This document shows, in pieces, positions 1 through 64,000 of a stretch of 64,000 nt of DNA. The stretch comes from Clostridiales bacterium (GTDB lineage: Bacteria; Bacillota; Clostridia; Saccharofermentanales; Saccharofermentanaceae), in contig JAFWDK010000001.1 in assembly GCA_017513085.1 (NCBI GenBank), positions 34,991 through 98,990 on the forward strand. The letters run 5' to 3'. Every line of letters begins with the position of its first letter. Positions within the stretch are counted from its first letter, which is position 1. The notes under the pieces are model-generated. The model was not told the DNA's origin. It was given only the letters and a program-made list of their open reading frames with translations, and did not search any database. A program made the position numbers and the translations under genes.

Positions 1-171
1 TTTGAAGGCAGCAAATTCCCGATACCAAAAGAGTATGATCTGTTTTTAAGAACGATGTATGGAGATTACTGGAAACTGCCTCCTGAAGAAAAAAGGGTAA
101 GCCACCACGCTGATAGCGTGGTCGTAACGATCAGTGATACGATTGCGGAAGAAATAGGGATAAAACCATGA
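1..171 (+). CDS. LicD-family phosphotransferase, 3' end only (cut by window edge)
   Basis: Frame 1 reads FEGSKFPIPKEYDLFLRTMYGDYWKLPPEEKRVSHH...KP*. This matches the LicD C-terminal motif and the end of the 2797 protein. Its stop overlaps the next ATG (ATGA). Confidence 0.8.
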   Translation, partial: FEGSKFPIPKEYDLFLRTMYGDYWKLPPEEKRVSHHADSVVVTISDTIAEEIGIKP

Positions 172-1520
172 AAACAGTAATAACATACGGTGTTTTTGAT
201 CTTTATCATGAGGGACATGAAAACCTCTTAAGACGCGCGAAAGCATTGGGAGATCGTCTGATCGTCGGAGTGACGTCGAACGAATTCACAAAACAGCGAG
301 GAAAGCTTCTGCTTGCAGACAGTTTGGATATTCGTATGGCGAATGTTCGAAACTGTCCGTATGTTGATGAGGTTATTCTGGAAGATCATTACGGGCAGAA
401 GGCTGAGGATATACAAAAGTATCGTGCCGATGTGTTTGTAGTTGGAGATGACTGGAAAGGTAAATTCGACTATCTCCGCAAATGGTGCGAAGTGGTCTAT
501 CTTCCCCGCACCCCCGGTATTTCTTCATCTTCTCTGCGTACTGCTCCCTATCCGAAAATCTCTTTCGGAGTCGTAGGAAGCGGCCGGATCGTCAGACGTT
601 TTCTTGAGGAAATAAAGACTGTGCATGGTGGTGTGCATGCGGAGCAAATCTATAATCCGCATCGTGAAAGCGCGGAGAGAGCCGCGGCTGAACATCCGGA
701 TCTGTCTGTCTGTGACAGCTATCCGAATATGCTGAAACTGTGTGACGCTGTATATATTGCCTCTCCTCACGAGACGCATTATGCGTACGCAAAAGAAGCG
801 CTGCAGGAAGGGAAACACGTTCTCTGTGAAAAACCTCTGGCCTTGAAAGAAGCTGAAGCCAAAGAACTTTTTGCGATCGCGGAAGAAAAATCGCTGGTTC
901 TGATGGAGGCAGTCAAGACTGCCTATTGTCCGGGCTTTACCAGATTGCTCTCGATCATTGAAACCGGCTTTATCGGCGAAGTCAGGGACGTCGAGTGTTC
1001 TTTTACAAAGCTCACCGCTCCGGACGTCCGCGAGCGAACAGACACCGAATACGGCGGCGCCTTTACCGAACTCGCTTCCTATACCTTACTGCCGGTGCTC
1101 AAACTTCTCGGCTGCAAGGATCTGCAGGTTCGTTTTGATAGTCAGTTTGATGAAAATGGGATCGATCTGTATACAAAAGCATATATTTCAAATGGGAAAG
1201 CTTTATCCTGCGGAAAAACAGGCCTTGGCGTCAAAACCGAAGGGAGTATGATCGTAGCCGGTACAGATGGCTATATCCGCGTAGAAGCACCTTGGTGGAA
1301 AACATCCAGATTTTCGATCCATCATGAAGACCCGCAGGATATTCAGGACTTCAAAGTTTACTTCGCAGGAGAAGGCCTTCGTTACGAAATAGCCGAGTTT
1401 GTTGACCGCATTCAGGGCTGGCATACATCGGATTATCATTTAACAAAAGAGGAATCGATCACAATGGCGAGGATCTTTGAACAATATCTGGAATATCGGA
1501 AAGGACTGAGGGAAGAATGA
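168..1520 (+). CDS. Fusion of a TagD-like cytidylyltransferase and a Gfo/Idh/MocA oxidoreductase
   Basis: N-terminus TYGVFDLYHEGH...RTPGISSS. C-terminus GVVGSGRIV, YIASPHETH, HVLCEKP. Confidence 0.85.
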   Translation: MKTVITYGVFDLYHEGHENLLRRAKALGDRLIVGVTSNEFTKQRGKLLLADSLDIRMANVRNCPYVDEVILEDHYGQKAEDIQKYRADVFVVGDDWKGKFDYLRKWCEVVYLPRTPGISSSSLRTAPYPKISFGVVGSGRIVRRFLEEIKTVHGGVHAEQIYNPHRESAERAAAEHPDLSVCDSYPNMLKLCDAVYIASPHETHYAYAKEALQEGKHVLCEKPLALKEAEAKELFAIAEEKSLVLMEAVKTAYCPGFTRLLSIIETGFIGEVRDVECSFTKLTAPDVRERTDTEYGGAFTELASYTLLPVLKLLGCKDLQVRFDSQFDENGIDLYTKAYISNGKALSCGKTGLGVKTEGSMIVAGTDGYIRVEAPWWKTSRFSIHHEDPQDIQDFKVYFAGEGLRYEIAEFVDRIQGWHTSDYHLTKEESITMARIFEQYLEYRKGLREE

Positions 1521-2800
1521 AAAACGGAACGAGAGATTTCGTTTCGGCTCTTTCGCAGACGGTTTTGAAGGGGAAACGGGTCGATGAAAAAACCGGATAT
1601 CTCGTAAATGAAGATAACTGTTCGGTCAATTTCGAACCTGTTTTCGTATCAAAAGGAGAGACGGTAGTATCTCAAATCCCGTTCCGTCTTTATTTCTATC
1701 ACCCCGAGATCCAGACAGACCTTATTCATACATATGCCTATGATCCCGACAGTAATTACACGACGTATGATCCGGAGCTCTCTGTATTTACAGAGATCCG
1801 CGAGAAAACGATAGAGCAGGACGGTTATATCCGGCTTGTCTTTGAATGTAAGGAAGAAAAAGCCTTAACAGAATTGGTTCAGTTTCCGGACAGGAAAGAA
1901 CATACACTGGTTCAAAAACCATACTTTGCAGAAGAGCAAAAGAGAATGGCAGAGAGACTGAGCACGCTGAGAGAAGATGAGGATACCTGCCTGCTTCTTC
2001 TGGCGGATACGCACTATGGGTACGGAAGCGTATTTCCGGAGTCTGCCGAGAATCTCAAAAAGCTCAGCCAGGAGATCCATCCGGAGGCTCTGATCCATCT
2101 TGGCGATCTGACGGATGGCGCACAGTCCACAAAGATCAGTATCGAAATGACAAAACGGGTATTACACGGATTGCAGGACTGCGGAGTTCCGGTCGAACTG
2201 TGTATCGGCAATCACGACGGAAACTACTTCCGCGGAAATAAGGATGTCTTCAGCAAGAAGCGGCGCGAAGATCTTTATTTGAACGGAAGAAGCGAAGACC
2301 GGAGAGTGGATATACCGGGTAAAGACCTGTCTCTGCTGTTTCTGTCAACTTTTGATCCGACGAGAAAGGAACGCTATGGTTTTTCCACACAGACGATCTG
2401 GAATTGTCTGTGGCTTTTAAAGGGAAAACCAAGAAAGAATAAACTGCTGGTCTTTTCACATGTTCCGCCGGTCGGAGAGATGCACTACTGGGATCCGCAT
2501 ATTCACAACAGCAAATGGATGATGAAACTTCTGAACCGCCATCAGAGACGGTATCACGATATACTTGCGTACATTCACGGTCATAACCATGCCGACAGCA
2601 TTTACCGCAAGCAATCATTCCCGATCATCGGGATCGCCTCCAATAAGCCGGAGGATTTCCTTGACCGCAAGCCCGGAGGAACGACAACACCGCCGCGGAA
2701 ACAGGGGGATGTCACACAGGAGTGTTTTGATGTGCTCCTGGTAAAGAAGGAGAAAGTGTATTTCCTTCGTTACGGAGCAGGAGAGGACCGGGCAGTATGA
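1517..2800 (+). CDS. Calcineurin-like metallophosphoesterase with N-terminal extension
   Basis: Motifs ADTHYG, HLGDLTDG, IGNHD, FSH, HGHNH. Confidence 0.8.
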   Translation: MKNGTRDFVSALSQTVLKGKRVDEKTGYLVNEDNCSVNFEPVFVSKGETVVSQIPFRLYFYHPEIQTDLIHTYAYDPDSNYTTYDPELSVFTEIREKTIEQDGYIRLVFECKEEKALTELVQFPDRKEHTLVQKPYFAEEQKRMAERLSTLREDEDTCLLLLADTHYGYGSVFPESAENLKKLSQEIHPEALIHLGDLTDGAQSTKISIEMTKRVLHGLQDCGVPVELCIGNHDGNYFRGNKDVFSKKRREDLYLNGRSEDRRVDIPGKDLSLLFLSTFDPTRKERYGFSTQTIWNCLWLLKGKPRKNKLLVFSHVPPVGEMHYWDPHIHNSKWMMKLLNRHQRRYHDILAYIHGHNHADSIYRKQSFPIIGIASNKPEDFLDRKPGGTTTPPRKQGDVTQECFDVLLVKKEKVYFLRYGAGEDRAV

Positions 2801-3615
2801 TCCATTATGATCAGGAAACTCTCCGCAGGATCCAGCTCGTTCAGCTCGGGCTTCTTCAGGAAGCGGACCGGATCTGCCGCAAACATGATATTCCCTATGT
2901 GATCATTGCCGGCACGCTTTTAGGAGCGGTCCGCCATAAGGGCTTTATTCCCTGGGATGATGATGCGGATATCGCTTTGCTGCGGGAAGATTACGACCGA
3001 TTCGCAGAAGCTTGTGCGGAAGATCTTGACACAGAGAATTTCTATTTTCAGGATCACCGGGTCACGCCCGGTTACCGTTGGGGATACGGAAAGCTGCGTC
3101 GGAAAGACAGCCTTTTTCTCCGCGAGCATCAGGAGCATATGCCTTATGAACAGGGAGTATTTATCGATGTTTTTCCGCTGGACGCTGTCCCGCAGAGCCG
3201 CATTGGAAGAACGCTCAAAAACTTCGAATGTTTTTTGATCCGCAAAACACTGTATGCTCCGGTAGGACGGGTTGCGGACAGAAGTGTTTTTAAAAGGAGA
3301 CTGTATGACCTGCTGTCAAAGATCCCGGAACAAAGAGTCTTCGGACATCTGGAAAAAATGATCAAAAAAGCCGGAAATACCCAGTCTGAATGGGTCCGCA
3401 TTTTAATGTTCCCGACACCGAATAAGGAATACGGATATCTGCGCCGCTGGTATCTTGAAAGAGAAAAGATCCTTTTTGAAGGGGTCCCGTTTTACGGCAT
3501 CAAAGATACAGACGGATATCTGACATTTAAATTCGGTGATTATATGACTCTTCCGCCGGAAAGTGGAAGAAAGACACATCCAGTTTCACAGCTGAAACTG
3601 CCGGAGAAGATATGA
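2797..3615 (+). CDS. LicD-family phosphotransferase
   Basis: GTLLGAVRHKGFIPWDDDADI; IDVFPLD; FGDYMTLPP. Confidence 0.92.
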   Translation: MIHYDQETLRRIQLVQLGLLQEADRICRKHDIPYVIIAGTLLGAVRHKGFIPWDDDADIALLREDYDRFAEACAEDLDTENFYFQDHRVTPGYRWGYGKLRRKDSLFLREHQEHMPYEQGVFIDVFPLDAVPQSRIGRTLKNFECFLIRKTLYAPVGRVADRSVFKRRLYDLLSKIPEQRVFGHLEKMIKKAGNTQSEWVRILMFPTPNKEYGYLRRWYLEREKILFEGVPFYGIKDTDGYLTFKFGDYMTLPPESGRKTHPVSQLKLPEKI

Positions 3616-4394
3616 ATTCCGAGGAAATCAAAGAATTGCTGAAACAACAGGAGTACAGCATTTTTGGCACGGGATACGTATCCCGTATGCTTTTGCGCGC
3701 TTTAAAAAAACAGAAACTGTCAGATAATCTGCAGACTTTCTGCCGCAGCGAAGTCACTCCCGGTGAAACGTTTCAGGGCTACCCGGTGATCTCGGCGGAA
3801 AAAGCGCTGCAAAGCGGAAACCCGATCCTGCTCGGTATCCACGACGGAGGAAAGGGCTCTGTTGCCGGCGCTGACAAAATGATCCGCGCTTATCCTTATC
3901 TGAAAGACTGGCTGTTTGGCGATCCGCTGCAGAGACAGGTCATTTTGAAAACAGATGAAATACGGCAAAGACAGCCGCAGGACCAATATTGGATCGCGGC
4001 TCGTTATGCCGGAATTGAAGGGATCGCTGAAAACGATCCGGAAAAGAAAGAGATCTATCTGCGCGCAATGTCGATGCACTGTTCCCGGGAAACGGCGGAA
4101 CAACGTTTAAGATCACTGGATGCATTGATGAAAGAGGCGGAGAAAAACGGTCTAGATCCCGAGAGACCTGTTGTTCTTGATACGGACTTCCGGGTCATTG
4201 ACGGTCTGCATCGCCTGGCTGTTGCTGCCTGGCTGAATATTGATGAGATCCATGCGGATATCTATCCGTCAGACGACGTCTATTTGGATCTTTTCGGAGA
4301 AAAGAACCGGCTCAGTGAAGCGGCCTTGCGAAGAAACGGATTTAAAGAAACGGAGATCGAGTATCTCAGGGAGTGCAGGAGGAAATGCGGATGA
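3612..4394 (+). CDS. ParB/sulfiredoxin-fold protein with N-terminal Rossmann-like module
   Basis: PVVLDTDFRVIDGLHRLAVA (ParB/Srx GxHR motif); N-terminal SIFGTGYVS. Confidence 0.65.
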   Translation: MNSEEIKELLKQQEYSIFGTGYVSRMLLRALKKQKLSDNLQTFCRSEVTPGETFQGYPVISAEKALQSGNPILLGIHDGGKGSVAGADKMIRAYPYLKDWLFGDPLQRQVILKTDEIRQRQPQDQYWIAARYAGIEGIAENDPEKKEIYLRAMSMHCSRETAEQRLRSLDALMKEAEKNGLDPERPVVLDTDFRVIDGLHRLAVAAWLNIDEIHADIYPSDDVYLDLFGEKNRLSEAALRRNGFKETEIEYLRECRRKCG

Positions 4395-5968
4395 TAAAAG
4401 AATTGGTTACGTTGATCCTGCCGGTCTATAATGTCGCGGATTATATCGATCAGTGCATGGAGACGGTGACTGCCCAGACCTATCCCGATCTTGAGATCCT
4501 TTTGATCAACGACGGTTCAACAGATGACTCTTTGAGAGTATTGCGGAAATGGGAAGATGCGGATAAGCGTGTCCGTGTTATTGATAAAAAGAACGAAGGC
4601 GTTGCAGCAACGCGCAATCTGGGTGTTCACGAGGCGAAAGGCACCGTCATTGGGTTTGTCGATCCGGATGACTGGCTGGATCTTTCGTATGTTGAAAAAC
4701 TGCTTTCAAAAATGCAGGAAGAGGACGCGGAATATGTTGAATGCGATCTCTGGCGCGTTGACGGAAGGACCGGCAAGATGATCTACCGTTCCTGCGGAAG
4801 TCGGATGGGCGTTCCCTATACGCACGAGGAACATATGAAATACGGTCCGACCGCAACATATAAAGCCCTGAGCCGTAAGGCTCTTTGGGATCGCTATGAT
4901 CTGCATATGCCGTCCTGTTCCTTCGAGTCTCCGGCGATCTATTCGCTGATCCTGACACTAAGCAAAAAGAACTCCTATGTACCGGAGGCATTGTATTATT
5001 ACCGCCGATTCCGCCCGGCTTCTTTGGTTGAGACAGGGTATTCCGCAGATCCTTTGCTTGGTGTGGAAGCGATGAATTTTCTGGTAAGCGAATTCAAACG
5101 CTGCGGGATCTACGACCAGTATAAAAGTGTACTTTCTTCCGTTGTTACTTACAGACTGAATGATATTCTTGCGATGCAATATCATCGTAAACCGTCTAAT
5201 GACTTTCAAAAACTCGTAAAAGCTTACGAGGACCTGCGATCCCGGCTTTTTCCACAAAACCATCAGGAACGTTACGTGGTATTCGGGGGATATAATCTAA
5301 ACCGCATCCTCCTCCATATGGACATGCTGCAGAATCCTGTCCTGCGTTTCAATTTCTGCAGTCTGATATCTCTGTCAAAGAAACGTGAGAGGACTTACCC
5401 GATTCATCACAAAAACCGTTATCGCGAGATCATGCTTGAGAAGGAAGAAAAACAGTCCTATTTCAGGACAATTGAGGAAATACGGCCGGCTTATCTTTTT
5501 ATGGATCTTTTGGAAGAACGATTTGACATACTGGAAAGCGACTCATACCGAACTTTGAGTGATGCCAGAGAAGGAGCGGATGAACAGATCGAAGGAAGAA
5601 GAATCCCGCGAAACAGCAAAGAATGTACAGAACTGTGGAAAAGAAGTTTTGATCATTTTTTCGGTTCAAATATTGAGATCCTGCCTCAACTGAAGGTTAT
5701 TGTTTTGGAAAACTATTTGAGCGAAAAAGTCGGGGATCCGCACGGGCAGAAAGACTTTCCTGAAATCGGAAAGATAAGGGAAACAAATGCCGTTTTGAAG
5801 GATTACTACGCATTTATCAAAGAGAATTACCCACAGATCCAAGTTGTTCATACATCTGACCTGTCGCTGTACTATACTGATACGCACTTTGAATACGGAG
5901 CTGTGCCTTCTCATCTAAACGAGATCGTGAATCAGCAGATCGCAGAAAGAGCGGGAGAGTATCTATGA
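4391..5968 (+). CDS. GT2 glycosyltransferase with C-terminal DUF6270-like domain
   Basis: ILPVYNV, INDGSTD, FVDPDD; C-terminal DLLEERF and PSHL. Start placed at ATG 4391 (ATGA overlap). Confidence 0.8.
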   Translation: MIKELVTLILPVYNVADYIDQCMETVTAQTYPDLEILLINDGSTDDSLRVLRKWEDADKRVRVIDKKNEGVAATRNLGVHEAKGTVIGFVDPDDWLDLSYVEKLLSKMQEEDAEYVECDLWRVDGRTGKMIYRSCGSRMGVPYTHEEHMKYGPTATYKALSRKALWDRYDLHMPSCSFESPAIYSLILTLSKKNSYVPEALYYYRRFRPASLVETGYSADPLLGVEAMNFLVSEFKRCGIYDQYKSVLSSVVTYRLNDILAMQYHRKPSNDFQKLVKAYEDLRSRLFPQNHQERYVVFGGYNLNRILLHMDMLQNPVLRFNFCSLISLSKKRERTYPIHHKNRYREIMLEKEEKQSYFRTIEEIRPAYLFMDLLEERFDILESDSYRTLSDAREGADEQIEGRRIPRNSKECTELWKRSFDHFFGSNIEILPQLKVIVLENYLSEKVGDPHGQKDFPEIGKIRETNAVLKDYYAFIKENYPQIQVVHTSDLSLYYTDTHFEYGAVPSHLNEIVNQQIAERAGEYL

Positions 5969-6870
5969 TCAAACAAAAAACATACAGAGTATTCATCTGG
6001 GGCGTATCCGCAATCTATAATCGGCATTTGCTGAATCTTAAGTACAGAGAAGATCACGGTGAAATCGAAGTCTTAGGAGTCTATGACCGCGATATCTGCT
6101 GCGGAAGCAAATTGGATGGCTATCGGCTAGTCAGAAAAGAACAGATCGTGGAGACTCCGCACGATTTTGTAATCGTGATGGCAAAGTGGACAGAAAAAGT
6201 GATCACCGAAGAGTATCTCGAACTTGGCGGTAAGCGGGAAAAGATCCTTCCTTACCGGATCCTGGATGTTCCGGGACTGACATTAGAACAGTATGAAACG
6301 ATAAGGAACGCGCATTTTTCCATTATTTCAAGTGACTGTTTTGGCGGTATGCTGTCCCACACATTGAATCTGCCGTTTTTGTCTCCTTTTGTGAATCTGT
6401 GGATCGAATCGGGCGATTATCTCAAAATCGCCGGCGACTTGAAACACTATATGAGTATTGCTCCCCGATTTGTCCGCTTCCAGGAAGCGATGGGACCGTT
6501 TGACGAAAAACAATATCCGGTTCTGAAGGTGGGTGATGTCACTCTCTACTGCAATCATGACCGCGATCCGGAGGAGGCGATCGCAAAATGGGAAAGACGG
6601 AAACAGCGCATTAATTACGGAGCGCTGCTGCTGACCTCTCTGGTGAACGACAGAGATGCTGAAAAGAAATTGAAGCTATACAAAGGTTATACGCGTAAAA
6701 TGATCTTTACCGGTTATCCTGATCCGGAACCGGATTCCATATACTTACCTTCCGAAGGAAGGCAGCCTCTTGATCAGCTGCACCGTTCAGTAACCGAACC
6801 GGGAAGCATGTTCGATCTCTATTCGCTCTTTTTTGGAAAAGTGAAATACCGCCGCAGTATGGAGGGCTAG
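5965..6870 (+). CDS. DUF1919-family exopolysaccharide protein with N-terminal Rossmann-like module
   Basis: SIISSDCFGGMLSHTLNLPFLSPFVNL; KWERRKQRIN. Confidence 0.8.
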   Translation: MIKQKTYRVFIWGVSAIYNRHLLNLKYREDHGEIEVLGVYDRDICCGSKLDGYRLVRKEQIVETPHDFVIVMAKWTEKVITEEYLELGGKREKILPYRILDVPGLTLEQYETIRNAHFSIISSDCFGGMLSHTLNLPFLSPFVNLWIESGDYLKIAGDLKHYMSIAPRFVRFQEAMGPFDEKQYPVLKVGDVTLYCNHDRDPEEAIAKWERRKQRINYGALLLTSLVNDRDAEKKLKLYKGYTRKMIFTGYPDPEPDSIYLPSEGRQPLDQLHRSVTEPGSMFDLYSLFFGKVKYRRSMEG

Positions 6871-6875
6871 AAGAA

Positions 6876-8222
6876 ATGTTAACCACACGAACGATTGCAA
6901 TATGGGGAATGGGCGTATTCGGTCAGAAAATGCTAATAGCGCTTAAGGAATACTATTCCGATGTTTATTCTGTTGCTGCTTTGTTTGACAGATCTCCTAA
7001 AAAAAGCGGAACAGAATACGAAGGTCTGTTGATCAAGGAACCTTCAGAAATAAAGAAAGAATATGCTGCGGGTTTGTTTGAAGCAGTAATGGTCTGCATA
7101 AAATTCGGAGACGCAAGAACCGAAGCCGTCCGGAGTTTGCAGGAATGGGGCATTCCGTTGTTTTATCCCGGGACTGAAGACAGTTTTACGGATCATACGC
7201 AGTTTGAACAGACAGAAAGTCCGTCTTATCAGATAGATCAAAAAGGGTACGATGTATGGGAATTCACGAATATATTCGGAATCAAAGCACTGCATTTTGA
7301 TTCGGAATCTATGTTTCTGTTCAACGGAGAAGGAAAAGTGTTGCTGGAACAATGGGATGCGTATCCGGAAGATGAGCAATACGCATTACGCTTATATTTC
7401 CCGATCCGGTTCGATCAGCCGCCGGCTGAAAAAGTCATGTTAAGAGGTGAATGGTGTATTCTGACAAAACTGTTCGCAGGAAACTACTGGCACTTCGTGA
7501 ATGAAGGAATGGATTGTGTAGCATTGCTTGAAGGAGCCGGTTACACAGGAAAATATCTGGTTCCGGATTGCGACTTCAATAAAGAGCTTCTTGTAATAAT
7601 GGGGATCGATGAGAACCGTATCTGCTCAGCTGCTGGCCTGGACAACGAAACTGTTTATCAATTCGAGAAACTTGTTTTTTGCCACCAAAGGAAAAGAAAC
7701 TATCGGGAAAGCGCAGATGTTCTGTCCCGCGTTGGAGACAGACTGAAAAAACACCTGAAAACTGATTCGAGCCTGCCAAAAAGGATCCACATTAAACGGA
7801 TCGGTTCGCGAAAACTTCTGAACGGCGAAGAGATCAGCAGTCAATATGGATTTGTGACGATCATCCCCGAAGAATACAGTGTAAAGGAACAAATGGAGTT
7901 CTTCTACAATGCAGATATCGTTTTAAGCGAACATGGCGCGAATTCAACCAATTACGTCTGCATGAGACCGGGTTCGGTATTTGTAGAAACGTTCAACAAT
8001 TCCTGGAAGTATCCGTTTAATCTTTACGGAACTTATGCATGCGGAATTCATTATCTGCCCGTAAGTGATCTGAAACCGGCAGATAATGATCCGCAGGGGA
8101 AAACAAAAGATTACAAAATCGACGAGACAATGTTGCGGACATCGATTGAAAACGCAATCTTGATTAGCAAAGGAGACAAGCTTCTATATGACAAAAGTAT
8201 CCGTAATCATTCCGGTATATAA
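6876..8222 (+). CDS. GT61 (DUF563) glycosyltransferase
   Basis: NYWHFVNE; SVKEQMEFFYNADIVLSEHGANSTN. Confidence 0.75.
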   Translation: MLTTRTIAIWGMGVFGQKMLIALKEYYSDVYSVAALFDRSPKKSGTEYEGLLIKEPSEIKKEYAAGLFEAVMVCIKFGDARTEAVRSLQEWGIPLFYPGTEDSFTDHTQFEQTESPSYQIDQKGYDVWEFTNIFGIKALHFDSESMFLFNGEGKVLLEQWDAYPEDEQYALRLYFPIRFDQPPAEKVMLRGEWCILTKLFAGNYWHFVNEGMDCVALLEGAGYTGKYLVPDCDFNKELLVIMGIDENRICSAAGLDNETVYQFEKLVFCHQRKRNYRESADVLSRVGDRLKKHLKTDSSLPKRIHIKRIGSRKLLNGEEISSQYGFVTIIPEEYSVKEQMEFFYNADIVLSEHGANSTNYVCMRPGSVFVETFNNSWKYPFNLYGTYACGIHYLPVSDLKPADNDPQGKTKDYKIDETMLRTSIENAILISKGDKLLYDKSIRNHSGI

Positions 8223-9429
8223 CACAGAAAAATACCTTCCGGCCTGCCTGGAAAGTGTGCTGTCACAGACTCTTCCGGACCTTGAAGTCATCTGCATTGA
8301 TGATGCTTCACCGGATCGCTGCGGGCAGATCCTCGATGAATACGCCGGGAAAGACCAAAGGGTAAGAGTCTTTCATCTTGAAGAAAACCACAGGCAGGGA
8401 TACGGGCGCAATCTCGGCATTCAAAACGCAACCGGTGATTATCTTTATTTTCTTGATTCAGATGATATGATCGAGGCCGATGCTTTGAAAGAACTCAGTG
8501 AGATTTCGGATCAAAAAAACCTGGATGCCGTGTTTTTTGATGCGCAGAATCACTTCGAATCCGAAGATCTCCGAAGTGTATATACACCTGCTTTTGAGGA
8601 TCGGAAAGGAACATATCCGGATCATCCGGTCGAGGGGAAAGAACTCTTTGATCTGTTTATGGAACAAAAGGAATGGACCTGTTATCCACAGCGTATTTTT
8701 TGGAGACGCAGCTTCATCCTTGAGGAGGGCACACTCAATCCTGTAGGATCCGAACACGAAGATGAGTATTTCGCATTCGCCGGAATCCTAACGGCAAAAC
8801 GGGCTATGTATATTCCGAAGCAGTATTTCATTCTGCGGATCCGCCCAAACTCCGTAATGACCAGCAGGATCCTTCCGAAGAATTTTCATGGTTATTTAAT
8901 GAATTATTACTGGATGAGCCGTTTTGTTGCGGAAAGAGATCTGCACACAAAGGCCGGAGATCTGAATATCATCCGCATGTATGAACGCTGCTGTACTTTC
9001 TATGACAGACTATCCGGTGAATTTGACCTTCGCGAAATCTGCAGCCACAGGGAATTGGATAAGATCCTGTTTGAATGTTTCGAAATACATCTCAAAGCAA
9101 AAAAACAAATGAGTATGATCGATCCCGGCGTAATGGAAAGAATCCGTTCCTGTGCGCATCTGTATATTTACGGAGCCGGCATTGTTGCGGACAAATTTGC
9201 CAAAGAGATCCTGATGCAGAAGGATATTCCTTTAGATGGTTTCCTCGTCACCGAAACAAAAGGAAATGCTCAGATCTTATACGGGAGAAGAATACAGGCT
9301 TTTGAAAGCACAAAACTGCCGGAAGATTCCCTGGTCGTGGTTGCCGTCGGGAAAACTCTGCGAAGCGAAGTGTGTGCTATTCTGGAAAAGAGCGGCGTTA
9401 ACTGGATCTATTACCGTGACCAGGAGTAA
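8188..9429 (+). CDS. GT2 glycosyltransferase with C-terminal Rossmann-like module
   Basis: VSVIIPVYN, IDDASPD, FLDSDD, HED; tail LYIYGAGIVA. Confidence 0.88.
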   Translation: MTKVSVIIPVYNTEKYLPACLESVLSQTLPDLEVICIDDASPDRCGQILDEYAGKDQRVRVFHLEENHRQGYGRNLGIQNATGDYLYFLDSDDMIEADALKELSEISDQKNLDAVFFDAQNHFESEDLRSVYTPAFEDRKGTYPDHPVEGKELFDLFMEQKEWTCYPQRIFWRRSFILEEGTLNPVGSEHEDEYFAFAGILTAKRAMYIPKQYFILRIRPNSVMTSRILPKNFHGYLMNYYWMSRFVAERDLHTKAGDLNIIRMYERCCTFYDRLSGEFDLREICSHRELDKILFECFEIHLKAKKQMSMIDPGVMERIRSCAHLYIYGAGIVADKFAKEILMQKDIPLDGFLVTETKGNAQILYGRRIQAFESTKLPEDSLVVVAVGKTLRSEVCAILEKSGVNWIYYRDQE

Positions 9430-9449
9430 AACACAGGTTTTTTGATTCT

Positions 9450-11954
9450 ATGACAGAACTGGAATATGTCCTGAAAAACTTTGATAAGCACTTTTCTCCT
9501 TTTTGCGGAAAGAAGATCCTTTTGCATGGATCAAGGGAATATGCAGAGAACATTTTGTCTGCATATGATGAAAAATACCATTTCCTCGGTATTATGACTT
9601 CAGATCCGGTACACGAAGACCTTTTCTGCGGGAAAAGGATTTTCCACGAGTCTGATCTGGCGGAACTGCAGCCAGAGATCGTCATTTTTACAGAAAGAGT
9701 AAAATATGAAGATCTTGCGTATCAGCAGATCATTCTATGTCCGGAGTGCAGAGATACGCTTTTGTACAATATGTACGGTGTGGATGAAAGAAGAGTCCGG
9801 GAAGAGTATGAGTGTATCACCGAACTGTCAAGGTTGGTCCGCGCAAAGCTTTTGAAGGAGAATGACGTCATTGGTTTCGAAGTAATGGATGTCTTCTTTT
9901 CTCAGGTGGACGGAGAAATCGACAAGCCGCAGCGCAGAGCAATGCGAGTCTATGAAGAAGCCAGAAAAAAAGGAAAAAAGGTGTTTTTCAGTCTGCGTCG
10001 TTCATTTGATCAGAAAAAGCAGATCAAAGCGCTGGAGGACTGTGGGATCCGCGAGATCCCCGGACAAATCGAAGTCATCAGCCGGGAGGGTGAAGACCTG
10101 TCTTTCCGCAGGATCTGCGATATGTTTCCCGGCAAAAAGACCGTGTATTTTGGTCAGGGCTTCGTAAATGAGTATCTATTGCCGAAGTGCTACGGGATCA
10201 CCCCTGTTCGGGTGTATACCTATGCGATCCCGTTCGATGTTCCGAATTCTCTGGATACGATATTGCGGAACGCGTACAAGGAGACGAGCCGCCAAAAAGA
10301 TACAACCCGGATCCTTTATCAGGAAATCGATCTGTACGATGTAATATCCTTTGATGTTTTTGACACTCTTCTTCAAAGAACAGCCCTGCTTCCGGAAGAC
10401 GTTTTCAGACTGCTGGCCAAACGTTTCTGGACGGATCCAAGGGAACAGAACAGGTTTGTTGAATGCCGGATAGACGCACAATACAGCGGGATATATCCGA
10501 CTCTGGAGGAGATCTATAACAGCGTTGCCGCATCTTTGGAACTCAGTGAAAGCGAAAAAGAGCTTCTTCTGGAGCAGGAGCTCGACATCGAAAGAAGCGT
10601 GATCTGTTGCCGCAGACATATGACAGATATAGTTGATTACGCGATCAAAGCAGGAAAAACGGTCGTCGCAACTTCCGACATGTATCTCGGCAGCACGATC
10701 CTGAATGATCTGCTGAAAGAAAACGGATATCCCGATTTTGAGAGGATCTTTGTCTCTTGCGAGTATCGGAAGGCAAAAACGGACGGGCTGTTTGATGAAC
10801 TCGGAAATGCGTATGCCGGAAAAACGATACTTCATATCGGCGATAACCCAAAGGCAGACGGCATCGCGGCAGAAAAAACAGGCTTTGGATATCGTCCGAT
10901 CCGATCGGCGCTGCAAAAGGCATGTGACTGCGGATATGAAGATGTGATCCGTGAAGAACATGATCTGGCTGAACGCTGTATGATCGGCCTTTGCGTGGCG
11001 AATGCTTTCAGCGACCCGTTTGAACCGGATATGATCGAAGATCTGAATGATGGGGAAAGACTGACACGGTTTGCGTCCATGAGCGTCTTTCCGATCCTGA
11101 TCGGATATATTTGTTACTTGAACAAGATGTCCGCCGGTTATGACAGAGTACTGTTTTCGTCGAGAGACGGACTTATCCTGTCTGAACTCTACAATTACAT
11201 CCGATCAGCCAAACATCCCACGCTGCCGGAAAGTCTGTACTTTTACTCCAGCCGCCATGCAGCATTCCAGACATGCATGGATAATCCGCAAACGATCGGC
11301 AACACATATCTCGGTAAGGAGCAGACGCTCCCGAGCTTTGTCAGAAACGTTTACGGAGTTGAGCCTCTGCCGTGTGAGCAGAACATCGGGAAAGAAGAGT
11401 ATGTAAGACTTCATTGGGATAAGATCTGTGAAAAGGCGGAAACCGCCCGGGCTAATTACCGAAAATACCTCCGGAACCATGGCCTTTCCGGTGACAAACG
11501 GTATCTGTTTACAGATTTTGTTGCGATCGGAACGACCCAGCATTATCTGCAGAAGTTTTCCGGAATAAAACTTCATGGATGTTATATCGCCTGTCCGCTT
11601 TACGGAGAACCGTATGAAGCTGTTGATTATTATATCGATTTTGGTGATGACTTCTTTATTACGAACTTCATGGAGATGGAATATATCATGACTTCCATGG
11701 AGGCTTCGCTTGATTGTTTCGATGAAAAGGGGCAGCCTGTTTTTGCGAAAGAAGTCCGCACAGAAGAAGATCTGCAGCGGATCAGGACCGTACACGAAAA
11801 TATCCTGAAACTGGGAAAAGTGTTTTGCGATGTTATCTATGAAAAAGACACAGAGATCGATGCTGAATTGACAGTAAAAATGTATGCAGCTGAAGGATAT
11901 CATGGAATAGTGAAAGAAAGGGGATACGATGACTGGGTCAAACAAGTCTTATAG
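9450..11954 (+). CDS. HAD phosphatase plus glycan-phosphoribosyltransferase-like domain (putative ribofuranosyltransferase)
   Basis: ISFDVFDTLL, TSDMY, LHIGDNPKAD; C-terminal FSSRDG, YSSR and TDFVAIGTTQ. Confidence 0.65.
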   Translation: MTELEYVLKNFDKHFSPFCGKKILLHGSREYAENILSAYDEKYHFLGIMTSDPVHEDLFCGKRIFHESDLAELQPEIVIFTERVKYEDLAYQQIILCPECRDTLLYNMYGVDERRVREEYECITELSRLVRAKLLKENDVIGFEVMDVFFSQVDGEIDKPQRRAMRVYEEARKKGKKVFFSLRRSFDQKKQIKALEDCGIREIPGQIEVISREGEDLSFRRICDMFPGKKTVYFGQGFVNEYLLPKCYGITPVRVYTYAIPFDVPNSLDTILRNAYKETSRQKDTTRILYQEIDLYDVISFDVFDTLLQRTALLPEDVFRLLAKRFWTDPREQNRFVECRIDAQYSGIYPTLEEIYNSVAASLELSESEKELLLEQELDIERSVICCRRHMTDIVDYAIKAGKTVVATSDMYLGSTILNDLLKENGYPDFERIFVSCEYRKAKTDGLFDELGNAYAGKTILHIGDNPKADGIAAEKTGFGYRPIRSALQKACDCGYEDVIREEHDLAERCMIGLCVANAFSDPFEPDMIEDLNDGERLTRFASMSVFPILIGYICYLNKMSAGYDRVLFSSRDGLILSELYNYIRSAKHPTLPESLYFYSSRHAAFQTCMDNPQTIGNTYLGKEQTLPSFVRNVYGVEPLPCEQNIGKEEYVRLHWDKICEKAETARANYRKYLRNHGLSGDKRYLFTDFVAIGTTQHYLQKFSGIKLHGCYIACPLYGEPYEAVDYYIDFGDDFFITNFMEMEYIMTSMEASLDCFDEKGQPVFAKEVRTEEDLQRIRTVHENILKLGKVFCDVIYEKDTEIDAELTVKMYAAEGYHGIVKERGYDDWVKQVL

Positions 11955-14301
11955 ACGGATCCTGGAACTCGTCAGTGAGTATGGGAACATCGATTATGAT
12001 GAACTGATCGCGGATGAAGACCGTGATGTTTTGCTGCAGCTGAGTTCTCTCCGTCATAGTCTGCTGAGCTGGTATCCCTTCCCGAAAGAGGCAGAGGCTC
12101 TGGAGATCAATGCCGGATGCGGAGCTTTAAGCGCTTTGCTGCTGGACCGGTTTGACCGGGTCGATCTGTTCGAGGAACACGATGCAGCGAGAGAAATACT
12201 GAAACAACGTTTTCCGGATATGACCGGACGTGTTCTGGAAACACTTGAGGAAGTTGACCGCAAGTATGATTTTGTATTTGCGCTCGATCTGCCGGCTTTC
12301 TATCAGGGGAAACTCGCACAGGTTTTGGAAGACGCCCATGATCTGCTGAAAGAAGGGGGAATACTTTGTGTCGGGTTCCGGAACCGGAACGCCTCGAAAT
12401 ACAGCTGCGGGTCTGTTGATGATATTGTCAGGGAACCCTTTAAAACCGACAGCCTTCTTTCGCTTTCGGAATTCAATAATGCAGCCGGTTCTATGTTTGA
12501 AAATATCGAGGTGTACTGTCCGTTTCCGGATGCACTTTACACGCAGGCTGTTTACCGGAGCGGCTGCATGCCGACATCCTCGTTTGCTGACAGAGTTCGC
12601 GCCTTTGATCCCTATAACAGTCCGCTGATAAAAGACGAGAATGAGGAATTTTACTATGCAATAAAGGATGGAACGCTTCTTGAAAAGAGTGATTTCTATT
12701 TGGTTTTTTTGAGCAAAAGACCGCTTTCCTGTCCGATCGAACGAGTTATATTATCTCCCGACAGAGGAGAACATTCCTTTATGACGATTTTCGAAAAGGA
12801 CAGAGTTTACAAAAAAGCGATCAACGCCAAAGGCAGTTCCTATCTTGAGGAGAGCGTGAGAAACGCTGATAAACTTCGTGAACGCGGGATCGACGTCGTT
12901 CCGCAGTCTTTTGAAGATAAGAAACTGATCATGCCCTATGTCCATCAAAAAGCATCGCTGGATGAAATAGCGGATGCGGCGGCGGCAGGAGATGACACGC
13001 GCATATTGCGTGTATTCGATCAGATCTATAAAGATGTGTGCCGTTCATCAGAAACCGCCGGGGAGCCGGATCCGGAAGTATGGGGAACAGAAGATGATTC
13101 CAGTCCGGTCCTGAAAGAGGCAATGATCGACATGATCCCTTACAATGCATTCCTGACAGAAAACGGGCTTTGTTATTACGATCAGGAATTTGTCTGGGAA
13201 AATACACCTGCAAATTATGTCATGTTCAGGGCGGTGCGCTATACTTCCATTCATTTAGGTCCTCTCTTTGATCCCTGGCGGGACCTGCTCCTCGCGCGTT
13301 ACGGAATCAGCGAGACACTGTATGAGATCTATCTGAAAAAAGAAAACGCATTCGTTGACAGAAACCGGCGAAGAGATCTCTATCATCAGTTTTATGACTG
13401 GACATATATTTCGCCTGAACGAATAAAGAACAACCGTCAAATGCTGATGCATTCCGATGAGGACGAAGAACTGCAAAAGATCCACGCGATCCAGCTGACG
13501 CTCTTGAAAAAATTCGACGCGTTCTGCAAAGAAAACGATCTGAAATACTTTGCGTTGCACGGTACTTTACTTGGGACGATACGTCATCAGGGGTTTATCC
13601 CCTGGGATGACGATATCGACTTGGGCATGACGCGGGAGGACTACGACAAGCTGGTGGAACTATATGTAAACCGGCCGGGGATCCCATATCTTCAATCAAT
13701 GGGCAGAGAAGGCAGGATCTTTCACGGAGGATATGCGAAATACCGGGACGAGAATTCGGTCGCAGTCGAGGAGCGGAACCGTTATATCTACGGCCATAAA
13801 GGGGTGTCGATCGACATCATGCCGTTAGACCGCTGCCCCGAAGATCCTGCTGAACGGAAAAAGCTGCAAAAGAAGATCACGGAGATCCAGCGCTGTATTT
13901 ACGCGAGATGCTATTCCAAACCGGCCGGATTATTCGATGATCTGCCGGCGAATAAAATGCTTAAATACTATCTGTTTGGCAGCCATATTCCTTTGCGGTT
14001 CCAATATCCGGTCCTGAATCATCTGTTCCGAAGTGTTAAGGATTCGTCGTTGCGGACGATCCTGGCATGTTACTACGGCGAAGTTGAAAACCGGAATCTG
14101 TTCCGGGAGAAGGACCTGAATGATCTGGTTCTTATGCCCTTTGAGGATACGATGATTCCGGTTCCGAGAAACTATCACCAGTGGCTTCTGCAACGCTATG
14201 GAGAAAACTATCTGTATCCGCCAAAGATAAAGAACAGAAAGCACTCGAACCTGTTTATTAAACTCGATGATTCCTATAAACTAAAGAAAGGAGACGAGTG
14301 A
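11929..14301 (+). CDS. SAM methyltransferase, protein-kinase-like and LicD triple fusion
   Basis: LEINAGCGAL (methyltransferase motif I); VYKK...IDMIPYN...YDQEF (kinase-like); GTLLGTIRHQGFIPWDDDIDL (LicD). Confidence 0.75.
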   Translation: MTGSNKSYRRILELVSEYGNIDYDELIADEDRDVLLQLSSLRHSLLSWYPFPKEAEALEINAGCGALSALLLDRFDRVDLFEEHDAAREILKQRFPDMTGRVLETLEEVDRKYDFVFALDLPAFYQGKLAQVLEDAHDLLKEGGILCVGFRNRNASKYSCGSVDDIVREPFKTDSLLSLSEFNNAAGSMFENIEVYCPFPDALYTQAVYRSGCMPTSSFADRVRAFDPYNSPLIKDENEEFYYAIKDGTLLEKSDFYLVFLSKRPLSCPIERVILSPDRGEHSFMTIFEKDRVYKKAINAKGSSYLEESVRNADKLRERGIDVVPQSFEDKKLIMPYVHQKASLDEIADAAAAGDDTRILRVFDQIYKDVCRSSETAGEPDPEVWGTEDDSSPVLKEAMIDMIPYNAFLTENGLCYYDQEFVWENTPANYVMFRAVRYTSIHLGPLFDPWRDLLLARYGISETLYEIYLKKENAFVDRNRRRDLYHQFYDWTYISPERIKNNRQMLMHSDEDEELQKIHAIQLTLLKKFDAFCKENDLKYFALHGTLLGTIRHQGFIPWDDDIDLGMTREDYDKLVELYVNRPGIPYLQSMGREGRIFHGGYAKYRDENSVAVEERNRYIYGHKGVSIDIMPLDRCPEDPAERKKLQKKITEIQRCIYARCYSKPAGLFDDLPANKMLKYYLFGSHIPLRFQYPVLNHLFRSVKDSSLRTILACYYGEVENRNLFREKDLNDLVLMPFEDTMIPVPRNYHQWLLQRYGENYLYPPKIKNRKHSNLFIKLDDSYKLKKGDE

Positions 14302-14726
14302 TGGAGAAAGTACATGTCGGTCTGCTGATGGGAGTCTTTGACCTCTTTCATGTCGGACATCTGAAACTGATCCGCAACGCGAAGGAACGCTGTGAGTATC
14401 TTCGGGTCGCGATCCTCTCGGATGAGTTGGTAATGGAATATAAAAAACACTATCCTGTCATTCCGGCAGAAGAGCGGAAAGAAGTCCTGGAAGCGCTGCG
14501 CGATGTTGATGAGGTAGTGATCATTGAAGATACCCCGTCACGTCTGACGGAGTATGACCGGCGACCTTTCGATGCGTTCTTCTCCGGAAATGATTATGAG
14601 GGAAATCCGTACTGGATCTACGAGCAGCAGGAGCTGCGCAAGCGCGGTTCAGATGTTGTGTTCTTCCCTTATACGGAATCACAGAGCACCACAAAAATCA
14701 TCAGCAAAATCAGAAACACAAAGTAA
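14298..14726 (+). CDS. TagD-like cytidylyltransferase
   Basis: GVFDLFHVGH, GNDY, YTESQSTT. Confidence 0.88.
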   Translation: MMEKVHVGLLMGVFDLFHVGHLKLIRNAKERCEYLRVAILSDELVMEYKKHYPVIPAEERKEVLEALRDVDEVVIIEDTPSRLTEYDRRPFDAFFSGNDYEGNPYWIYEQQELRKRGSDVVFFPYTESQSTTKIISKIRNTK

Positions 14727-14780
14727 CACCAAGCACCACAAAGAAACATTAAGCAACACAAGGCGACACGAGGTAACAAA
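14711..14780 (+). repeat. Seven degenerate 10-bp tandem repeats, consensus AAGNAACACA
   Basis: cagaaacaca/aagtaacacc/aagcaccaca/aagaaacatt/aagcaacaca/aggcgacacg/aggtaacaaa. Confidence 0.7.
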
Positions 14781-15703
14781 TGAAAGTACTAGTAACCGGG
14801 GGAGCTGGATTCATCGGCTCGCACCTGTGCAGGAGACTGCTCGAGCAGGGGGATGAAGTCTTCTGCTTGGATATCTTCTATTCCAGTGCGCGAAGAAATA
14901 TCGCTGATCTGGAAAACGATCCGCATTTCCATTTTCTTGAGAAAGACATCGAAGACCCGATCGATCTGGAAGTCGAACGTATTTACAATATGGCCTGTCC
15001 GGCAAGCCCGGTCCACTATCAGAGAGATCCGGTAAAAACCGCCCGCACAAGCGTGCTCGGCGCCATCAATATGCTGGAGCTGGCAAAAAGAAATCATTGC
15101 CGTATTCTGCAGACGAGCACAAGCGAGATCTATGGGAATCCGCTGGTTCATCCGCAGAAGGAGAGCTACTGGGGCAATGTCAATACGATCGGACTGCGTT
15201 CCTGCTATGATGAGGGAAAGCGGATGAGTGAAACACTTTTCTTTGATTATCATCGTCAGTACGGTGTTGATATCCGTGTTGTCCGTATTTTTAATACATA
15301 TGGCCCGTATATGGCAGAAAATGACGGCCGCGTTGTTTCCAATTTCATCGTGCAGGCGCTTCGCGGCGAAGACATCACGATCTACGGAGACGGCTCCCAG
15401 ACGAGATCTTTCTGCTATGTGGACGACACCGTCAGCGCCTTGATGAAAATGATGGAAAGCGATTTTACCGGTCCGGTGAATATCGGAAATCCGGACGAGA
15501 GGACTGTAAAGGAACTCGCCGAAAAGATCGTTGAAATGACATCGTCGGTCTCAAAGATCGTTTATAAAGGCCTGCCATCGGATGATCCGGTTAGACGCAG
15601 ACCGGACATCTCGCTCGCGAAGGAAAAACTGCACTGGCAGCCAGTCGTTTCACTGGAGACAGGTCTGCAGCGAACGATCGAATATTTCAAAAAGGTTATT
15701 TAA
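14780..15703 (+). CDS. uxs: UDP-glucuronate decarboxylase (UDP-xylose synthase)
   Basis: [45 protein letters not shown]. Confidence 0.92.
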
Positions 15704-15716
15704 GTGAGGATACGGA

Positions 15717-16559
15717 ATGTCGGAACATCACGTGCATATTGATGCAAATCCGAAAAGAGTCGATCTGCAATTGCGCGACGTGTGGCGTTACCGGGATTTC
15801 GTCTGGTCGTACACGCGTACGCATTTCGCAAAAAAATACAAACAGACCATCCTTGGACCGCTTTGGCTTTTAGTTAACCCGATGATCAACGCCCTGATGA
15901 ACCTTTTTGTTTTCGGTATGATCGCCGGGATCGGCACAAGCGGTATTCCGAAACTGCTCTTCTATATCGCCGGTCAGGGGATATGGGCGTTTTTCGCGTC
16001 GATCGTCGGAGCCTGTGCTTTTACCTTTGCCGCAAATGCGCATCTTTACGGGAAGGTCTGGTTCCCCAGACTGTGTATCCCGGTATCTTATATCATGACT
16101 TCTGCTGCGGAATTTCTTATCCAGATGGTACCGTTTCTTTTATGCGCGGTCTATTACGCTCTGACCGGGACCTACGTCATTCGCTGGAGCGGATTGCTGC
16201 TGATGCTGCTTCTTCTGCCGTGGCTTGGAGCTCTCGGACTGGGTGTCGGTATTCTTGTCTCCAGCATGACCACAAAATACCGAGATCTCGGTCTGCTTGT
16301 CGGACTGGTCATCCGTTTCTGGATGTACGCAACGCCGGTCGTTTATCCGCTCAGCGAAGTACGCTACAGTTTCCTGCAGAAATGGATCCGCCTGAATCCG
16401 GTAACCGCAGTTGTGGAGCTCTTCCGGCATTTCCTGTTTGGTGTCGGAGAGGTCTCGCCGGGAATGATCGGATATTCTCTCGTTCTGACAGTGCTGATCC
16501 TCGCTGCAGGCATCTTCAGTTTTAACCGGATCGAAAGATCCTTTATGGATACGGTGTAA
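15717..16559 (+). CDS. wzm: Polysaccharide ABC exporter permease
   Basis: KYKQTILGPLW, KYRDL, MYATPVVYP, LNPVT. Confidence 0.9.
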   Translation: MSEHHVHIDANPKRVDLQLRDVWRYRDFVWSYTRTHFAKKYKQTILGPLWLLVNPMINALMNLFVFGMIAGIGTSGIPKLLFYIAGQGIWAFFASIVGACAFTFAANAHLYGKVWFPRLCIPVSYIMTSAAEFLIQMVPFLLCAVYYALTGTYVIRWSGLLLMLLLLPWLGALGLGVGILVSSMTTKYRDLGLLVGLVIRFWMYATPVVYPLSEVRYSFLQKWIRLNPVTAVVELFRHFLFGVGEVSPGMIGYSLVLTVLILAAGIFSFNRIERSFMDTV

Positions 16560-16560
16560 T

Positions 16561-17855
<1,295 letters not shown>

Positions 17856-17856
<1 letters not shown>

Positions 17857-17888
17857 GAAGAGATCTTCGAAAACGAAGATCTTTTTGT
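17856..17888 (+). terminator. Intrinsic terminator of the polysaccharide operon
   Basis: agagatcttcg-aaaa-cgaagatcttt followed by T residues. Confidence 0.7.
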
Positions 17889-17961
17889 ATACGGAGAAAA
17901 CCTCTGTCCCTTTTTGACAGTTATGTAGATAATAGAGAGTAAGAAAAAGAAGGTTAAAAAG

Positions 17962-19302
17962 ATGAACAGTCAGTATTTGAACGGTCTTTATCAGGAACTG
18001 GAGAACAGGTATCCGGAACAGAAAGAGTATCTGCAGGCGGTCCGTGAAGTCTTCTCGTCGATCGATCCGGTCCTGGAAAAACATCCGGAATATGAAAAGG
18101 CGAATATCGTAGGCAGAATGATCGAACCGGAAAGGATCGTTATTTTCCGTGTTCCCTGGACAGATGACAACGGCAGCGTTCAAGTGAACAGAGGATACAG
18201 GGTGCAGTTCAATTCTGCGATCGGACCTTATAAGGGCGGGCTCCGTTTCCGGGAGAACGTAAACCTCTCGATCCTGAAATTCCTTGGCTTTGAACAGGTA
18301 TTCAAGAATGCCCTGACCTCTCTGCCGATGGGCGGAGGAAAAGGCGGATCGGATTTTGATCCGAAAGGAAGATCCGACCGGGAAGTCATGGCATTCTGCC
18401 AGAGCTTCATGACGGAACTGGTGAAATACATCGGTCCGGACAGCGATGTGCCGGCAGGAGATATCGGTGTCGGAAAAAGGGAGATCGGTTATCTGTACGG
18501 ACAGTATAAAAGGCTGACCGGTGAATGGAACGGTTCTCTGACCGGAAAGGGACTGACATACGGAGGTTCTCTCGGCAGAACGCAGGCGACCGGTTATGGA
18601 CTTTGCTATTTTACGGAAGCCTATCTAAAAGACAACGGAATGAGTTTTAAGGATCAGAATGTCGTGATCTCCGGGTCGGGCAATGTTGCGATCTATGCTG
18701 CTGAAAAAGCGAAGCAGCTGGGCGCGAAAGTCATCGCGATGAGCGACTCGGACGGATATGTATATGATCCCAGTGGAATAGACATCGAAACCATCAAGAT
18801 GATCAAGGAAGGAAAGAGAGACCGGATCTATAAATATGCTGATTTGGTACCTGCTGCGGAATATCACGAAGGATGCAAAGGAATCTGGACAGTCCCGTGT
18901 GATTTTGCGATGCCGTGTGCCACACAGAATGAACTGGATCGCGATGATGCGGAAGCCCTGATCAAAAACGGATGCAAAGGGGTCTTCGAAGGCGCAAATA
19001 TGCCCAGCACGCCGGAAGCGATCTCGCTTATCCAGAGCAGCGGACTGCTGTATTCTCCGGGAAAAGCCTCCAACGCCGGCGGAGTTGCGGTATCCGGATT
19101 GGAGATGAGTCAGAATGCCCAGCACCTGAACTGGACGTTCGAAGAAGTCGACTGCAAACTGAAAGAGATCATGATCAATATCTACAAGAATTCCAGAGAT
19201 ACTGCCGCAGAATACGGAAAAGAAGGCGACCTGGTTTCCGGTGCGAATATCGCGGGATTCGTCAAGGTCGCAAACGCAATGCTTGAACAGGGCGTTTGCT
19301 GA
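17962..19302 (+). CDS. gdhA: NADP-specific glutamate dehydrogenase
   Basis: GPYKGGLRF, GGGKGGSDFDPKG, DVPAGDIG, GSGNVA, EGANMP. Confidence 0.97.
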   Translation: MNSQYLNGLYQELENRYPEQKEYLQAVREVFSSIDPVLEKHPEYEKANIVGRMIEPERIVIFRVPWTDDNGSVQVNRGYRVQFNSAIGPYKGGLRFRENVNLSILKFLGFEQVFKNALTSLPMGGGKGGSDFDPKGRSDREVMAFCQSFMTELVKYIGPDSDVPAGDIGVGKREIGYLYGQYKRLTGEWNGSLTGKGLTYGGSLGRTQATGYGLCYFTEAYLKDNGMSFKDQNVVISGSGNVAIYAAEKAKQLGAKVIAMSDSDGYVYDPSGIDIETIKMIKEGKRDRIYKYADLVPAAEYHEGCKGIWTVPCDFAMPCATQNELDRDDAEALIKNGCKGVFEGANMPSTPEAISLIQSSGLLYSPGKASNAGGVAVSGLEMSQNAQHLNWTFEEVDCKLKEIMINIYKNSRDTAAEYGKEGDLVSGANIAGFVKVANAMLEQGVC

Positions 19303-19337
19303 CGTGAAGTATGTATAACGCAGGAAGGAGACAGGGA

Positions 19338-20468
19338 ATGATACGTTTTAATGTTCCGCCGTATACCGGCAAAGAACTTGAATACATGAAAGAAGCTATC
19401 GCAAACCGTAAGATCTGCGGTGACGGGCCTTTTACCAAAAAATGCAGCGAATGGATCGAACAACGTTTTGGCACAAAGAAAGCGCTGCTAACAACCAGCG
19501 GTTCGACAGCCCTTGATATGGCAGCACTACTCTGTGATATTCGGCCGGGCGACGAAGTCATACTGCCGAGTTTTACTTTCTCCAGCACGGCGAACTCTTT
19601 CGTTTTGGCCGGGGCTAAACTCGTCTTTGTGGACATCCGTCCCGATACGATGAATATCGATGAAAACAAGATCGAAGAAGCGATTACTGAGAGAACTAAG
19701 GTGATCGCTCCGGTTCATTATGCCGGCGTAGCATGTGAAATGGATAAGATCATGGAAATCGCTCACAGATATCATTTGAAAGTCGTCGAAGATGCCGCGC
19801 AGGGCGTGATGAGTACTTATAAGGGCAAGGCTCTCGGAACAATCGGCGATTTCGGCTGTTTCTCCTTCCATGAAACGAAGAATTACTCCATGGGAGAAGG
19901 CGGAGCCATCCTCATCAATGATGAAGACTACATTGAAAAAGCGGAGATCCTTCGGGAAAAAGGAACGAACCGTTCAAGATTCTTCCGTGGTCAGGTCGAT
20001 AAATATACATGGGTCGATTTTGGAGACAGTTACCTGCCGAGCGATCTCAATGCCGCCTATCTGTGGGCACAGCTTGAGAAAGCAGACGAGATCAACGATA
20101 ACCGGCTCGAAACATGGAATGCATACTACAACGCTTTCCTGCCCCTGGCAGAGAGAGGTCTGATCGAATTGCCACATGTCCCTGCAGACTGCATTCATAA
20201 TGCCCATATGTTTTACATCAAGTGCAGATCTCTGGAGGAGAGAACCAGATTTATCAGCTACATGAAACAGAATGACATTCTCTGCGTGTTCCATTACGTT
20301 CCTCTTCACAGTGCACCTGCCGGGGAAAAGTTTGGAAGATTCAACGGAGTTGATCGGTATACAACATCTGAAAGCGATAAACTCGTCAGACTGCCGATGT
20401 ACTATAACATCGATAAAGAGGATCTGAGGAAAGTGATCAACTGCACATTAAACTTTTTCAAAGCTTAA
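19338..20468 (+). CDS. rffA: dTDP-4-amino-4,6-dideoxygalactose transaminase
   Basis: FSFHETKNYSMGEGG, REKGTNRSRFFRGQVDKYTW, VFHYVPLH. Confidence 0.92.
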   Translation: MIRFNVPPYTGKELEYMKEAIANRKICGDGPFTKKCSEWIEQRFGTKKALLTTSGSTALDMAALLCDIRPGDEVILPSFTFSSTANSFVLAGAKLVFVDIRPDTMNIDENKIEEAITERTKVIAPVHYAGVACEMDKIMEIAHRYHLKVVEDAAQGVMSTYKGKALGTIGDFGCFSFHETKNYSMGEGGAILINDEDYIEKAEILREKGTNRSRFFRGQVDKYTWVDFGDSYLPSDLNAAYLWAQLEKADEINDNRLETWNAYYNAFLPLAERGLIELPHVPADCIHNAHMFYIKCRSLEERTRFISYMKQNDILCVFHYVPLHSAPAGEKFGRFNGVDRYTTSESDKLVRLPMYYNIDKEDLRKVINCTLNFFKA

Positions 20469-20522
20469 TGAACGATCAATGATGATTGTATTAACATAAG
20501 GATAAACTCATAGGAACTGCAG

Positions 20523-20799
20523 ATGTCTGCCTTTTCAAATAAAACGCTGATGATCACCGGAGGAACCAGCTCCTTCGGACATACAGCATTAAAACACTTT
20601 CTGACTACGGATATCGGGACTCGATACCAAAGGTCTTTTGCAGGCAGCCGATGTTGCAGCTGAAATGGTAAAGAACAAGAAGAACGACGGTGTGATCCTG
20701 GTAACGGATTATACGGATTTGAATGTTTTGGGGAAAGTTGTTAAAATCATTCAGTCTTATACCGGAGTTCTTGATAAAATGGTATGGCGTAAGTACTAG
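20523..20799 (+). pseudogene. Deletion scar: 5' stub of fnlA/capD dehydratase joined out of frame to 3' stub of fnlC/wecB 2-epimerase
   Basis: 20523-20616 encodes MSAFSNKTLMITGGTSSFGHTALKHFLTTDI. 20617-20799, in another frame, encodes GLDTKGLLQAADVAAEM...KVVKIIQSYTGVLDKMVWRKY*. Confidence 0.75.
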
Positions 20800-20814
20800 C
20801 AGGAGGTTTAGCAA

Positions 20815-21477
20815 ATGTATAAGATCACCGATATGTACGATTTGGAATACAGTGTCGCAAAAGAGTATTTATCCCAATTTGAGTATCCCTGGGAGGCCCT
20901 TCCGGGCATCCGGGACCTGATCCTGGAACTGGGGGAGAATTTGGATCCGGAGGAATATGATGAAGTCGAACCCGGTGTTTGGGTGCATAAGACAGCGTAC
21001 GTTTATCCTTCTGCTTATTTAGGAGCACCTTGTATCGTCGGTCCGGAGAGCGAAGTACGCCATTGTGCTTTTATCCGCACATCCGCTCTGATCGGCAGAG
21101 GCTGTGTTGTCGGGAACAGCTGTGAGCTGAAGAACGTCATTCTGTTCGATAAATGTGAGGTTCCGCATTATAACTATGTCGGAGATTCGATCCTCGGCTA
21201 TCATGCCCATATGGGCGCCGGGTCGGTAACATCCAATGTTAAGTCAGACCGTAAGCTGGTCGTTGTCCATAATGGAGAGGAGAATATCGAGACCGGTCTT
21301 AAAAAGTTCGGCGCAATGCTTGGTGACAACTGTGAGATCGGCTGTAATTCCGTATTGAATCCAGGCACTGTCGTCGGCAGAGAATCAAGAGTATATCCGA
21401 CTTCTTGTGTACGTGGCGTCATCCCGGAAAAATCGATCTGGAAAGTTGACGGAACGATTGTTCCGATCAACGATTAA
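20815..21477 (+). CDS. Hexapeptide-repeat (LbH) acetyltransferase, GlmU C-terminal-like
   Basis: VRHCAFIR, VPHYNYVGDSILG, KFGAMLGDNCEIGCNSVLNPG. Confidence 0.8.
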   Translation: MYKITDMYDLEYSVAKEYLSQFEYPWEALPGIRDLILELGENLDPEEYDEVEPGVWVHKTAYVYPSAYLGAPCIVGPESEVRHCAFIRTSALIGRGCVVGNSCELKNVILFDKCEVPHYNYVGDSILGYHAHMGAGSVTSNVKSDRKLVVVHNGEENIETGLKKFGAMLGDNCEIGCNSVLNPGTVVGRESRVYPTSCVRGVIPEKSIWKVDGTIVPIND

Positions 21478-21607
21478 CCTAACGCTAACCGGACAGCAAT
21501 GCCCGGTTTTATATTCCTGTAAAATGAAAATATTTTCTGAAAATCTATTAAGTATTCTTCCATGATTTATTTTATAATTAGTTCGTGAAATAAAAGGAGA
21601 ATGAACC

Positions 21608-22720
21608 ATGATCGTAGGATGTGTAAAAGAGATCAAGAATCAGGAGCACCGTGTCGGCATTACGCCTGATAATGCTCGCGCATATGTGGACGGCGGCAAT
21701 ACTGTCTATATTGAAAAGAACGCCGGAGTAGGTTCCGGTTTTGCGAATACCGAATACATCGAAGCCGGCGCACAGATCCTGGATACAGCCGAGGAAGTCT
21801 GGGCAAAAGCAGACATGATCGTTAAGGTCAAAGAACCTCTTCCGCAGGAATTCAAGTATTTCCGCGAAGGTCTTATGATCTATACCTACTTCCATCTGGC
21901 AGCAGACGAGGAGTGTACCAAAGCACTCGTCGATTCCAAAGTAACTTCGATCGCTTACGAAACACTGCAGGAAAGAGACGGATCCCTGCCGCTGCTCGTT
22001 CCGATGTCCCAGATCGCCGGTCGTCTTTCTCTTCAGGAAGGTGCGAAGTATCTTGAGAAGAAATATGGCGGTGAAGGCGTCCTGTTAGCCGGTGTCCCCG
22101 GGACTCCGAAAGCAAACGTCGTTATCTTAGGTACTGGTACCGTCGGCTGCAATGCCTGCAAGCTGGCAGTCGGTATGGGCGCGAACGTCACAATCATCGG
22201 ACGGAACCTGCATAAGCTGGAAGTTCTGGATGATCAGTATCATTCTTCTATCCAGACGCTGTATTCCAGCGACTCCAATATCGAAAAAGCCTGCAAGGAA
22301 GCAGATCTTGTCATCGGTGCTGTTCTCGTACCCGGCGCTGCTGCTCCGAAGCTCTTCAAGAAGCGTTATCTGAAGGAAATGAAACCGGGCTCTGTCTTCG
22401 TCGATGTTTCGATCGACCAGGGCGGCTGCGGCGAAAGCTCCAGAGTCACATCGCATGATGATCCGATCTACATCGAAGACGGCGTCATTCATTACTGTGT
22501 AGGCAATATGCCCGGCGCTGTCCCGCGCACTTCCACGATCGCTCTTACCAATGCGACCGTCAAATACGGTCTGCAGGTCGCTAACAAAGGTCTGAAGAAA
22601 GCGTGTGAAGAGAACGATGTCATCTACTCTGCGATCAACACTTTTGACGGCAAAGTTACCTTCAAGGGTGTTGCGGACGCATTCGGAATGGATTGCAGCG
22701 ATATCCGCGGCATGTTGTAG
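21608..22720 (+). CDS. ald: Alanine dehydrogenase
   Basis: KEIKNQEHRV, VKVKEP, YFHLAA, IDQGGC, NMPGAVPRTST. Confidence 0.96.
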   Translation: MIVGCVKEIKNQEHRVGITPDNARAYVDGGNTVYIEKNAGVGSGFANTEYIEAGAQILDTAEEVWAKADMIVKVKEPLPQEFKYFREGLMIYTYFHLAADEECTKALVDSKVTSIAYETLQERDGSLPLLVPMSQIAGRLSLQEGAKYLEKKYGGEGVLLAGVPGTPKANVVILGTGTVGCNACKLAVGMGANVTIIGRNLHKLEVLDDQYHSSIQTLYSSDSNIEKACKEADLVIGAVLVPGAAAPKLFKKRYLKEMKPGSVFVDVSIDQGGCGESSRVTSHDDPIYIEDGVIHYCVGNMPGAVPRTSTIALTNATVKYGLQVANKGLKKACEENDVIYSAINTFDGKVTFKGVADAFGMDCSDIRGML

Positions 22721-22735
22721 GATAGAAAATGAAAT

Positions 22736-22770
22736 GAGGAGGATCGCAGAAATGTGCGGTCCTCTTTTTC
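22736..22770 (+). terminator. Intrinsic terminator after ald
   Basis: aggatcgca-gaaatg-tgcggtcct followed by cttttt. Confidence 0.6.
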
Positions 22771-22867
22771 ATTAAGAGAACTGATATGCGTGTTAAGAGT
22801 TTTTATTGCATGGAAAAAAAGAGATTTTTATAATGATAAAGGTGGATTTAAAAGGGAGACCATTACA

Positions 22868-23440
22868 ATGGAAAAGTTTTTAGTTGAGATTTCAGCCCGT
22901 CACGTTCATCTTTGCCAGAAGACCGTGGACGTTCTGTTTGGCGAAGGCCATCAGTTGACTCCGATCAAGGATCTGTCCCAGCCCGGACAGTTCGCCTGCG
23001 AAGAAAAGGTCACCGTCGTCGGCCCAAGAGGCAAACTTACCTGCCGTATCTTAGGCCCGACCAGAAAAGAAGACCAGATCGAAGTTTCGCTGACTGAAGC
23101 GAGACAGCTGGGTATTGAAGCTTTGATCCGTGAATCCGGCCATTTGGACGGCACAAACGGCTGCATGGTCGAAGGGCCCTGCGGCTCTGTTGAGCTCGCA
23201 AAAGGCGTGATCGCCGCGAAGCGCCACATCCATATGGAACCGAAAGACGGAGAATACTACGGTGTCAGCAACGGCGATATCGTCGCTGTCCGCATTCAGA
23301 CACCGGAAAGAAGCATCGTATTTGACGACACCGTCGTCCGTATCAATGAGAATTATCGTCTGGCCATGCATATCGATACCGATGAGGCGAATGCGGCCGG
23401 TTTAAAGGGTAATGGAGAAGGAGAGTTGATTAAACTATGA
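22868..23440 (+). CDS. pduL: PduL-type phosphate acyltransferase
   Basis: SARHVHL, LSQPGQF, RESG, AKRHIHM, MHIDTDEANA. RBS agggag precedes ATG 22868. Confidence 0.9.
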   Translation: MEKFLVEISARHVHLCQKTVDVLFGEGHQLTPIKDLSQPGQFACEEKVTVVGPRGKLTCRILGPTRKEDQIEVSLTEARQLGIEALIRESGHLDGTNGCMVEGPCGSVELAKGVIAAKRHIHMEPKDGEYYGVSNGDIVAVRIQTPERSIVFDDTVVRINENYRLAMHIDTDEANAAGLKGNGEGELIKL

Positions 23441-24162
23441 AAATTATCCGCGTTAAAGATTACGAAGAAGCATCCCAGAAAGCCTATGAAGTGATGAAAG
23501 AATTCATCAAACCGGGCGCTGTTTTAGGTCTGGCTACCGGCAGCACACCTTTAGGTCTGTATGCCCTGATGGTCAAGGATCACGAAGAAAACGGCACAGA
23601 CTACACCAACATCCGCACATTCAATCTGGATGAGTATGTCGGTCTGCCGCTGCATCACCGTGAATCCTACTATTCCTTCATGCATACCAACCTTTTCAAT
23701 AAGATCGGTATCCCGGAAGAGAATACCCACGTTCCCGGAGGCTTAGGCGATCTCGAAGCCAACTGCAAGGCATACGATGAAATGCTGGCGAAGGAATCTG
23801 TCGATATCCAGCTGCTCGGCATCGGCGCTGACGGCCATATCGGCTTCAACGAACCGGGCACACCGTTCAATCTCGGAACCCATGTCACTGATCTGACAGA
23901 ACAGACACGTAAGGACAACCAGCGTTTCTTCAACGATCTCGGCGAAGAAACACCGACACAGGCTGTTACCATGGGTCCGGCTACGATCATGGCTGCCAAG
24001 AACGTTCTTCTGATCGCGACAGGCGAAAACAAAGCGGAAGCGATCAAGGGAATGATCGAAGGTCCGGTCAGCGAGGAATGCCAGGCATCCCTGTTGCAGA
24101 ACCATCCCAGCTGCACAGTCATCATCGATGAGGGTGCGGGCAAATTACTGGAGAATCACTAG
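23437..24162 (+). CDS. nagB: Glucosamine-6-phosphate deaminase
   Basis: LGLATGSTP, FNLDEY, GIGADGHIGFNEPG. Confidence 0.96.
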   Translation: MKIIRVKDYEEASQKAYEVMKEFIKPGAVLGLATGSTPLGLYALMVKDHEENGTDYTNIRTFNLDEYVGLPLHHRESYYSFMHTNLFNKIGIPEENTHVPGGLGDLEANCKAYDEMLAKESVDIQLLGIGADGHIGFNEPGTPFNLGTHVTDLTEQTRKDNQRFFNDLGEETPTQAVTMGPATIMAAKNVLLIATGENKAEAIKGMIEGPVSEECQASLLQNHPSCTVIIDEGAGKLLENH

Positions 24163-24199
24163 GAAGTTCTTATAATGAAGTCGAGGAGGTAGCTGACTT

Positions 24200-24505
24200 A
24201 TGAAGATCGTAAACAAAGCAGAATTTGAAGAAACCATCAAAGAAGGTGTGACTCTGGTCGACTTCTTCGCGACCTGGTGCGGACCGTGCAAGATGCTGGG
24301 TCCGGTACTTGAAGAGCTTTCCACAGAGATCCCGGACGTCAAATTCGTCAAAGTCGACGTCGATGACGAACCGGAACTCGCTGAAAAATACGGCATCATG
24401 TCGATCCCGAACGTCTTCCTGTTCAAGAACGGGGAGATCGCCGGCAGTTTCCTGGGACTTCAGTCCAAGGAAAACGTTAAAACTTTCATCGAAGAAAGAA
24501 AGTAA
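24200..24505 (+). CDS. trxA: Thioredoxin
   Basis: WCGPC active site. Confidence 0.96.
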   Translation: MKIVNKAEFEETIKEGVTLVDFFATWCGPCKMLGPVLEELSTEIPDVKFVKVDVDDEPELAEKYGIMSIPNVFLFKNGEIAGSFLGLQSKENVKTFIEERK

Positions 24506-24524
24506 ACGTATATCACAAACAAGC

Positions 24525-24551
24525 GAAACCCGGCATATGACGGGTTTTTCT
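24525..24551 (+). terminator. Intrinsic terminator after trxA
   Basis: gaaacccg-gcatatga-cgggtttttc. Confidence 0.55.
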
Positions 24552-24644
24552 TTGACCCGGTTGTCGAAAACATCTCGAAGTAAATACATGATCAGTTCAT
24601 TCTGAAAAAGGCTATATAATAAAAGACGATAAAGAGGTCCAAGT

Positions 24645-26330
24645 ATGAAAAAGATAATTCTTTTATTGACGCTCATCCTGCTGGTTTTGACTGCAGGATG
24701 CAGTACACAGAAAAAAGAAGAGAACACTCCGGAGCCTGAAAAGACCGTAGCTGAGCGTACGGACGATATCTATATCTTCTACACCAGTGATGTTCACTGC
24801 GGCTTCGAAGAGAACCTGACCCTTGCCAGTGTCAAATCCCTGGTCGATGAGACAAAAGCCGAACATGAATTCGTATCCCTGGTCGATATCGGTGATTATC
24901 TTCAGGGCGGCACATTAGGTTCACTTTCAAAAGGCAAGCTGTGCATCGATCTGATGAATAAGACGGGCTACGATATCGCGACTGTCGGTAACCACGAATT
25001 CGATTACGGCATGGAAGAACTGGCGAAGCGGTTTGCGGAAGCGGATTTTGATATCGTTGCTTCCAACGTCATCTACTCCGGCAGCGGAAAGAACATCTTC
25101 GCGGATATTCCGGAATATGTCATTAAAGACTACGGAGGGACGAAAATCGCTTTCCTTGGTATCCTGACCCCTCAAAGCATCCTCCAGTCCACTCCGAAAT
25201 ATTTCATGGAAAACGGTGAATTCGTCTATGATTTCTATTCCGGCAGCAACGGCGAAGATCTCTACGCAAAGGTACAGTCTCTGGTCGATGAGGCCAGGGA
25301 ACAGGGTGCGGAATATGTCATTGCGCTTGCTCACCTGGGCTCAGAAGCAGACACAGTTCCGTATGACTCGATCTCGCTGATCTCCCACACGACCGGGATC
25401 GACGTTGTCCTGGACGGTCATTCCCATTCTGTGATCATTGGCGATCCCTATCCCAATAAGAACGGCGAGGATGTCATCCTTTCCTCAGTCGGCACAAAAC
25501 TTCAGGCACTGGGCGAGCTGATCATTGAGAAAGACGGAACGATCACGACCATGCATATCGACCACTATGACAAACAGGACGAAACGATCCTTGAGAGTCT
25601 GGCTGCCGCCAATGCGGAAGCCGAAACAGTCCTTGGCGAGAAGATCTGTGATCTGGACTTTGACCTGACGATCAAGGATGAAGAAGGTATCCGGATGGTA
25701 CGCGCAAGAGAAACGACTGCCGGTGATTTCGTGGCAGATGCAGTCCGCTCCGTCATGGGAACAGACATCGCTATGATAAACGGGGGCGGTGTCCGTAATA
25801 CGATCGCAGCCGGCGAAGTCACCGTCGGTGATCTTCTGGAAGTCATGCCTTTCCAGAATACGATCGCTTCTGTAAGGGCGACCGGTCAGCAGATCCTGGA
25901 TGCGCTTGAATTCTCCAGCCGGCAGACCGAGGCTTTATATAAACTTGACGGAAATGCCGTTGGTGAGAACGGCGGTTTCCTGCAGGTCTCGGGATTGAAA
26001 TATACGATCGACACATCCGTCGAATCACAGGTGACTGTCGATGAGAATGGAATGTTCAATGGATATTCCGGAGACAGCAGAAGGGTTACGGATGTCATGG
26101 TCCTGAAAGACGGGGAGTATATTCCGATCGATCCGGAGGCATATTATACTGTCGGCAGCTCTTCCTATATCCTGCTCGACAGCGGTGACGGAAATTCCGC
26201 CTTTGCGGAAGCGGAGGTCCTTTCGAACCTGGGTATTCTGGATATCGATGTATTGATGCAGTATCTGGAAGAACAGGGCGGCTTCGCGGAAAGCTACCGC
26301 GAGACGGAAGGCAGGATCACTGTAAAATAA
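24645..26330 (+). CDS. 5'-nucleotidase/UshA-family lipoprotein
   Basis: Lipobox LTAGC; TSDVH, GDYLQG, GNHEFDYG, DGHSH, NGGGVR. Confidence 0.9.
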   Translation: MKKIILLLTLILLVLTAGCSTQKKEENTPEPEKTVAERTDDIYIFYTSDVHCGFEENLTLASVKSLVDETKAEHEFVSLVDIGDYLQGGTLGSLSKGKLCIDLMNKTGYDIATVGNHEFDYGMEELAKRFAEADFDIVASNVIYSGSGKNIFADIPEYVIKDYGGTKIAFLGILTPQSILQSTPKYFMENGEFVYDFYSGSNGEDLYAKVQSLVDEAREQGAEYVIALAHLGSEADTVPYDSISLISHTTGIDVVLDGHSHSVIIGDPYPNKNGEDVILSSVGTKLQALGELIIEKDGTITTMHIDHYDKQDETILESLAAANAEAETVLGEKICDLDFDLTIKDEEGIRMVRARETTAGDFVADAVRSVMGTDIAMINGGGVRNTIAAGEVTVGDLLEVMPFQNTIASVRATGQQILDALEFSSRQTEALYKLDGNAVGENGGFLQVSGLKYTIDTSVESQVTVDENGMFNGYSGDSRRVTDVMVLKDGEYIPIDPEAYYTVGSSSYILLDSGDGNSAFAEAEVLSNLGILDIDVLMQYLEEQGGFAESYRETEGRITVK

Positions 26331-26350
26331 GTGAAATAAATCAGAAAACA

Positions 26351-26390
26351 AAAGCCAAGGCTGCTATAAACAATTGCCTTGGCTTTTTTA
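26351..26390. terminator. Bidirectional terminator
   Basis: aaagccaagg...ccttggcttttt between convergent genes. Confidence 0.7.
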
Positions 26391-26414
26391 TGTCTTGTTA
26401 TAAAGATGAAACAG

Positions 26415-26999
26415 CTATCTCTTCGATATGGTGTTCAGTAATAATCCCATCCCGTAATTCAGAAGAAGCAGGAAGACAAAGATGACCATCCCTATCGGCA
26501 GTCCCCAGGTAACGAATCCGTACCAGTCATTTCCCTGCCGTCCGTTCAGGATGATGTTTCCGAGATAGCCGCAGCCGTAGATAAATAGCGGAAGGACCGC
26601 AAGGATCAGCTCACTTCTGCTGAGCTTCTGTTCTCCGAGGAAGATCTCCTCAAAAAGACACAACAGCGGAACGGCGAGATGAAACCAGAAATTCGGTCCG
26701 ACATATAAGATCGAATAACCGAACATCGGTCCCAGGAACAAGGCGGTTACGAGAAAAGTAATCATCAGCGCGAGGCAGGCGGAGAATTTCAGGACTGCGC
26801 TGAAATGCGAATTACGGAACAGCAGCCAGCAGATCGCGGCGAACGCGGCCAGTAGATTGGAGAGAACAGTGAAATAGCGTAAGCTCCAGATCCCTCTTGC
26901 GGAAAAGGAGCCGCCTCCGTTGAATACCATATTCAGCCATGACCAGAGGATGATGACGGCCAGAAAGAGATTCAGAATGATTTTTACCATATGCTTCAT
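26415..26999 (-). CDS. Pr6Pr/FAR-17a-like integral membrane protein
   Basis: YFTVLSN, FHLAVPL, WYGF and several hydrophobic helices. Confidence 0.65.
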   Translation of the reverse strand: MKHMVKIILNLFLAVIILWSWLNMVFNGGGSFSARGIWSLRYFTVLSNLLAAFAAICWLLFRNSHFSAVLKFSACLALMITFLVTALFLGPMFGYSILYVGPNFWFHLAVPLLCLFEEIFLGEQKLSRSELILAVLPLFIYGCGYLGNIILNGRQGNDWYGFVTWGLPIGMVIFVFLLLLNYGMGLLLNTISKR

Positions 27000-27095
27000 G
27001 TTTTTAGTATATACAATCCGCAGATCGAAATGCGCAGAATACTTTCTTCAGAATGGTGTGTCAAGCGGTTTGCAAAAACATATTCATACAATCGC

Positions 27096-27215
27096 TGTTT
27101 ACTGTAAGTAAACAAATTCTTTATTTTTATGAAATTTTTGTTGCAATGCTTCGATTTTACAGTATTATATTAATGGTCATATAAAACATGACAAAAAGTT
27201 TAGTAAAAATAAACT
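27096..27215 (+). promoter_or_regulatory. pot operon promoter with three N7-spaced palindromes (candidate repressor operators)
   Basis: TGTTTA-N7-TAAACA 27096-27114; GTCAT-N7-ATGAC 27176-27192; AGTTTA-N7-TAAACT 27197-27215; TTGCAA 27141 and TATTAT 27163. Confidence 0.55.
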
Positions 27216-27229
27216 AGAAGGGAGTTGCG

Positions 27230-27772
27230 ATGGACATCGGAAAAAGACTGAGACAACTTCGCACGAAAAACTCTCTGACCCTGGAGGAACTTGCCTCAAG
27301 GACAGAACTGACAAAAGGATTCCTGTCCCAGCTGGAACGGAATCTGACTTCTCCGAGCATCTCCACTCTGGAGAATATCACGGGGGTCCTGGGCGTTCCG
27401 CTGGAGGATTTCTTCAAAGAGGAAGACAGAGAAACGCGCATCAGCTTCAGCAAGGATGATTATTCGGTAGATGAAAAAGACGGCCGCAAGATCACCTGGC
27501 TCGTTCCGGACTCACAGAAGAATATCCTGGAGCCGATCCTGATGGAACTGCAGCCGGGAACCGAATCCCAGGAGATCGAGCCCTATGAGGGTGCTGAATT
27601 CGGCTATGTCCTGAAAGGACGAGTCGATCTGATCAAGACGGGAACGAATGAGGTCTATCATCTTCGCAAAGGCGACTCCTTCTATCTTGAAGGGGATTAC
27701 ACACACAAACTGAGCAACATCGGCAAGGAACCGGGGGTCATCCTCTGGGTCGCGACACCGTCCATATTCTAA
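27230..27772 (+). CDS. XRE-cupin (PuuR-like) transcriptional regulator
   Basis: [26 protein letters not shown] plus cupin [10 protein letters not shown]; first gene of the pot operon. Confidence 0.88.
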
Positions 27773-27794
27773 GCGAGTTCAGAGAGGGGAAAAT

Positions 27795-29369
27795 ATGAAG
27801 AAGCTAATTGAATTCCGCAATATCGTAAAAGCGTTTGGCAGCCAGGTCGTTCTTAAGGGGATCAATCTGGATATCTATGAGAATGAATTTGTCACACTGC
27901 TCGGTCCGTCCGGCTGCGGCAAGACGACCCTGTTAAGAATCCTGGGCGGATTCCTGAATCAGGATTCTGGCGAAGTCATTCTCGACGGCAAGGAGATCAG
28001 CAATGTTCCGGCCTATCAGCGCCCGATCAATACTGTTTTCCAGCGCTACGCTCTGTTCCCGCATCTGGATGTCTTTGACAACGTCGCCTTCGGTCTGCGC
28101 ATCAAGAAGATGTCGGAAGACCTGATCAAACCGAAAGTCGAGCGTATGATCTCTCTGGTCGGTCTTGAAGGCTTCGAACACCGTGATATCTCCATGATGT
28201 CCGGCGGCCAGCAGCAGCGTGTCGCGATCGCCCGTGCCCTGGTCAACGAACCGGATGTCCTTCTGCTTGACGAACCGCTCTCCGCTCTTGACCGCAAGCT
28301 GCGCGTTGAGATGCAGCAGGAATTAAAGCGTATCCAGCAGGAAGTCGGCATCACCTTCATCTTCGTCACCCACGACCAGGAAGAAGCATTAACGATGTCC
28401 GATAAGATCGTCGTCATGCGTGACGGCGTGATCCAGCAGATCGGCACTCCGCTTGAGATCTACAATACCCCGAACAACCGCTATGTCGCGAACTTCATCG
28501 GCAACTCCAATATCGTAGACGGCATGATGAAGAAAGACTACCTCGTAAAATTCGATGACCGTGAATATGAATGCGTCGACTTCGGCTTCAAACCGAATGA
28601 ACTGGTCGATGTCATCATCCGTCCGGAAGATATCCGCATCCTGCCGCCGAACAAAGGCAAACTCAACGGCCAGGTGCTTTCCGTCCTCTTCAAGGGCGTT
28701 CATTACGAAACGATCGTCGAGACCCGCCGCGGTGCCTCCAAGACAGTAACTCTGCATGTCGTTGAAGGCCGCGATACCTTCAATAAGGAAGCAAACGAAA
28801 TGATAAACGCGACGGACTTCACCGTCGATATCGAAGACGTCAAGAACCTGACGAACGAAGACCTGATCGCCCGCGCCAACGCGCAGGCCTGGGTCCCGGA
28901 CAGCGAACAGGATATCTCCATCACGACTGTCGAAAACGGTCTGAAAGAGGAATCCGGCAGCTACCCGGTCACCTTCCGCACAGCCAAGGGAACTTCGATC
29001 ACCGTCAACGTCAAAGTCGTCAAGCCGATCGTCAGTGAAGATGCCAAATACCAGATCGGTATCCAGGCCTTCGATGTCTATAAGACTGTGGACGAGATCC
29101 GTGAATCCATGGCAATCTCCGTCGACCTTAAGACCTGGGCAGATGCCTATGCCTGGGAACTGGATACACAGGAAGAAGTTGCGATCGACGATGTCCGTTT
29201 CGATTTCGAACCCAATGAGATCACAGCCGGCGATTACCCGGTCACCTTCCTGACCGAAGGCCGTACCTGGAAAGTCCATACGACTGAAAAGCAGGAAGAG
29301 GATACAGCCGTTTCCATCGACTTCGGACCGGACGATATCCATGTCATGCATAAGGAGGTCTTATCATGA
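27795..29369 (+). CDS. potA: Spermidine/putrescine ABC ATPase with about 175-aa repeat insertion in the TOBE domain
   Basis: [30 protein letters not shown]; FKGVHYE...PDDIHVM is split by an insert. Confidence 0.92.
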
Positions 29370-30148
29370 AAGGTTTCCGCCGTTTAGCGTATCCGTATGC
29401 GATCTGGGCGGTGATCTTCGTTGTCGTACCGATGCTGCTGGTCCTGATCTACGCGTTCACGACCAGAGGCAATTCAGTACTGACCTTCCGTTTCACACTG
29501 GCCAACTTCGCCCGTTTCTTCTCGGATAAGATCTTCATCTCGGTCCTGCTGCGTTCGCTGAAGATCGCGCTGGTCACAACGATCATCTGCATCCTTCTGG
29601 GTTATCCGGTCGCCTACGCGATCTCCCGCTTCTCTCCGAACAATCAGGCTCTCTGTGTCCTGCTCGTCACGATCCCGATGTGGATCAACATGCTGGTGCG
29701 TACCTATGCCTGGAGAGGTATTTTGCTCGAAACGGATCTTTCCCCGGAAATGAAAGTCTATATCGGCATGGTCTACAACTTCCTGCCGTTCATGATCCTG
29801 GAAGTCTACACTTCCCTCTCAAAGATGGACCCGAACCTGAGCGTTGCGGCAGCGGACTTAGGCTGCAACAACCGTCAGGTCTTCACCAAGGTCATTCTTC
29901 CCTTATCGATCCCGGGCGTGCTTTCCGGCATCACCCTTGTCTTCTTACCGGCAGTCTCCAGCTTCTTCATCCCGAAACTGCTCGGCGGCGGAAGCTTCGT
30001 CCTGATCGGTAACCTGATCGAAAACTACTTCGTCACCACCGGTGACTGGAACTTCGGCGCAGCGATCTCGCTGATCATGACGATCATCATTCTGATCTCC
30101 ATGTATTTCACCCGCAAGTTCGATTACACTGAGGAGGAACGCGCATGA
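29366..30148 (+). CDS. potB: Polyamine ABC permease
   Basis: [28 protein letters not shown]. Confidence 0.92.
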
Positions 30149-30945
30149 CCGAGAAAAAGAGTCTCTGGACAAAGATCGCCTTTGCCCTGGCCATCGCCTT
30201 CTTCTACCTTCCGATCGTCTATGTCATCTTCTTCTCTTTCAACTCTTCGAGATCCCTGAACAACTTCACCGGATTCTCGCTGCAGTGGTACCAGAAGATG
30301 TTCGAAAACCGGACGATGATGGAATCGATCTACTATTCCACGATCATTGCCGTGATCGCGACCCTGGTCTCCACCGTGATCGGTACTGTCGCGGCGATCG
30401 GTCTCTCCAAATCCCGCAAGCTCATCAAGGAAAGCGTTACCCAGATCAACAACCTCTCCATGATGAACCCGGATATCGTTACCGCCATCGGCCTGATGCT
30501 GTTCTACACTTCCCTGCATGTGGAAGCGGGCTTCGGCACACTGCTGCTGGCACACATTATCTTCTGTATTCCCTATGTCATGCTGTCAGTTACCCCAAAA
30601 CTGAAACAGCTCGATGACAATATCGCGGAAGCGGCTCTGGACTTAGGCTGCACGCCTTTCCAGGCACTGACCAAGGTCATCATTCCCCAGATCAAGGAAG
30701 CGATCTTCTCCGGTGCGCTTGTCGCCTTCACGATGAGTTTCGATGACTTCGTCATCTCCTACTTCGTCACCGGTCCCGGTGTCAACAACATCTCCACATA
30801 CGTTTATTCTTCCGTCAAACGTATTAATCCGAGTGTCAACGCGCTCTCCACGATCATCGTTCTGGCGATCACGATCATTCTGATCATCATGAATGTCGTT
30901 CCAATGCTCAAGGAAAGGAAAAAGAAAAATGAAAAAATTGCTTAG
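30145..30945 (+). CDS. potC: Polyamine ABC permease
   Basis: NPDIVTAI, EAALDLG, FTMSFDDFVISYF. Confidence 0.92.
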   Translation: MTEKKSLWTKIAFALAIAFFYLPIVYVIFFSFNSSRSLNNFTGFSLQWYQKMFENRTMMESIYYSTIIAVIATLVSTVIGTVAAIGLSKSRKLIKESVTQINNLSMMNPDIVTAIGLMLFYTSLHVEAGFGTLLLAHIIFCIPYVMLSVTPKLKQLDDNIAEAALDLGCTPFQALTKVIIPQIKEAIFSGALVAFTMSFDDFVISYFVTGPGVNNISTYVYSSVKRINPSVNALSTIIVLAITIILIIMNVVPMLKERKKKNEKIA

Positions 30946-32008
30946 TGTCTTACTTACTGTTCTTCTTCTGACAGCCTGCGGTTCTTCCGACAAGCCGGCA
31001 GACGGCAGCCAGAACAGCGATACTGCCTGCTCAGTCCTGAACGTCTTCAACTGGGGCGAATACATCGGTGAAAACACGATCGCTGATTTCGAAGACAAGT
31101 TCGGTGTCCGTGTTAACTACGCCTTATTCGATTCCAACGAAATGATGTACACAAAGCTGATGGGCGGCGGTTCCTACGATATCCTGATCCCGTCTGACTA
31201 CATGATCGAACGTCTGATCGCGGAAGATCTGCTGCAGCCGATCGACAAGTCCATCATTACGAACTTCGATAACCTTTATCCGGGTGTCCTGAACAAGGAA
31301 TACGATATGGACAACACCTATTCCGTTCCTTACTTCTGGGGCAATATCGGTATCGTTTACGACACAACAGTCGTTGATCCCAAGGATGTTGAAAGCGAAG
31401 GCTGGGATGTTCTGCACAACACTAAATATGCCGGCCAGATCTACATGTACGATTCCGAAAGAGACTCCTTCATGGTTGCTTTAAAGGCTCTTGGCTATTC
31501 CGCCAACACAACCGATCCGGCTCAGCTTGAAGAAGCTTACCAGTGGCTCTCCAACATCTCCCAGACAATGGATCCGGCTTACGCTACCGATGAAGCGATC
31601 GACGGTCTGACATACGGCGAAAAGGCAATGGGCGTTATGTACTCCGGCGATGCTGCCTACATCCTCTCTGAAAACGAGGATATGGCTTACTTCGTACCGG
31701 AATCCGGCACCAACATCTGGAACGACGCAATGGTCATCCCGAAGAACGCCAAGTGTCCGGAACTCGCCAACGAATTCATCAACTTCATGCTGGAATATGA
31801 TGTCGCTTACGACAACAGCTCCACCGTTGGCTATTCTTCCAACAACGCTCAGGTCATCGAAGATATGATGGCTGCCGGCGGCGAATTCGAAGGCAACAAC
31901 GCTTACTTGCCGCGTACAGGCAACCCGAACGACGAGATCTACTACGCTCTGGACGACGCGACCCGTACACTGATCTCTGAGTACTGGGTCAAAGTCAAGA
32001 ACCAGTAG
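30929..32008 (+). CDS. potD: Polyamine-binding lipoprotein
   Basis: Lipobox LTACG; FNWGEYI, FDSNE, PSDYMI, YSGDA. Confidence 0.92.
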   Translation: MKKLLSVLLTVLLLTACGSSDKPADGSQNSDTACSVLNVFNWGEYIGENTIADFEDKFGVRVNYALFDSNEMMYTKLMGGGSYDILIPSDYMIERLIAEDLLQPIDKSIITNFDNLYPGVLNKEYDMDNTYSVPYFWGNIGIVYDTTVVDPKDVESEGWDVLHNTKYAGQIYMYDSERDSFMVALKALGYSANTTDPAQLEEAYQWLSNISQTMDPAYATDEAIDGLTYGEKAMGVMYSGDAAYILSENEDMAYFVPESGTNIWNDAMVIPKNAKCPELANEFINFMLEYDVAYDNSSTVGYSSNNAQVIEDMMAAGGEFEGNNAYLPRTGNPNDEIYYALDDATRTLISEYWVKVKNQ

Positions 32009-32103
32009 TCATAGATACAAATAAAGTGAAACCCCTGCATCCGCGGGAAAAGGTAACGCGGACCGCTGTGCGAATCACACTTTCAAGAAACCAAAAATAG
32101 ATG

Positions 32104-32389
32104 AAAAGGGGCTGTTACGAAACGAGTTTTCTAACAGCCCTTTTAAATACCTGATTTTATTGAATGTGGTAATAATTTTGATTACTGATAACGCATGATT
32201 ATTCAACCCCTCCTATGCATATAGAAGAGGAGCCGATACTGATGATACGATATAGATGATCGGAACAGATGGTTCTGATTCAAAAACGCCGGAGGGTTGG
32301 ATATCCCGGGGCGTTTTTTTAAGTTTCTATACGTAAAAAGAGGCCGGTTACGATCTGACTGCATTTGCTATTTCGTAACAGCCCCTTTT
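32104..32389. repeat. Perfect 19-bp inverted repeat pair; each copy is also one arm of a local REP-like hairpin
   Basis: AAAAGGGGCTGTTACGAAA at 32104-32122 and TTTCGTAACAGCCCCTTTT at 32371-32389. Confidence 0.75.
32282..32320. terminator. Intrinsic terminator-like hairpin inside the inverted-repeat-bounded segment
   Basis: aaaaacgcc...ggcgttttttt. Confidence 0.6.
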
Positions 32390-32710
32390 TTGCTCTTTCT
32401 ACTCGAAGAAACGGGAAGTGTACGGTTGACAGATCGCTGTTCCCGCATACACGTTAAGGTAATGATAGTACGCAGGTCATGTGTTACGGTCAAAATGATG
32501 ATTCATCAAGTGAAAAAGATCGGAATTCGCCGTTTTTGAATGCAGTATTTGGTAATATGGTTTTAGACCAAGGCAAAAGAATCAGCAGGTAATTCGCGGT
32601 AATAAATCATTGGATTTAACCTGGTAATTATAATGGCGCAGGTCATCGTTGTTTGCTTAAGCTTTACAGCGGAATGACCGATGCCATATGTGCTGCTTGA
32701 GAGGTTTATT

Positions 32711-33712
32711 ATGAGTTCGTTCAAAGAAATGCTGAAAAAGATCTATCCGTCGCCCGCCAGTTCATTCAACAGAGAAATCGGAAACCTTAAGAAAAGAATA
32801 AAATCACTTGAGGACAGCAACAGAGATCTGGAAAAGAGGATCGAACACCTGATGTACAATCAGCTCGATCCCGCTCTTTATCCGCACGCGATCAAACAGT
32901 GGTATCAGGACGTTACGGGAAACGTTCTTGATCTCAGTTCGCCCAGGACTTATAACGAAAAGATCCAATGGCTTAAGGCTTATGATCACGACCCCAGAAA
33001 AACATTGCTGGCGGATAAATATCTGGTCAGGGACTGGGTCAGGGATAAGATCGGCGAAGAATATCTTATACCTTTGCTGGGTGTGTATAGAAATGCAAAT
33101 GAGATCGATTTCGATTCCCTTCCGGATAAATTCGTACTAAAAGGGAATCACGGCTCCTCAATGAACTATATCGTTACAAACAAGAAAAAAGAGAACTTTG
33201 AGGAAATCAGAAACATAGCCAACGGCTGGCTGAGACAGAACTATGCGTTCAGTTTCGGTTATGAGATGCACTATAACGATATTCCCAGAAGACTGATCGC
33301 CGAGCAATACATAGGAAGTGAGGGCGTTGACCTGCCGGATTATAAGTTTTGGTGCTTTGGCGGGAAATGCAGATTTATCGGTGTTCATAAATATCGCTAT
33401 ACAGACCCGCACATGGTTATGTTCAGCCCTGAGTGGGAGAAACTTCCTTTTTCTACCGGAGCTTCTGCGCCGCTTGAGGAAGATGTCGAAAGACCATCAG
33501 TACTTCCGGAGATGTTGAGAATCGCCGAAAAACTATCTGAGGGCTTTGCTCATGTCAGGGTTGACCTGTATCTGCTGAACGATCATGATATTAAATTCGG
33601 AGAGATGACATTCACTCCTTCTTCAGGCGTGTGCAGATGGACACCTCCCGAAGCGGATCTTATGGTCGGCGAAATGCTGGAATTGCCGGACAAAACAAAT
33701 GTAAAGGACTAA
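32711..33712 (+). CDS. TupA-like ATP-grasp amidoligase (polysaccharide modification)
   Basis: TYNEKIQWLK, LADKYLVR, FVLKGNHGS, DYKFWCF, HVRVDLY, FGEMTFTP. Confidence 0.88.
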   Translation: MSSFKEMLKKIYPSPASSFNREIGNLKKRIKSLEDSNRDLEKRIEHLMYNQLDPALYPHAIKQWYQDVTGNVLDLSSPRTYNEKIQWLKAYDHDPRKTLLADKYLVRDWVRDKIGEEYLIPLLGVYRNANEIDFDSLPDKFVLKGNHGSSMNYIVTNKKKENFEEIRNIANGWLRQNYAFSFGYEMHYNDIPRRLIAEQYIGSEGVDLPDYKFWCFGGKCRFIGVHKYRYTDPHMVMFSPEWEKLPFSTGASAPLEEDVERPSVLPEMLRIAEKLSEGFAHVRVDLYLLNDHDIKFGEMTFTPSSGVCRWTPPEADLMVGEMLELPDKTNVKD

Positions 33713-33827
33713 AGGTCCGCATTCCTTATGTGCTTGTTTGAGGAGTCAGCGCTTTGTTATTCGGCAAATCGTCCGATGTCCTGAATGCGTTTAGAGAAGA
33801 ACAGACAGAGCTATGCGTTTATAGAGT

Positions 33828-34892
33828 ATGACAATGAAAGAAAAGGTGAAGATCTCAGTAGTGATACCGGTGCATAATACCGGAGAATACCTGGACAGAT
33901 GTTTAAACAGTGTCTGCGGGCAAACGCTATCTGAAATAGAAATAATCTGTATTGATGACGGATCGGAAGATGATTCTGCATCAATACTCAAGAAATATGC
34001 GGAAACGGACGAAAGAGTCATCGTTTTTTCGCAAGCCAGACTCGGGGTATCGTCAGCACGAAACAGAGGAATAAATGAATCGCACGCGGAGTATATATTC
34101 TTTGTGGACAGCGATGACTATCTGGCGGAAGATGCTCTTGAAAAAGTGTATTCCGTGATGTCTGCCAGCGACCTAGACATCGTGATCTTTCAATCAATGG
34201 CTTTCACGGACAACAGCGAGTATAAACGCAGAGCTGAGAATATAACGAAATATCTTTCCTTTAAAGAGGATTATCCCGGCGTATATACAGGCAAAGATCT
34301 TCTGGTAAAGTTCTATGATAATTCCAATTACATCGTTAATGTCTGGAATAAATGCTACAGGTCATCACTGATCAAAGACAACAACATCGGTTTTATTGAG
34401 GGGATCATTCACGAAGATGTCAGTTTCTCCTTTGAATGTATGGTCATGGCCAGCAGAGTCATGTGCATCAACGATGTTCTTTATTTCTACAGGCAGAGAG
34501 ATGAATCGATCACCACAACCAAAACATCCTTTGAAAATGTATACGGCAGATATATTTGCGCAAAAAGGATATACAGCAGACTTAAGGAAATGGATGATGC
34601 TGCGTTTGTTGAAAAGCAGATGAAATATATGGAATCCCGTTTATTGAAAAATGCCAGATTACTGTATACAGAACTGGAAGAAGGTGAAAAAGAAAAAACG
34701 AAACTCCTTCCGATCGCCGAGAGAGTTGATTTTAGCAATCTGATCGCAGACTCGGGGACATATATTAAAAAGAATATCGATCAGGAAAGAAAGATCAGAA
34801 AGTTGTCCACAGAGCTGGAAAAGATCAAGGGCAGCAGATTATACAGGATATTAGTGGTGATAAGAAAAGCGTTTCATCTATTCAAAAAATAA
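33828..34892 (+). CDS. GT2 glycosyltransferase
   Basis: ISVVIPVHN, IDDGSED, FVDSDD, HED. Confidence 0.9.
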   Translation: MTMKEKVKISVVIPVHNTGEYLDRCLNSVCGQTLSEIEIICIDDGSEDDSASILKKYAETDERVIVFSQARLGVSSARNRGINESHAEYIFFVDSDDYLAEDALEKVYSVMSASDLDIVIFQSMAFTDNSEYKRRAENITKYLSFKEDYPGVYTGKDLLVKFYDNSNYIVNVWNKCYRSSLIKDNNIGFIEGIIHEDVSFSFECMVMASRVMCINDVLYFYRQRDESITTTKTSFENVYGRYICAKRIYSRLKEMDDAAFVEKQMKYMESRLLKNARLLYTELEEGEKEKTKLLPIAERVDFSNLIADSGTYIKKNIDQERKIRKLSTELEKIKGSRLYRILVVIRKAFHLFKK

Positions 34893-35052
34893 AAGCATAT
34901 TTGAACATAAATCAGTCGATAATTGATTCTTATGATTCGTCGCAGGATCCCCGCGAGAGATAACCTGACTGCGGATAAAAACCATTAAAACCAATCATAG
35001 ATCATACAGGCTATGATCCATATCAGTGCTGCAGTATGGTTTTTTATAAGCA

Positions 35053-35094
35053 TTGACAATAGACGGGATAGCCTTTAAAATGTAGCATGCTACA
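35053..35094 (+). promoter_or_regulatory. Sigma-A promoter with MarR operator palindrome
   Basis: TTGACA(35053)-17 bp-TAAAAT(35076); perfect palindrome TGTAGCATGCTACA at 35081-35094. Confidence 0.8.
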
Positions 35095-35109
35095 GAAAAG
35101 AGGAGAACG

Positions 35110-35556
35110 ATGAAGAATCAGGATATCGGATACCTAATAAAGAAGATCAGCGTCCACCAGAAATCGGGAATGGACGCTTCTTTAAGTTCGTATAATCTGA
35201 CTTCCTCTCAGCTGCACGTTCTGTTTCTGCTCGACCGTCATGGCGGTGAGATGACGCAGAGAACGCTGGAGGAAGCCCTGGGCGTTTCCCATCCGACCGT
35301 GGTCGGACTGGTGAGCCGTCTGGAAAAGCAGGGTTTCATCACGACGGAGATCGATCCGGATGACCGTCGTCATAAGAAGATCCTGCCGACAGAGAAGGCT
35401 CTGAACCTCAAAGAGGAACTCGGCCGGGCGAGAAGGGAAAACGAACGGAAAATGACAAGCGGTTTCAGCGAGAAAGAACTGAAACAGCTCAATGAATACC
35501 TGCAGCGCATTTATGCGAATATCAGTGACGGAAGGAAGGAGGAATGTAAATGCTGA
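35110..35556 (+). CDS. MarR-family regulator
   Basis: LTSSQLHVL, PTVVGLVSRLEKQGFI, DDRR. Confidence 0.92.
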   Translation: MKNQDIGYLIKKISVHQKSGMDASLSSYNLTSSQLHVLFLLDRHGGEMTQRTLEEALGVSHPTVVGLVSRLEKQGFITTEIDPDDRRHKKILPTEKALNLKEELGRARRENERKMTSGFSEKELKQLNEYLQRIYANISDGRKEECKC

Positions 35557-37292
35557 AGACTTTAGGCAAACAGATCAAGCAGTTCAAACTTGCTTCGATC
35601 CTGACGCCGTTCTTCATGTTTATGGAAGTACTGACGGAAACGATCATCCCGCTATTGATGGCATCGATGATCGACAACGGTGTCAATAAAGGGGATATGG
35701 GACATATCCGCTATATCGCATTATTAATGCTGGGGATGGCGCTTTTGGCGCTCTTCAGCGGCTATATGGGCAACCGCCTTGGTGCTTACGCCGGCTGCGG
35801 TTTTGCGCACAACCTCAGAGAAACGATGTATGAGAAGATCCAGACATACTCCTTCAGCAACATCGACAAATTCTCGACCGCAGGTCTCGTCACCCGTTTG
35901 ACGACGGACGTGTCGAATGTCCAGATGGCCTATTCCATGGGTCTGCGGATGGCGGTCCGTGCCCCCAGCAACCTGATCGTTGCGATGGCAATGGCCTTCC
36001 TGATCTCTCCGAAGATCGCGCTCATCTATGTCGGCGCGGCCGTCATCCTGATGATCGCGATCATCATCCTCATGCCGATCACCGCCAAGAGCTTCCGCGC
36101 GGTCTTCACCAAATACGATGACCTGAATGAATCCGTTCAGGAAAATGTCTCCGCGATCCGCGTCGTTAAAGCCTATGTCCGTGAGGATTATGAGCAGGAG
36201 AAATTCAATACTGCTGCCCGAAATATTTACCGCCTGTTCGTCAAGGCGGAGAAACTGACGGCGATCTTCAGCCCGTTCATGTCCCTGGTCGTCTACGGTT
36301 CGATCCTGCTCGTCTCCTGGAGAGGCGCGCATCTGATCGTCGGCGGTGAGCTGACGACCGGTAACCTGACTTCGCTTCTGACCTACTGCATGCAGATCCT
36401 GATGAGTATGATGATGCTCGGCATGATGTTTGTCATGATCACAATGTCCGCTGCCAGCGCCAAACGTATCGCGGAAGTCATTGAGGAAGAAAGCGATCTG
36501 AAAGAACCGGAAGATCCGATCTATGAAGTACCGGATGGTTCGATCGTCTTCGACCATGTGGATTTCGCGTATAAGAAGGATGATAACCTGATCCTTTCTG
36601 ATCTGAATCTGGAGATCGGATCCGGTGAAACGATCGGCCTTGTCGGCGCGACCGGTTCCGGAAAATCCTCCTTTGTCTCCCTGATCCCCCGTCTGTATGA
36701 TACCGTCCGCGGTGAAGTACGGGTCGGCGGTCATAACGTTAAAGAGTATGATCTCGATACTTTGCACAATGCTGTCGCAATGGTCCTGCAGAAGAATGAG
36801 CTCTTTTCCGGCACGATCTACGAGAACCTGCGCTGGGGAAATGAGAACGCGACCGATGAAGAATGTCAGAAAGCGGCGGCGATCGCCCAGGCAGCGGAAT
36901 TTATCGAACGCTTCCCGGACGGCTACAATACCCACATCGAACAGGGCGGAACCAACGTCTCAGGCGGTCAGAAACAGCGTCTGTGCATTGCCCGTGCCTT
37001 ACTGAAGAATCCGCGTATCCTGATCCTGGATGACTCGACTTCCGCGGTCGATACGGCAACGGAAGCGAAAATGCGGAAAGCCTTCCGCGAGGATATCCCG
37101 CACATCACCAAGATCATCATTGCCCAGCGTATCTCCTCCGTCCAGGATGCCGATAAGATCATCGTCATCGACGACGGAAAGATCAGCGCTTTCGGTACAC
37201 ACGAAGAATTATTAAAGAATTCTCCGATCTATGCCTCGATCTACGAATCCCAGACCGGCGGCAACGGAGACTTCGACGAAGGAGGTGAATAA
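35550..37292 (+). CDS. Heterodimeric multidrug ABC exporter subunit (degenerate site)
   Basis: TMD plus GATGSGKS, VSGGQKQR, LDDSTSA, IIAQR. Confidence 0.92.
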   Translation: MLKTLGKQIKQFKLASILTPFFMFMEVLTETIIPLLMASMIDNGVNKGDMGHIRYIALLMLGMALLALFSGYMGNRLGAYAGCGFAHNLRETMYEKIQTYSFSNIDKFSTAGLVTRLTTDVSNVQMAYSMGLRMAVRAPSNLIVAMAMAFLISPKIALIYVGAAVILMIAIIILMPITAKSFRAVFTKYDDLNESVQENVSAIRVVKAYVREDYEQEKFNTAARNIYRLFVKAEKLTAIFSPFMSLVVYGSILLVSWRGAHLIVGGELTTGNLTSLLTYCMQILMSMMMLGMMFVMITMSAASAKRIAEVIEEESDLKEPEDPIYEVPDGSIVFDHVDFAYKKDDNLILSDLNLEIGSGETIGLVGATGSGKSSFVSLIPRLYDTVRGEVRVGGHNVKEYDLDTLHNAVAMVLQKNELFSGTIYENLRWGNENATDEECQKAAAIAQAAEFIERFPDGYNTHIEQGGTNVSGGQKQRLCIARALLKNPRILILDDSTSAVDTATEAKMRKAFREDIPHITKIIIAQRISSVQDADKIIVIDDGKISAFGTHEELLKNSPIYASIYESQTGGNGDFDEGGE

Positions 37293-37293
37293 G

Positions 37294-39204
37294 ATGCCGC
37301 CAAGAAGACAGATACAGAAAGTCAAAGTCGAACATCCCTGGAAGCTTCTGGGAAGAGTCCTGAGCTTTGTCTTAAAACGCTACTGGCTCCATTACCTGCT
37401 CGTTCTGATCGCGATCGTTGTCAGCGTCTATGCTTCGGTACAGGGCACCATGTTCACCAAGACCCTGATCGATGTCTATATCACGCCGTTATTGGCAGCG
37501 CCGGAGAAGGATTTCGCGCCGCTGTTAGGCGGGATCAAGCGAGTCGCCATGTTCTACGGGATCGGTGTTATTGCCGCTTATCTGCAGCAGCGCCTGATGA
37601 TCTATATCTCCCAGGGCACACTGCGCGATATGCGTATCGACCTGTTTGACAAAATGGAGACGCTGCCGATCTCTTATTTCGACTCCCATTCCCACGGTGA
37701 GATCATGTCCGTCTATACCAACGACATTGATACCCTGCGCCAGCTTGTATCCCAGTCGATCCCATCCCTGTTCCAGGGCGTGATCCAGGTCGTCATGGTA
37801 TTCGCCAATATGATCGCTCTGTCCCCATATCTGACCGTTCTCTCGGTCGTGATGATCGCCGTCATCTTCTTCGTCAGCTCCAAGGTATCCGGTGCTGCCG
37901 GACGCTTCTTCGGCTCCCAGCAGCGTGATGTCGCGAAACTGGACGGCTATGTCGAAGAGATGATCAACGGTCAGAAAGTCGTCAAGACCTTCGCTCATGA
38001 GGAAAAAGCGATCGAAGGCTTCAAGCAGATCAATGACCAGCTCTTTGATTCCGCCTACAATGCCAATAAATTCGCCAATATCCTCGGCCCGATCAATGCC
38101 CAGTTAGGAAACGTGTCCTACGTCTTATGCGCGACAGTCGGCGGATATCTCGCGATCAACGGCATCGGCGGTTTCACCTTGGGTTCGCTGGCTTCCTATC
38201 TGACTTTGAACCGGAACTTCATGATGCCGATCAACCAGATGACATCCCAGATCAACTCCGTTTTGCTCGGTCTTGCAGGCGCGCAGCGCATCTTTGCGAT
38301 CGTCGACCAGGAACCGGAAGCGGATGAGGGGTATGTCACACTCGTCAACGCGAAGATCAACGAAGACGGCAGCATCGAGGAAAGCGAAGAACGCACCGGC
38401 CGCTGGGCCTGGAAATATCCGCATAAGACCAGCGGTGTCACTGAATACGTTGAACTGAAAGGCGATGTCGTCTTTGATGATGTCGACTTCAGCTATCGTC
38501 CGGGACATCAGGTCCTCTACAATGTTGACCTCTACGCCACACCTGGCCAGAAGATCGCTTTCGTCGGTTCCACCGGCGCCGGCAAGACGACGATCACCAA
38601 CCTGATCAACCGTTTTTACGATATTCAGGACGGCAAGATCCGCTACGACGGCATCAACATCAACAAGATCAAAAAGAATGACCTGCGTCATTCCTTAGGT
38701 ATCGTTCTGCAGGATACCCATCTCTTTACAACGACAGTCAAGGAGAATATCCGCTACGGCAAGCTCGACGCGACCGATGAAGAAGTCATCGCTGCCGCTA
38801 AGCTCGCCAATGCGCATGAATTCATCACCCATCTGCCGCAGGGCTACGATACGATGCTGGAAGGGGACGGCCAGAATCTTTCCCAGGGACAGCGTCAGCT
38901 GATCGCCATCGCGAGAGCTGCGATCGCCGATCCGCCGGTACTGATCCTGGATGAAGCGACATCCTCGATCGATACCCGTACGGAAGCACTGGTCCAGGAA
39001 GGTATGGACAAGCTGATGGCCGGAAGAACGACTTTCGTCATTGCGCACCGTCTTTCCACCGTCCGCAACGCCGACTGCATCATGGTCCTGGAAAAAGGCC
39101 ATATCATCGAGCGTGGTTCCCATGAGGATCTGATCGCCAAGGAAGGCAGATACTATCAGCTTTACACCGGCAACCAGGCAAAGACAGAGACTGTCGCCGC
39201 CTGA
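37294..39204 (+). CDS. Heterodimeric multidrug ABC exporter subunit (consensus site)
   Basis: TMD plus GSTGAGKT, LSQGQRQL, LDEATS, IAHRL; RBS ggaggtg. Confidence 0.92.
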   Translation: MPPRRQIQKVKVEHPWKLLGRVLSFVLKRYWLHYLLVLIAIVVSVYASVQGTMFTKTLIDVYITPLLAAPEKDFAPLLGGIKRVAMFYGIGVIAAYLQQRLMIYISQGTLRDMRIDLFDKMETLPISYFDSHSHGEIMSVYTNDIDTLRQLVSQSIPSLFQGVIQVVMVFANMIALSPYLTVLSVVMIAVIFFVSSKVSGAAGRFFGSQQRDVAKLDGYVEEMINGQKVVKTFAHEEKAIEGFKQINDQLFDSAYNANKFANILGPINAQLGNVSYVLCATVGGYLAINGIGGFTLGSLASYLTLNRNFMMPINQMTSQINSVLLGLAGAQRIFAIVDQEPEADEGYVTLVNAKINEDGSIEESEERTGRWAWKYPHKTSGVTEYVELKGDVVFDDVDFSYRPGHQVLYNVDLYATPGQKIAFVGSTGAGKTTITNLINRFYDIQDGKIRYDGININKIKKNDLRHSLGIVLQDTHLFTTTVKENIRYGKLDATDEEVIAAAKLANAHEFITHLPQGYDTMLEGDGQNLSQGQRQLIAIARAAIADPPVLILDEATSSIDTRTEALVQEGMDKLMAGRTTFVIAHRLSTVRNADCIMVLEKGHIIERGSHEDLIAKEGRYYQLYTGNQAKTETVAA

Positions 39205-39213
39205 AGCACATAT

Positions 39214-39248
39214 AAAAATGACTCTTTCATTTGAAAGAGTCATTTTTT
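39214..39248. terminator. Bidirectional terminator
   Basis: aaaatgactctttc-attt-gaaagagtcatttt. Confidence 0.8.
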
Positions 39249-39258
39249 ATATACAAGT

Positions 39259-39696
39259 TCATTTATGACAGTTGTCATAGAGCTTCTGTATCTCTTCCGG
39301 CAGATGATCGGGCAGCAGGGCGAGGATGGGTTCCTCGCTTCCGTTCTTCAATGCCTGCTCATAATACCAGCATTTATACTTCAGCATGTCCATCGTCTTA
39401 TTCAGCTGCGCGAGTTCCTCTTCCAGCGCGGCTTTCCGGTTCGCGAAAAGCTGACGACGTTTCTCGAAGGTCGAGGGACCTTCGCTGCACCACTGCATGA
39501 ACTGCTTGATCTCACGGATCTCAAGGCCGGAGGCTTTCAGGCATTCGATGACGCGCAGCGCGTCGACTTCCTTTTCCGAGAACTGACGGATCCCGGACTT
39601 TCTTTCCATATCCGGGAAAAGACCTTCCTTGTCATAATAGCGGAGCGTTGAGACCGGAAGCGAGAACATTTCTGAGACCTGACCGATGGTATACAT
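39259..39696 (-). CDS. MerR-family regulator (AdhR-like)
   Basis: YTIGQVS...STLRYYDKEGL. Confidence 0.92.
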   Translation of the reverse strand: MYTIGQVSEMFSLPVSTLRYYDKEGLFPDMERKSGIRQFSEKEVDALRVIECLKASGLEIREIKQFMQWCSEGPSTFEKRRQLFANRKAALEEELAQLNKTMDMLKYKCWYYEQALKNGSEEPILALLPDHLPEEIQKLYDNCHK

Positions 39697-39727
39697 AAGG
39701 ATCCCTCCTGTTTTTCTTTTAAATAGC

Positions 39728-39758
39728 TTGACCTGAAGTCAGCTTTAGGTTCTAAAGT
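39728..39758 (+). promoter_or_regulatory. MerR-type promoter with 19-bp spacer and dyad operator
   Basis: TTGACC(39728)-19 bp-TAAAGT(39753); ACCTGAAG-TCAG-CTTTAGGT dyad at 39731-39750. Confidence 0.8.
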
Positions 39759-39810
39759 ATTATAGAACACAGGAAAGGGAATGACAAGTCATCCTGTGCA
39801 GGAGGAGAAT

Positions 39811-40812
39811 ATGATCAGAAAAGAGGAACTCGTTTTAACAGAAGAATGGGATAAGACATTTACGAAGAGCGATAAAGTCGATCACTGCAAAGTCACCTTT
39901 ATAAACCGCTACGGGATCACCCTGGCAGGTGATCTTTACACCCCGAAGAACGTGGAAGGAAAGCTTCCGGCGATCGCGGTATGCGGTCCTTTCGGCGCCG
40001 TCAAGGAACAGTGCTCGGGACTGTATGCCCAGACGATGGCGGAAAGAGGCTATCTGACCCTTGCCTTTGACCCGTCCTTTACCGGCGAAAGCGGAGGCAC
40101 GCCGCGCTATATGGCTTCCCCGGATATCAATACCGAGGATTTCATGGCTGCCGTCGATTTCCTTTCCTTATATGAGAAAGCCGATCCGGCAAGGATCGGC
40201 ATCATCGGTATCTGCGGCTGGGGCGGTATGGCGATCAATACCGCGGCGCTGGATACCCGTATCAAAGCGACCGCTTCCATGACCATGTACGATATGACGA
40301 GAGTCAATGCGAAAGGCTATTTCGATTCCGCGGATTCCGAGGAAGCGCGCTACAACGCCAAAGCGGCGATGTGTGCCCAGCGTCTCGAGGATCTGAAGAA
40401 TGGTGAATACAAGCTTGGCGGCGGTGTCGTTGATCCGCTTCCGGAAGACGCGCCGTTCTTCGTCAAGGATTACTATGATTACTATAAAACCGCAAGAGGG
40501 TATCATCCGCGTTCCCTGAATTCCAATGGCGGCTGGAACGTCATCGGCTGCGAGTCTTTCATCAACCAGCCGATCCTGAAATACTCCAACGAGATCCGCA
40601 GCGCGGTCCTGCTGGTCCATGGCGATAAGGCGCATTCCTGCTATTTCAGCCGTGATGCCTACGCCGATATGGTCCGCGACAGCAAGTACACTTCCAACAA
40701 GGAACTGATGATCATTCCGGGAGCCGTTCATACTGACCTTTATGACGGCGGGGATAAGGATTACATCCCCTTTGACAAGCTTGACAGCTTCTTCCGGGAA
40801 TATCTGAAATGA
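39811..40812 (+). CDS. Alpha/beta hydrolase (YcjY-like)
   Basis: GPFGAVKEQ, FDPSFTGESGG, GICGWGG, HTDLYD. Confidence 0.85.
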   Translation: MIRKEELVLTEEWDKTFTKSDKVDHCKVTFINRYGITLAGDLYTPKNVEGKLPAIAVCGPFGAVKEQCSGLYAQTMAERGYLTLAFDPSFTGESGGTPRYMASPDINTEDFMAAVDFLSLYEKADPARIGIIGICGWGGMAINTAALDTRIKATASMTMYDMTRVNAKGYFDSADSEEARYNAKAAMCAQRLEDLKNGEYKLGGGVVDPLPEDAPFFVKDYYDYYKTARGYHPRSLNSNGGWNVIGCESFINQPILKYSNEIRSAVLLVHGDKAHSCYFSRDAYADMVRDSKYTSNKELMIIPGAVHTDLYDGGDKDYIPFDKLDSFFREYLK

Positions 40813-41351
40813 GCAAGGTTCTGATCGTTACCGCCAGCCTTCGTCCCTCCAGCAATTCAGACATCCTGGCGGAAGAAGTCCGCAAAGGGGCTCTCGAAAG
40901 CGGACACGAAGCAGAGATCCTTTCCCTCAAAGGAAAACAGATCGCCTTCTGCAGAGGCTGTCTGGCCTGTCAGAAGACACAGAAATGCGTCATAAAGGAC
41001 GATGCCGCCGCGATCGCGGAGAAGGTCCGCCAGGCGGATACGCTGGTGTTCGCCACACCGATCTATTACTATGAACTGAGCGGCCAGCTGAAAACACTGC
41101 TGGACCGCTGCAATCCGCTCTATACCATGGATTATCGTTTCCGTAACGTCTATCTGCTCTGCACGGCAGCTGAAGACGAAGACTCCGTACCGGAAAAGGC
41201 CGTCGCCGGCCTGCAGGGCTGGACCGACTGTTTTGAAAAAGCAGTCTATTCGGGAACCTTCTTCGGCGGGGGCGTCAACGACCCCGGAGAAGCTGGTAAA
41301 AAAGCGGAGCTTCTGGAGAAAGCCCGCGAATTCGGCAGGAAGCTGCTTTAA
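40809..41351 (+). CDS. Flavodoxin-like iron-sulfur flavoprotein
   Basis: CRGCLACQKTQKC, FATPIYYY. Confidence 0.85.
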   Translation: MSKVLIVTASLRPSSNSDILAEEVRKGALESGHEAEILSLKGKQIAFCRGCLACQKTQKCVIKDDAAAIAEKVRQADTLVFATPIYYYELSGQLKTLLDRCNPLYTMDYRFRNVYLLCTAAEDEDSVPEKAVAGLQGWTDCFEKAVYSGTFFGGGVNDPGEAGKKAELLEKAREFGRKLL

Positions 41352-41394
41352 ACAAAAAAACAGTGCGAACAAAAAGTCTTCTTGCGAAGACTTT

Positions 41395-42207
41395 TTAGTT
41401 GCGATCCGGGTTATAGGTGATCGTCGTTCTTTCCGGCAGGGAGTGGGTCAGCCAGACGCTGCCGCCGATCGTGCAGTGGTCGCCGATCACTGTGCTGCCG
41501 CCCAGGATCGTGGCGTTAGCGTAAATGACGACATGATTTCCGATATCGGGGTGACGTTTTCCGCCTTTGACGGGATTTCCGTTCTCATCGAGCTCGAAAC
41601 TCTTGGCGCCGATCGTCACGCCCTGGTAAAGCTTGACATGATGGCCGAGGGTCGCGGTCTCGCCGATAACGATACCGGTCCCGTGGTCGATACAGAAGGC
41701 TTCGCCGATCGTGGCGCCGGGATGGATATCGATGCCGGTACGGCTGTGCGCGTATTCAGTCAGGATACGCGGGATCATCGGCACTCCTAAAAGCCAGAGC
41801 TGATGGGCGATACGGTAGATCGTGATCGTCCGGAAACCGGGGTAGGTGATCAGCACCTCCGCCTCGTCGATGGCTGCCGGGTCCCCTTCATAGATCGCTT
41901 TGAGATCCTTCAGCAGCACCTTTTTAATGGCGGGCAATGTCTGAATAAAGTCTTCGACATACTGCTCTTCGCTTCTCTGCATGGGGATGCAGGCAAAGCG
42001 GAAAGCTTTGCCGATCTCGCTGCCGAGCTGGCTGCGGATATAGGCCAGGCAGTCTTCCGGGGACTTGCCTTCAAAAAGATAGTAGCCGCTCCATAATAAG
42101 GACATGCAGGCTTTTAAGATACGGATATCGAGAGAACGGTTGGGGGCATCCTCCAGTTTGCGGGAGGAGCCGTTGCCGATCGCATTGAGTTCTTCAAGGA
42201 TGTTCAT
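41395..42207 (-). CDS. cysE: Serine O-acetyltransferase
   Basis: GDPAA, TGIDIHPGATIG, IDHGTGIVIGET, KRHP. Confidence 0.9.
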   Translation of the reverse strand: MNILEELNAIGNGSSRKLEDAPNRSLDIRILKACMSLLWSGYYLFEGKSPEDCLAYIRSQLGSEIGKAFRFACIPMQRSEEQYVEDFIQTLPAIKKVLLKDLKAIYEGDPAAIDEAEVLITYPGFRTITIYRIAHQLWLLGVPMIPRILTEYAHSRTGIDIHPGATIGEAFCIDHGTGIVIGETATLGHHVKLYQGVTIGAKSFELDENGNPVKGGKRHPDIGNHVVIYANATILGGSTVIGDHCTIGGSVWLTHSLPERTTITYNPDRN

Positions 42208-42278
42208 GGTTTAAGTTTAGATGAAAAAAGAACAGGTCTCAAGCCAAATGCTAAAGAACCTGTTCCTGTTTGCTTCCG

Positions 42279-42962
42279 TTAAACGGTCTGACTGTCGATC
42301 TGGATGCGGATGACCGTGATATAGGCAAAGGTCACGAGCAGGGGAAGCAGTGTGATCAATACAGCCGCGTTTCCGAGATAAACGGCCATTTTCGTTTCGA
42401 CGAAGCCGCCGAAGATGAATAAGCAGATCACCACGTAATAGAAGAGACCATGACGCATTTCCCTGAGGTCTTTTTTCAGGATGCCGCGGCAGACACTGCC
42501 GGCTGCTTTGCTGAGGTTGCCGGTGAAGACGGTCGTGGAGATCGCCTGTCCGGCAAATTTGGAAAAGGTCGTTGACTGCATGGCGCAGACGAAGGGGATC
42601 AGGATATTGGTGACTGTATCCGCCGCTTCCGTGTGGGGGAGGAAGGAAACGATGACGATCGTGATCATCTCCAGGATCAGGACACCGCGGTGACGGATCT
42701 TCAGATTGTGGGCATCGCTGACTTCCCCGAGCACCGATGCCAGCATGGAGCCGCAGACAAAGGATACGATCGGGATCAGAGCGGCGATACAGCCTTCCGG
42801 CTTACCCTGGGCCAGCAGGATCCCGAGCTTGACCATGTTGCCGGTCTGGGCATTGGCGAAAACGCCGCCTCTTTGAACATATGTATAAGCATCCAGCATC
42901 CCGCCGGTCAGCGATAAAAGCCCGGCCGAGATCGGAGAGTGGGAACCGCTTTGTTTATCCAT
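42279..42962 (-). CDS. YoaK/DUF1275 membrane protein
   Basis: GGMLDAYTY, FANAQTGN, TTVFTGN. Confidence 0.88.
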   Translation of the reverse strand: MDKQSGSHSPISAGLLSLTGGMLDAYTYVQRGGVFANAQTGNMVKLGILLAQGKPEGCIAALIPIVSFVCGSMLASVLGEVSDAHNLKIRHRGVLILEMITIVIVSFLPHTEAADTVTNILIPFVCAMQSTTFSKFAGQAISTTVFTGNLSKAAGSVCRGILKKDLREMRHGLFYYVVICLFIFGGFVETKMAVYLGNAAVLITLLPLLVTFAYITVIRIQIDSQTV

Positions 42963-43106
42963 CCAGTGACCTCCTTTTTAACAACTCAAAAAGTATAGGC
43001 GATGGAAAACATAAACTCAATGCTATTGATTAAGATAAATATATATTAAAAATGTTATAAAAGCAGGGAAGCGTTTCCCTGCTGATTATATATCCCGGGA
43101 AATAAA

Positions 43107-44036
43107 CTATATTCCCAGACCGATCAGATCTGACAGATTTGATCGCTGTGCTGCTTTATAGAGATGGTCCTCTTTCTGCAGATGACCGATCAGAAGCGGG
43201 CTTTCGGGATCGTGCGCCCCGGCATTCCGGCGGACGATCTCCATGTCGTAATTGGCGTAACAGTAGCGGCAGCCGTGCAGGCAGGTGTTATAGGCGCCGA
43301 TATCGTTTCCGATCAGGCAGCTGCAGTTTTCCCGCAGCTTGATGTTCGGAAGGTTTTCCAGAGTGATCCCCAGCGACTGTTCGATCACCGTTCTTGTCAT
43401 GCAGCCATTTGTATCGATGCCGAACTCCTTCATATCGTTTCCCTCGTGACAGGTATAGACTTTCATCGAACAGGCGGAAGCGATCCGGGCGATCTCCCTG
43501 CCCAGGATCCGGCGTTCCTCCTCTGTGACTTCCCGGACTTCGGGAAAGTTCTTCTTTGTTTTGGCATAGAGATCGATGAAGCTGATCACGACTTTCCCGG
43601 TGTATCCTTTTAACTCACTGCACATCCTTTCGAAGTTTTTCAGATGCGACTCTACCGTATAGCGTTCGTTGATAAAGATCGGATCATAACGCCAGGTCAC
43701 GGCCTCGGGACCGACGAGCGCGGACAGTTTCCGGAAACGTTCAAGAACAAGGCTTTTCTCCGGCACATTCGGTTCGATCTCTTTTCCGTAAGGGGTGATC
43801 GTCACATGCCAGAAGAGCCGGAAGCCTTTCAGTTCGTCCAGTCTGTCCAGCATCGGACCGGGATCTTTGGTGCAGAAAACGATGACATCGATCAGCTCCG
43901 GGTCGAGCCGATACTCTGTCACTCTTTGCGGATCATAGGGATTGCGCACCCAGACAAAGCCTTCTTTGATGCGGTTAAAGAACCATTCACTGTAGAAGGC
44001 AGGGATATCTGTTCTTTGGCCGGTATTCAGGATCAT
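43107..44036 (-). CDS. DUF1848 protein (radical-SAM-like fold, C-terminal Cys cluster)
   Basis: RTDIPAFYSEWF, WRYDPI, DIGAYNTCLHGCRYCYAN. Confidence 0.9.
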   Translation of the reverse strand: MILNTGQRTDIPAFYSEWFFNRIKEGFVWVRNPYDPQRVTEYRLDPELIDVIVFCTKDPGPMLDRLDELKGFRLFWHVTITPYGKEIEPNVPEKSLVLERFRKLSALVGPEAVTWRYDPIFINERYTVESHLKNFERMCSELKGYTGKVVISFIDLYAKTKKNFPEVREVTEEERRILGREIARIASACSMKVYTCHEGNDMKEFGIDTNGCMTRTVIEQSLGITLENLPNIKLRENCSCLIGNDIGAYNTCLHGCRYCYANYDMEIVRRNAGAHDPESPLLIGHLQKEDHLYKAAQRSNLSDLIGLGI

Positions 44037-44140
44037 GATCCTATTTTAGCAGAGATGCGCAGGATCGCTGGTAGAGAAGCACTTAAAAACCGGAGACCAT
44101 GCGGTCTCCGGTCATAACGGACGGTAAATATTCTCCGGGA

Positions 44141-44572
44141 TCAGGCTTCCGGAGGAGTAGTCGTCTCCTTGGTTTCCGCCACGACGTTGTCGCGGTTGTC
44201 GAGGATCTGCTGCGCTTCCGCTTTCATGCGTTCCGCCTCAGCCTTGGCCTGTTCCGCTTCCTGCTGCATCTTTCTGGTGCGGGCTTCGTTTTCCTCACGC
44301 TGCAGTCTGTCGGCTTCCGCCTTTTCCTTCTCGTGACGTTTGGCAACGCCGCCGGCTTTCAGGGCGAAACCGAAAAGGATCAGCGAGACGATGACCAGAA
44401 GCAGACCAAACAGCATCTGCCGTACAGTAACGCCGAATTTGGCATCCGCCAGAAGGTTGGAAATGTAATTCAGGAAAGAACGGTTGGAGAAATATGCAAA
44501 TGTCATCAGACCAAGTCCGCCGATAAGGCAGAGCAATCCTAACCAGTTCAGGATCTTTTTGATAATTCTCAT
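44141..44572 (-). CDS. Hypothetical two-TM protein with coiled-coil tail
   Basis: Two hydrophobic helices then an E/K/A/Q-rich tail; RBS ggggtg. Confidence 0.65.
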   Translation of the reverse strand: MRIIKKILNWLGLLCLIGGLGLMTFAYFSNRSFLNYISNLLADAKFGVTVRQMLFGLLLVIVSLILFGFALKAGGVAKRHEKEKAEADRLQREENEARTRKMQQEAEQAKAEAERMKAEAQQILDNRDNVVAETKETTTPPEA

Positions 44573-44635
44573 AAGCTTTCACCCCTTTAGTATCATTTCC
44601 ATTTTAGCATTTCTGCTTCTTTTGCAAAGAAAAAC

Positions 44636-45127
44636 CTAATGTTTGAGCGAAAGCTTTTCGCTCGGGATATGGCAGTAGCCGCCGGGATTCTTGTCGAGAT
44701 ATTTCTGATGATATTCCTCGGCTTTATAGAAGTTCTGCAGCGGCAGGATCTCGGTCACGATCGGATCGCTGTATTTTTTCTGTTCCTCTGCTGTCACTTC
44801 CCTGATCAGCGGGAGGTCTTCCTCATTGAGATAGTAGATACCGGTGCGGTAGTTGTTGCCGATGTCATGTCCCTGACGGTCTTTGACTGTGGGCTCGATG
44901 ATGTCGTAGTAGAGTTCGAGGATCTTCCTCAGCGGAAGGACCGCCGGGTCATATTCCAGTTTTAAGGTCTCGGTAAAGCCGGTCGTCTGGGTGCGGACCT
45001 CCTCATAGGTCGGGTTTTCCTTATTTCCGTTGGCATAACCGACTTCGGTAGAAAGGACACCGTCAAACTGTTCAAAGTATTTCTCGACGCCCCAGAAGCA
45101 GCCACCTGCAAGATAGATCGTTTTCAT
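44636..45127 (-). CDS. msrA: Peptide methionine sulfoxide reductase A
   Basis: AGGCFWG, YRTGIY, AEEYHQKYL, GYCH. Confidence 0.95.
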   Translation of the reverse strand: MKTIYLAGGCFWGVEKYFEQFDGVLSTEVGYANGNKENPTYEEVRTQTTGFTETLKLEYDPAVLPLRKILELYYDIIEPTVKDRQGHDIGNNYRTGIYYLNEEDLPLIREVTAEEQKKYSDPIVTEILPLQNFYKAEEYHQKYLDKNPGGYCHIPSEKLSLKH

Positions 45128-46476
45128 ATGCGTATTTCTGTCCACCTTCCTCTGATAAAACGTGTACTGTTGAGAACGAAACGGGTGAACTGGTCAGCGA
45201 GCACACCGGCCCAGACCCCGTTCAGTCCGAGCTGAAAGACATTGAAGCCAAGATAGGTCACGGCTGTACGGATGATCGATACCGACAACAATGCCACGAA
45301 AAGCACGTAGCGGGCATCGCCGGCACCGCGCAGACAGCCGGAGTAAATGATCTGGGAGACCTGGAACAGCAGGATAACGATCATCCAGGTGCAGATCGTG
45401 ACCCCCATCTCAATGATATGTGTCTCCTTGAAGAAAAGCGAGTAGATCGCTCTTCCGCCGAAGAAGAGGATCGCCGAAAGGCAGAGCGAGATCAGGAAAC
45501 CGATATTCTGGCAGAGACTGCCGTAGGTCTTTGCCCGTTCTTTCTTTCCTTCGCCCAAGGAACGGCCGATCAGGGCAACGGCCGCGACCTGCATGCCGTC
45601 CCCGAAGGAGAAGCCGAGATTGAGCACGTTCATGCCGACCTGATGGGCGGCAAAGGCATCGGTCCCGAGTTTTGCTGCGAATAAGGCGGTCGTCAGGAAA
45701 CCGATACGCATCAGAAGATTCTCAAGCAGGAAGTTCAGAGTCAGTTTGATCATCCGGGTGAAACTCGACCAGGTCGGAAGGATCTTTTCTTCGAGGATGT
45801 ATTTTACCTGCAGGTAGCTTGTTTCCTTGAACAGGGAGATGACCGAAAGGATGCTGGCGACGGCTGTGCCCAAGACCGTCGCCCCGGCAGCGCCCAGGAT
45901 CCCCAGGGCCGGGAAACCGTGTTTGCCGGTGATCAGAAGGTAATTGAAAACGATGTTGACGATCGAGGAAGTCACGTTCGTCGTCATCGCGACACGGGTA
46001 TTGCCGCTGCCCCGCTGGGCAGCGTTGATGACCATTGAGAGTACATTGAAGAAACAGCCGCCCATGATGATCCGGAAATACAGGACCGCCGCGTCATGGG
46101 TATCGGGATTGCTGCCGCAGAGGCGCATCATGTCTTCCGCGAAGACGACACAGAGCACACTGACGAGCAGACACATGATCAGGGTATAGACGAGAGCTGT
46201 CAGGAAGATCTCATTCGCTTCCCTTTGTTTATTCTGACCTCTGCGTCTGGCGACCAGCGCCGAGACCGCGATATTGGCGGTAACGAAGAAGGCGAGGCCG
46301 ATGAATTTGGGCTGCGTCGTCAGTCCGACAGCCGCCACCGCAAAAGGGCCGAGTTCCGATACCATCAGGGTATCGATCATCCCGGCCAGGGAAATAAAGA
46401 CGCTCTCTAATACGGCGGGCCACGCCATTCTGAGCGTCTCTTTGATCAGTTCTTTTTTGGAAACAGCGGCAGTGAT
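45124..46476 (-). CDS. MATE efflux protein (start probably non-ATG, upstream of 46428)
   Basis: IDTLMVSELG, RGSGNT, LRGAGD. The frame stays open upstream of the first ATG as ITAAVSKKELIKETLR. Confidence 0.88.
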   Translation of the reverse strand: MTAAVSKKELIKETLRMAWPAVLESVFISLAGMIDTLMVSELGPFAVAAVGLTTQPKFIGLAFFVTANIAVSALVARRRGQNKQREANEIFLTALVYTLIMCLLVSVLCVVFAEDMMRLCGSNPDTHDAAVLYFRIIMGGCFFNVLSMVINAAQRGSGNTRVAMTTNVTSSIVNIVFNYLLITGKHGFPALGILGAAGATVLGTAVASILSVISLFKETSYLQVKYILEEKILPTWSSFTRMIKLTLNFLLENLLMRIGFLTTALFAAKLGTDAFAAHQVGMNVLNLGFSFGDGMQVAAVALIGRSLGEGKKERAKTYGSLCQNIGFLISLCLSAILFFGGRAIYSLFFKETHIIEMGVTICTWMIVILLFQVSQIIYSGCLRGAGDARYVLFVALLSVSIIRTAVTYLGFNVFQLGLNGVWAGVLADQFTRFVLNSTRFIRGRWTEIRI

Positions 46477-46496
46477 AAGCAGACTCCGGTCAGAGA

Positions 46497-46922
46497 TCAG
46501 AGATCTTCTTCAAAGCGCGCCATGTATTTGCGGACATCGCGCAGGATAACTACATCACTGGGGTAGGTAAGGTATGCCTGGGCTTCTGTATAGGGGATCC
46601 ATTCGACTCTTTCGATCCCTTCGTCTTCGGATCCGGGTTCACCTTCGACCACGACACCGGCAAAGTAAACAACGATCTTATGTGTGCCGGGCTGCGGCAG
46701 GTAGGATGAGATACCGCGGTAATCGTTCTCCAAAGCGACCGTATAGCCGGTCTCTTCTTTTACTTCACGCAGAGCTGTTTCTCTTTCGGTCTCATCTCCC
46801 TCAACGTGGCCTTTGGGGAAACCCCAGTGGCCCATTGTGTGTTTGATAAGCAGGACATCATAGTCAAAACGGTCTTCGTTCTTACGCAGGATGACTGCAC
46901 CGCAGGATTTCTCTTCGATCAT
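46497..46922 (-). CDS. NUDIX hydrolase (Ap4A-hydrolase-like)
   Basis: EKSCGAV, WGFPKGHVEGDETERETALREVKEETG. Confidence 0.9.
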   Translation of the reverse strand: MIEEKSCGAVILRKNEDRFDYDVLLIKHTMGHWGFPKGHVEGDETERETALREVKEETGYTVALENDYRGISSYLPQPGTHKIVVYFAGVVVEGEPGSEDEGIERVEWIPYTEAQAYLTYPSDVVILRDVRKYMARFEEDL

Positions 46923-47080
46923 AAAAGTAACCCCCCATATTTATCACTAAAATAAATTATAACAACTGCGATTTTCTGGTGCAATCAGCAAACACCCTCA
47001 CCTGTAAGACCTCGCACGGGGATACGGCATAATATGAAAGCCGCATAGGCGGGTCAGGAGAATTTTGTTAAAATCATGGT

Positions 47081-48226
47081 ATGGAGGACATAGTAAAAGC
47101 GGAAGCGATCGCCTCAAAGATCGCGGAAGCGGGAGGAAGAGCTTATTACGTCGGCGGCTGTGTCCGCGACAAGCTTTTAAAACGTCCCTGCAAGGACCTG
47201 GATATCGAGGTCTACGGGATCCCGGCCGAAAAGCTCGAGGAGCTGCTCTCCTCTTTCGGCAATGTCTTGACTGTCGGCAAAAGCTTCGGCATCTTCAAGC
47301 TTGAACATACTTCGCTCGACATCGCGCTGCCCCGCACCGAAGAAAAGATCGGAGAAGGCCATCGTGCCTTTCTGACTTCGGCAGACCCGTTCCTCTCTCC
47401 GGAGACCGCTTCCTCGCGGCGTGACTTCACCGTCAACGCCCTGATGGAAGATGTTTTGAGCGGCGAGATCCACGATTATCATCACGGCCTCGAAGATCTT
47501 GAAAAAGGGATCCTGCGTCATGTGAACGATGCGAGCTTCTCGGAAGATCCGCTCCGCGTCCTGCGGGCTGCCCGCTTCGCGGCGCAGCTGGGCTTTGATG
47601 TCGCGGAAGAGACCCGGGAACTGTGCCGGAAGATCGATCTGTCCTCGCTTTCCCGGGAACGGGTCGAAGGAGAAACAGAGAAGGCTCTGTTAAGCAGGGA
47701 ACCTGGGCGTTATTTCCGTGAGCTGCGGCAGATGGAACAGCTGGAAGAATACTATGCCGAGCTGAAGGAAGATCCGGTATTCGATGAAAGAGTTCTCGCC
47801 CTGCGCGATGAGGCGAAAGAGCCGGTGGAATACATGCTCGATATCCTCTGTGCCGGCATGACGGCGAAAGAAAAAGAGAGTTTCCTGCGCCGTTTCGTGA
47901 CCAAGAAATATGAGCTGAAGGAGCTGAAATACCGGACCTGTGAAGATATCACCGAAAAGACCGCGCTTTTCACGAAGCTCGATCAGCTGACGGAACCCGG
48001 TGACTATCTGCTGGTCCTGCGCGCCCTTTATCCGCAGAACGAAGAGAAATACATCGCTCTCGGGAAAGACTATCAGTCTTTCCTGCAGAAGGAACATATC
48101 AGCGGCGAAGAACTGATCGCGCTGGGGATGAAGCCGGGTAAGGAACTCGGTGAGCTGATGAAAAAGATCCGCAAAGAGGAATATACCCGCAGCAAGGAAG
48201 AGATCCTGGAGGAATTGAAGAAATGA
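47081..48226 (+). CDS. cca: tRNA nucleotidyltransferase (CCA-adding family)
   Basis: VGGCVRD, DLDIE, RRDFTVNA, EDPLRVLRAARF. Confidence 0.88.
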   Translation: MEDIVKAEAIASKIAEAGGRAYYVGGCVRDKLLKRPCKDLDIEVYGIPAEKLEELLSSFGNVLTVGKSFGIFKLEHTSLDIALPRTEEKIGEGHRAFLTSADPFLSPETASSRRDFTVNALMEDVLSGEIHDYHHGLEDLEKGILRHVNDASFSEDPLRVLRAARFAAQLGFDVAEETRELCRKIDLSSLSRERVEGETEKALLSREPGRYFRELRQMEQLEEYYAELKEDPVFDERVLALRDEAKEPVEYMLDILCAGMTAKEKESFLRRFVTKKYELKELKYRTCEDITEKTALFTKLDQLTEPGDYLLVLRALYPQNEEKYIALGKDYQSFLQKEHISGEELIALGMKPGKELGELMKKIRKEEYTRSKEEILEELKK

Positions 48227-48675
48227 AACGAATGGAACAATGCGTTCTGACGAATATGTGTCTGGTCCGCAGGGGAGACGAGATCCTCGTGCAGCTGCGC
48301 ACGAAAAAAGACTGGCCGGGCATCACCCTGCCGGGCGGACATGCCGAAAAAGGGGAAGGCCTCAGCCAGGCGGTGATCCGCGAGGTCTATGAGGAGACCG
48401 GTCTGACGATCCGGCATCCGCGTCTCTGCGGCATCGAGGAGTTCAAGACCGAGGAGGAAGACCGTTACTTCGTCTTCTTTTATGTCGCGGATGAATATGA
48501 GGGTGAATTAAAAGACTCTGCGGAAGGCAAGGTCTTCTGGATCAAACGCGCGGATCTTGAGAAATACGAGTTATCCTATGACTTGATGGAGATCATGGAA
48601 GTGATCGAGAACGATCAGATCAGCGAACTGCGCTATTTCATGGAGAACGGCGAGTGGAAATCGGTCTACGAATGA
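48223..48675 (+). CDS. MutT-like NUDIX hydrolase
   Basis: LTNMCL, PGGHAEKGEGLSQAVIREVYEETG. Confidence 0.88.
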   Translation: MKRMEQCVLTNMCLVRRGDEILVQLRTKKDWPGITLPGGHAEKGEGLSQAVIREVYEETGLTIRHPRLCGIEEFKTEEEDRYFVFFYVADEYEGELKDSAEGKVFWIKRADLEKYELSYDLMEIMEVIENDQISELRYFMENGEWKSVYE

Positions 48676-48716
48676 GCCATTTCCGATAAAAGATGTAATG
48701 AAAAGCGTTCCTGAAC

Positions 48717-51700
48717 TCAGGAACGCTTGATCTCAATGAATTTTTTCAGAGACAGGGCATAGATATATGCCTTTTTCTTTTTCTGCGGGTAGAGCTTATC
48801 CAGGACATCGAAATAACTGTTCAGCTGTCCCTGATATCGTCCGATAAGAGTCTCTTCATCCGCGCCGACATCTGTCTTATAGTCGGCGAGCAGGATGTCC
48901 TCACCGATCGCGACGAAATCCATGAAACCATGCAAAGTCCGGTTTCCTTCGCGCAGGTAGAAGGAATATTCCTGATGGATCTCTTCTTTGGTGTACCGGC
49001 GGATCAAAGGATCGTTCGCGAAACCGAGGATGCGGGATACCTCTTCATCCGTCAGCTGCGGATCGATCGCCCGGATCTCTTTATCTCCGGTCGGACAGCC
49101 GTAATCGATCTTCGCCAGGATCTCGTGGATGCGGGTGCCGTAATTCATGCCGGCCAGCGCGTCGAGATCGAGATCACGGGAATGCTGCTCGAAATCGGAG
49201 GGTGAAGCTTCCTCCTGTTCTTCCAGAACATAGTCCTTATGGGGCAGTTCGGTCTTCTGCGCTCTGGCGCGGGAAACATAGCGGATCTCCGGATCGAATG
49301 TATAATCGACCGTTTGGATCAGCTGCGGATCAAGACCGCAGTTTCCGATGACAGTCGTGAAATCGAGCCGTTCGGAAGCGCTGCGGCTCAGATCCTTATC
49401 GGTTTCTTCCGGATTGAAGGCGTCAAGGATCACGAGCTTCTTCTTTGCCCTCGTCAGAGCGACATATAAAAGGCGAAGATATTCTTCCTGGTCAAGCAGA
49501 TCGTCCTTATTGAGGATCGCCTGACGTTTCAGGCTGTTATTCAGGAAATGGTAGGGCTTTTCAAAGACAGTAAGGCCGACACCGAGATCGATGTCGATCA
49601 TCGAAGAGGCGGATTTCTGCTTGTTGCTGTGAGAGGAGAGGAAGAAGACAGCGTCATATTCGAGACCCTTGGAACCGTGGATCGTCATGATCTTGACGAC
49701 CGGCGCGTCTTCGGAAACACCGACAGCCGCTTCCTTCTGGGTCTCCTTGGATTCCTCGATGAATTCGATCATCTCATGCAGAGAGGCGAAGCCGTAGTTC
49801 TCGAAAGCCGCCAGGAAGTAGGCAACGTTGGTCTTTTCCTCTTCCGGCAGGTCATCGTAGAAATGACGCAGACTGACCAGCTCGTGCAGAAGCTCGCTCA
49901 GCCGGTTGGCTTCCGCGAGTGCCGAGAGTCTTTCATAGTCTTCCCGGAACGGCGGATACTCTTTGAAGATTCCTTTTAAGGTAAGCAGCGCCTCATCGTC
50001 CAGTCCGTAGAACGGGGAGGAGAGGACGGCTGTCAGGCTGATGTTGTCACCCGGATCTTCAAGGACCCGGAACCAGGAAGTGAGGATATCCATGGCGACG
50101 GAATTGAAGTAGCCCTCGTTGTCCTTCATGAAATAGGGGATACCGGCATCTTCGAGCGCCATGCGCACTTCATTCTTCTCGTAGTGGGAACGCAGGATAA
50201 CGGCCATCTCCTTATAGGGAATGCCTTCCTCAGCGGTCTTTAGGATCTCCTGCGCCAGTGCTTTGGCACGGACGATGCGCAGTCCGGTGCTCGAGGTCTT
50301 TTCGCTGGCCAGGGCGCGGACAAAATGCAGCTCACTGTTGTCCTTATCGGCGTTGAAGCCTGCCGGGATCTGCACGTCTTCCGGTGTGAAGACTCTGCGG
50401 CGCAGGTTCATCGCCGCTTCAAACAGGGCATTGTTGAATTCGACGACGTTCTTTTTGGAACGGTAGTTTTCGCGTAAATGGATCTTTTCAAAGCGGGGAT
50501 CACTGCGTAAAGAGATCATGATCTCCGGCTTGGCGTTGCGGAAACGGTAGATCGACTGCTTGACGTCACCGACAAGGAAGAGGTTGTTGTCTTCCAGAAG
50601 CGAGAGCAGGCTCCACTGTCCTTCGCTCGTATCCTGGAATTCATCGACCATGATCTCCTTGTAGCGCTTCTTCAGCTGCTTCGCGATCGCACAGTCGTTC
50701 TTGGTAAGGATCGCGTAGGCGTAATGTTCAAAGTCATCGAAATCCAGACATTCGTTTTCCGCCTTGATCGCGTTGTAGTTCGCCAGCGCTTCCTTGCAGA
50801 TATTGATCAACGCCTTTTCATAAGGCAGGGACTGACGATGGTATTTCAGAAGGTCCTCGGTCGAATCATAGCCTTTGGCGATCTTCGTGAAATATTCGGC
50901 CAGCTCATCGCGCAGGGCTTTGTACTGTTCGGAATCGCCTTCGCAGTTCTTGGACTTTCGTTTTGCGGGCAGACTGTGCAGGATATGCGGCAGCATATCA
51001 TTGAACTCCCGCAGATCTTCGGTATCCAGAAGCTGTTCTACGCCTTCTTTCAGCGACGGATAGAATTCCGCGTGTTCGCCGGTCAGAAGGATCTCCTCGA
51101 TGACCTGCAGCGCGTCCTTCAGCAGAAGACGCTTGTTCAGCGCATAGTAATCGGTCATCTCCGGATCGAGGTCTTCAAGACGCGAAACGTCGTTATCGAT
51201 CCAGCTGTCGAGCTTGGCAAAAGGATCGGCGGCGCTTCCCGCTTTGTTTAAGATCTTCGCGATCACATCCGCCAGCGAATCCTTGGAGAACAGGTTCTCG
51301 CTGAAAAGCAGGTTGAGTTCACGGGTATCGCAGTCCGCGGACGCGATCGCCTTTTCGATCGCTTCCTTGAGATACAGACTGCCCCGGGCTTCATCCAGGA
51401 TCGTTTCGGCGCGTTTGCGGGAAAGCGGAAGGACATAATAGTATTCTTTGATCAGCCGCAGACAGAAGGAATGGATCGTGGAGATCTGGGCGGAGCTGAT
51501 CGCGGACAACTGTTTGGTCAGGAATTCATCCTGCGGATCTTTCACGTGGGCATCCTGCAGCGCTTTCTTCAAACGGCGGGCCATATTGGAGGCAGCCGCC
51601 TCGGTAAAGGTCATGGCCGCGATCTCTTCAAGCGGGATACGGTCGGTCAGGATCCGTTTCATCAGGCGTTCAATCAGGACAGTGGTCTTGCCGCCGCCGG

Positions 51701-51776
51701 CACTGGCGAAAACGAGCACATTCGTTCCGCGTGCTTCGATCGCTTTTTTCTGGGAGGGATTCGGTGTGAAACTCAT
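48717..51776 (-). CDS. addA: AddA helicase/nuclease
   Basis: ASAGGGKT, VDEFQD, VGDVKQSIYRFR, TIHGSKGLE, YVALTRA; nuclease GFMD...DYKTD. Confidence 0.9.
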   Translation of the reverse strand: MSFTPNPSQKKAIEARGTNVLVFASAGGGKTTVLIERLMKRILTDRIPLEEIAAMTFTEAAASNMARRLKKALQDAHVKDPQDEFLTKQLSAISSAQISTIHSFCLRLIKEYYYVLPLSRKRAETILDEARGSLYLKEAIEKAIASADCDTRELNLLFSENLFSKDSLADVIAKILNKAGSAADPFAKLDSWIDNDVSRLEDLDPEMTDYYALNKRLLLKDALQVIEEILLTGEHAEFYPSLKEGVEQLLDTEDLREFNDMLPHILHSLPAKRKSKNCEGDSEQYKALRDELAEYFTKIAKGYDSTEDLLKYHRQSLPYEKALINICKEALANYNAIKAENECLDFDDFEHYAYAILTKNDCAIAKQLKKRYKEIMVDEFQDTSEGQWSLLSLLEDNNLFLVGDVKQSIYRFRNAKPEIMISLRSDPRFEKIHLRENYRSKKNVVEFNNALFEAAMNLRRRVFTPEDVQIPAGFNADKDNSELHFVRALASEKTSSTGLRIVRAKALAQEILKTAEEGIPYKEMAVILRSHYEKNEVRMALEDAGIPYFMKDNEGYFNSVAMDILTSWFRVLEDPGDNISLTAVLSSPFYGLDDEALLTLKGIFKEYPPFREDYERLSALAEANRLSELLHELVSLRHFYDDLPEEEKTNVAYFLAAFENYGFASLHEMIEFIEESKETQKEAAVGVSEDAPVVKIMTIHGSKGLEYDAVFFLSSHSNKQKSASSMIDIDLGVGLTVFEKPYHFLNNSLKRQAILNKDDLLDQEEYLRLLYVALTRAKKKLVILDAFNPEETDKDLSRSASERLDFTTVIGNCGLDPQLIQTVDYTFDPEIRYVSRARAQKTELPHKDYVLEEQEEASPSDFEQHSRDLDLDALAGMNYGTRIHEILAKIDYGCPTGDKEIRAIDPQLTDEEVSRILGFANDPLIRRYTKEEIHQEYSFYLREGNRTLHGFMDFVAIGEDILLADYKTDVGADEETLIGRYQGQLNSYFDVLDKLYPQKKKKAYIYALSLKKFIEIKRS

Positions 51777-54277
51777 GCTTCTTTCTCCTCCTCTTCCTGT
51801 TTCAGGGATCCGTCAAAATACTGACGCACGGTATAGCCTTCCTTTCCTTTGAAGCGGCAGATCGCGCCATAGAGGCAGTAGCCGCAGGCGCCTTCCGCCG
51901 GTTCGAGCGGGATCTCACCGTTTGCCAGTTTCTGATATAGCACGGTATAGATCGTCTGCAGGGCAGAGTAGATCTTTTCGCCGTCATAAAGCTGTTTTGT
52001 CGAGATACGGCCTTTGGCGCCGCCGGTCGGGATCGAGTCGTAGCTGTCATAGACCCCTTCAACATCCTGCAATGCCCAGCCGCTGAGTTTCTGTTTGCGG
52101 TAGAACGCCTCCTCCTGGGTGATCTCCTTCTCAGCGAAACCCTTGGATTTGGTATAGCCGTAGCGGTCTTCGCGCTGACGGGTGAGATTGAGATCGCAGT
52201 AATAGGCGGAAAGTCCTTCCTTGCCGGAGATCCCGGCATAGAGGAAAAGATAGGTCAGAAGCTGCAGGCTGACGCCGGCCCGGATATCCGCTTCTTTCAG
52301 GGCATGTTTGCTGGTCTTGTAGTCGAGGATACGGAAATAGTCACCGCATTCATCGATCCGGTCGATGCTGCCGCGTAAACGCACTCTGGCATGTTCGTTA
52401 TCGGTAAACATCTCCTTGAAGCGGTATTCCTGCTCTTTGGGAGCGAAGTGCGTCTCGCTTTCCATCTTTGCCAGGAAGGCGAGCTCCAGCTTCAGGTTTT
52501 CGGTCATATTATCGAACAGGTGCGAGATCTCCTGCTGCTTGCGGGGATAAAGTGTCTCAAAGCGTTCCCGGTAGGGCCGCAGTCTTTCCCGGATCTCCTC
52601 TTCGGAGATCTTTGCGTAGTCTTTCCCGTGGTCTTTGATCAGCTGTTCGAAAAAGCCGTGCAGGATCGTGCCGATCGTCGCCGGCTCAAATCCATAGACG
52701 CGCGGTTCGCGCAGGCCGAGACCGTAATTCAGGAAATAGGCATAGGGACAGGAGTTATAGCTTTCAAAAGCGGAGACGGAGCCGTTAAGAATACCTTCCC
52801 CGTCAAAGAAAAGCTTTCCGGCAGTTTCCGCGGTGAGCTTATGTGTATTGGGAAGCGGGCAGGAGCTTTTGAGCGGCTGCACGCTTTCAAGCGGGATATG
52901 TTCGAGACTCAGGGAGAAGCTCTGTGCCTTTCCGTCGTAAGAGCTTAACGGCAGCAGGTAGAAGGTCTTTTCACTGCGTTCGAGGTACGCGAGTTTCTGC
53001 AGATGGTCCTTTTCCCGCAGCGCGATATCCGGATAGTTCGTATCCTTCAGCAGATATTCATTCAGCAGTCCTTCCTTCGGCTGGAAACCGGGGAAAAGAC
53101 TCTCGGAACAGCTGAAGACAAAAAGGTATTTAAAGCCATAGCAGGGTTCCGCAAAAGAGGATACTCGGATGCCGTTATTCCGGCGGACAGACGAGCTGAG
53201 CTTTAAAACCGCTTCTTTCAGCAGCCCGTAGTGTTCCTCTTTCAGGGACGGACCGCGTTCCTGCAGATAATAGCGGACAGCTTCCTTATCCTCGCCTTCC
53301 TTCAGGAAAGAGAAAGCTTTGATGAGTTTTTCCTTGTAGGAAACAGCTTCGCAGAGCTCTTTCAGTTTCGGCCATGTCCGGCTGTGAACGTATTCCGCAG
53401 CCTTCTCGACCTCCCGGTAATCCGGGTCATCGGAAAGACGCTGCAGCGGACGGAAAAGATCCTCTTCCCGCATATGGTCATTCAGATAAACGAATGCCGC
53501 AGCATTCGCCTTGGCGAAAAGGTTCCGTTCCAGGACCTTTTTGTAGTGCAACAGATCGGGGGTGAAACAGAAATCAAGCAGCGCCGTCAGATCAGCGGCG
53601 GCCGTATTGGCATTCAGCAGATCCGGGCTGTAACAGGGAACTTCGTATCGTTTTAAGGTGCTGAAGCAGAGATCCTTTTCGGCGGTGTCACATAAAAGGA
53701 AGGCGCATTCGCTCAAAGGCAGATCCTGCAGGATCAGCTGCTGCACCGCATATTCATACTGATCGGCAACACTGCCGGTCTCATATCTGTAGTCTTTGTG
53801 TTCCGGCGTGTCGATGAGATCGATCTCGCCGGCTCCTTTTTCCTTGAGGATTGTGACCAGCTCCTGATCAAACAGGGAATAGTGGTCTTTGACGATGAGG
53901 ATGTTTTCTTCCGGTAATGTGAGCTCCGGCAGGGAGGCGTATCCTCTTAAAGGGATCGCTTTTAAAAGACGCCGGATCGCGGAGGGCAGCTCCAGTGTTT
54001 CCGGATCGATCTTATAGCGTTCACATTCATCGGCGATCGTGCGGATCTCACGCAGAAAACCGCTGTCTGAAAGCAGGGGATCCAGTTCACTGTCGGAAAG
54101 ACTGCGGCCGATCTCGCAGATCTCTTCGGCTGTCGGCGCCTCCTTTAAAAAAGCGTTCCGGAAGGCGGATAAGCTTTTGATCTCCGTGTCTTCCAGCGAA
54201 TTGTCCGGCGCTTTTTCCAGCAGTCTGTCCAGAACGTAAGCTTTGGCTTCACTGTTACATAAGTAAGTTGTTTTCAT
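51773..54277 (-). CDS. addB: AddB nuclease subunit
   Basis: CPYAYF, GSIDRID, LDYKT, LQLLTY, CGYCLYGAIC (Fe-S staple). Confidence 0.85.
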   Translation of the reverse strand: MKTTYLCNSEAKAYVLDRLLEKAPDNSLEDTEIKSLSAFRNAFLKEAPTAEEICEIGRSLSDSELDPLLSDSGFLREIRTIADECERYKIDPETLELPSAIRRLLKAIPLRGYASLPELTLPEENILIVKDHYSLFDQELVTILKEKGAGEIDLIDTPEHKDYRYETGSVADQYEYAVQQLILQDLPLSECAFLLCDTAEKDLCFSTLKRYEVPCYSPDLLNANTAAADLTALLDFCFTPDLLHYKKVLERNLFAKANAAAFVYLNDHMREEDLFRPLQRLSDDPDYREVEKAAEYVHSRTWPKLKELCEAVSYKEKLIKAFSFLKEGEDKEAVRYYLQERGPSLKEEHYGLLKEAVLKLSSSVRRNNGIRVSSFAEPCYGFKYLFVFSCSESLFPGFQPKEGLLNEYLLKDTNYPDIALREKDHLQKLAYLERSEKTFYLLPLSSYDGKAQSFSLSLEHIPLESVQPLKSSCPLPNTHKLTAETAGKLFFDGEGILNGSVSAFESYNSCPYAYFLNYGLGLREPRVYGFEPATIGTILHGFFEQLIKDHGKDYAKISEEEIRERLRPYRERFETLYPRKQQEISHLFDNMTENLKLELAFLAKMESETHFAPKEQEYRFKEMFTDNEHARVRLRGSIDRIDECGDYFRILDYKTSKHALKEADIRAGVSLQLLTYLFLYAGISGKEGLSAYYCDLNLTRQREDRYGYTKSKGFAEKEITQEEAFYRKQKLSGWALQDVEGVYDSYDSIPTGGAKGRISTKQLYDGEKIYSALQTIYTVLYQKLANGEIPLEPAEGACGYCLYGAICRFKGKEGYTVRQYFDGSLKQEEEEKEA

Positions 54278-54333
54278 ATCTCTTTTATTATGGACCTGTT
54301 CTTCCGGTTTTCTCCGGATATGTTGTATCGTTT

Positions 54334-54885
54334 CTATTCAAAGGACTGTATCTTTTCAGCAAACTGTGTCTGGAATTCGGTTTCTTCCCTCTCTACAGTC
54401 AGCCGGTAGGAGGCGATCTCCTCTTTTGTCAGGATACGGGAGGAGAGCCAGCGCAGTTGCGATAATGCCTTTTCGCTCTTGATCACCCACTGCGTGTATT
54501 CCGGTCCCAGCTCAAGAATTTGCAGAGCCTGCTCGTCTGAGAGAAAACCGCTGGTCAGAATGCCCATCGTATCATAGAGCGTATCGTTGGCGATCGGGCC
54601 GATGATCACATCGTACTGTGAGAAAGTGTCCGCTTTTCCGCGGCGGTTGGCGAAGATACAGGAGAACCATTCTTCATCTCTTTTCAGGACCTTGATCCGC
54701 AGACCTTCCTCGTTGAATTCGTAGGTATTGAGATAACTGTCTTCATCCTTTCTTTCCCTTGCCCAGCGGCAGGAAAATTCCTTTTCGGGAGACAGATAAA
54801 AACCCTGGCCGAAATCGGCATTTTTTCTTCCGTAATGGATATCCGGCTTTCGGATCTCGCTGAATCCGGTATGAAAGAGGATCAT
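54334..54885 (-). CDS. DUF3990 protein
   Basis: MILFH..., DFGQGFYLS, YDVIIGPIAND, Q..IKSEKAL. Confidence 0.85.
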   Translation of the reverse strand: MILFHTGFSEIRKPDIHYGRKNADFGQGFYLSPEKEFSCRWARERKDEDSYLNTYEFNEEGLRIKVLKRDEEWFSCIFANRRGKADTFSQYDVIIGPIANDTLYDTMGILTSGFLSDEQALQILELGPEYTQWVIKSEKALSQLRWLSSRILTKEEIASYRLTVEREETEFQTQFAEKIQSFE

Positions 54886-54970
54886 ATGCTGTCTTAATTT
54901 TAGCACAGGAGTTTTTGCCCCTGTCCCATGTGGTAAAATTTTCCTAGAACGAAACCGGGAGGATGACGGT

Positions 54971-56023
54971 ATGAAAAAAGAGATCGGATTTTTAAAAGAA
55001 CTGACGGATCTGCGCGCGACGAGCGGCAATGAGGGATCTGTCAGAGAGTTTTTACGCAAAGCGTATGAGCCTGTAGCGGACAGGATCGAGACAGATGGTC
55101 TCGGTTCCCTGGCTGCGTATCACGGCAGTGAAGGTCCGAAGATCCTGGCCGTCGGCCATATGGATGAAGTCGGATTCATGGTCCGCTCGATCACCAAGGA
55201 CGGCTATGTGCGTTTTTCCCGCTGCGGCTTCTTCTTTGTCTGCGGCGCGCTTTCCCAGCATTATACGATCGAGACCGAAAAAGGGGATGTGGACGCGATC
55301 TGTTCGCTCGGACCCGGCACGGAAGATAAGGGATTCCCGCAGATCGAGGATCTCGCGCTCGATATCGGCTGCAAAAGCGAAGAAGAGGCAAGAGAGCTTG
55401 GTGTCCGGGTCGGGGATTTCATCGTTCCCAAAGGTCATTTTGAAGCGCTTGGAAAAGACGGAAAATACCTCGTCAATAAAGCCTGGGATAACCGCATCGG
55501 CTGCGCTGTTGCCTTAAGAGTCATGGAAGACCTGAAAAAGACCGGTCATCCGAATATCTTTATCGGCGGCGGGACAGTCCAGGAAGAGGTCGGCACCCGC
55601 GGTGCCGCAACGCTGGCGGAAATGGTAAGACCGGATATCGCTTTCTCCCTGGATATCGGGACTGCTGACGATGTCTGCGGCAGCAAGAAGGAAGAAGCGG
55701 CGCTCGGGAAAGGTCCGGAGCTGACCTTCATGGATAATATGACGCTCTCTAACCGCAAGCTGATCCGCTTTGCGGTCGAAGTCGCGGAAGAATGCGGGAT
55801 CCCTTACCAGACTTCGATCATGAAACGGGGCGGCACAGACGCCGGGAAATTCCAGTTCGCAAACACCGGGATCCCGGTCCTGCTGGTAAATGTTCCCTGC
55901 CGCTATGCGCACACCCCGACATCGATGATCCACTATGACGATTACAAGAACACCATCCGCCTGATGGCAGAGATCGTCCGCCGTCTGGATGGGAATAAAG
56001 TCCAGGAGATCTGCCGTTTCTGA
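54971..56023 (+). CDS. M42-family aminopeptidase
   Basis: HMDEVG, KAWDNRIG, VQEEVG, GGTDAG, RYAH. Confidence 0.92.
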   Translation: MKKEIGFLKELTDLRATSGNEGSVREFLRKAYEPVADRIETDGLGSLAAYHGSEGPKILAVGHMDEVGFMVRSITKDGYVRFSRCGFFFVCGALSQHYTIETEKGDVDAICSLGPGTEDKGFPQIEDLALDIGCKSEEEARELGVRVGDFIVPKGHFEALGKDGKYLVNKAWDNRIGCAVALRVMEDLKKTGHPNIFIGGGTVQEEVGTRGAATLAEMVRPDIAFSLDIGTADDVCGSKKEEAALGKGPELTFMDNMTLSNRKLIRFAVEVAEECGIPYQTSIMKRGGTDAGKFQFANTGIPVLLVNVPCRYAHTPTSMIHYDDYKNTIRLMAEIVRRLDGNKVQEICRF

Positions 56024-56044
56024 CCTGAATACAGAGGTGTTGCC

Positions 56045-57308
56045 ATGGACAGAAAATATATGCCCGATACCGCGGAAAACCGTGAGTATCTGAAGGAACT
56101 GCGTGAGGAGCTGCTGGACTTCGGCCGATCCTTTCCTTCGCCCTCCGGCGCTTCCTATTATCTCGGCAGTGACGGAAAGCCTTTAAAAGACAGGGATCTG
56201 GAGACCTGGATCACCTGCCGGATGGCGCATGTCTATTCCCTGGGCTGCCTTTTGGGAGATCCGGGAAGCGGGGAACTCGTTGACTTCGCTCTGAAAGGTC
56301 TGCGCACTGTTCTGCATGACGATGCGCACGAAGGTTTCTACCCGGCTGTGGATAAGGATCTTCTGCCAAAGGCAGGAAAACAGTGTTACGCCCATGCCTT
56401 TGTGATCCTGGCTGCCGCCAGTGCTCTGGCAGCCGGACGTCCCGGTGCGGAAGAACTGCTGAAAGACAACACGGAAGTATTCCTGAAATACTTCTGGGAG
56501 GAAGAAAAAAGGTCTGACACGGGATACCTGGAATACCGAATTCACACAATGTGAGCCCTATCGCGGGCTGAACGCCAATATGCATACCGTTGAAGCCTTT
56601 CTGGCTGTGGCGGATGTCACCGGTGACAACATCTGGCGGGAACGCGCCGGCAGGATCGTTTGCCATGTGCTTGAATGGGCGGAAGAAAATCACTGGCGGA
56701 TCCCGGAACACTTTGATGAGAACTGGAACCCGCTCTATACATATAACAGCGAGAAAAAGGATGATCCCTTCAAGCCCTACGGAGCGACCCCGGGACACGG
56801 GATCGAATGGGCGAGACTGATCAGCCAGTGGGCATTATCCGCTTATCCGGAGGATAAAAATAAGAGCGGAGCATATATTGAAAAAGCATGTCGTCTTTTT
56901 GAAAGGGCGGTCAAAGATGCCTGGAACGCGGACGGCGCGCGCGGCATCGTTTATACAACAGACTGGAACGGTGTGCCGGTCGTGCGTGACCGGATGCACT
57001 GGACGCTGGCGGAGGCGATCAATACCTCGGCGGTCCTGTATCACATTACCGGCAGGGAGGAATACGCGCAGCTTTACAGTGAATTCCTGCGCTATCTTCA
57101 GGAATGTGTTCATGATCCGGTAAACGGATCCTGGTTCCACCAGCTGGACGAAAACAATCGTCTGAAGGAAACGGTATGGCCGGGGAAGAGCGATCTCTAT
57201 CATGCCCTGCAGGCGACGCTGATCCCGCTGCTCGAACCTTCGGTCTCCGTCGTTCCGGCAGTAAAGAGAAAGCTGTTTCTGGAGGTCAAAGATGACAAAA
57301 AGGTATGA
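56045..57308 (+). pseudogene. AGE-family (YihS/mannose isomerase-like) gene split by one extra A in an A6 run at 56505-56510
   Basis: Removing one A joins ...WEEEK to GLTRDTWNTEFTQCEPYRGLNANMHTVEA. Motifs GHGIEW, RMHW and GKSDLYH are intact. Confidence 0.8.
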
Positions 57309-58260
57309 TGTCGTCGCCTTAGGCGAACTTCTGGTCGATATGATCAATACCGGAGAATCGGGATCCGGGAATCCGGTATTTGAAGCGAATCCGGGCGGTG
57401 CGCCCTGCAATGTGCTGGCGATGCTGCAGAAACTCGGGAAAAAGACAGCTTTTATCGGGAAGGTCGGAAATGACGCTTTTGGCAAAAGGCTCCGCAGCGA
57501 GATCGTTTCCTGCGGGATCGACGACAGCGGACTCCGCGTAGATGAGAACATTCCGACGACCCTGGCTTTTGTGCATAAACTGGAGAACGGCGACCGCGAC
57601 TTTTCCTTTTACCGTGATCCCGGAGCGGATGTGATGCTGGAAGAGGAAGAAGTGGACCTTTCGCTGATCCGTGATTCAAAGGTCTTTCATTTCGGATCTT
57701 TATCGTTGAGTGATGAACCTTGCCGCTCGGCAACGAAAAAAGCCGTCGCGGCAGCCGAAGAATACGGGATCCTGCGTTCCTATGATCCCAATCTGCGTAA
57801 GCCCTTATGGCACAGCGAAGAGGAAGCCAGAGAACAGATCCTCTGGGGAATGAAACACTGCGATATCCTGAAGATCGCCGATAACGAGATCCTCTGGCTG
57901 ACGGGAGAGGAGGATCATGATCCCGCCGTATCGGTGCTCCTGAAGGAGTTTGCGATCCCGCTGATCGCGCTGACGCTCGGCCCGGAAGGCAGCCGGATCT
58001 ATTATCAGGGGAAAAGGATCGATATTCCGCCTTTTCCGCAGAATACTGTTGATACGACCGGGGCAGGAGATACCTATTGCGCCTGTCTGCTGAACGGGAT
58101 CCTGGAGAACGGACTCAAAGATCTTGATGAAGACAAGATCCGCCGTTTCGGTGTTTTTGCCAGCGCTGCGGCAGCGATCGTGACAACACGCAAAGGCGCG
58201 TTAAAATCCATGCCGGACGCAGAATGCGTAAAGGCGCTGATGGATACATATTCAGATTAA
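57292..58260 (+). CDS. PfkB-family sugar kinase (fructokinase-like)
   Basis: GGAPCNV, YDPNLR, VDTTGAGD. Confidence 0.9.
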   Translation: MTKRYDVVALGELLVDMINTGESGSGNPVFEANPGGAPCNVLAMLQKLGKKTAFIGKVGNDAFGKRLRSEIVSCGIDDSGLRVDENIPTTLAFVHKLENGDRDFSFYRDPGADVMLEEEEVDLSLIRDSKVFHFGSLSLSDEPCRSATKKAVAAAEEYGILRSYDPNLRKPLWHSEEEAREQILWGMKHCDILKIADNEILWLTGEEDHDPAVSVLLKEFAIPLIALTLGPEGSRIYYQGKRIDIPPFPQNTVDTTGAGDTYCACLLNGILENGLKDLDEDKIRRFGVFASAAAAIVTTRKGALKSMPDAECVKALMDTYSD

Positions 58261-58265
58261 GACGG

Positions 58266-58290
58266 AGCAGGGCATACAGGCCCTGCTTCT
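58266..58290 (+). terminator. Terminator after the kinase
   Basis: agcagggc-atacag-gccctgct followed by tctgtt. Confidence 0.65.
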
Positions 58291-58315
58291 GTTCTTAGAA
58301 CATCTTTGTTTTCCG

Positions 58316-58452
58316 TTGACGTTGAGGAGCCTGAAAACCTATAATTTTAAAGGAAGTTTTATGGGCAATCCGGAACCACGAAGTTGAAGTTCCTGAATGT
58401 ACCGAGACATGAGTGGCCGGAAACTGATATGGTTTTCCGACCCGTTTTTTTA
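58316..58452 (+). promoter_or_regulatory. Sigma-A promoter plus attenuator/riboswitch-like leader
   Basis: TTGACG(58316)-18 bp-TATAAT(58340). Terminator-like hairpin 58415-58442 with T7 tract overlaps a competing helix 58369-58379/58413-58421. Confidence 0.6.
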
Positions 58453-58472
58453 TGAATAAGCAAGGGGATACT

Positions 58473-59573
58473 ATGGATTACTTTAATGATGTGCAGCTTA
58501 AACCTCTGTTTAACGAAGGCGGCATCTCCTTCGGCGAACTGGAAGGGAACTTCAAAAACCATTATTACGTGCTTTCCGATCCGAAGATCGCAAAGCTGCT
58601 GAATTCGCCTGAAGTCGTTGGTTTTGATGTCTACAAGGCTCTTTTGCCGGCGACCTCCGCAGCTCTGCGCTACTTCAGCGAACAGCATTTCCTGCATCCG
58701 GTCAATATTCTCACGATCCTGCGGGGCGCGCTGAATTACCCGATGGAGGAAGGCTGTTATTCACAGAGCATTCCGGTGCATGACATCAGTTTCCTGTCCT
58801 GCGAGCGTGTTTTTGACGGTAAGGAGATCGTCGGACTGGATGCCCGCTACAGCAAACTGGCGGTCGTACCGGACGGGACTCTGCTCATGGGAGATATCAT
58901 CGCGAGCGGCGAGACTCTTATTTACTGTCTCAATCATATGCTGGATTTCTACAAGCAGCACGATGCAAGGCTGAAGAATATCCTCGCCTTTACGATCGGC
59001 GGTACGAGAGCTGTTGAGATCGCCGAAGAGATGACAGAGAAGATCCGCTGCTTCTGGCCGGAATTCGAAGGTTTTAACGTCGCCTTCTACGGCGGCATGT
59101 TCAGCTGTTATGAGAATGCCGGCGTTGCCGGGATCCAGATCAAAAATATCGATTTCTACTGGGGTGAAAAGGGGATCGTCGATCCGGAATACCGCAGGAT
59201 CACGCTCTCGCAGAGAGATCCGATCTTTGAAAAATGCATCATCTACGATGGCGGGGCGCGCCGCTATGAGATCAACGAACATATCGGGGAAGTGCTTGAA
59301 TACTGGGAAGCGGTCCGCGAAAGAAGCGGCCGCATCGATATCCTTGAACTGCTGGCGGAACGTCTCGGACATCCGCTGAAGATCAGTCTTGAGGAATGGA
59401 TCGATGCCAATGGCTACCGTTATCTCGAAAAAGATCTCTGCGAGAAACTCTATCAGCAGGAACAGGATTATATCCGTGCGCTCAAAGAAGAGGCGCCCAC
59501 ACTGAAGGAGATCGCGGAAGGACGCATCGCTGAATTCAAAGAGGCGCTGAACACGTATGTTTCCGTTCGTTAA
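58473..59573 (+). CDS. Divergent type I phosphoribosyltransferase (UPRT-like) with C-terminal extension
   Basis: NILTILRGALNY (compare UPRT VPILRAGL) and LLMGDIIASGETL (PRPP-binding loop); RBS aagggg. Confidence 0.6.
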   Translation: MDYFNDVQLKPLFNEGGISFGELEGNFKNHYYVLSDPKIAKLLNSPEVVGFDVYKALLPATSAALRYFSEQHFLHPVNILTILRGALNYPMEEGCYSQSIPVHDISFLSCERVFDGKEIVGLDARYSKLAVVPDGTLLMGDIIASGETLIYCLNHMLDFYKQHDARLKNILAFTIGGTRAVEIAEEMTEKIRCFWPEFEGFNVAFYGGMFSCYENAGVAGIQIKNIDFYWGEKGIVDPEYRRITLSQRDPIFEKCIIYDGGARRYEINEHIGEVLEYWEAVRERSGRIDILELLAERLGHPLKISLEEWIDANGYRYLEKDLCEKLYQQEQDYIRALKEEAPTLKEIAEGRIAEFKEALNTYVSVR

Positions 59574-59585
59574 GGGGAAAGAAAA

Positions 59586-60824
59586 ATGACAACAAAGAAT
59601 GAAAAAGTAAAAGATGTCGACTTCTCGACTTCCGCGGTGCCGAAGAATCAGCGCCGCAGTTTCCTGACCATGTTCATGATCATGCTGGGCTTCACCTTTT
59701 TCTCTGCCAGCATGTGGGTCGGCCAGCAGCTGGCGGACGGCCTGGATTTCGGAGGGTTCCTGGGAGCCCTGATCCTGGGCGGTATCATCCTGTCGTTTTA
59801 TACCGGCTCGCTTGCCTATGTGGCAGCCAAGACCGGCATGTCGATGGATCTTCTGGCGGTCAAGGCTTTCGGCAGAAAAGGATCCTATATCTCTTCGGCG
59901 ATGATCTCGCTGACGCAGATCGGCTGGTTCGGGGTCGGAGTGGCGATGTTCGCGATCCCGGTCGCCAATGAGCTTTTCGGCGGCAGCACTTTCGTGACCT
60001 ATCTTCTGGTCATCATCGCCGGCATCCTGATGACTTCTTCCGCCTATTTCGGTATCAAGTCGCTGACGGTCGTCAGTTATATCGCTGTTCCCTGCGTGGC
60101 GATCCTGGGCACTGTCGCCATGATCCTGGCGGTCCAGCGGGGCAACGGCACTTTCCTGGAGAACTTTGCCCGTTCCTCCGGCACGCTGACGATGATCGGC
60201 GGCGCCGGCCTCGTAGTCGGCTCCTTTGTTTCGGGCGGTACAGCAACTCCGAATTTCGCCCGTTTCGCGAAGAACGCGAAAGATGGTGTGATCACGACGG
60301 TCATCGCCTTCTTCATTGGCAATTCCCTGATGTTTTTCATGGGCGCCGTATCCTCGATCTACGTAGGCGGCAATGATATCTTTGAAGTCATGATCAATCT
60401 CGGTCTTTTCTATGTCGCGATCCTGGTCCTCGGTCTGAATATCTGGACAACGAATGACAATGCGCTGTATTCTGCCGGACTGGGACTGGCGAACATCTTC
60501 GGAAAGGATAAAAAACCGATGGTCCTGATCTCAGGCATCATCGGCACCCTGTCCGCGATCTGGCTTTACTGGAATTTTGTCAGCTGGCTGAATATCCTCA
60601 ACTGCACGCTTCCGCCGGTCGGTATCATTCTCGTTCTGGCGTATTTTCTGCATCCGGAGGAATACGATCACGTCGGATCAGACATAGTCGTTGACTGGGC
60701 AGCTGTTATCGGTGTGATCGCCGGCGCGATCGTTGCCAACCTGCTGCAATGGGGCGTTGCCTCGATCAACGGCATGGCGGTCGCGGCAGTGATCTATATC
60801 CTCGGCCATAAACTGAAACGCTAA
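59586..60824 (+). CDS. codB: Cytosine permease (NCS1 family)
   Basis: MLGFTFFSASM, TQIGWFGVG, VGSFVSGGT, NIWTTNDNALY. Confidence 0.9.
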   Translation: MTTKNEKVKDVDFSTSAVPKNQRRSFLTMFMIMLGFTFFSASMWVGQQLADGLDFGGFLGALILGGIILSFYTGSLAYVAAKTGMSMDLLAVKAFGRKGSYISSAMISLTQIGWFGVGVAMFAIPVANELFGGSTFVTYLLVIIAGILMTSSAYFGIKSLTVVSYIAVPCVAILGTVAMILAVQRGNGTFLENFARSSGTLTMIGGAGLVVGSFVSGGTATPNFARFAKNAKDGVITTVIAFFIGNSLMFFMGAVSSIYVGGNDIFEVMINLGLFYVAILVLGLNIWTTNDNALYSAGLGLANIFGKDKKPMVLISGIIGTLSAIWLYWNFVSWLNILNCTLPPVGIILVLAYFLHPEEYDHVGSDIVVDWAAVIGVIAGAIVANLLQWGVASINGMAVAAVIYILGHKLKR

Positions 60825-60865
60825 GAGCTTTTACGGCCGGTAAAGCCGGCTTGCTTATAAAGCGC

Positions 60866-60900
60866 AAACAGACCCGGCGGGAAGCCGAGTCTGTTTTTTC
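60866..60900. terminator. Bidirectional terminator
   Basis: aaacagacccggc-gggaa-gccgagtctgtttttt. Confidence 0.7.
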
Positions 60901-60977
60901 TATTGTGTTTAATTGAGCTGCGAAAGGATCGTCCGGTTTTTCTGTCTGCGAATACTGTTGCAGAACGGAAGCGGACG

Positions 60978-62192
60978 TTACTTGAATATCGCAGGCAGAG
61001 GCTGATTGTACACAAAGTCTTTGCACTGCGAAGTCAGCGCGTCCGCGATCATTTCGTAGAGTTTCTTGAGCTCGGTCCCGTGATCCCACGGATCAGCCTT
61101 CGACGGTTTGAAATCATATCGCGATGTCGCGGAGTCAAGGCTCGGCGGATTCTTCATGAAACAGAAAGGAGCATCTTTACCATCGGAAAAAGCTTCATGG
61201 GTATCGATGTTCTCCATGGCATGTCTCTGGACTTCACGCACGAGTCCGGTCATGGCATCGAGCGCATCCTGGCACGGCTTGTGGGTGATCTGGTTGCTGT
61301 AGGGGCGGATCTTCTCACTCATCAGTTTCGTGCATTCATCGCGGATCTCTTTCATTTTATCCTCGGTAGGCGTCTGCCTTGTCAGGATATTCGTGTAATT
61401 ATCTATGACCTGCATTTTTGTAGACCAGTCATATCTCACCTCGTATTTTCCGGGTGACGACTCTTTAATGCAGTCGTCCAGTCCTCTCTTCTTTAGGTCT
61501 TCCTGATAATCCTGGAGTCTCCTGTTGAAGTATTCCTCCATCACTTTCGACTTCTGTCCCTCGAGTTCTCGGATCTTCAGAGCATAGAACGCCGCGTAAT
61601 CATTGGCTCTACCGGCCGGGATCTCCCTTGTGCGGCTGAGCTGCCAGTTGACTGTTTCGAGCTGGGTGTCGATGCGGGCGTAAAGATCTTCGTCATAATC
61701 TCCCTCGGAGAAATTATCGACCCAGCATAAGTAGTTATAGGAAGCTTCCAGCGGAAATTTCCTGAGCATTTTGTTCACGTGATAACAGGCGTCGCTGAGC
61801 ATTTCGATATCTTTGAGATATTCCCGTCCGGTGTTCAGGCACCGGATCTCATCATCGTCGTAGTCCGATGTGACCAGCCTGCCGTCAGTGTATGACAGTG
61901 TAGTTCCGTTCTTCCGGTAGTAAGTGCGGATCCATCCGCTGTCGCCCAGATCATTCATGTACAGCGCCTTCATCATGTTGTCTGTGGTGCTGAAATCACG
62001 GACATCGATCAGTTTGTTTAAGTGACTGGTAAAATTATTGGTCCGCTGGGCAAACCCGCCAAGTTCATATTCAAATACCTTTTCATCGACAGACAGGAAA
62101 GACATGGCGATCTGCGCATCGTCTTCCTGCTCCTGAAGGAGTTCAAAGCGTTCTTCAATACTAAGCTTATCGAAATCAATACCTTCACCCAT
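60978..62192 (-). CDS. Hypothetical protein, 404 aa, acidic and helical
   Basis: Long ORF with strong RBS aaaggag; no motif recognised. Confidence 0.75.
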   Translation of the reverse strand: MGEGIDFDKLSIEERFELLQEQEDDAQIAMSFLSVDEKVFEYELGGFAQRTNNFTSHLNKLIDVRDFSTTDNMMKALYMNDLGDSGWIRTYYRKNGTTLSYTDGRLVTSDYDDDEIRCLNTGREYLKDIEMLSDACYHVNKMLRKFPLEASYNYLCWVDNFSEGDYDEDLYARIDTQLETVNWQLSRTREIPAGRANDYAAFYALKIRELEGQKSKVMEEYFNRRLQDYQEDLKKRGLDDCIKESSPGKYEVRYDWSTKMQVIDNYTNILTRQTPTEDKMKEIRDECTKLMSEKIRPYSNQITHKPCQDALDAMTGLVREVQRHAMENIDTHEAFSDGKDAPFCFMKNPPSLDSATSRYDFKPSKADPWDHGTELKKLYEMIADALTSQCKDFVYNQPLPAIFK

Positions 62193-62233
62193 ATTCTGTT
62201 CTCCTTTACATCAATGCTGCTGCATCACGGTCA

Positions 62234-63520
62234 TTAGAACCGGATCTCGTAATCACGCACATACCATCTGCCGCCGTTGGTGCGGATAAGATTTCTTCTT
62301 ACCGGACTGCCCAGCTGCTTGCCGTTCTTGTCAAAGGCAATGGTCTGTACGGACGCGTATTCGACTTTATCGCCGTATCTTTCGGCGATCTTCTGCTGAT
62401 CCTCGGAAGAGAGGAAGTAGGAATCAAGACCCTTTTCATCGTTATAGCCCTTGACCACTGTGATCTTGGTGGCATCCGGGACGACTTCGGCATGAACGTA
62501 TTCCCCGTGGAAACGCTCCTGATGAAGATCCCAATGATAAAGAAGCAAAGATTCCTGAGTGGGATTCTGTCTTCTTTCCGGCTGGATGCAGTCGGTATAA
62601 AGATCGTAGTTCTTTTCCTTGATCGCCTGACGGAAGATCTCAACGAGACGTTCCGGAGTTACATCTTCCGGTACGGATTTTTCGGTATACCAGCTTTCCT
62701 TGATCCCGGCGACTTCTTCTTCACCGAGGAAACGTCCGCTGTTTTCACGTTCCGGATCATACAGACCGAGAACATGTCCCGGCACATAGAGAGCGATCGG
62801 TTCAACGACTACTGCGTAGACCGGTCCGCCGACCTTTTTCTGTCCGGCTTCCGGGATCTCCATGGTCACGTCGGTGATCTCACCGAGGACTGTCCAGGTG
62901 TCGACTTCCATCATCGTGGAATCCACAAGCCGGCGGTAACGCTTAACGGCTTCGTAAGGTCCGAGCCACTTTCTGCTGTTGATCTTGACGAAATACATTC
63001 CGGTCGAGCGTTTGCCGACAGAGATGAATTCGCCGGTAACGCCCATAAACTGGTTCATCGGGTAACGGACTTCGTCCAGAATGACGTATTTGCCGGTCAC
63101 TTCATCCATCGAATCGTTCATCGGATCGGGTGCCGGATAGATTTTTTCAAGTGTTTTGTCCGCGTATTGCGCGGTCAGCTCCTTCCAGCCGTTCTCGCTC
63201 TTCTCGCAGTAGAGTTTGCGGATGTTTTCTTCATTTACGAGATACTGGGTCATCGCGCCGGTGATCTCGGTGAAGTTGCCGGTAGAGCCGATGACACAGT
63301 TCCGGGCTCTCTGAAAAAGATCCTTGACCCTCGGGTCATCCGGGGCAAACTCGTTGAGGATCTTGATACGTGATAAAGCATCCTCACGCGAGCGGAAAAT
63401 GCCGGTAGCTCCCTGTGCTCTTTTGACTTCGTTTTCAAATTCTTTCAGATACATCTCCGCCTGCTGTATCCGCATGGTGAGATTGGTGCTGTTAACAGTA
63501 AAAGTTGTGCTGTCGACCAT
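62234..63520 (-). CDS. Hypothetical protein, about 428 aa, possible C-terminal NTF2-like domain
   Basis: RBS gaaagga and upstream TATAAT; TPERLVEIFRQAIKEKNYDLYTDCI...GRWYV. Confidence 0.75.
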   Translation of the reverse strand: MVDSTTFTVNSTNLTMRIQQAEMYLKEFENEVKRAQGATGIFRSREDALSRIKILNEFAPDDPRVKDLFQRARNCVIGSTGNFTEITGAMTQYLVNEENIRKLYCEKSENGWKELTAQYADKTLEKIYPAPDPMNDSMDEVTGKYVILDEVRYPMNQFMGVTGEFISVGKRSTGMYFVKINSRKWLGPYEAVKRYRRLVDSTMMEVDTWTVLGEITDVTMEIPEAGQKKVGGPVYAVVVEPIALYVPGHVLGLYDPERENSGRFLGEEEVAGIKESWYTEKSVPEDVTPERLVEIFRQAIKEKNYDLYTDCIQPERRQNPTQESLLLYHWDLHQERFHGEYVHAEVVPDATKITVVKGYNDEKGLDSYFLSSEDQQKIAERYGDKVEYASVQTIAFDKNGKQLGSPVRRNLIRTNGGRWYVRDYEIRF

Positions 63521-63697
63521 GATTATCATCCTTTCTCAAAGAATCTCTCTTTTAATTATATCATCCGGATATATTCTCTAATACTGCATCAAAAATGACA
63601 GTTCCGCTAAAAATGTCAAGAAAACAAAACCGCCCGTTGGCCGGGCAGAGTCTGTGAACAGTGATCGATGGGAATATCGGGCGGAGGGCTGGCAGGC

Positions 63698-64000
63698 TTA
63701 TTTTGAGTCTTCGGCGTTTTCCTGCTCGATCTGAGGGAAAGGCTCATCCAGATAGACCGTCACCACTACATCGCCGCCGATCTGTCTGCAGGATATATAT
63801 CCGTCATATTTGTTTGCCAGCAGTTCAATGGTCTTAATGCCAAAGCCGTGTTCCTTTGAACCGCCTTTGACGATAAATTCGTTGTTTTCATCCAGCACCT
63901 GACCATTAACGGAATTCGTGATTGTAACGCAGAAGAGTTCTTCGATCTCCTTGATTTCAAGATCGATCCTTTTGTTGAAACCGATGTGCTTAATGGCATT
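63698..64000 (-). CDS. GHKL (AgrC-like) histidine kinase ATPase domain, 3' end only
   Basis: NAIKH (N box), ITNSV, KEHGFGIKTIELLANKYDG (G box). Confidence 0.85.
   Translation of the reverse strand, partial: NAIKHIGFNKRIDLEIKEIEELFCVTITNSVNGQVLDENNEFIVKGGSKEHGFGIKTIELLANKYDGYISCRQIGGDVVVTVYLDEPFPQIEQENAEDSK

Follow-up and report, generated by a model that had tools for sequence, protein, structure and literature searches.

In Bacillus subtilis, the xpt-pbuX operon, which encodes a phosphoribosyltransferase (PRTase) followed by a permease, is preceded by a guanine (purine) riboswitch (RF00167). The pyr operons of the Bacillota are attenuated by PyrR, a protein that reads the apical loop of an RNA hairpin. 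In E. coli, codBA and upp-uraA are controlled by UTP-sensitive start-site switching and reiterative transcription, and pyrG of B. subtilis by CTP-sensitive reiterative transcription combined with an attenuator, a terminator in the leader. The trp and pyrBI operons of E. coli have leader-peptide attenuators. Our literature search returned no description of a riboswitch or dedicated attenuator for codB. A passage of PMC4448216 counts codBA as one of the genes under reiterative-transcription control, and an excerpt of PMC11477304 lists a putative cytosine permease of C. difficile, CD1716, in a table that, judged from adjacent rows, is apparently one of T-box-controlled genes; neither extract describes the leader reported here.

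We analysed a window of 64,000 nt (the whole stretch of DNA under study) from a Clostridiales bacterium of the Saccharofermentanaceae, in which a leader precedes a two-gene operon (Table 1). The original prediction had taken these genes for a PRTase and codB, and both assignments hold. The second gene product scores 414.9 bits with the CodB model NF008241, whose cut-off is 326, and also matches PF02133. The first, P0001, matched no Pfam, NCBIfam or PDB sequence entry; PF14681 does not detect it, and its hhalign comparison with the Upp of the same genome gave a probability of 0.2. Its AlphaFold model (pLDDT 77.4, pTM 0.81, from a 10-sequence alignment) nonetheless found uracil phosphoribosyltransferases (UPRTases) as the top 12 Foldseek matches (E 7e-6 to 1e-4, target TM 0.49-0.56, about 200 aligned columns at 11-19% identity), followed by PyrR structures at ranks 13, 19 and 22 and by other type I PRTases. 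The Atlas label of its cluster is 'phosphoribosyl transferase domain protein'. At the level of the modelled fold, P0001 is a type I PRTase of the UPRTase-like kind. A CodB homologue follows the P0001 homologue in 124 of 160 loci, contig ends cutting some of the other 36, and the window genome has a upp gene and a PyrR-like gene besides. The arrangement is that of xpt-pbuX, with a leader and terminator expression platform before a nucleobase PRTase gene and then a permease gene, in a member of the Bacillota, for which OFF logic would be expected. It departs from xpt-pbuX in that the leader is clade-restricted, with neither a three-way junction nor an Rfam match, and in that a UPRTase-like gene takes the place of the purine PRTase gene. 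Elsewhere in the window, two forward-strand open reading frames in different frames (56045-56554 and 56580-57308) cover profile positions 3-121 and 143-347 of PF07221 and are the halves of one GlcNAc 2-epimerase family gene, broken by a frameshift, by decay into a pseudogene or by an error of assembly. Two large convergent open reading frames on the reverse strand (60978-62192 and 62234-63529, 404 and 431 aa) matched neither Pfam nor NCBIfam.

Table 1. Features of the P0001-codB operon and its leader, in window coordinates
Feature	Position	Strand	Details
Sigma-A-type promoter	58316-58345	+	-35 TTGACG (58316-58321), 18-nt spacer, -10 TATAAT (58340-58345); 11 of 12 consensus matches
Long imperfect 5' hairpin, proposed anti-antiterminator	58356-58408	+	GGAAC (58372-58376) with GUUCC (58389-58393); apical loop 58377-58388, variable
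uORF MGNPEPRS*	58361-58387	+	ATG at 58361, TGA at 58385-58387; behind AAGGA
Antiterminator 5' strand, UCCGGaaCCAC, TCCGGAACCAC	58369-58379	+	Overlaps the 5' hairpin
Antiterminator 3' strand, GUGGCCGGA (GTGGCCGGA)	58413-58421	+	Doubles as terminator 5' strand
Intrinsic-terminator-like hairpin with U7	58415-58451	+	Stem 58415-58442, -9.0 kcal/mol; CG, then U7 (58445-58451)
RBS and start codon of P0001	58463-58475	+	AAGGGG (58463-58468), ATG at 58473
P0001, UPRTase-fold protein with C-terminal helical extension	58473-59573	+	366 aa; outside any curated family
CodB cytosine permease (NCS1 family)	59586-60824	+	13 nt behind P0001

A homologous leader was present in only five fetched loci. Two of them (L002 and L077) are near-identical to the window, and three (L003, L088 and L089) form a sister type whose P0001 is 83-86% and whose CodB is 94% identical to that of the window. 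L088 and L089, which were added by a metagenome scan, match L003 exactly in the leader; only two sequence types, window and sister, underlie the whole of the leader comparison. The sequence upstream differs between the window, L089 and L003/L088, and the leader is unchanged behind all three contexts.

The near-consensus promoter would place the start of transcription near 58352. The sister type has the same two hexamers, while just 7-10 of the 18 spacer bases are retained between the types. With this start and the true start codon at 58473 the leader is about 121 nt long, in agreement with the length of about 120 nt originally given. An in-frame ATG at 58452 was rejected as the start of P0001, since in the sister type it is followed by a stop codon; the RBS and the ATG at 58473 are conserved between the types. 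Promoter, leader, mutually exclusive folds, terminator and RBS thus succeed one another as the original prediction had them, and every sequence element that it named is in its place. The pfkB-family gene upstream (57292-58260) has its own terminator at 58264-58289, so the terminator of the leader is not a gene-end terminator. The motif GTTTTCCG occurs twice, as the 3' strand of the leader terminator (58432-58439) and just upstream of the -35 hexamer (58308-58315), where the sister type retains it with one additional C or T between unrelated flanks. As in codBA, upp-uraA and pyrG, a gene of cytosine or pyrimidine salvage would be controlled through the 5' end of its transcript, and pyrG shares the leader terminator; unlike in these systems, a conserved hairpin of roughly 60 nt precedes the terminator. 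Reiterative transcription was rejected, as the T run and GGGC are both absent at the inferred start. Two RNA runs with small shares (0.13 and 0.07) over 58200-60900 assembled into short contigs of low depth, two covering 58200-58413 and 58277-58419 and one covering 58454-58604; these contigs reach back beyond the promoter, one of the runs probably represents DNA, and the data are uninformative on the transcript start and 3' end.

In the computed folds, the dominant 5' structure is the long hairpin built on GGAAC and GTTCC, which was missing from the original prediction. It is a plain bulged hairpin without a junction or an obvious pocket. The ATGT/ACAT pairing first described as a small hairpin lies at 58397-58410. 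Downstream, the terminator pairs CGGAAAC (58418-58424) with GTTTTCCG, which is followed by ACCCG and then the T run. The perfect stem ends five bases short of the T run, and two extra G-C pairs (58415/16 with 58441/42) across a 1x1 loop reduce this distance to two bases. The hairpin, which holds this 1x1 loop and a bulge, is by its sequence a candidate intrinsic terminator; a simple scan with a strict consensus did not call it. The alternative pairing of 58369-58379 with 58413-58421 competes with both the 5' hairpin and the terminator, and the mutual exclusion that had been proposed is borne out: the segment 58413-58421 serves the antiterminator as its 3' strand and the terminator as its 5' strand. 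A third helix, suggested between AGGAA (58351-58355) and TTCCT (58390-58394), did not survive folding; it is absent from the computed structures, and in one of the two the 5' GGAAG pairs with UUUCC (58434-58438) instead. This pairing and the antiterminator helix together form the antiterminated fold, where both terminator strands are occupied. At -25.0 kcal/mol for the whole leader, it is near-isoenergetic with the terminated fold, composed of the 5' hairpin and the terminator (-24.0 kcal/mol).

When transcripts were cut before the 3' strand of the terminator, the two folds came to -15.1 versus -15.4 kcal/mol in the window type and to -17.2 versus -18.2 kcal/mol in the sister type, where the antiterminator helix shifts register and gains pairs. 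The near-tie is thus kept in both types, within about 1 kcal/mol. Folding at growing length revealed that the long hairpin is the minimum free energy (MFE) structure of a transcript ending at 58412 (-13.0 kcal/mol) and that the antiterminator draws level with it only by 58424 (-13.2 kcal/mol); the predicted kinetic default is therefore the hairpin and then the terminator. We compared these energies with those of shuffled sequences. The antiterminator duplex, at -14.1 kcal/mol, was more stable than those of 981 out of 1000 dinucleotide-shuffled versions of the upstream leader (-8.8 +/- 2.1 kcal/mol; 19 as good). The MFE of the whole leader was ordinary against chance (z = 0.23), and neither the region of the 5' hairpin (225 of 1000 shuffles as good) nor the terminator hairpin (87 of 1000) was, taken alone, better than chance. 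The gain in energy when the terminator's 5' strand pairs upstream was not significant either: 265 of 300 shuffles (0.883) equalled or surpassed the observed -2.4 kcal/mol, their mean being -4.9. Because the stable 5' hairpin confounds this last test, it was replaced by the duplex test.

The comparison of the two types revealed strong purifying selection on the leader. From the 60-65% identity at roughly fourfold third positions of both genes, about 39 changes would be expected in the 102 nt of 58351-58452, and only 7 were found. Six of the seven fall into two apical loops (17 nt, 6.5 expected, which is the neutral rate), three of them in the apical loop of the 5' hairpin, and the 85 nt outside these loops hold a single change against about 32 expected. 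A block of 43 nt (58383-58425) is identical. The apical loops thus drift neutrally while nearly every other base is held, including unpaired linkers and bulges. Constraint of this kind would be expected of bases that take part in two mutually exclusive pairings or that belong to a binding site. All 17 pairs of the 5' hairpin are invariant, and none of the 27 pairs of the terminated fold and none of the 14 of the antiterminated fold varies; with two sequence types only, these invariant pairs say nothing on structure. The RNAalifold consensus is the terminated fold, 5' hairpin included, with an additional pair at the apex of the terminator. This apex pair (58426/58430) is the site of one compensatory change: where the window type has G-U, the sister type has U-A.

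These data bear on the possibility that the leader is not a switch at all, and is instead a constitutive leaky terminator, a stabilizing structure at the 5' end, or a DNA operator for a roadblock repressor, the operator being the inverted repeat CGGAAAC-N7-GTTTTCCG with the further GTTTTCCG at 58308-58315. Such a reading would accommodate the ordinary folding energies of the parts, the invariance of both sets of pairs, devoid of covariation, and the copy of GTTTTCCG that closely precedes the -35 in every type. It fits poorly with about 100 nt of near-total conservation, which far exceeds what an operator or a plain terminator needs, while the confinement of changes to two apical loops and the G-U to U-A exchange point to RNA hairpins and the near-tie between folds is kept in both types. 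We therefore consider it unlikely.

A ribosome could also decide the fate of the terminator, by translating either the uORF or a second frame that starts at ATG 58397 or 58409 and runs through the terminator. As in trp and pyrBI, segments pairing 1:2, 2:3 and 3:4 can be drawn in the leader with a short open reading frame over segment 1: AAGGA stands 6 nt before the ATG of the uORF, which spans the hairpin's 5' strand and ends 2 nt before GUUCC. The uORF is indeed present as originally reported, but its frame is not conserved. Through a 1-nt deletion, it grows from 8 codons in the window type to 16 in the sister type, its stop moving 25 nt to 58410-58412, so the two types would work differently. 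A functional leader peptide would appear as a conserved short frame over the alternative helices, and from the sequences compared the uORF is probably not one. Unlike in trp and pyrBI, neither its frame nor its length is kept and it contains no run of regulatory codons; its Shine-Dalgarno sequence would moreover occupy the extreme 5' terminus of the RNA. The second frame is open in all three variants, and the five type differences that it spans are mostly silent (by our own reading, three synonymous, one stop-to-stop and one non-synonymous), but it has no Shine-Dalgarno sequence. The 43 identical bases lack even a synonymous change, which places the constraint on RNA and not on a peptide. Coupled leader-peptide attenuation is also uncommon in the Bacillota. 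We regard control by the ribosome as very improbable.

We then compared the leader with known RNA families. The original prediction had failed to place it among the purine, preQ1, ZTP, T-box or PyrR elements, and Rfam concurs: the 4227 models of Rfam 15, which include these and PRPP/ykkC, gave no match in the 64-kb window at gathering scores. With permissive filters over 58240-58520 (E <= 10), the leader remained without any match, the sole hit, PhotoRC-I at 58266-58302 (11.7 bits, E 1.4), falling on the terminator of pfkB. Five short motifs of the leader had only chance matches as second sites in the window genome, and the leader is single-copy in all four genomes that have it, always at the P0001-codB operon. 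A covariance model of the leader (R1) returned seven hits at chance level (E 0.055-0.78) from 142 genomes of the family, and from 90 fetched sources only the five loci of the clade, the 85 others being unmatched (best E 0.42). At the DNA level, 300 genomes of the order yielded just chance fragments of 17-38 nt (E 0.004-0.1 per genome).

The same searches weigh on a protein-mediated attenuator, in which an RNA-binding protein, the PyrR of the genome or P0001 itself being the candidates, would hold the 5' hairpin or the antiterminator. The tiers of the leader, namely anti-antiterminator hairpin, antiterminator and terminator, are the layout of PyrR attenuators, and the context is pyrimidine salvage. 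A weak RF00515 match precedes the PyrR-like gene of the genome, PyrR structures figure among the fold matches of P0001, and P0001, with its UPRTase/PyrR-like fold, precedes a permease gene as pyrR precedes pyrP in Bacillus. Conserved bulges in a plain hairpin would also suit a protein site. Against this, the PyrR binding site model RF00515 has no match in the leader at E <= 10 and yet finds the pyrR leader of the same genome at 29.9 bits, below its gathering score of 54; the UUCCAGGAGAG loop of that leader has no counterpart in 58351-58452. The apical loop, the part that PyrR reads, is the variable part of the 5' hairpin. With one site per genome, the regulon would have a single member, and P0001 homologues at 55% identity stand behind unrelated leaders, some of them devoid of hairpins. 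A protein sensor thus appears rather doubtful to us. The pyrR leader, at G000:C5:297312-297450 before the PyrR-like gene (L187), is itself a PyrR-type attenuator with the UUCCAGGAGAG loop and a strong terminator; judged by its sequence, it is a divergent PyrR site.

Outside the clade, the operon is found with other leaders. It is present in 1 of the 142 genomes of the window's family. Relatives of P0001 at about 55% identity are numerous in Lachnospiraceae and other gut Bacillota, an intermediate relative seen as a protein (P0005) reaches 64%, and the CodB of the window is 70-79% identical to Lachnospiraceae copies; the rarity of the operon in the family and this likeness of CodB suggest horizontal transfer. 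The leaders of the homologous Lachnospiraceae operons are unrelated in sequence to that of the window. In several of them a conserved promoter is closely followed by a terminator-like hairpin whose stem has undergone compensatory changes; others are short and hairpin-less. One hairpin recurs (in L004, L005, L021, L022, L026, L028, L051, L055, L069, L071, L078, L080 and L081): CAGYYGGYYUUUY...RRRAGRCYGGCUG with a U run, shortly after the promoter TTGACAA...GTTCAT..TATTAT, its stems displaying compensatory changes and G-U pairs that work on the sense strand only. In some loci an aptamer has no room, because the hairpin begins about 10-25 nt after the -10. No known riboswitch was detected upstream of P0001 homologues in the 20 loci scanned. 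A crude scan for a hairpin plus T run scored 79 of 113 distinct homologous leaders; it includes terminators of upstream genes and false hits and was not used as evidence. Attenuation may be a recurrent solution for the P0001-codB operon, the leader of the window being specific to its clade. We also observed the orphan Clostridiales-1 RNA (RF01699, 117-121 bits) immediately downstream of P0001 homologues (L055, 3587-3745; L079, 3578-3736), in L055 between the P0001 homologue and codB. It is present too at L053, L056, L059, L060, L062, L066 and L074, with tandem copies in L062 (12 nhmmer hits in 9 loci).

Taken as a whole, the leader is likely to be a real, clade-specific, regulated transcription attenuator of some kind. 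A conditional intrinsic terminator would gate the operon of the UPRTase-like PRTase and the CodB permease. Transcription would begin near 58352, and the long 5' hairpin would fold first; the terminator and its U7 would then form, and transcription would stop before the RBS, a default OFF state. Read-through would depend on opening of the 5' hairpin, which would let 58369-58379 pair with 58413-58421 and withhold the 5' strand of the terminator. Our preferred reading is an OFF switch: an effector signalling that pyrimidines are in sufficient supply would stabilize the 5' hairpin. As the sensor, we favour a small molecule that would bind the RNA directly, making the leader a pyrimidine counterpart of the xpt-pbuX guanine riboswitch. 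One copy per genome, always at this operon, speaks for a cis-acting sensor more than for a global regulator, and direct sensing gains further from the base-by-base constraint and the xpt-pbuX precedent. It is weakened by the plainness of the hairpin, by the narrow range of the leader and by the unrelated leaders elsewhere: an RNA that senses a ligand tied to the metabolite of the operon might be expected to travel with the operon, and the Lachnospiraceae leaders count against this. An orphan riboswitch that gates the two genes is accordingly a possibility that we put forward tentatively. The narrower proposal, a new and rare riboswitch class for cytosine or a cytosine nucleotide before a salvage operon whose first gene encodes a cytosine phosphoribosyltransferase, seems quite improbable.

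A dedicated attenuator or riboswitch for cytosine salvage is absent from Rfam 15, and this leader, with two competing folds and one terminator in about 100 nt, is a compact candidate, albeit one of very narrow distribution and only two sequence types. The identity of its effector would also indicate the substrate of P0001. A passage of PMC10221552 discusses a 'missing' cytosine phosphoribosyltransferase, for which the modelled fold of P0001 makes it a candidate. The interest of the leader would rise if its effector were related to cytosine and P0001 were that cytosine PRTase.

Follow-up and report, generated by a model that had tools for sequence, protein, structure and literature searches.

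What becomes of imported cytosine in a bacterium whose cytosine permease gene is paired with a phosphoribosyltransferase (PRT)-like gene? This question is raised by a locus in the window, i.e. the whole analyzed stretch of 64,000 nucleotides of a Clostridiales bacterium genome, in which no CodA was found beside codB and the adjoining gene encodes a PRT-like protein of 366 aa. As in the codBA operon of E. coli, a CodB-type permease is paired in an operon with one soluble enzyme. Unlike codBA, the partner is a PRT-fold protein encoded upstream of codB, rather than an amidohydrolase-fold deaminase encoded downstream, and the predicted product is CMP, rather than uracil and ammonia. To our knowledge, on the maps of pyrimidine salvage, cytosine enters metabolism only via deamination to uracil. 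According to statements in reviews (PMC10221552), a cytosine PRTase is missing from all known organisms and has probably been counter-selected; the activity itself was found reported only once, for extracts of Giardia, in an abstract of 1985 that gives no gene (PMC2187579). The chances appear evenly poised that the 366-aa protein is a new pyrimidine phosphoribosyltransferase, related to uracil phosphoribosyltransferase (UPRT), that turns CodB-imported cytosine into CMP.

The operon and its permease

The operon consists of the UPRT-like ORF (58473-59573) followed, after 12 bp, by the gene for a 412-aa CodB (59586-60824), and the ORF coordinates confirm this layout as given in an earlier note on this DNA. 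A longer ORF (58452..59573) would encode 373 aa, and its second ATG, at 58473, yields the 366-aa protein; the sequence GGGGA lies a few bases 5' of that ATG, and the homologues begin at the same alignment column. The features of the operon are as follows.

58316..58345, + strand: promoter-like TTGACG-18-TATAAT, 11 of 12 consensus matches
58350..58472, + strand: leader (5' untranslated region) with the ribosome-binding site GGGGA at its end
58473..59573, + strand: gene encoding the UPRT-like phosphoribosyltransferase (366 aa, unnamed family), a candidate cytosine PRTase (ORF, AlphaFold model, Foldseek, profile match)
59574..59585, + strand: intergenic gap of 12 bp with the ribosome-binding site GGGGAAAG
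59586..60824, + strand: codB, cytosine permease of the NCS1 family (NF008241; alignment to 7qoa)
60866..60902, + strand: intrinsic terminator, stem-loop (about 60866-60896) and U-run (fold energy)

A terminator-like hairpin (58264-58289) closes the pfkB-family gene upstream of the operon. The operon had been credited with its own promoter and a shared terminator. The terminator 3' of codB has a fold energy of -32.8 kcal/mol (z -3.07), with an equally good fold in 2 of 200 shuffles; the promoter-like site is present and is suggestive only, because four such sites occur in the 3-kb region, compared with 2.1 expected. The leader carries a hairpin and a U-run immediately 5' of the start codon. Its fold is no better than those of shuffled sequences (z +0.67), it is conserved only in the two nearest relatives (loci L003 and L004), no conserved upstream motif was found among the leaders of 77 related loci, and an Rfam search of positions 57500-61500, PyrR binding sites included, gave no match at E<=1; a riboswitch or attenuator in the leader was rejected on these grounds. 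Three runs labelled as metatranscriptomes each hold only a small share (0.08-0.09) of the stretch, in short pieces that come mostly from relatives. Two pieces are exact (152 and 253 bases) and lie within codB, none spans both genes, and DNA carry-over is possible.

The permease scores 414.9 bits against the cytosine permease model NF008241 (cut-off 326) and aligns to the structure of Proteus vulgaris CodB (7qoa) with E 4.8e-93. It retains F33, Q105, W108, G202, S203, F204, S206, N280, R216 and Y285 and differs from the contacts in 7qoa only at A207, replaced by G; in the P. vulgaris protein, A207 contacts cytosine via the main chain (this and the roles of the other cytosine-contacting residues are those given in passages of PMC9379551). 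CodB proteins encoded next to the PRT-like gene score 422-438 bits against NF008241, compared with 463-538 bits for orphan or codA-linked CodBs.

A PRTase gene followed by the permease gene for its base is a known arrangement, exemplified by upp-uraA of E. coli and xpt-pbuX of B. subtilis, and couples uptake to trapping of the base as a nucleotide. The gene order in the window mirrors these operons, which differ in combining NCS2 permeases with the canonical UPRT or XPRT, whereas here an NCS1 permease, CodB, is joined to an unnamed family.

Family, fold and conserved residues of the 366-aa protein

No Pfam, NCBIfam or PADLOC model matches the 366-aa protein, and PF14681, PF00156 and all other Pfam PRT models give no match at E<=1. 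A defence-system PRTase, of the kind of retron-type effectors, was considered and rejected, in view of the metabolic neighbours and the lack of a PADLOC match at E<=1. The names returned for the family by cluster look-up are uninformative ('hypothetical protein', plus one 'hypoxanthine phosphoribosyltransferase'). In the ESM Atlas, the automatic cluster name is 'Phosphoribosyl transferase domain protein', which serves as a lead only. The gene is under purifying selection, with dN/dS of about 0.13 in the comparison with an 84%-identical orthologue.

The AlphaFold (AF2) model (pLDDT 94.9, pTM 0.93) has a predicted type I phosphoribosyltransferase fold that is closest to UPRT, in line with the assignment to the PRTases in the earlier note. 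A Foldseek search of the PDB with this model gave 93 matches at E<=0.001, with ranks 1-11 occupied by UPRTases throughout (E 3.1e-6 to 1.6e-5; TM on target 0.48-0.58); among the matches listed, every chain is a UPRT, HPRT, APRT or PyrR (the latter at E 6e-5 to 3e-4), or an unnamed protein beside them. The best sequence match of the family profile in the PDB is likewise a UPRT (2e55, E 0.003), with the alignment pairs ILRGGLNF/ILRAGLSF, SSQR/GIKR and GDivATGtT/DPMLATGGT; a profile-profile comparison with UPRT by hhalign gives a weak match (E 0.006, probability 6%). The UPRT-like core is extended at both ends, by a beta-sheet at the N-terminus and by a helical part at the C-terminus. When modelled separately (AF2, pLDDT 76), the C-terminal 129 residues have no PDB match at E<=0.001. 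A second catalytic domain at the C-terminus, and the coupled second reaction that had been suggested for an enzyme with such extra parts, are unsupported, the helical part having no significant structural match.

The comparison with canonical Upp (PF14681; PDB 1xtt, 1o5o, 2e55) puts the conserved residues into context. Common to both proteins are the core fold of type I PRTases, the pyrophosphate loop ILR[AG]G, an arginine located in the hairpin loop, Y-x-K ahead of the PRPP strand and the 5'-phosphate loop [ST]G-x-T. Unlike Upp, the 366-aa protein is not matched by PF14681 or PF00156, greatly exceeds the length of about 210 aa, bears additional strands at the N-terminus and a helical bundle at the C-terminus, carries GD in place of DP in the PRPP motif, and lacks the GLGDAGDR hood, instead of which it has ERCxIYDGGxRxF after an insertion of roughly 40 residues. 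The motifs quoted in the earlier note are all found in the translation, namely ILRGA (residues 82-86), LLMGDIIASGETL (137-149) and KCIIYDGGARRY (254-265). The positions concerned lie in the gene as listed here.

58722..58727, + strand: codons of R84-G85 in the pyrophosphate-binding loop ILRGA, invariant in 53/53, aligned to ILRAGL of UPRT
58803..58808, + strand: beta-hairpin loop, codons of E111 and the invariant R112
58881..58919, + strand: PRPP-binding motif LLMGDIIASGETL, residues 137-149, with GD replacing DD, ED or DP
59091..59093, + strand: codon of G207, Glu in 207/212 family members
59226..59267, + strand: invariant motif FEKCIIYDGGARRY, residues 252-265, with C255, D259, G261 and R263 invariant

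Nine residues (R84, G85, R112, D141, D227, C255, D259, G261 and R263) show no variation across 53 diverse family members. A pyrophosphate loop and a flexible-loop arginine of the UPRT type are present, R84-G85 and R112 aligning to ILRAG and to the region of the loop arginine. The motif LLMGDIIASGETL aligns to DPMLATGGS of UPRT, with conservation of 90% or more at G140, A144 and G146. Of the two acidic residues that follow the hydrophobic strand in the type I PRPP motif, just the second, D141, is kept, the first being Gly in at least 90% of the sequences; UPRT (DP) likewise has a single acid. The C-terminal uracil-binding hood of UPRT, I-x-P-G-L-G-D-A-G-D-R, is absent from the 366-aa protein. 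The motif FEKCIIYDGGARRY is a possible counterpart of the GLGDAGDR base-binding hood; hhalign pairs YDGGxRxF with GDAGDRLF only weakly, at a non-significant E of 0.032 (probability 1.6%).

Among 212 family members, position 207 is Gly only in the protein from the window and those from L003 and L004, and Asp in two rows; given the Glu of the other relatives, the activity of the window's copy may differ from that of the rest of the family. Between the distant relatives and the codB-linked clade, conserved motif positions change from Q111 to E, from R92 to E and from R230 to W, the Glu at residue 111 being specific to the codB-linked clade. These changes run from hydrogen-bond donors to acceptors. 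The base specificity itself is not readable from the sequence.

Linkage to codB and the distribution of CodA

The PRT-like gene is followed immediately by codB, on the same strand, in 58 of the 80 loci from related genomes. In the 22 others, the gene is apart from codB; in 10 of 10 genomes with unlinked copies, a codB that exceeds the cut-off is found elsewhere, with unrelated neighbours. Within Lachnospiraceae, 8 of 251 genomes carry the PRT-like gene, and all eight have codB; among the genomes that lack the gene, codB is present in 3 of 243, each time as codBA. In this family of bacteria, codB is found together with codA or else in a genome that has the PRT-like gene. Cultivable carriers of the PRT-like gene include Coprococcus comes, Blautia luti and Eubacterium ramulus; the copy of Coprococcus comes (L009) has Glu207. 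The surveyed genomes are related, and these counts are accordingly not independent.

That the locus has no partner deaminase, as originally noted, holds beyond the locus: CodA (NF005748) has no match in the genome of the window, which is 99.4% complete, and an intact CodA that exceeds the cut-off was found in 1 of 17 carrier genomes tested. This cut-off is strict, being passed by 1 of 14 control genomes; at looser limits (E<=0.001 for the window's genome, E<=1e-30 for the Lachnospiraceae sample and E<=1e-20 for five extra genomes), the 16 other carriers gave no match, apart from a stop-riddled codA remnant adjoining codB in one of them (G688). The search of genomes G001-G004 yielded only matches of 30 bits or less. 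The genome of the window encodes three proteins of the CMP/dCMP-deaminase fold, with TadA, Cdd and ComEB as the best matches. The genomic behaviour of the gene family is that of a CodA replacement, with one counter-case, the carrier G174, which has an intact codBA beside the PRT-like gene.

The search for upp elsewhere in the genome, proposed in the earlier note, found the canonical gene in 6 of 6 carriers tested (the window's genome and 5/5 others), so that the unnamed protein coexists with canonical Upp. The Upp of the window's genome fits the description of a canonical UPRT with DP and about 210 aa (LLDPMLATGGS; 274 bits against PF14681). The same genome has an NCS2 permease with uracil permease as the best specific match (301.7 bits, below the cut-off of 477).

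Linkage to permeases, which had been proposed as a check of the idea, is confirmed for the close homologues and does not extend to the distant members of the family: in 80 loci of the distant clade, all from metagenome contigs, no nucleobase permease was found beside the gene (0/80). Given this difference, the whole family need not act on cytosine. The distant relatives have a uridine-phosphorylase-like gene downstream in 12 of the 80 loci and a dCTP deaminase next door in 8, and fusions of the NUDIX-PRT and PRT-PNP_UDP_1 types occur among them; these neighbours and fusions share a pyrimidine theme.

Candidate reaction, competing readings and implications

The combination of a CodB partner, a UPRT-like enzyme and carriers without CodA suggests that the enzyme may convert cytosine straight to CMP. 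The interpretation in the earlier note is partly supported: each computational check proposed there gave a favourable result, and none of the refuting outcomes named there was observed, while cytosine as the substrate is suggested by context only. By homology and conserved binding residues, CodB would import cytosine. In a motif-by-motif alignment to UPRT, PRPP would be bound at its pyrophosphate by R84/G85, at its ribose hydroxyls by D141 and at its 5'-phosphate by the A144-T148 loop, with R112 of the hairpin loop taking part as well. From genomic context only, we infer that the enzyme would attach the phosphoribosyl group to the N1 atom of cytosine and release pyrophosphate; the CMP so formed would enter the CDP/CTP pool through CMP kinase, skipping uracil and CTP synthase. 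The enzyme would thus fill the place that CodA holds in the classical codBA operon.

The protein could instead be a second UMP-forming phosphoribosyltransferase, divergent and with uracil, or pyrimidines broadly, as its substrate, with CodB bringing in uracil, or with cytosine deaminated by an unrecognized enzyme. UPRTases are both the nearest structures and the nearest sequence profile match, and uridine-phosphorylase-like proteins, classically the partners of UPRT, occur as neighbours or fusion partners of the distant relatives; furthermore, uracil acts on P. vulgaris CodB as an inhibitor of cytosine uptake, apparently by competition (passages of PMC9379551), and, because the nearest structures use uracil, this base may be a substrate. 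Against this, the carriers tested already have a canonical upp, and an NCS2 permease resembling the uracil permease is available in the genome of the window. The gene tracks codB (8/8 vs 3/243; 10/10 unlinked) and largely excludes codA, which a plain UPRT need not do, the permease retains the cytosine-contacting residues, and the codB-linked and distant clades differ at conserved motif positions. A UMP-forming enzyme is, on this evidence, rather unlikely. A PRT or PRPP-dependent enzyme for another cargo of the CodB subtype found here, for instance an unusual pyrimidine or a modified one, or an enzyme that works in the reverse direction or performs different chemistry on a pyrimidine nucleotide, would fit an unnamed family whose members are about 150 residues longer than UPRT and in which the invariant Cys255, Asp227 and Glu253 have no assigned UPRT counterpart. 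The scores against the E. coli-type model, lower for the PRT-adjacent CodBs than for the orphan or codA-linked ones, point the same way, as do the NUDIX neighbours and fusions of the distant members, which suggest nucleotide-level chemistry. Such an enzyme is nevertheless distinctly improbable, considering that the pocket of the linked CodB is in essence the one seen in the structure with bound cytosine and has the same F33, the residue that excludes 5-methylcytosine (PMC9379551), and that the C-terminal extension has no fold matches at E<=0.001 that would indicate a second catalytic domain.

A regulatory role deserves consideration as well. Like PyrR, the pyr attenuation protein whose second function is a weak UPRT activity, the 366-aa protein has a PRT fold and is encoded ahead of a pyrimidine permease gene, and the pyrR-pyrP arrangement of Bacillus is a case of a PRT-fold regulator gene that precedes a permease gene. 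A PyrR- or PurR-like sensor of PRPP or of a pyrimidine nucleotide that controls the permease gene behind it would also agree with the PyrR chains among the fold matches and with the leader hairpin and U-run just 5' of the gene in the window. Yet no PyrR binding site was found in the Rfam search, the leader folds no better than shuffled sequences and is hardly conserved, the protein is twice the size of PyrR, and the Pfam search found no DNA-binding domain. With the gene away from codB in more than a quarter of the loci (22/80) and the distant members fused to enzymes, a regulator is highly improbable.

For cytosine phosphoribosylation, the preferred reading, the specific proposal is that the family, or at least its codB-linked clade in Bacillota of the gut and rumen, would be the first cytosine phosphoribosyltransferase for which a gene is identified, converting imported cytosine and PRPP to CMP, a proposal to which slightly less than an even chance is given. 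If it is true, a missing reaction would be added to nucleotide metabolism, by which these bacteria could supply their pool of cytidine nucleotides with no need of cytosine deamination or of CTP synthase, and the annotation of about 1,500 'hypothetical' proteins would change. It would also bear on the handling of cytosine analogues, such as 5-fluorocytosine, by gut Lachnospiraceae and would offer a new selection or counter-selection marker. Should the enzyme use uracil instead, it would still represent a new, structurally distinct UPRT-like family.

Operon layout and the UPRT-like protein

The UPRT-like gene and codB form a two-gene operon, and the ORF table confirms the description in the earlier note (a 366-aa protein, a 12-bp gap and a CodB).

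Features of the operon region (window positions)
up to 58260: pfkB-family kinase gene, 5′ of the operon
58264-58289: terminator-like hairpin following the kinase gene
58316-58345: promoter-like site TTGACG-18-TATAAT, 5′ of the UPRT-like gene
58350-58472, + strand: operon leader with a short ORF (ATG 58361, 8 codons, AAGGAAG 5′) and a hairpin/U-run
58452-59573, + strand: ORF of the UPRT-like gene; start at the second ATG, 58473, giving 366 aa
between the UPRT-like gene and codB, + strand: 12-bp intergenic gap containing GGGGAAAG
59586-60824, + strand: codB, 412 aa
about 60866-60896: terminator-like hairpin and U-run 3′ of codB; fold -32.8 kcal/mol, z -3.07
60978-62192 and 62234-63529, - strand: two adjoining ORFs of 404 aa and 431 aa, in convergent orientation to the operon

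The ATG at 58473 has GGGGA a few bases 5′, and the homologues start at the same alignment column. The operon promoter is only suggestive because 4 such sites occur around the operon, compared with 2.1 in shuffles; as to the hairpin 3′ of codB, an equally good fold is reached by 2 of 200 shuffles. The leader, in which the hairpin and U-run end at the alternative ATG 58452, recalls pyrimidine-type attenuation; this element is conserved only in the two nearest relatives, L003 and L004, and folds no better than shuffles. A Pfam and NCBIfam search with the two convergent ORFs gave no match at meaningful E-values. Near the operon (56045-57308, + strand), a gene of the N-acylglucosamine 2-epimerase family (PF07221) is broken into two ORFs of 169 aa and 242 aa that cover model positions 3-121 and 143-347; L003, the nearest of the related genomes found, has it as a single intact ORF of 417 aa, and the stretch shows 95% DNA identity with one gap. 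The split reflects a frameshift, recent pseudogenisation or an error in the assembly.

As a single sequence, the 366-aa protein has no match in Pfam (E<=1), NCBIfam, PADLOC or the PDB sequences. Of 8,000 candidates scored, 1,464 proteins are homologues at E<=0.001, with 316 matching representatives at 50% identity in an exhaustive search, and the sole name shown among the 120 homologues listed is ‘hypothetical protein’ (Lachnospiraceae bacterium). In an alignment of 53 diverse full-length members, nine residues are invariant (R84, G85, R112, D141, D227, C255, D259, G261 and R263), and the family motifs are ILRGGLNF, SFxSSQR, YxK, GD[IV]xATGxT, FFTIG, ExxF, TD and ERCxIYDGGxRxF. The AlphaFold2 model built from this alignment is very confident (pLDDT 94.9, pTM 0.93) and bears out the PRT fold proposed from sequence alone: a Foldseek search of the PDB yields 93 matches at E<=0.001, with ranks 1-11 all occupied by UPRTs (E 3.1e-6 to 1.6e-5, TM on target 0.48-0.58, ~200 aligned columns, 13-18% identity), followed by hypoxanthine PRTases, adenine PRTases and PyrR. 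The top match of the family profile among PDB sequences is likewise a UPRT (2e55, E 0.003), pairing ILRGGLNF with ILRAGLSF, vsFlsSqR with VGFLGIKR and GDivATGtT with DPMLATGGT; a profile-profile comparison with 25 Bacillota UPRTs gives the same pairing over residues 73-185, if weakly (E 0.006, probability 6%). Because the structural search, the profile match and the motif pairing all point to UPRT, the core is taken to be a UPRT-like type I PRT in which the PRPP-contacting positions are conserved.

The motifs quoted in the earlier note (ILRGA, LLMGDIIASGETL and KCIIYDGGARRY) are all found in the protein, and the unusual GD at the PRPP motif is a family trait: only the second acid, the invariant D141, is retained, instead of the DD or ED of most PRTases and the DP of UPRT. 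The extra terminal parts are three N-terminal strands and a C-terminal helical bundle, neither of them shared with UPRT; in addition, an insertion of ~40 residues precedes the invariant ERCxIYDGGxRxF, which weakly resembles the UPRT hood GLGDAGDR in an alignment that is not significant. The suggested coupling to a second reaction is not supported, with no sign of a second catalytic activity and no PDB match at E<=0.001 for the bundle folded alone (pLDDT 76). On both model score and hood motif the protein falls outside PF14681 (UPRT), and its most fitting classification is as a new family of type I PRT fold with a predicted UPRT-like mode of working. Position 207 is Glu in 207 of the 212 aligned members and Gly in the window's protein, as in the two relatives nearest to it (99% and 84% identity), which is a caveat for this copy. 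The window's lineage, in which the operon is also retained, is under purifying selection despite Gly207 (dN/dS versus the 84% relative: enzyme 0.096/0.74, codB 0.031/0.60).

The permease and the pyrimidine genes of carriers

The window's CodB scores 414.9 bits against the NCBIfam cytosine permease model NF008241 (cut-off 326); against the models for the HMP transporter CytX and for NCS1 in general it stays far under the cut-offs. Its residues 9-406 align to the Proteus vulgaris CodB structure 7qoa (E 4.8e-93). According to the paper on this structure, cytosine is stacked by W108 and F204, contacted by the Q105 side chain and by main-chain atoms of S203 and A207, and bridged through water to G202, S206 and N280; F33 makes an edge contact said to exclude 5-methylcytosine, and cytosine uptake is inhibited by uracil and isocytosine (PMC9379551). 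The cytosine-contact residues are all identical in the window's CodB except for A207, a main-chain contact replaced by G, and R216 and Y285 are conserved as well. Given the NF008241 score, the conserved contacts and the presence of codB alone among NCS1 genes in the window's genome, cytosine import by this CodB is well supported by sequence comparison, with the inhibition of its P. vulgaris counterpart by uracil and isocytosine as a caveat. The CodBs adjoining the PRT-like gene are a lower-scoring subtype (422-438 bits against NF008241, versus 463-538 bits for orphan or codA-linked CodBs of the same bacterial family).

The window's genome, which is 99.4% complete, encodes a canonical Upp (274 bits), CTP synthase, an NCS2 permease that, among specific models, comes closest to uracil permease (301.7 bits, short of the 477 cut-off), and three CMP/dCMP-deaminase-fold proteins with TadA, cytidine deaminase and ComEB as best matches. 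CodA was not found in this genome, in agreement with the claim that the operon lacks a deaminase partner, and the PRT-like protein is the only recognisable candidate enzyme for imported cytosine. Since canonical upp is present here and in 5/5 further carriers tested (genomes encoding the PRT-like protein), these carriers are already provided with uracil salvage.

The PRT-like gene is rare, with 8 carriers among 251 evenly sampled Lachnospiraceae genomes and 3 among 398 sampled Clostridia. The surveyed genomes are related, and the counts are therefore not independent events. In the Lachnospiraceae sample, CodB is over the cut-off in 11 genomes (8/8 carriers versus 3/243 non-carriers) and CodA in four, namely the three non-carriers with codB, in which the two genes abut, and G174, which has codBA plus an unlinked PRT-like gene. 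Intact CodA is present in 1 of the 17 carriers covered (the window's genome, G001-G004, seven further genomes of the sample, G688-G691 and G694, but not G692 or G693). G688 (Lachnospiraceae) seems to be a carrier caught in the course of losing CodA: a 110-residue codA remnant with two stop codons lies 233 bp behind its codB. This remnant (G688:C74:9341-9670, locus L198) spans CodA model positions 189-298 (109.6 bits), and the PRT-like gene is located elsewhere.

Gene neighbourhoods of close and distant relatives

Scanning a single genome for each species gave 587 confirmed relatives; the best 80 loci (52-99% identity) come mostly from gut and rumen Lachnospiraceae, the nearest of them (99%) from an Erysipelotrichaceae metagenome-assembled genome. 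The predicted linkage to a nucleobase transporter holds: a codB homologue, 66-99% identical to that of the window, lies directly 3′ on the same strand in 58 of these 80 loci (gap 16-200 bp), and codB is encoded elsewhere in 10/10 genomes with unlinked copies (463-536 bits, over the cut-off). Among the 22 loci without an adjoining codB, one contig ends 231 bp past the PRT-like gene and the rest have unrelated neighbours, such as beta-lactamase-family, ODP/flavodoxin and MatE genes. Eight stand-alone codB regions were examined, seven from those ten genomes plus G183; the neighbours are unrelated to pyrimidine metabolism in the seven regions scanned (G688 and G691 being outside the scan). On a FastTree phylogeny, the codB label changes at least 6-9 times inside the well-supported gut clade, and the linkage has therefore been lost or gained several times. 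In unlinked loci of the Eubacterium ramulus type, genes for an HhH-GPD glycosylase and then for three xanthine-dehydrogenase-family subunits come after the PRT-like gene (FAD, 2Fe-2S and molybdopterin; L074:7327-11819, similarly L050, L055, L057, L058, L063 and L070).

A metagenome scan seeded with P0197, a representative of the distant half of the family (26% identity to the window's protein), found 80 loci with 40-86% identity to P0197, many on short contigs, with a codB-like gene near none of them. A PNP_UDP_1 phosphorylase gene lies directly 3′ on the same strand in 12 loci (among L093-L148), with uridine phosphorylase as its top NCBIfam match at 148-160 bits, short of the 280 cut-off. A NUDIX protein is found in 12 (among L090-L111), the one representative scanned being fused to a region weakly similar to nucleoside-2-deoxyribosyltransferase (22 bits, under the cut-off), and dCTP deaminase and RNase R in 8 each. 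The PRT-like domain itself is fused to NUDIX in P0169 and to PNP_UDP_1 in P0263. These nucleotide-metabolic neighbours and fusions tie the whole family to pyrimidine nucleoside/nucleotide salvage, a connection that does not discriminate between cytosine and uracil. The PRT-like genes with PNP_UDP_1 or NUDIX partners in environmental bacteria and archaea may represent an undescribed pyrimidine nucleoside salvage module.

In a column-by-column comparison, the invariant catalytic positions are common to the codB-linked and distant clades, and several other conserved positions differ consistently.

Residues that differ between the clades (position: codB-linked, distant)
86: A, G
89: Y, F
92: E, R
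111: E, Q
230: W, R
254: K, R
270: H, Y

If these residues face the base, the Arg/Gln to Glu shift would fit a pocket change from a hydrogen-bond donor to the uracil carbonyls to an acceptor from the cytosine amino group.

Proposed cytosine salvage and the competing readings

The analysis establishes the fold, the conserved PRPP-site residues, the permease identity, the operon and the patterns of co-occurrence and exclusion. That the operon combines cytosine import with direct conversion to CMP by a UPRT-like PRTase has about an even chance of being correct. CodB would import cytosine, and the UPRT-like enzyme would bind PRPP in the UPRT manner and move the phosphoribosyl group to cytosine N1, yielding CMP and pyrophosphate, with a CMP kinase passing CMP into the CDP/CTP pool; cytosine as the acceptor base and CMP as the product are what we infer. 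The operon logic is like that of codBA, but the deaminase is replaced by the PRT-like enzyme, and the gene order resembles that of upp-uraA and xpt-pbuX.

The main rival, a second UPRT, would account for the UPRTs among the structural neighbours and for the uridine-phosphorylase-like partners of distant members; against it speak the presence of Upp in the same genomes, the dependence on codB and the lack of a deaminase, and we consider it unlikely. Slightly less probable still is another substrate or a different chemistry. A PyrR-like regulator is very improbable, given that an Rfam search of the operon region gave no PyrR site and no other match, the leader is unstructured and unconserved, and the family includes enzyme fusions.

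A full-text literature search, with most subscription journals outside it, found no gene assigned to cytosine phosphoribosyltransferase activity; a 1985 study reports a minor activity of this kind in Giardia extracts (PMC2187579). The observation stands firm, and the evidence from genomic context is unusually coherent; conversion of cytosine to CMP is a candidate activity with about even odds. The operon makes a long-noted gap in pyrimidine metabolism experimentally testable.
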